From: a virus
UHGV virus genome: UHGV-0137329
Length of the DNA stretch: 10,048 bases
Reading direction: 5' to 3' (one strand)
Positions 1 through 10,048 of this stretch are shown here, in pieces (the stretch's first letter is position 1; the number at the start of each line of letters is the position of its first letter). The position numbers were made by a program, and so were the translations under genes. The notes under the pieces are model-generated. The model was not told where the DNA came from, searched no databases, and saw only the letters and a list, made by a program, of their open reading frames with translations.

Positions 1-31
1 ATCGCTTCAATTGGCTCTAGTTAACTCTGGT

Positions 32-1027
32 TTATGGACGCATTATGGACATTCCTGACACCGGGTTAAGAGTCACAGCATCTTGTAAGAAATCCGGTGC
101 AAAGTGTGCGTAGGTCATAGTTTGCTGAATGTTAGAATGACCCAGGATGCGCTGCAATGTGATTATGTTACCTCCATTCATTATAAAATGTGTGGCAAAT
201 GTATGCCTCAAAACATGCACTGCCTGTCCGTCAGGTAAATCGGGTTTTACTTCCCTGAGAGCGTTGCGCACTTTGTAGTAACTGGCATTAAAAAGCCTGC
301 CTGAGTTTTTGGTCTTGATCCGTTTAATCAGGTCCTGCGAAACGGGAATTGTCCTGCGCTTTCCGTTTTTAGTTTTCATAAACGTAACCATCTGGTTAAT
401 GATGTGTTCAGCTTTTAAATTAGACACTTCACTCCAGCGTCCACCAGTAGAAAGGCAGACCAGAGTCGCATTTAATTCATCACCATCGAGCATGGATAAC
501 AGCCGTGTAATCTCTTCACTGGACAAAAAAGCCATTTCTGTAACAGCTTCACGTAATCGCTTAACCTCACGGAACGGGTTGTGAGAATGGTATTCACCGG
601 CGTCAATTAACTTGGTGAACATCCCGCTCATTATTGCCAGATGCCGATTTACGCTGGCTGGTTTTAGACCATCGTTCATCATTACAACGCGATAATCAGT
701 TATCGTTTTCTTTGTTAGCTGGTCAGCTCTGGACACTCCCATTTCTGCAAATTTGGCGATTATTGTCGTCAAACGCCCCCGTTCAATATCTCCACGCTCA
801 TGTGATTTTCCGTGATATATCCACCATCTGCCTAACAACTCTGTAAGAGTTCGGCGGTCGGCTGGCTTCTCCAGCCACTCTTTGTTGTGGTAGTTAACCA
901 GTACATGACGTTCGAATGCTTGAGCTTCACCTTTAGTTTTAAATTTCCGCCTGATACGTTTTCCATCTGCACCCTGCGGTCTGACGTCCACTTCATAACG
1001 ACCATCATCGAGCTTTTTAATAGACAT
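32..1027 (-). CDS. int: Phage tyrosine integrase (site-specific recombinase), P2-family
   Basis: 331-aa ORF with stop TAA at 32-34 (minus). C-terminal catalytic region HVLRHTFATHF...LGHSNIQQTMTYAHF carries the tyrosine-recombinase H-x-x-R ... H ... Y signature. Sits immediately downstream of the repressor gene on the same strand, as in P2. Confidence 0.9.
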   Translation of the reverse strand: MSIKKLDDGRYEVDVRPQGADGKRIRRKFKTKGEAQAFERHVLVNYHNKEWLEKPADRRTLTELLGRWWIYHGKSHERGDIERGRLTTIIAKFAEMGVSRADQLTKKTITDYRVVMMNDGLKPASVNRHLAIMSGMFTKLIDAGEYHSHNPFREVKRLREAVTEMAFLSSEEITRLLSMLDGDELNATLVCLSTGGRWSEVSNLKAEHIINQMVTFMKTKNGKRRTIPVSQDLIKRIKTKNSGRLFNASYYKVRNALREVKPDLPDGQAVHVLRHTFATHFIMNGGNIITLQRILGHSNIQQTMTYAHFAPDFLQDAVTLNPVSGMSIMRP

Positions 1028-1120
1028 AAAGCCCTCCGATGACGCTGTTTACTTCTACTACTTGAAAATTAATGCAATTTTCTTTCGTACATTTACTGCA
1101 CACATATGCTGAATAAATCG

Positions 1121-1432
1121 TCAGCCAGTCTTTTGGTCTGAGTGGTGCAAGGTTGTTGAGTCTTGCCCAATGTGCGCGAGCGCCGGGGCTATTTGTCCGC
1201 CAGCGGGATCAGTTTCATCAAACATGAACCAGTCACGGTACTTGCGAAATCTTTCTGGCTTGAAAAATTTCATGCCTGCGTCAAAAGACATCTTTACTTT
1301 TCCCTGCTCATATCCAGCATAGGTGTTGTAGTTAATTCCAGTTAATTCAGCAACTTGCTTCCTTGTCATTCTTTCTGACTCCCGAATAAGTGCGAGTTTC
1401 TCTGCTTGAGATGTGATTTGTGTATTTGACAT
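1121..1432 (-). CDS. C: P2-type immunity repressor C
   Basis: 103-aa ORF, ATG at 1430-1432 (minus), stop TGA at 1121-1123. The C-terminal ...GQIAPALAH.GQ....HHSDQKTG closely matches my recollection of the P2 C repressor (99 aa). It is divergent from the cox-like gene. Confidence 0.85.
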   Translation of the reverse strand: MSNTQITSQAEKLALIRESERMTRKQVAELTGINYNTYAGYEQGKVKMSFDAGMKFFKPERFRKYRDWFMFDETDPAGGQIAPALAHIGQDSTTLHHSDQKTG

Positions 1433-1549
1433 GAATTGTCTTATCTCGTAATTTATGTTGCATGCGACACGTCAGAACAACGCAGAGCTGCTTCAAATAG
1501 CTCTGGTTGAATGGCACCAAAGTTGAGGATATCAAAATGAGTATTGGAA
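1433..1549. promoter_or_regulatory. Lysis/lysogeny switch region between C and cox (expected Pc/Pe promoters and repressor operators)
   Basis: 117-bp intergenic region between divergent repressor and cox genes. It contains a 7-bp inverted repeat CAGAGCT(9 nt)AGCTCTG at 1483-1505 and a candidate rightward -35/-10 pair, TTGAAT at 1506-1511 and TATCAA at 1529-1534, 17-bp spacer. Exact promoter and operator positions were not determined. Confidence 0.4.
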
Positions 1550-1888
1550 ATGAATAACGATGTTGGAGAAAAAGTATCTGATCTCACAAAAAGTAAAAAA
1601 TGTGACATCAAACTTGCAGCCGCACCGTCGGATTTGCTCTCGAAAGAGGGATTTGCTCTTTACATCGGTAAGACGCCTCGTGCTGTTGCTGAAATGGCGA
1701 AAGCAGGCAAGTTACCAGCCTTTTATATGACGGACCCATTAAAGCCGGGCGGTCATGCTGAGTTATGGATTAATCGCCGTGAGTGGGACAGGTACGCAGC
1801 CCAACTAGTTGATGAAGCTCCGACAGAATGGCATGACTGGAAAAATCGCATTAGTTACAGCAAATCAAGACATGGCCGTGCGGCTTAA
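1550..1888 (+). CDS. cox: Cox-like excisionase / transcriptional regulator
   Basis: The central segment FALYIGKTPRAVAEMAKAGKLPAFYMTDP aligns with the P2 Cox segment as I recall it (FAKLIGKSTGAVRRMIDKGKLPVIDMTDP). First gene of the rightward early operon. The track ORF starts at TTG 1544; the first in-frame ATG is 1550. The N-terminus is longer than P2 Cox, so the true start is uncertain. Confidence 0.75.
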   Translation: MNNDVGEKVSDLTKSKKCDIKLAAAPSDLLSKEGFALYIGKTPRAVAEMAKAGKLPAFYMTDPLKPGGHAELWINRREWDRYAAQLVDEAPTEWHDWKNRISYSKSRHGRAA

Positions 1889-1898
1889 GGTGGAAAGG

Positions 1899-2069
1899 AT
1901 GAACGAGCCTCGTTGTATTGCTCAGCTATTGCGTAATGAAAGCCCCAGGGCGATTGACTTCACCATCACCCACGGTAAGGGGCGTAAGGGAATCATTATC
2001 CGCACCAAAAAACAGAGTCCGTTAAAGAAGGCTCTGACCTTTCTGAAAAGCCGGAGGGTATGGAAATGA
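1899..2069 (+). CDS. Small hypothetical protein (position of P2 orf78)
   Basis: In-frame ATG at 1899 preceded by AGGTGG (1888-1893), directly after the cox stop (1886-1888). About 56 aa; stop TGA at 2067-2069 overlaps the B start. The track ORF begins further upstream (1809) inside cox, which is unlikely to be the real start. Confidence 0.45.
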   Translation: MNEPRCIAQLLRNESPRAIDFTITHGKGRKGIIIRTKKQSPLKKALTFLKSRRVWK

Positions 2070-2566
2070 CAGTGATGACGCTCAATCTCGTTGAAAAACA
2101 GCCAGCAGCTATGCGCCGGATAATTGGTAAGCATCTTGCCGTTCCTCGCTGGCAGGATACATGTGATTATTATAATCAGATGATGGAGCGCGAACGGTTA
2201 ACGGTTTGCTTCCATGCTCAGTTAAAACAGCGTCACGCAACGATGCGTTTTGAAGAAATGAACGACGTCGAACGTGAACGACTGGTATGTGCAATTGATG
2301 AATTGCGTGATGCATTCTCAAAACGCCGTCAGGTTGGCGCAAGTGAGTATGCATATATTAGTTTTTTAACAGTCAGTCAGCGTCGTACTTTATTTATGCA
2401 TGCCGGATTGACTGAAAAAGAATTCAACCAGCCATACTGGCGAATTAATGAAGAGTCATGTTACTGGCGTGATGCTTTATTCCGTGCATTACGTGAATTA
2501 TTCAGTCTGTTTGAGTATGCACCGACAATTCTGACGTCGGTAAAACCAGAGCAATATCTGCATTAA
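2060..2566 (+). CDS. B: Replication protein B-like (helicase-loader in P2)
   Basis: 168-aa ORF, ATG at 2060 with GGAGGG 2 nt upstream (2053-2058). Size and position (after cox/orf78, before orf80-83 and A) match P2 gene B (166 aa). Assignment rests mainly on synteny and size. Confidence 0.65.
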   Translation: MEMTVMTLNLVEKQPAAMRRIIGKHLAVPRWQDTCDYYNQMMERERLTVCFHAQLKQRHATMRFEEMNDVERERLVCAIDELRDAFSKRRQVGASEYAYISFLTVSQRRTLFMHAGLTEKEFNQPYWRINEESCYWRDALFRALRELFSLFEYAPTILTSVKPEQYLH

Positions 2567-2629
2567 GTAATTAACCAGAGTTTTTAACGCACTTAATTGT
2601 GCGGGGCTTCTTTTTGCCTGGAGAAAGTC

Positions 2630-2854
2630 ATGCATACAGTTTCTGAAAATCAGTGCGGTAAATACGCATTACTGCTGCAACAGGCCAGAACCGAAGCACA
2701 GGCCGACGCAGCGACGCGCTTTTCTTCTCATCTTGACGCCATGATTCGCCACATCACAAAGGCGGAGTTATCCCGCGTGGAGATAGTCGAGCTGCTCAGT
2801 CAGGAGTCGGAAAAATTTCACAATATCGGATTGTCTCGCGGGGAGGTGCTTTGA
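2630..2854 (+). CDS. Hypothetical early-operon protein (position of P2 orf80)
   Basis: ATG at 2630 preceded by GGAGAAAG (2620-2627), about 74 aa. The track start at 2597 is a TTG with no RBS. Its stop overlaps the next start (TGATG at 2852-2856). Confidence 0.55.
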
Positions 2855-3156
2855 TGTCCTGTTCTCGTTCAGTTGTATTACTGAATAACGCCTTAAAAAT
2901 CGCCGTTATGAAAAATGGCGATTTATCTCTTATTCAACTTGGTCTTGATAAAGAAAAACGCGAAATAACTGAGTCTGTTATCGCGATTTATCAGAACGAA
3001 TTAAATCTCCTGTCTGATGTGGTCAATTTACTTGTTAAACGCGCTGTATTTCACAAGCAAATCTCCTCCGTGGATGAACTGACGAAATTAACGACAGAAA
3101 TCGCCAGCTATTGCGCTGATGAATTTAAAAAACTGAACGACAAAAGGAACTGGTAA
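2854..3156 (+). CDS. Hypothetical early-operon protein (position of P2 orf81)
   Basis: ATG at 2854 with GGGGAGG upstream (2839-2845), about 100 aa. Stop TAA at 3154-3156 overlaps the next start. Confidence 0.6.
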   Translation: MSCSRSVVLLNNALKIAVMKNGDLSLIQLGLDKEKREITESVIAIYQNELNLLSDVVNLLVKRAVFHKQISSVDELTKLTTEIASYCADEFKKLNDKRNW

Positions 3157-3380
3157 TGCCGGACAACATAGATTTTATTCAGGAACAACAGGCTGAATTA
3201 CTGGAGCGCCAGATTAACGCGGCAAGGGTAAAACATTGCGGTGCTTCTGCGCTGGTTTGCGAAGAGTGTGACGCGCCAATACCTGCTGCCCGTCGTGCGG
3301 CTTATCCGTCAGCCACGCGTTGTGTTTCCTGTCAGGCAGTCTTTGAAGCAAAAAACAAACATTACCGGAGAACGGCATGA
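3156..3380 (+). CDS. DksA/TraR-type C4 zinc-finger protein (position of P2 orf82)
   Basis: 74 aa with two CxxC pairs (VCEEC ... CVSC) spaced as in DksA/TraR-family zinc fingers. Start overlaps the preceding stop (TAATG) and its end overlaps the next start (ATGA at 3377-3380). Confidence 0.7.
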   Translation: MPDNIDFIQEQQAELLERQINAARVKHCGASALVCEECDAPIPAARRAAYPSATRCVSCQAVFEAKNKHYRRTA

Positions 3381-3652
3381 GTATTCGTATTGAAATTGGC
3401 GAACGTTATGTCGTTACCAGTGACAGCTTTCAGTTTATTCTCCACGAGAAAAAGAGAGCGGAAAGCGGTAAAAACGCCGGTCAGGAATGGCTGGCGGTGG
3501 TTGGTTATTACCCGAAATTAAGCCAGCTCGTTTCCGGCCTGATGCATCACGATATTCTGACCGGAAGCGCAAAGTCTTTTGCTGATTTAAACGCGCAGGT
3601 TGAGCAACTCAGCAAGCGTTGTTCAGAGGCTTTTGGCTCATATGACCGTTAA
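3377..3652 (+). CDS. Hypothetical early-operon protein (position of P2 orf83)
   Basis: 91-aa ORF, ATG at 3377 with GGAG at 3365-3368. Its 3' end overlaps the A start by 11 nt. Confidence 0.6.
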   Translation: MSIRIEIGERYVVTSDSFQFILHEKKRAESGKNAGQEWLAVVGYYPKLSQLVSGLMHHDILTGSAKSFADLNAQVEQLSKRCSEAFGSYDR

Positions 3653-5813
3653 AGCCTCCGGGCATTTTGTCCCTCCGTCAGCATTTGCCGCAGGCACCGG
3701 TGAGACGTTTACCGGTGCTTATGCATGGAACGCGCCACGCGAGGCCGTCGGGCGCGAAAGACCCCTTACACGTGACGAGATGCGTCAGGTGCAAGGTGTT
3801 TTATCCACGATTAACCGCCTGCCTTACTTTTTGCGCTCGCTGTTTACTTCACGCTATGACTACATCCGGCGCAATAAAAGCCCGGTGCGCGGGTTTTATT
3901 TCCTCACATCCACTTTTCAGCGTCGTTTATGGCCGCGCATTGAGCGTGTGAATCAGCGCCATGAAATGAACACCGACGCGTCGTTGCTGTTTCTGGCAGA
4001 GCGTGACCACTATGCGCGCCTGCCGGGAATGAATGACAAGGAGCTGAAAAAGTTTGCCGCCCGTATCTCATCGCAGCTTTTCATGATGTATGAGGAACTC
4101 AGCGATGCCTGGGTGGATGCACATGGCGAAAAAGAATCGCTGTTTACGGATGAGGCGCAGGCTCACCTCTATGGTCATGTTGCTGGCGCTGCACGTGCTT
4201 TCAATATTTCCCCGCTTTACTGGAAAAAATACCGTAAAGGACAGATGACCACGAGGCAGGCATATTCTGCCATTGCCCGTCTGTTTAACGATGAGTGGTG
4301 GACTCATCAGCTCAAAGGCCAGCGTATGCGCTGGCATGAGGCGTTACTGATTGCTGTCGGGGAGGTGAATAAAGACCGTTCTCCTTATGCCAGTAAACAT
4401 GCCATTCGTGATGTGCGTGCACGCCGCCAGGCAAATCTGGAATTTCTTAAATCGTGTGACCTTGAAAACAGGGAAACCGGCGAGCGCATCGACCTTATCA
4501 GTAAGGTGATGGGCAGTATTTCTAATCCTGAAATTCGCCGGATGGAGCTGATGAACACCATTGCCGGTATTGAGCGTTACGCCGCCGCAGAGGGTGATGT
4601 GGGGATGTTTATCACGCTTACCGCGCCGTCAAAGTATCACCCGACACGTCAGGTCGGAAAAGGCGAAAGTAAAACCGTCCAGCTAAATCACGGCTGGAAC
4701 GATGAGGCATTTAATCCAAAGGATGCGCAGCGTTATCTCTGCCATATCTGGAGCCTGATGCGCACGGCATTCAAGGATAATGATTTACAGGTCTACGGTT
4801 TGCGTGTCGTCGAGCCACACCACGACGGAACGCCGCACTGGCATATGATGCTTTTTTGTAATCCACGCCAGCGTAACCAGATTATCGAAATCATGCGTCG
4901 CTATGCGCTCAAAGAGGATGGCGACGAAAGAGGAGCCGCGCGAAACCGTTTTCAGGCAAAACACCTTAACCAGGGCTGTGCTGCGGGGTATATCGCGAAA
5001 TACATCTCAAAAAACATCGATGGCTATGCACTGGATGGTCAGCTCGATAACGATACCGGCAGACCGCTGAAAGACACTGCTGCGGCTGTTACCGCATGGG
5101 CGTCAACGTGGCGCATCCCACAATTTAAAACGGTTGGTCTGCCGACAATGGGGGCTTACCGTGAACTACGAAAATTGCCTCGCGGCGTCAGCATTGCTGA
5201 TGAGTTTGACGAGCGAGTCGAGGCTGCACGCGCCGCCGCAGACAGTGGTGATTTTGCGTTGTATATCAGCGCGCAGGGTGGGGCAAATGTCCCGCGCGAT
5301 TGTCAGACTGTCAGGGTCGCCCGTAGTCCGTCGGATGAAGTTAACGAGTACGAGGAAGAAGTCGAGAGAGTGGTCGGCATTTACGCGCCGCATCTCGGCG
5401 CGCGTCATATTCATATCACCAGAACGACGGACTGGCGCATTGTGCCGAAAGTTCCGGTCGTTGAGCCTTTGACTTTAAAAAGCGGCATCGCCGCGCCTCG
5501 GAGTCCTGTCAATAACTGTGGAAAGTTCACCGGCGGTGACGTTCCGGTTATGCACCCTACACCGTCTGAGCATGCCGCAGCGGTGTTAAATCTGGTTGAT
5601 AGTGGTGTTATCGGATGGGATGACCCGGAAGTTGTGACGGTGCTCAGGAGTGCATTAAAACATGGTGCACCGAGACCGAATTGGCAACAAAGAAACTGCG
5701 AACCATTAAAACCGTACCAGATAGCGCCATCAGGGCGGATGACAAAGGCTGAACGTTCGCAGATTCCACGCATCCATTTCGAGCTGGCACTAATTGGTAA
5801 AACCTATCAATAG
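3642..5813 (+). CDS. A: Rolling-circle replication initiator / endonuclease gpA
   Basis: About 723 aa from ATG 3642 (the track starts at an in-frame TTG at 3600). Contains the HUH motif (PHWHMMLF) and the paired active-site tyrosines (AGYIAKYISKN) typical of the P2 A nickase. The N-terminus MTVKASGHFVPPSAFAAGTG... matches my recollection of P2 gpA. Stop TAG at 5811-5813. Confidence 0.92.
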   Translation: MTVKASGHFVPPSAFAAGTGETFTGAYAWNAPREAVGRERPLTRDEMRQVQGVLSTINRLPYFLRSLFTSRYDYIRRNKSPVRGFYFLTSTFQRRLWPRIERVNQRHEMNTDASLLFLAERDHYARLPGMNDKELKKFAARISSQLFMMYEELSDAWVDAHGEKESLFTDEAQAHLYGHVAGAARAFNISPLYWKKYRKGQMTTRQAYSAIARLFNDEWWTHQLKGQRMRWHEALLIAVGEVNKDRSPYASKHAIRDVRARRQANLEFLKSCDLENRETGERIDLISKVMGSISNPEIRRMELMNTIAGIERYAAAEGDVGMFITLTAPSKYHPTRQVGKGESKTVQLNHGWNDEAFNPKDAQRYLCHIWSLMRTAFKDNDLQVYGLRVVEPHHDGTPHWHMMLFCNPRQRNQIIEIMRRYALKEDGDERGAARNRFQAKHLNQGCAAGYIAKYISKNIDGYALDGQLDNDTGRPLKDTAAAVTAWASTWRIPQFKTVGLPTMGAYRELRKLPRGVSIADEFDERVEAARAAADSGDFALYISAQGGANVPRDCQTVRVARSPSDEVNEYEEEVERVVGIYAPHLGARHIHITRTTDWRIVPKVPVVEPLTLKSGIAAPRSPVNNCGKFTGGDVPVMHPTPSEHAAAVLNLVDSGVIGWDDPEVVTVLRSALKHGAPRPNWQQRNCEPLKPYQIAPSGRMTKAERSQIPRIHFELALIGKTYQ

Positions 5814-5843
5814 TGATTTAATGAAATTTCGGAGTCATAAATA

Positions 5844-5916
5844 TTGTGTATTTAACTAGATGATTGCAATATAAGTGCTTATTATTTATGCGATTATAGC
5901 CATAACGGAGCTGAGT
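5844..5916 (+). promoter_or_regulatory. Putative promoter/RBS region upstream of the hotspot cargo gene
   Basis: AT-rich spacer after the A stop. Candidate -10 TATAAG at 5870-5875 with a weak -35 (TGTATT at 5847-5852, 17-bp spacer). RBS ACGGAG at 5905-5910, 6 nt before ATG 5917. Promoter elements are weak matches and not verified. Confidence 0.3.
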
Positions 5917-6822
5917 ATGAGTGTTGCAAGGCATCATCATTTTTTATCCCAATGTTATTTGAAAGGGTTTACAAGTAATGGGGGGAAAAAATCAAAATTA
6001 ACTGTAATAGATTTAAAGGAGCGCAAAACCTTTGAGAGTAATACTCGCAATGTCGGGGGGGTTAGAGATTTCAACCGATTAGAATTGGATGGAGTTGACC
6101 CAAACTATCTCGAGAGTTCTCTTGCAGAGTTTGAAGGCAGTGTCGCTACTCATTTAAGAAAACTTGAGGAGGGGGGCGAGTTTTCAGGCGAAACCAAAGA
6201 TGTTATTCTGGAGTTTATTTCCTTATTGGCAATACGTACGCCTGCTCAGCGAGAACATTTATCATCTCCATTGAAACAAATAGCAAAGTTTATCATGAAA
6301 TCCTCAGTTAGTTCGGCTGAGCGTTGGGACGATTGCAAATTAGCTTATGAGAAAGAAATGGGTGAGTCTTTGCCATATGATCTCGCTTACGAAAAAATTA
6401 AAAATTTTGTGGATGGGGATAATTTCGAAATCAATGTAATCAGAGAGTTCATGATAGATATGGAAATGAAATGTGTACCTGTTATCACCAAGTTGTTGCA
6501 TCAACGCAACTGGTCACTTATGACCATATCTGATGGGCAAGGGTCATTTATAACTTCAGATAACCCAGTTTGCTTAATGTGGACTAATCCTGAATTAGCA
6601 CGAGGCCCTTATTCCCCCGGGTTTGGTGTAAAAGACACTTTAGTTTTGTTCCCAGTATCAAAAAACCTTCTTTTGGCGGGCGAGTTTGATGGTCATGAGG
6701 GTGTATTCAGTTGTAATGAGGAGCAGGCTGCGGTCTTCAATACTTCAGTCATTCGGCATACCGCAGAAAGAATATTTTCATCTAATGATAATTTCAAATT
6801 TTTAGACTCATCTAAAAAATGA
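5917..6822 (+). CDS. Hotspot cargo gene: DUF4238-like protein of unknown function, candidate anti-phage defence / superinfection-exclusion protein
   Basis: About 301 aa from ATG 5917 (the track starts at GTG 5875, which has no RBS). N-terminal motif MSVARHHHFLSQCYLKGF matches the HH-x-x-P/S-Q-x-YL-K/R-x-F signature I associate with Pfam DUF4238, a family of roughly 280-315 aa. Sampled lines are about 40% GC against mid-50s% in the flanking phage core. It occupies the A-to-cos slot where P2 carries orf91/tin/old. No Walker, HEPN, nuclease or transmembrane signature is evident by eye. Confidence 0.7.
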   Translation: MSVARHHHFLSQCYLKGFTSNGGKKSKLTVIDLKERKTFESNTRNVGGVRDFNRLELDGVDPNYLESSLAEFEGSVATHLRKLEEGGEFSGETKDVILEFISLLAIRTPAQREHLSSPLKQIAKFIMKSSVSSAERWDDCKLAYEKEMGESLPYDLAYEKIKNFVDGDNFEINVIREFMIDMEMKCVPVITKLLHQRNWSLMTISDGQGSFITSDNPVCLMWTNPELARGPYSPGFGVKDTLVLFPVSKNLLLAGEFDGHEGVFSCNEEQAAVFNTSVIRHTAERIFSSNDNFKFLDSSKK

Positions 6823-6980
6823 AGCAAGGCAAAAGCCTGGTTTGATAGCGGTTTTTCTATGATTTTACTAGGAGAATTCTACCCTTAATCAGTGTGTTTA
6901 AAATGATTAATTGTCATAACATTTTTTCATTTTTAGGTGTGCCTAGAAATGCATTCAATTGCATGCGTTTTCCTCCCCTG

Positions 6981-6994
6981 TTGCGTCTGAGCGC
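6981..6994 (+). repeat. 14-bp direct repeat, copy 1 (TTGCGTCTGAGCGC), upstream of cos
   Basis: Exact 14-mer, also present at 7209-7222. The two copies flank the cos 19-mer. Confidence 0.6.
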
Positions 6995-7060
6995 CACCAG
7001 TGCCGGCGCGCCTCCGGTGTATTCGTGCACCTGCATTAAAACCGACCCATAAAGCGGGCA

Positions 7061-7079
7061 GGCGAGGCGGGGATAGCAC
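7061..7079 (+). other. cos cohesive-end site (19-nt overhang region), P2-type
   Basis: GGCGAGGCGGGGATAGCAC differs at one position from the P2 cohesive-end sequence as I recall it (GGCGAGGCGGGGAAAGCAC). It lies between the accessory slot and Q, where cos sits in P2-like genomes. Confidence 0.55.
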
Positions 7080-7166
7080 TGCGCGCAATTGTTCATTTTG
7101 TCATATATGTAATTTGATTTGAGTAACTATCCGCATATTGTTAACGGACAAATTATTATAACTGGA

Positions 7167-7191
7167 GTTGGCCACATTTTATGTGGCCAAC
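7167..7191. repeat. Perfect palindrome: 11-bp arms, 3-nt spacer (GTTGGCCACAT ttt ATGTGGCCAAC)
   Basis: Verified base by base: the arms are exact reverse complements. It sits in an AT-rich segment between cos and Q. No U-tract follows on either strand, so it is more likely a protein-binding site or structural element than a terminator. Confidence 0.6.
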
Positions 7192-7208
7192 GTAACGGCG
7201 TGGTAGTG

Positions 7209-7222
7209 ACAGTTTTTTTGCG
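7209..7222 (+). repeat. 14-bp direct repeat, copy 2 (TTGCGTCTGAGCGC), downstream of cos
   Basis: Exact copy of 6981-6994, preceded by a T7 run. Confidence 0.6.
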
Positions 7223-7326
7223 TCTGAGCGCGTCGTGATGGCATTTAGTCGGCCTGCCGGGGCGTTGGTGTGTCTGCGGGGTGTTTTGTGCGGTGGTGAG
7301 CGTGTGAGGCCGTGATGACGGGGTGT

Positions 7327-7348
7327 AAAAAAGCCGCCCGCAGGCGGC
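7327..7348 (-). terminator. Rho-independent terminator of the P-Q packaging operon
   Basis: On the minus strand: GC-only 6-bp stem GCCGCC / GGCGGC (7333-7348) with a 4-nt loop, followed by a T6 run (complement of A6 at 7327-7332). It begins 5 nt after the Q stop codon (7354-7356). Confidence 0.7.
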
Positions 7349-7353
7349 GATGT

Positions 7354-8388
7354 TCAGCCGTTGTCAGTGTCCAGTGAGTAGTTTTTAAAGCGGATGACCT
7401 CCTGACCGAGCCAGCCGTTTATCTCGCGGATCCTGTCCTGTAGCGGGATAAGCTCATTGCGGACAAAGACCTTTGCCACTTTCTCAATATCACCCAGCGA
7501 CCCGACGTTCTCCGGCTTGCCGCCCATCAACTGAAAGGGGATGCGGTGCGCATCCAGCAGGTCAGCGGCGCTGGCTTTTTTGATATTAAAAAAATCGTCC
7601 TTCGTCGCCACTTCACTGAGCGGGATAATTTTAATGCCGTCGGCTTTCCCCTGCGGGGCATAGAGAAACAGGTTTTTAAAGTTGTTGCGGCCTTTCGACT
7701 TCACCATGTTTTCGCGAAGCATTTCGATATCGTTGCGATCCTGCACGGCATCGGTGACGTACATGATGTATCCGGCATGTGCGCCGTTTTCGTAATACTT
7801 GCGGCGGAACAGCGTGGCCGACTCATTCAGCCAGGCAGAGTTAAGGGCGCTGAGATATTCCGGCAGGCCGTACAGCTCCTGATTAATATCGGGCTCCAGC
7901 AGGTGAAACACGGAGCCGGGCGTGAAGGCTGTCGGCTCGTTGAAGGACGGCACCCACCAGTAAACATCCTCCTCCACGCCACGGCGGGTATATTTTGCCG
8001 GTGAGGTTTCCAGTCTGATGACCTTACCGGTGGTGCTGTAACGCTTTTCCAGAAACGCATTACCGAACACCAGAAAATCCAGCACAAAGCGGCTGAAATC
8101 CTGCTGGGAAAGCCACGGATGCGGGATAAATGTCGAGGCCAGAATATTGCGTTTGACGTAAATCGGTGAGCTGTGATGCACGGCAGCACGCAGGCTTTTT
8201 GCCAGACCGGTAAAGCTGACCGGTGGCTCATACCATCTGCCGTTACTGATGCACTCGACGTAATCCAGAATGTCACGGCGGTCGAGTACCGGCACCGGCT
8301 CACCAAAGGTGAATGCCTCCATTTTCGGGGCGCTGGCGGTCATTTTTTTTGCCGCAGGTTGCGGTGTTTTCCCTTTTTTCTTGCTCAT
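7354..8388 (-). CDS. Q: Capsid portal protein gpQ
   Basis: 344-aa ORF, the same length as P2 gpQ. The lysine-rich N-terminus MSKKKGKTPQPAAKK is consistent with the P2 portal. Its start overlaps the P stop (TGATG arrangement on the minus strand at 8386-8390). Transcribed toward cos, as in P2. Confidence 0.9.
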   Translation of the reverse strand: MSKKKGKTPQPAAKKMTASAPKMEAFTFGEPVPVLDRRDILDYVECISNGRWYEPPVSFTGLAKSLRAAVHHSSPIYVKRNILASTFIPHPWLSQQDFSRFVLDFLVFGNAFLEKRYSTTGKVIRLETSPAKYTRRGVEEDVYWWVPSFNEPTAFTPGSVFHLLEPDINQELYGLPEYLSALNSAWLNESATLFRRKYYENGAHAGYIMYVTDAVQDRNDIEMLRENMVKSKGRNNFKNLFLYAPQGKADGIKIIPLSEVATKDDFFNIKKASAADLLDAHRIPFQLMGGKPENVGSLGDIEKVAKVFVRNELIPLQDRIREINGWLGQEVIRFKNYSLDTDNG

Positions 8389-10048
8389 CAGTAAAACTCC
8401 AGAATGGTGGATGTCAGCGGGGTGCTGATACCGGCGGTGAGTGGCTCATTTAACAGGGCGTGCATGGTCGCCCAGGCGAGGTCGGCGTGGCTGGCTTCCT
8501 CGCTGCGGCTGGCCTCATAGGTGGCACTGCGTCCGCTGCTGGTCATGGTCTTGCGGATAGCCATAAACGAGCTGGTGATGTCGGTGGCGCTGACGTCATA
8601 TTCCAGACAGCCACGGCGGATAACGTCTTTTGCCTTGAGCACCATTGCGGTTTTCATTTCCGGCGTGTAGCGGATATCGCGCGCGGCGGGATAGAACGAG
8701 CGCACGAGCTGGAACACGCCGACACCGAGGCCGGTGGCATCAATACCGATGTATTCGACGTTATATTTTTCGGTGAGTTTGCGGATGGATTCAGCCTGAG
8801 TGGCAAAGTCCATGCCTTTCCACTGGTGACGCTCAAGTATTCTGAATTTGCCACCGGCCACCACCGGCGGTGCCAGCACCACGCATCCGGCGCTGTCGCC
8901 ACGGTGTGACGGGTCGTAACCAATCCATACCGGGCGGGAACCGAACGGATTGGCGGCAAAGGGTGCATAGTCTTCCCATTCTTCCAGCGTGTCGACCATG
9001 CAGCGTTGCAACTCCTCGAACGGGAACACCGACGCCTTGTCGTCAACAAATTCACACATGAACAGGTTTTTAAAATCGTCGGCGCTGTTTTCGCGTTTGA
9101 GCTGTTCAATGTCGAACAGCGTGCAGCCACCTTTCAGGGCGTCCTCAATGGTGACAATCTGCCGCCACTGGCCGTCTGCACAGAGAAGCCCACCGGCAAG
9201 GGCGTTATGACTGACGTCGATTTCCACGCGTTCGGCGGCGCTGGCGCGTCCCCGGTTGAACAGTTCACCCGACCAGAACGGGTAGGCGTCGTGCGCCAGC
9301 GTGGACGGGGTGGAGAAATAGGTCGAGCGCAGGTGACTCTGTGAGGCCATACCTGATGCCACCTTACGCAGCACCTGAAAATTCGGGATCCAGAAAATCT
9401 CGTCGACGTACAGGTCGCCGTTATGGCTCTGCGCAGTGTTGGAGTTTGTGCCGAGAAAAATCAGTTTTGCGCCGTTATTGCCCAGGACAATCGGGTCACC
9501 GGTCAGGTCAACGTCAACCAGACGGGCAAAGGCGATGATGTATTCACGGAACACATACGCCTGCGTTTTACTGGCCGACAGAAAAATCTGGTTATGGCCG
9601 GTTTTCAGGGCGCGCAGCAGCGCCTCGCGGGAAAAATAAAACGTTGCGCCAATCTGGCGGGATTTCAGGATATCGCGGATGCGGTGCTCAAGCCCGGCGC
9701 GATACCAGTACAACTGATATTCGAAAGACTGCTCAAAGAAAATCTGCTCCAGCTTTTCGATGGCCTCGTCACTGAAAAAATTCTTTTTCGGTTTGCGCCG
9801 CCCGCCTTTGTTGCGGTTAGCGACGTTCGGATTAAGGTCTGCCTCGTTGCCGGTCTGGCTGTAGCGGTTTACCCGTGCCAGTCGTTCAATCTGGCGTCCC
9901 AGCAGGTCAATTTCCTTGAAATCACCGCCGGTTTTCTGCGGTTTGATGATGAGCTGGGTCAGTCGCGCTTCCAGACTCATTTCGACACGGCTGATGGGGG
10001 CAACGCTGTCCCAGCCGTCGCGCTGTTTCCAGCTCTGCACCGTCGGGC
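8388..10048 (-). CDS. P: Terminase large (ATPase) subunit gpP, 5'-partial: N-terminus lies beyond the window end
   Basis: Open reading frame runs from the window edge to stop TGA at 8388-8390 (at least 550 aa in window; P2 gpP is about 590 aa). It is immediately upstream of Q in the same orientation. The M at 10040 in the track is a GTG and probably an internal valine. Confidence 0.88.
   Translation of the reverse strand, partial: PTVQSWKQRDGWDSVAPISRVEMSLEARLTQLIIKPQKTGGDFKEIDLLGRQIERLARVNRYSQTGNEADLNPNVANRNKGGRRKPKKNFFSDEAIEKLEQIFFEQSFEYQLYWYRAGLEHRIRDILKSRQIGATFYFSREALLRALKTGHNQIFLSASKTQAYVFREYIIAFARLVDVDLTGDPIVLGNNGAKLIFLGTNSNTAQSHNGDLYVDEIFWIPNFQVLRKVASGMASQSHLRSTYFSTPSTLAHDAYPFWSGELFNRGRASAAERVEIDVSHNALAGGLLCADGQWRQIVTIEDALKGGCTLFDIEQLKRENSADDFKNLFMCEFVDDKASVFPFEELQRCMVDTLEEWEDYAPFAANPFGSRPVWIGYDPSHRGDSAGCVVLAPPVVAGGKFRILERHQWKGMDFATQAESIRKLTEKYNVEYIGIDATGLGVGVFQLVRSFYPAARDIRYTPEMKTAMVLKAKDVIRRGCLEYDVSATDITSSFMAIRKTMTSSGRSATYEASRSEEASHADLAWATMHALLNEPLTAGISTPLTSTILEFY

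Follow-up and report, generated by a model that had tools for sequence, protein, structure and literature searches.

The question raised by this locus is what the lone gene between gene A and cos of a P2-like prophage does for its host, and whether the copy found here can still do it. Pfam matches and the annotation of Escherichia phage pro483 identify the DNA that we analysed (10,048 nucleotides, called the window throughout) as the left arm of a P2-like prophage (Peduovirus, pro483 type). A sequence-only reading of the window had proposed that the interval in which P2 carries orf91, tin and old is occupied by one unrelated gene of the DUF4238 family, a candidate anti-phage protein. The best explanation of the locus as a whole, which we regard as probable, is that the gene is swappable single-gene anti-phage cargo of the prophage, with combined sensor and effector functions proposed for its product.

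Organization of the prophage left arm

By megablast, pro483 is 97.6% identical to the window over 96% of its length, and its annotated gene order is identical to that in Table 1. The Pfam matches and this annotation bear out the earlier statement that the intervals from int to A and from cos to Q/P follow the order of P2. The start of gpA could be placed at 3600 or at 3639, the latter being equivalent to the start annotated in pro483. A terminator-like hairpin lies near Q (7348-7333). The core cos sequence GGCGAGGCGGGGATAGCAC at 7061-7079 is, we presume, the P2 cohesive end. It is one base apart from the sequence GGCGAGGCGGGGAAAGCAC of P4/P2 cos-proximal clones (PMC9122126).

Table 1. Features of the 10,048-nucleotide window, with the evidence for each
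Feature	Position	Strand	Evidence
int (integrase)	32-1027	-	Pfam, pro483 annotation
C (C-type HTH repressor)	1121-1432	-	Pfam, pro483 annotation
cox	1544-1888	+	Pfam, pro483 annotation
B	2060-2566	+	pro483 annotation/Pfam
Gene A (gpA), replication; left conserved hotspot border	3639-5813	+	Pfam Phage_GPA, E 3.2e-124
AT-rich intergenic spacer, gene A to cargo gene	5814-5916	+	Sequence; GGAG RBS at 5907-5910
DUF4238 (Rst_DUF4238-type) anti-phage gene, 301-aa truncated allele	5917-6822	+	Pfam, PADLOC, 92% identity to TA007, G+C
A6 homopolymer	6814-6819	+	Three-way DNA alignment
Out-of-frame remnant of native 3' end	6820-6845	+	Sequence compared with P0001; 930-nt CDS of pro483 and of GMM060
Core cos GGCGAGGCGGGGATAGCAC	7061-7079		Sequence
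105-nt insertion right of cos	7092-7196		Alignment with pro483 and GMM060
Q (gpQ, portal); right conserved hotspot border	7354-8388	-	Pfam Phage_portal, pro483 annotation
P (gpP, large terminase)	8388-10040	-	Pfam, pro483 annotation

No second credible gene was found in 5814-7353, as the sequence-only reading had supposed; some ORFs of 51-60 aa occur at 6894-7096, but these overlap cos. One of these, a 60-aa ORF at 6914-7096 on the minus strand that spans cos, gave a weak match to phrog_6595 (E 2e-4) and coincides partly with "ORF12 hypothetical protein" of pro483. Since it runs into the conserved DNA that flanks cos, this ORF is probably no real gene. An Rfam search of the whole window returned zero matches. 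A repeat scan of the slot detected an exact 14-nt direct repeat, TTGCGTCTGAGCGC, at 6981-6994 and 7218-7231, and otherwise none. The two copies bracket cos at about -80 and +140, and in pro483 the second copy differs in its first two bases; the repeat could be a terminase recognition element or could have arisen by chance.

Identity of the cargo gene

The G+C content of the cargo gene is 37-41%, whereas that of its flanks is 52-57%. In its longest form the ORF opens at GTG 5875, but translation probably begins at ATG 5917, with the GGAG sequence six bases upstream. This start is shared by pro483, RefSeq and the clone tested by experiment that is described below. The product of 301 aa begins with MSVARHHHFLSQCYLKGF and ends at the TGA at 6820-6822. 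Membership of DUF4238, which had been suggested from the N-terminus and the length of the protein, was established by the Pfam model PF14022 (E 3.8e-39, 135.2 bits against a cut-off of 27), with residues 7-291 aligned to profile positions 2-280 of 281, which is nearly the full length of the profile. The PADLOC model DUF4238-Pers (PDLC03000), a defence model, matched at E 6.3e-214, with residues 1-301 on positions 1-301 of 309, and PHROG 29785, a family of unassigned function, matched at E 1.8e-217. The protein carries all of the motifs conserved across the DUF4238 family, namely the N-terminal H-H-[YF]-L-S-Q-C-Y-L-x-G-F, the RDFNR loop, the RxW strand and F-I-T-S-D-N-P-V.

The sequence-only reading mentioned a report of a single-gene DUF4238 system that protects against phage, and such a report exists. 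Rousset et al. (2022; PMC9122126) cloned a single DUF4238 protein of E. coli TA007 from the P2 A-to-Q hotspot and observed strong T7 resistance; the clone, pFR101 (Table S2 of that paper, which gives the protein), was expressed from the native promoter. Later surveys name the system Rst_DUF4238 or DUF4238. The window gene shares with the TA007 gene its location in the gpA-gpQ hotspot, its single-gene organization, its start region and its ribosome-binding site, and 276 of the 301 residues are identical (92%) in an ungapped alignment. The two differ by 25 substitutions and in length, TA007 encoding 309 aa and the window lacking the last 8 residues. The window and the functional pFR101 clone have in common the block CATAAATATTGTGTATTTAACTAGATGATT and the start region TAACGGAGCTGAGTATG; beyond a shared block of about 30 nt the upstream spacers are divergent. 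The native promoter presumably lies in the spacer upstream of the cargo gene (5814-5916), but a promoter scan found no sigma-70 consensus there on the plus strand.

Taken with the matches above, these likenesses leave little doubt that 5917-6822 is the Rst_DUF4238 (PADLOC DUF4238-Pers) cargo of the hotspot. The system is already known and catalogued, and its hotspot is known as well; it is not a discovery. The closest relative, pro483 gp11 (YP_009211908.1, annotated as DUF4238 domain-containing), has the same gene DNA as the window save for one base, within a backbone that is about 97.6% identical, but it carries an A7 run, encodes 309 aa and lacks the 105-nt insertion to the right of cos. In P2 itself, the slot between A and cos holds old, tin and orf91, which likewise serve in prophage-borne exclusion of other phages (PMC9122126). 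The window protein is nevertheless unrelated to their products: neither Pfam nor PADLOC links it to Old, in agreement with the earlier reading. Protection by old-tin is broad, whereas T7 resistance alone is reported for DUF4238 in the available part of the same paper.

One rival view of the gene is that it has a role other than defence, such as that of a regulatory or fitness moron, and the same hotspot does host non-defence cargo, for example partitioning systems and the cdt toxin (PMC9122126), and about half of the related loci described below lie beside housekeeping genes, but we consider this view very improbable given that a 92% identical protein has direct experimental anti-T7 activity from its native promoter (PMC9122126) and that related copies repeatedly adjoin defence genes.

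Cargo turnover on both sides of cos

The interval between A and cos had been described as an established site of exchange for anti-phage systems, and the survey of Rousset et al. (PMC9122126), which counted 1,650 arrangements in 18,150 E. coli loci of the gpA-gpQ cos-proximal hotspot, agrees with this. We compared the slot across P2-like phages, and turnover was evident. Phages whose A and Q/P flanks are 96-97% identical to those of the window hold other cargo, including a reverse transcriptase (pro147), ParB-like, DUF4209 and Fic-type (vbhT) genes, ParaMORC3 with Dcm, cdt and cysH. The window cargo was present in 14 of the 1,587 complete E. coli genomes that matched some part of 5814-7353, and among 50,697 phage records a close relative was found in pro483 only. 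Because the content of the slot varies and the gene is rare in the matching genomes and phage records, it does not belong to the core of P2-like phages. The gene is swappable cargo of the gpA-to-gpQ cos-proximal hotspot.

The region to the right of cos carries a trace of a different cargo. The 105-nt insertion at 7092-7196 is absent from pro483 and from E. coli GMM060. Ten E. coli genomes, MS 16-3 among them, carry between cos and Q a gene for a hypothetical protein of 333 aa, and the segment at 7146-7230, which takes in the right half of the insertion and DNA beyond it, is 100% identical to the 3' end of this gene together with the DNA that follows it. The insertion also contains a perfect 10-bp hairpin, GTTGGCCACA-TTTTA-TGTGGCCAAC, at 7168-7192. 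Judged from these identities, the insertion is the probable scar of a lost cargo gene to the right of cos. Read in this way, the locus shows a hotspot active on both sides of cos, with the left cargo kept and the right cargo lost.

A related arrangement was seen in Kluyvera intermedia (locus L018, 4580-7942), where a stretch 97% identical to window 5496-7088 holds the 3' end of gene A and cos, with a DUF4238 gene between them that has the A7 run and is of full length. To the right of cos lies a gene for a 555-aa fusion of AAA_21 and DUF4435 (PARIS AriA-AriB-like). Because a yegS-like kinase gene upstream replaces the rest of gene A, L018 is a prophage remnant in which two defence genes were retained.

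DUF4238 cargo also occurs in a phage of another host. Smp131 gp44, from a Stenotrophomonas P2-like phage, shares the DUF4238 fold (Foldseek E 7.6e-11) and keeps the F-I-x-S-D-x-P motif, and it lies in the accessory region of this member of the Peduoviridae, between the early/integrase module and Q (L058, 30939-31835). It is, however, only 13% identical to the window protein and, as annotated, lacks the double-His motif. Since Smp131 represents another genus of the Peduoviridae, DUF4238 cargo near Q extends beyond the enterobacterial P2-like phages.

A one-base deletion removes the C-terminal tail

The length of about 301 aa noted in the earlier reading is correct for the window allele but is not the native length, which is 309 aa in pro483 and GMM060 (annotated CDS of 930 nt in each). 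The sole intragenic difference between the window and pro483 is a change from A7 to A6 in the run at 6814-6819, which brings the TGA into frame. The run is A7 in pro483 and E. coli GMM060, as determined by three-way DNA alignment, and also in Kluyvera L018. KKMKQGKSLV is the C-terminal sequence of the 309-aa protein P0001, and QKMRQGKSLV that of P0002, also of 309 aa; the window protein has lost the eight residues MKQGKSLV, whose coding DNA persists out of frame to position 6845. The last 8 positions of the PADLOC model (length 309) are unmatched by the window protein, which therefore falls short of a complete match. We also noted several other homopolymer runs in the gene, consisting of G6 followed by A6 (5980-5991), G7 (6055-6061) and G6 (6172-6177), in addition to the A6 at 6814-6819; such runs may make the gene prone to inactivation by slippage.

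We could rule out a sequencing error as the source of the A6 run, because at least 24 independent metagenome contigs, from several projects, encode precisely this 301-aa protein. In every case the distance to Q is 531 nt, as in the window. This recurrence indicates that the truncated allele is a persisting lineage and no sequencing artefact. A further form of the protein, P0003 (NCBI, E. coli, 245 aa, 26 member sequences), ends in SSKK, which is the same A6 truncation, and starts at an internal TTG that corresponds to L57 of the window protein. It hints at a second, N-terminal disruption in some genomes of the lineage.

Does the truncated allele still protect? One could envision that the window copy is a decaying, inactive allele, in which the deletion in the A run has removed a C-terminal strand that the structure needs. 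This is a serious possibility, although we rate it below an even chance. Of 260 family members, 98.5% continue past position 301 by 6 residues or more, 8 being the usual minimum, and the 260-member alignment shows conservation of two tail residues, G305 (78%) and L308 (68%). In the AlphaFold2 model of the 309-aa allele, tail residues 302-304 form a strand (pLDDT of about 94) that is paired in a hairpin with the strand at 294-296. Both strands are gone from the model of the 301-aa protein, as are the beta-bridges at residues 8 and 48. The additional damage suggested by the 245-aa form and the loss of the neighbouring cargo to the right of cos would fit decay as well. Against this, the overall confidence of the truncated model is unchanged (pLDDT 89.2, pTM 0.85), and the tail is the segment of highest entropy in the protein (2.74 bits). 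Moreover, the other 301 codons are intact, the gene DNA being otherwise that of pro483, and the recurrence of the exact protein at a constant distance from Q speaks against an allele in decay. On these grounds, we lean, by a little, toward the view that the truncated window allele is still protective.

Conservation and predicted fold

The family comprises 3,163 clusters at 50% identity (E below 1e-3). Conservation was assessed in 260 members, reaching down to about 30% identity. Five residues, E73, R112, R197, W199 and N275, are conserved in 100% of the members; E66, H8, H7, D215, D51 and E183 are conserved in 96-99%, and R50, D32 and R54 in 92-94%. Entropy is lowest in residues 1-20, 45-60 and 197-222, and the helical segments within 108-196 are among those with the highest. 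The triple-His cluster near the N-terminus had been singled out as a possible metal-binding or catalytic element. Two of its members, H7 and H8, are conserved at 97-98%, but H6 is found in only about 50% of the proteins, so that the conserved element is a pair rather than a triplet.

The structure prediction and fold search that had been recommended yielded a confident model of the 309-aa allele, with the same pLDDT (89.2) and pTM (0.85) as given above for the 301-aa form. In the model, a six-helix insertion (64-195) separates an N-terminal hairpin from a beta-rich C-terminal part. A Foldseek search against the PDB found no structural relative (best E 0.13, TM 0.12), and a sequence-profile search of the PDB was similarly negative (best E 0.32). 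In BFVD the sole match was Smp131 gp44, itself a DUF4238 protein. No NCBIfam model matched the window protein, and Pfam identified no domain in it besides DUF4238, which is in keeping with the earlier remark that no ATPase, nuclease, HEPN, TIR or membrane-spanning signature is visible.

Three candidate activities were considered and rejected. The spacing R107-x6-H114 resembles the R-x(4-6)-H motif that HEPN RNases conserve in a helical bundle, but H114 is present in only 112 of the 260 members and there is no HEPN match in Pfam. A PD-(D/E)xK nuclease centred on D32-x-K34 was ruled out since K34 varies. A transmembrane or membrane-disrupting effector was likewise ruled out, the highest hydropathy over 19 residues being 1.09.

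Genomic surroundings of related genes

We collected 40 related loci from a set with one genome per species, and in 38 of them ORFs were called and clustered. The only family that recurred in the 38 loci of different genera was DUF4238 itself, which rules out a conserved partner gene. The neighbours are heterogeneous. Defence genes seen as single instances include those of Dpd, PARIS, Thoeris (ThsA/ThsB), DRT and PsyrT as well as Cas1, and two further homologues were found, one beside GmrSD and a type I R subunit and the other beside an OLD-TOPRIM/UvrD pair (Gabija-like). Such varied surroundings fit a mobile, stand-alone defence gene. The window gene stands alone also in its own slot, where it is the only credible gene in 5814-7353.

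Discussion

The sequence-only reading knew of no mechanism for DUF4238, and none is described in the papers that mention DUF4238 up to mid-2026. We propose, tentatively, an enzymatic mechanism in which sensor and effector are combined; it is built on the conservation pattern and the predicted fold, and we hold it with less than even confidence. In the lysogen, the upstream region of the gene would drive its expression without reliance on the repressed early operon, a requirement for defence cargo in this slot, and the gene would protect the host, and with it the prophage, from T7-like phages. Its product would be self-contained and act alone. Its conserved alpha/beta core would be made up of the N-terminal 55 residues and residues 197-309. 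If the polar residues H7, H8, D32, R50, D51, R54, E66, E73, R112, E183, R197, D215 and N275 cluster in space, as we assume, they would form a putative metal- or phosphate-binding active site of this core, and the protein would then be an enzyme. We propose an enzyme because the conserved core has many invariant residues (Arg, Glu, Asp, His and Asn), which suggest a site of this type. The variable helical bundle (residues of about 108-196) would set or tune the phage cue that is recognized. A more far-reaching idea is that DUF4238 represents an unrecognized enzyme fold with no relative in the PDB, in which a new defence chemistry would be performed by the His-His/Asp/Glu/Arg/Asn cluster and T7-type sensing would reside in the same protein of about 300 residues. 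We regard this as rather doubtful.

Alternatively, DUF4238 might not be an enzyme at all, but a sensor or stoichiometric binder, which would either act directly to block a component of T7 or bring in an effector supplied by the host or a partner. Several observations are consistent with such a role. Of the eight phages in the panel, the available part of the report (PMC9122126) names T7 alone as being blocked by the TA007 protein, the helical bundle is variable across the family, and no known catalytic fold was detected. In addition, E. coli has a two-gene anti-phage system of TIR plus DUF4238 in which both genes and the TIR catalytic residue are required (PMC11350192). This system resembles the window gene in containing a validated anti-phage protein of the DUF4238 family, but it depends on a TIR protein whose NADase site is intact, whereas the window slot has no TIR gene. 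Because the two-gene system requires both of its genes, DUF4238 could be mainly a sensor or adaptor. However, about twelve charged or polar residues are 93-100% conserved in members down to 30% identity, a pattern that is more typical of active sites than of recognition surfaces, which evolve fast, and the 38 loci lack a conserved partner. We think, therefore, that a purely non-enzymatic role is unlikely.

What remains of interest is the mechanism, the orphan fold and the tail-less allele; there is little here to surprise a specialist, and the window makes the question of mechanism no more testable than the published clone does. For annotation, the gene should be labelled Rst_DUF4238, 3'-frameshifted, within the P2 hotspot. 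For the family, DUF4238 is one of the validated single-gene defences for which no mechanism has been published, and the searches gave it no structural relative. If DUF4238 is indeed a new enzyme fold of the kind outlined above, then the tail-less allele in natural circulation would supply a variant already at hand, either hypomorphic or changed in its regulation, with which to dissect the chemistry. The near-invariant residues, the lack of a partner gene and this natural tail-less allele offer starting points for the study of DUF4238.

Follow-up and report, generated by a model that had tools for sequence, protein, structure and literature searches.

The locus examined here carries an interval of low GC content (positions 5814-7060) between replication gene A and cos, and it raises the question of whether this interval is horizontally acquired cargo between conserved core genes, as the initial annotation had proposed, or an inherent part of the phage chromosome. 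Positions refer to the window, the whole analyzed stretch of 10,048 nucleotides (UHGV-0137329). The window is a P2-like (Peduovirus) prophage with 99.3% identity to Peduovirus pro483 and the gene order int-C-cox-B-A-cargo-cos-Q-P. Pfam matches to Phage_GPA, Phage_portal and integrase, together with the cos 19-mer, place the interval between gene A and the portal gene Q, adjoining cos (Table 1). P2-like phages have at this position the TO region, known as the gpA-gpQ defence hotspot (Rousset et al. 2022, PMC9122126); its horizontal exchange is described there and in earlier work (Nilsson and Haggard-Ljungquist, as cited in PMC3091744). We consider it highly probable (about 0.9) that a P2-like temperate phage has its cargo slot here, next to cos, and that the slot is exchanged by recombination and carries a DUF4238 defence gene.

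Table 1. Positions of features at and around the cargo slot, with the evidence for each
Feature	Position	Strand	Evidence
Gene A, replication endonuclease	3642..5813	+	Pfam Phage_GPA 3e-124
Exchanged module, 1,633 nt	5454..7086		Comparison with pro483 and the E. coli 258E prophage
Equivalent of the P2 ori nick	5500	+	RefSeq rep_origin feature, NC_001895 position 29892
Diverged 3' allele of A	5526..5813	+	Identity scan
AT-rich upstream region of the cargo gene, GC 0.29	5814..5916	+	Sequence, GC
DUF4238 gene, predicted defence (Rst_DUF4238 / PADLOC DUF4238-Pers), 301 aa	5917..6822	+	Pfam, PADLOC, homology
AT-rich 3' spacer of the cassette, GC 0.32	6823..6958		GC
GC-rich left flank of cos, GC 0.60	6959..7060		Comparison
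cos 19-mer GGCGAGGCGGGGATAGCAC	7061..7079		One mismatch from P2 cosL/cosR
Putative scar right of cos, left by deletion of a second cargo cassette	7087..7196		Comparison with L020, L012
Gene Q, portal; conserved right border of the hotspot	7354..8388	-	Pfam Phage_portal

The GC content of 5814-7060 is 0.391 (0.373 for the sub-interval 5814-6959), compared with 0.529 for gene A, 0.538 for Q and 0.569 for P. These values agree with the earlier estimates of about 35-45% for 5917..6822 and about 55% for A (measured: 0.39 for 5814-7060 and 0.53) and with the description of Q and P as GC-rich (0.54-0.57). For its length, 5814-7060 has the lowest GC content in the window, where the minimum elsewhere is 0.425, and its drop relative to A, Q and P combined corresponds to z = -10.9. 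Codon usage deviates similarly, and uniformity was not seen in GC content, GC3 or codon chi2. GC3 is 0.351 in the ORF at 5917-6822 but 0.542 in A, 0.672 in Q and 0.699 in P, and synonymous codon usage of the cargo ORF differs from that of A, Q and P combined (chi2 = 228, df 41, p = 8e-28); the control values are all smaller (int 132, B 98, A versus Q and P 105). Maximum-likelihood change points lie at 5790 and 6971. The shift had been described as beginning right after the A stop and persisting to just before cos. Its sharp onset holds, with the left change point near the A stop, but it ends about 100 nt before cos, and the last 100 nt to the left of cos (6960-7060) have a GC content of 0.604.

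Low GC content is not confined to this interval. A conserved core ORF at 2851-3156 has a GC content of 0.373, the early region (1-3100) averages 0.442, and bins within 1201-1700, in the C/cox switch region, reach 0.38-0.41. Composition alone is therefore insufficient proof of acquisition, which the comparative evidence supplies. The alternative that the interval is intrinsic and vertically inherited, for example as a regulatory or packaging region needing low GC, is consistent with these conserved AT-rich segments and with the position of the interval next to cos. However, we found no homology to the interval in P2 or in nine prophage relatives with other cargo. In blastn comparisons with P2 and with eight P2-like prophages whose cargo differs, homology is lost at 5775-5799 (in two of them at 5591 and 5731) and resumes at 7017-7032; alignment to P2 and its relatives thus mapped the breakpoints and gave no colinear homology of the interval with the phage core. 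The interval is also rare: it is found in 14 of 5,426 complete E. coli genomes, of which 1,642 carry the adjacent part of A. Moreover, 73% of the interval is taken up by a single ORF that strongly matches a family of defence proteins. The limits of homology and the rarity in E. coli genomes refute an intrinsic, vertical origin, to which we assign almost no probability.

What occupies the slot in relatives points in the same direction, and horizontally acquired cargo between conserved core genes is supported by the loss of homology, the unrelated cargo of relatives and the rarity of the island. In all 10 other relatives examined gene by gene, P2 among them, unrelated genes occupy the slot, while backbone identity among the relatives is 96-98% and Q of the window is 97.6-98.1% identical to that of all relatives. 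The cargo types comprise old/tin; ImmA plus two hypothetical proteins; DUF3850, Dcm and an ATPase; AAA ATPases; an exonuclease with HIRAN; a DEAD helicase; an ABC-three-component system; and DUF7380 / PDC-S39. Recognized anti-phage systems in the slot are DUF4238-Pers in the window, PDC-S39 in the relative L012 and old/tin in P2. Across 86 loci (the window and 85 further loci), in which the cos 19-mer was located by regular expression, the cargo has a GC content of 0.32-0.45 without exception, which fits repeated import from outside the phage core gene pool. The distance from ori to cos ranges from 1.3 to 4.7 kb in these 86 loci, with more than 40 distinct lengths.

Comparison with close relatives indicates that the unit actually exchanged is 5454-7086 instead of 5814-7060, its left end lying near the ori nick, about 290 nt into A from the 3' side. 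Over this tract there are zero substitutions relative to either phage pro483 or the E. coli 258E prophage, and only one 1-nt indel; on either side the flanking backbone is about 2.1% divergent from these two, a divergence at which about 34 mismatches would be expected in the module. The last mismatch on the left is at 5453 and the next difference on the right is at 7087, 7 nt past cos. With the ATG start annotated in pro483 and E. coli 258E, gene A encodes 723 amino acids, and C-terminal alignment shows that it lacks about 38-45 codons found at the end of A in P2 and eight other relatives. Identity of the 3' allele of A to other P2-like phages declines from 80% through 70% to 64%, at a steady GC content of about 0.51. 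Of 5,426 genomes, exactly 14 have this allele at an identity of at least 99%, which matches the count for the island; the allele and the cargo are co-inherited. At the other end, 6959-7031 is common, at 79-89%, only to other P2-like lineages, and from 7017-7032 onward the left flank of cos is conserved in all relatives. An origin of the block 6959-7031 in a P4 satellite, suggested by its resemblance to the region left of cos in P4 clones, was rejected, the matching E. coli loci being other P2-like prophages. Related phages keep A and Q, P near-identical and swap the DNA between them by recombination, which in this copy involved one crossover within the 3' part of A and a second at cos.

Insertion of the cassette by a transposable element or site-specific system (IS, MITE or integron-like), as opposed to recombination between phages, could also account for a compact single-gene cassette whose edges are sharp. 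The cargo is flanked by an imperfect direct repeat of 23 nt (CATTAAAACCG...), at 5704-5726 and 7034-7056. However, the interval contains no transposase or integrase gene, terminal inverted repeats or target-site duplication, and the sole inverted repeat found is internal to the ORF. Flanking repeats belong to short two-copy families only, with none at the homology breakpoints, and of the conserved flanking recombination motifs that the initial annotation had suggested looking for, none of the site-specific kind was found. The tract shared with other phages exceeds the cargo and extends into homologous A and to cos, a signature of homologous or end-driven exchange, and transposable elements are reported to be almost absent from P2-like hotspots (PMC13586616). 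We therefore regard insertion by such an element as very unlikely.

Exchange by recombination between phages may have a more specific basis. As a refinement of the cargo-slot reading, not a replacement of it, we tentatively propose, at somewhat below even odds, that the exchanged segment is delimited by the two points at which phage enzymes cut the phage DNA, namely ori, nicked by the A protein, and cos, cleaved by terminase. Recombination with another P2-like genome in the same cell would begin from DNA ends or collapsed forks at ori and cos, and the ori-to-cos segment plus its cargo would be replaced in one piece. Ends at cos have been proposed as one recombination substrate (Rousset et al., PMC9122126). 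The nick coordinate was transferred by alignment (window position = L002 position + 3107), and the left crossover interval of the window module, 5454-5525, contains the nick equivalent. Nucleotide diversity among the relatives is 0.00-0.07 upstream of ori and rises from about ori+50 to the end of A.

Boundaries were sampled in 25 pairs of P2-like loci, representing 17 cargo classes, that share cargo on diverged backbones. To the right, all 25 pairs first differ somewhere between cos+13 and cos+88, and Q divergence in pairs with the same cargo equals that in pairs with unrelated cargo. On the left, the whole A tail is identical in 9-10 of the 17 classes, with mismatches restarting at -8 to -56 from the nick; in three pairs they restart only at -131 to -182. 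Linkage further upstream is kept in no class, and in the pair set selected on a region including the A tail, mismatch density at -50..0 is 0.020 against a background of 0.019. This initial pair set was biased because the A tail lay in the selection region; when pairs were reselected on cargo only, no more than about half of the classes had their left boundary at ori, and 7-8 of the 17 had it near the end of A. No relative varies in the stretch at about 5454-5525 (-47 to +26 relative to ori), which could favour ordinary homologous crossovers without a nick, and erosion of linkage by repeated homologous recombination could contribute. The sample is small and its pairs partly dependent, and the p value of about 1e-5 comes from a crude, hand-computed constant-hazard null. 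The window contains no Chi sites. If exchange does run from ori to cos, the replication nick would supply the "second crossover" that the cos-end model of Rousset et al. lacks, the clustering of defence genes in exactly this slot would be explained, and the 3' part of A, about 300 nt, would be a mobile module and not stable core.

To the right of cos, the window appears to hold the remains of a second cassette. The near-identical phage L020 and the prophage L012 have 1,165-1,166 nt between the positions corresponding to 7145 and 7146. The putative scar consists of a left remnant (7087-7145) and a right remnant (7146-7196), the latter comprising the last 16 nt of a gene for a 333-aa protein and a hairpin at 7167-7191. 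The scar junction had no exact match in 185,579 species-representative genomes or in the phage collection, and no full-length match in complete E. coli genomes.

The DUF4238 gene is the sole ORF with family support between A and cos. Its product matches PADLOC DUF4238-Pers (PDLC03000) at 6.3e-214, with residues 1-301 aligned to positions 1-301 of the 309-position profile, and Pfam PF14022 at 4e-39 (135 bits, cut-off 27), with the domain at residues 7-291. It is 92% identical to the protein of clone pFR101, from E. coli TA007, a clone that gave strong T7 resistance (PMC9122126). WP_001515549, a 309-aa form listed in the P2-hotspot cargo tables (PMC9122126), is identical to the window protein over its 301 residues. 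A run of six A at 6814-6819, which is A7 in all four relatives with the same cargo, leads to an earlier stop and to a protein lacking the last 8 of the usual 309 residues; this indel could also be a sequencing error.

It is possible, though improbable, that the DUF4238 gene is cargo without a defence function here, either as a decaying pseudogene or in another role. The 8 C-terminal residues lost by the homopolymer frameshift would fit such decay, as would the deletion of the cassette right of cos in the same genome. By contrast, the Pfam domain at 7-291 is intact, the ORF is otherwise the common 309-aa allele, and the 92%-identical protein, expressed from its native upstream DNA, makes cells resistant to T7. 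Most likely, judging from this homology, the DUF4238 protein expressed from the prophage shields the lysogen, and hence the prophage, from superinfecting phages such as T7. We infer that the gene is expressed in the lysogen and that the slightly shortened 301-aa allele is active.

A GGAG ribosome-binding site is present upstream of the gene at 5907-5910, and 5836-5866 is common to the window and to the upstream region of pFR101, which was active with about 200 nt of native upstream DNA. Consensus scanning of the + strand gave no sigma-70 promoter in 5814-5916, where manual inspection found no convincing -35/-10 pair, and no terminator in 6823-7060. There were no Rfam matches in 5400-7400.

The DUF4238 family comprises 8,255 cluster representatives, and nearly all of the best-scoring 150 consist of a single domain and measure about 300-330 aa. 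Distant homologues, at about 50% identity, stand alone in other mobile elements, beside defence genes. Homologue identity falls from 84-100% straight to about 54%, and no cassette donor is identifiable. The structure is predicted with confidence, and its fold has no counterpart in the PDB. A HEPN-like Rx6H motif (R107...H114) was considered and dropped, neither R107 nor H114 being conserved at 90% or more. Our best guess is that DUF4238 acts as a single-chain sensor and effector, with a putative active or binding site formed by invariant N-terminal His-His/Asp/Arg/Glu residues. DUF4238 is a validated defence protein from a large family.

Among known systems, the lambdoid "morons" (Hendrix-type) likewise consist of an extra gene of deviant composition between conserved genes that probably benefits the lysogen. 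However, a moron is a unit added between two genes, whereas the hotspot swaps cassette for cassette in a fixed slot. The label "moron", used in the initial annotation, fits the deviant composition, but the consensus scan detected neither of the other two hallmarks, a promoter and a terminator belonging to the cargo gene itself. P2 old and tin, two AT-rich, non-essential genes in the same slot, make the lysogen exclude other phages. Their proteins are unrelated to that of the window, and the P2 genes lie on the opposite strand with a mapped promoter beside cos, whereas the cargo gene of the window is on the A strand. Rst_DUF4238 (DefenseFinder), or DUF4238-Pers (PADLOC), has the same single-gene architecture, a full-length match and part of the upstream sequence; compared with the validated TA007 system, the allele of the window has 301 instead of 309 aa and its upstream context differs before about 5836.

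The closest likeness is to the TO region, or gpA-gpQ hotspot, of P2, with the same position, anti-phage content and cargo that varies among phages of about 98% identity, and we see no essential difference from it. The hotspot and its swapping are already known, and the DUF4238 cassette has already been catalogued and tested. The window is thus a textbook instance of a described phenomenon, useful for annotation and adding little that is new. To the picture of the TO region our comparison contributes detail at the nucleotide level: the exchanged tract includes the last 290 nt or so of A and runs from the ori nick region to 7 nt past cos, and the deletion scar indicates a separate sub-slot right of cos. 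These limits, invariably at cos on the right and in many cases at the ori nick on the left, suggest a concrete and testable mechanism for turnover of the hotspot.

ORF layout and Pfam matches show that the window spans the early region of a P2-like temperate phage together with its packaging end. Among named phages, Peduovirus pro483 comes closest (99.3% over 5500-7400), and the P2 cohesive-end 19-mer was found at 7061-7079 with one mismatch.

Genes of the window called from ORF layout and Pfam
Feature	Position	Strand
Integrase	32-1027	-
Repressor C	1121-1432	-
cox / B region	next after C	+
Replication gene A	3642-5813	+
ORF of about 300 aa	5917-6822	+
Portal Q	7354-8388	-
Terminase P	8388-10040	-

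The initial annotation described a low-GC island between A and cos, and this island is real. GC content of 5814-7060 is 0.391, compared with 0.529 in A, 0.538 in Q and 0.569 in P (a drop of z = -10.9 relative to the flanking genes). At third codon positions, the ORF in this interval has a GC content of 0.351 versus 0.54-0.70 in A, Q and P, and its synonymous codon usage (chi2 = 228, p = 8e-28) deviates more than that of every control gene. Maximum-likelihood change points in composition lie at 5790 and 6971. The left edge proposed at the A stop is thus correct within about 20 nt, and the right edge overshoots by approximately 100 nt, since GC is high (0.604) at 6960-7060. Low GC alone is no proof of acquisition in this phage, since the conserved core ORF 2851-3156 (approximately 96% identity in relatives) has a GC content of 0.373, as low as the cargo. 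In relatives, this ORF is annotated as DUF5405 or "replication initiation protein".

The proposal that the island is swapped, horizontally acquired cargo is supported by comparison with relatives. In blastn searches of the window against P2 and eight Escherichia coli P2-like prophages, all carrying other cargo, 95-97% identity extended to a left limit at 5775-5799 (5591 in one case). The island itself had no homology to any of these nine, and homology returned at 7017-7032, continued to 7086, and from 7213 onward amounted to 97.6-98.1%. The respective limits for a ninth prophage, L012 of E. coli CFSAN061761, were 5731 and 7028. The slot of the relatives is occupied by old/tin, ImmA plus two hypothetical proteins, DUF3850 with Dcm and an ATPase, AAA ATPases, an exonuclease with HIRAN, a DEAD helicase, an ABC-three-component system, or DUF7380/PDC-S39. 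Of 5,426 complete E. coli genomes, 14 carry the island and 1,642 the adjacent part of A. A wider sample of 86 loci was made up of the window, 75 IMG/VR contigs and ten E. coli prophages; in these, ori and cos lay 1.3 to 4.7 kb apart, and cargo GC was 0.32-0.45 in all 86.

The exchanged unit is larger than the island. Compared with nine relatives carrying other cargo, the window is 92-100% identical (for the most part 95% or higher) as far as about position 5500, after which identity is 80% (5500-5599), about 70% (5600-5699) and 64% (5700-5802); A of the window's lineage also lacks the final 38-45 codons found in the others. This diverged A-tail allele (5526-5835, at least 99% identity) is present in exactly 14 genomes, equal to the count for the island. 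Between 5454 and 7086 there is not a single substitution relative to pro483 and the prophage of E. coli 258E, both of which carry the same cargo, whereas the backbone on either side differs from both by about 2.1%, so that about 34 mismatches would be expected in these 1,633 nt. The lack of substitutions, together with the linkage of the A tail to the island, identifies 5454-7086 as the mobile module, which includes about 290 nt of A and ends 7 nt past the cos 19-mer.

In the P2 RefSeq record, the nick made by the A protein at ori is annotated at position 29892; this maps to window position 5500, which falls within the 72-nt left crossover interval 5454-5525. Generality was examined in 25 pairs of loci from 17 cargo classes that share the same cargo (at most 0.3% divergence from ori+450 to cos-50) on diverged backbones. 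On the right, the first difference lay at cos+13 to cos+88 in all 25 pairs, mostly straight after the conserved 26 nt, and Q was as divergent as in pairs with unrelated cargo. On the left, the entire A tail was identical in 9-10 of the 17 classes, with mismatches restarting at -8 to -56 from the nick, and three pairs had their restart at -131 to -182. The boundary lay near the end of A in 7-8 classes, and linkage further upstream was retained in none of the 17. In linked-tail pairs, mismatch density just upstream of the nick was 0.020, equal to the background of 0.019. Under a crude constant-hazard null, calculated by hand from class counts, the probability of the left-boundary clustering is approximately 1e-5. 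This pattern is what would be expected if the phage itself breaks its DNA at ori and at cos and the segment between the two breaks is exchanged. Alternatively, it could arise from invariant sequence around ori or from linkage eroded by ordinary recombination.

The cargo ORF, which starts at ATG 5917 with GGAG at 5907-5910, is assigned to DUF4238 by Pfam (135 bits) and to DUF4238-Pers by PADLOC (6e-214). Its product is 92% identical to an E. coli TA007 protein from the P2 hotspot, cloned by Rousset et al. as pFR101, which confers strong T7 resistance (PMC9122126). The hotspot tables of the same study contain WP_001515549, a 309-aa protein of the window's lineage (PMC9122126). The protein of the window has 301 aa and lacks the final eight residues, with the Pfam domain intact, because a run of six rather than seven As at 6814-6819 brings the stop codon forward. 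All four other loci with this cargo (pro483, the 258E prophage, the IMG/VR contig L020, and L021) have seven, and the shorter run could reflect either real decay or a homopolymer sequencing error.

An AlphaFold2 model based on 50 homologs was confident (pLDDT 89.7). No structural relative was found in the PDB, and the sole viral match was BFVD V9IQH5 (Foldseek E = 4e-11, 12% identity), an uncharacterized protein encoded by Stenotrophomonas phage Smp131. Smp131 is probably P2-like itself, in which case the DUF4238 fold would be found again among the cargo of distant P2-like phages. Invariant polar residues are concentrated in the N-terminal 75 positions (H7, H8, Q12, D32, R50, D51, R54 and E73); R112, E183, R197, T213 and N275 are invariant as well, and D215 is nearly so. 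The family comprises 8,255 cluster representatives; of the 150 with the highest scores, nearly all have a single domain and a length of about 300-330 aa. Homologs at about 50% identity are solitary in other mobile elements, adjoining defense genes. We infer that the protein acts as a stand-alone sensor-effector; the literature searched gives no mechanism for DUF4238.

A second slot lies to the right of cos. The segment 7087-7212 is missing from all relatives compared, including pro483 and the 258E prophage, which have 21 nt there; about 110 nt (7087-7196) are truly extra. L012 (4835-6000) and L020 contain 1,165-1,166 nt between window positions 7145 and 7146, encoding a 333-aa protein without a match in PADLOC, PHROGs or NCBIfam and with a sub-threshold Pfam match to DUF3894 (18.6 bits, cut-off 25). 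The window retains 59 nt of the left end and the final 16 nt of the gene with a hairpin at 7167-7191. With L020 matching it at 99.8-99.97% identity elsewhere, the window is a deletion derivative, and 7087-7196 is the scar of a second cargo cassette. The 7145/7146 junction was not found elsewhere among species-representative genomes, a phage collection and complete E. coli genomes, and no microhomology is visible at it.

Several further features surround cos. The A tail (5704-5726) and the conserved cos-left box (7034-7056) each hold one copy of an imperfect 23-nt direct repeat (CATTAAAACCG..., the copies being 83% identical); P2 has a shorter version, TTAAAACCGC, at both places, and the repeat is possibly due to chance. 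On either side of cos, at 6981-6994 and 7218-7231 (about -80 and +157), lies an exact 14-nt direct repeat, TTGCGTCTGAGCGC, which possibly belongs to an extended packaging signal; P2 carries CAGCGTCTCAGCGC on the right side of cos only. The GC-rich block 6959-7031, found neither in P2 nor in the closest relatives of P2, is shared with another P2-like prophage lineage (L018 and L019, 79-89%) and resembles the cos-left sequence of P4 clones, which suggests a mosaic extended cos region. Between cos and the end of Q there is a short hypervariable patch (cos+73 to cos+110 in relatives, about 7240-7260 in the window when the scar is allowed for), with a pairwise mismatch of 0.17-0.21 in same-cargo and different-cargo pairs alike, compared with about 0.03 in Q.

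In conclusion, 5814-7060 corresponds to the "TO region", the gpA-gpQ defense hotspot of P2-like phages (PMC9122126, PMC3091744, PMC13586616). The phenomenon has thus been described before, and both the locus and its cargo gene were already known. Nucleotide-level boundaries are not discussed in PMC9122126 or PMC13586616. Three results go beyond the available literature, namely the exact limits of the module, the coincidence of these limits with ori and cos, and the missing structural relative for a validated defense protein.
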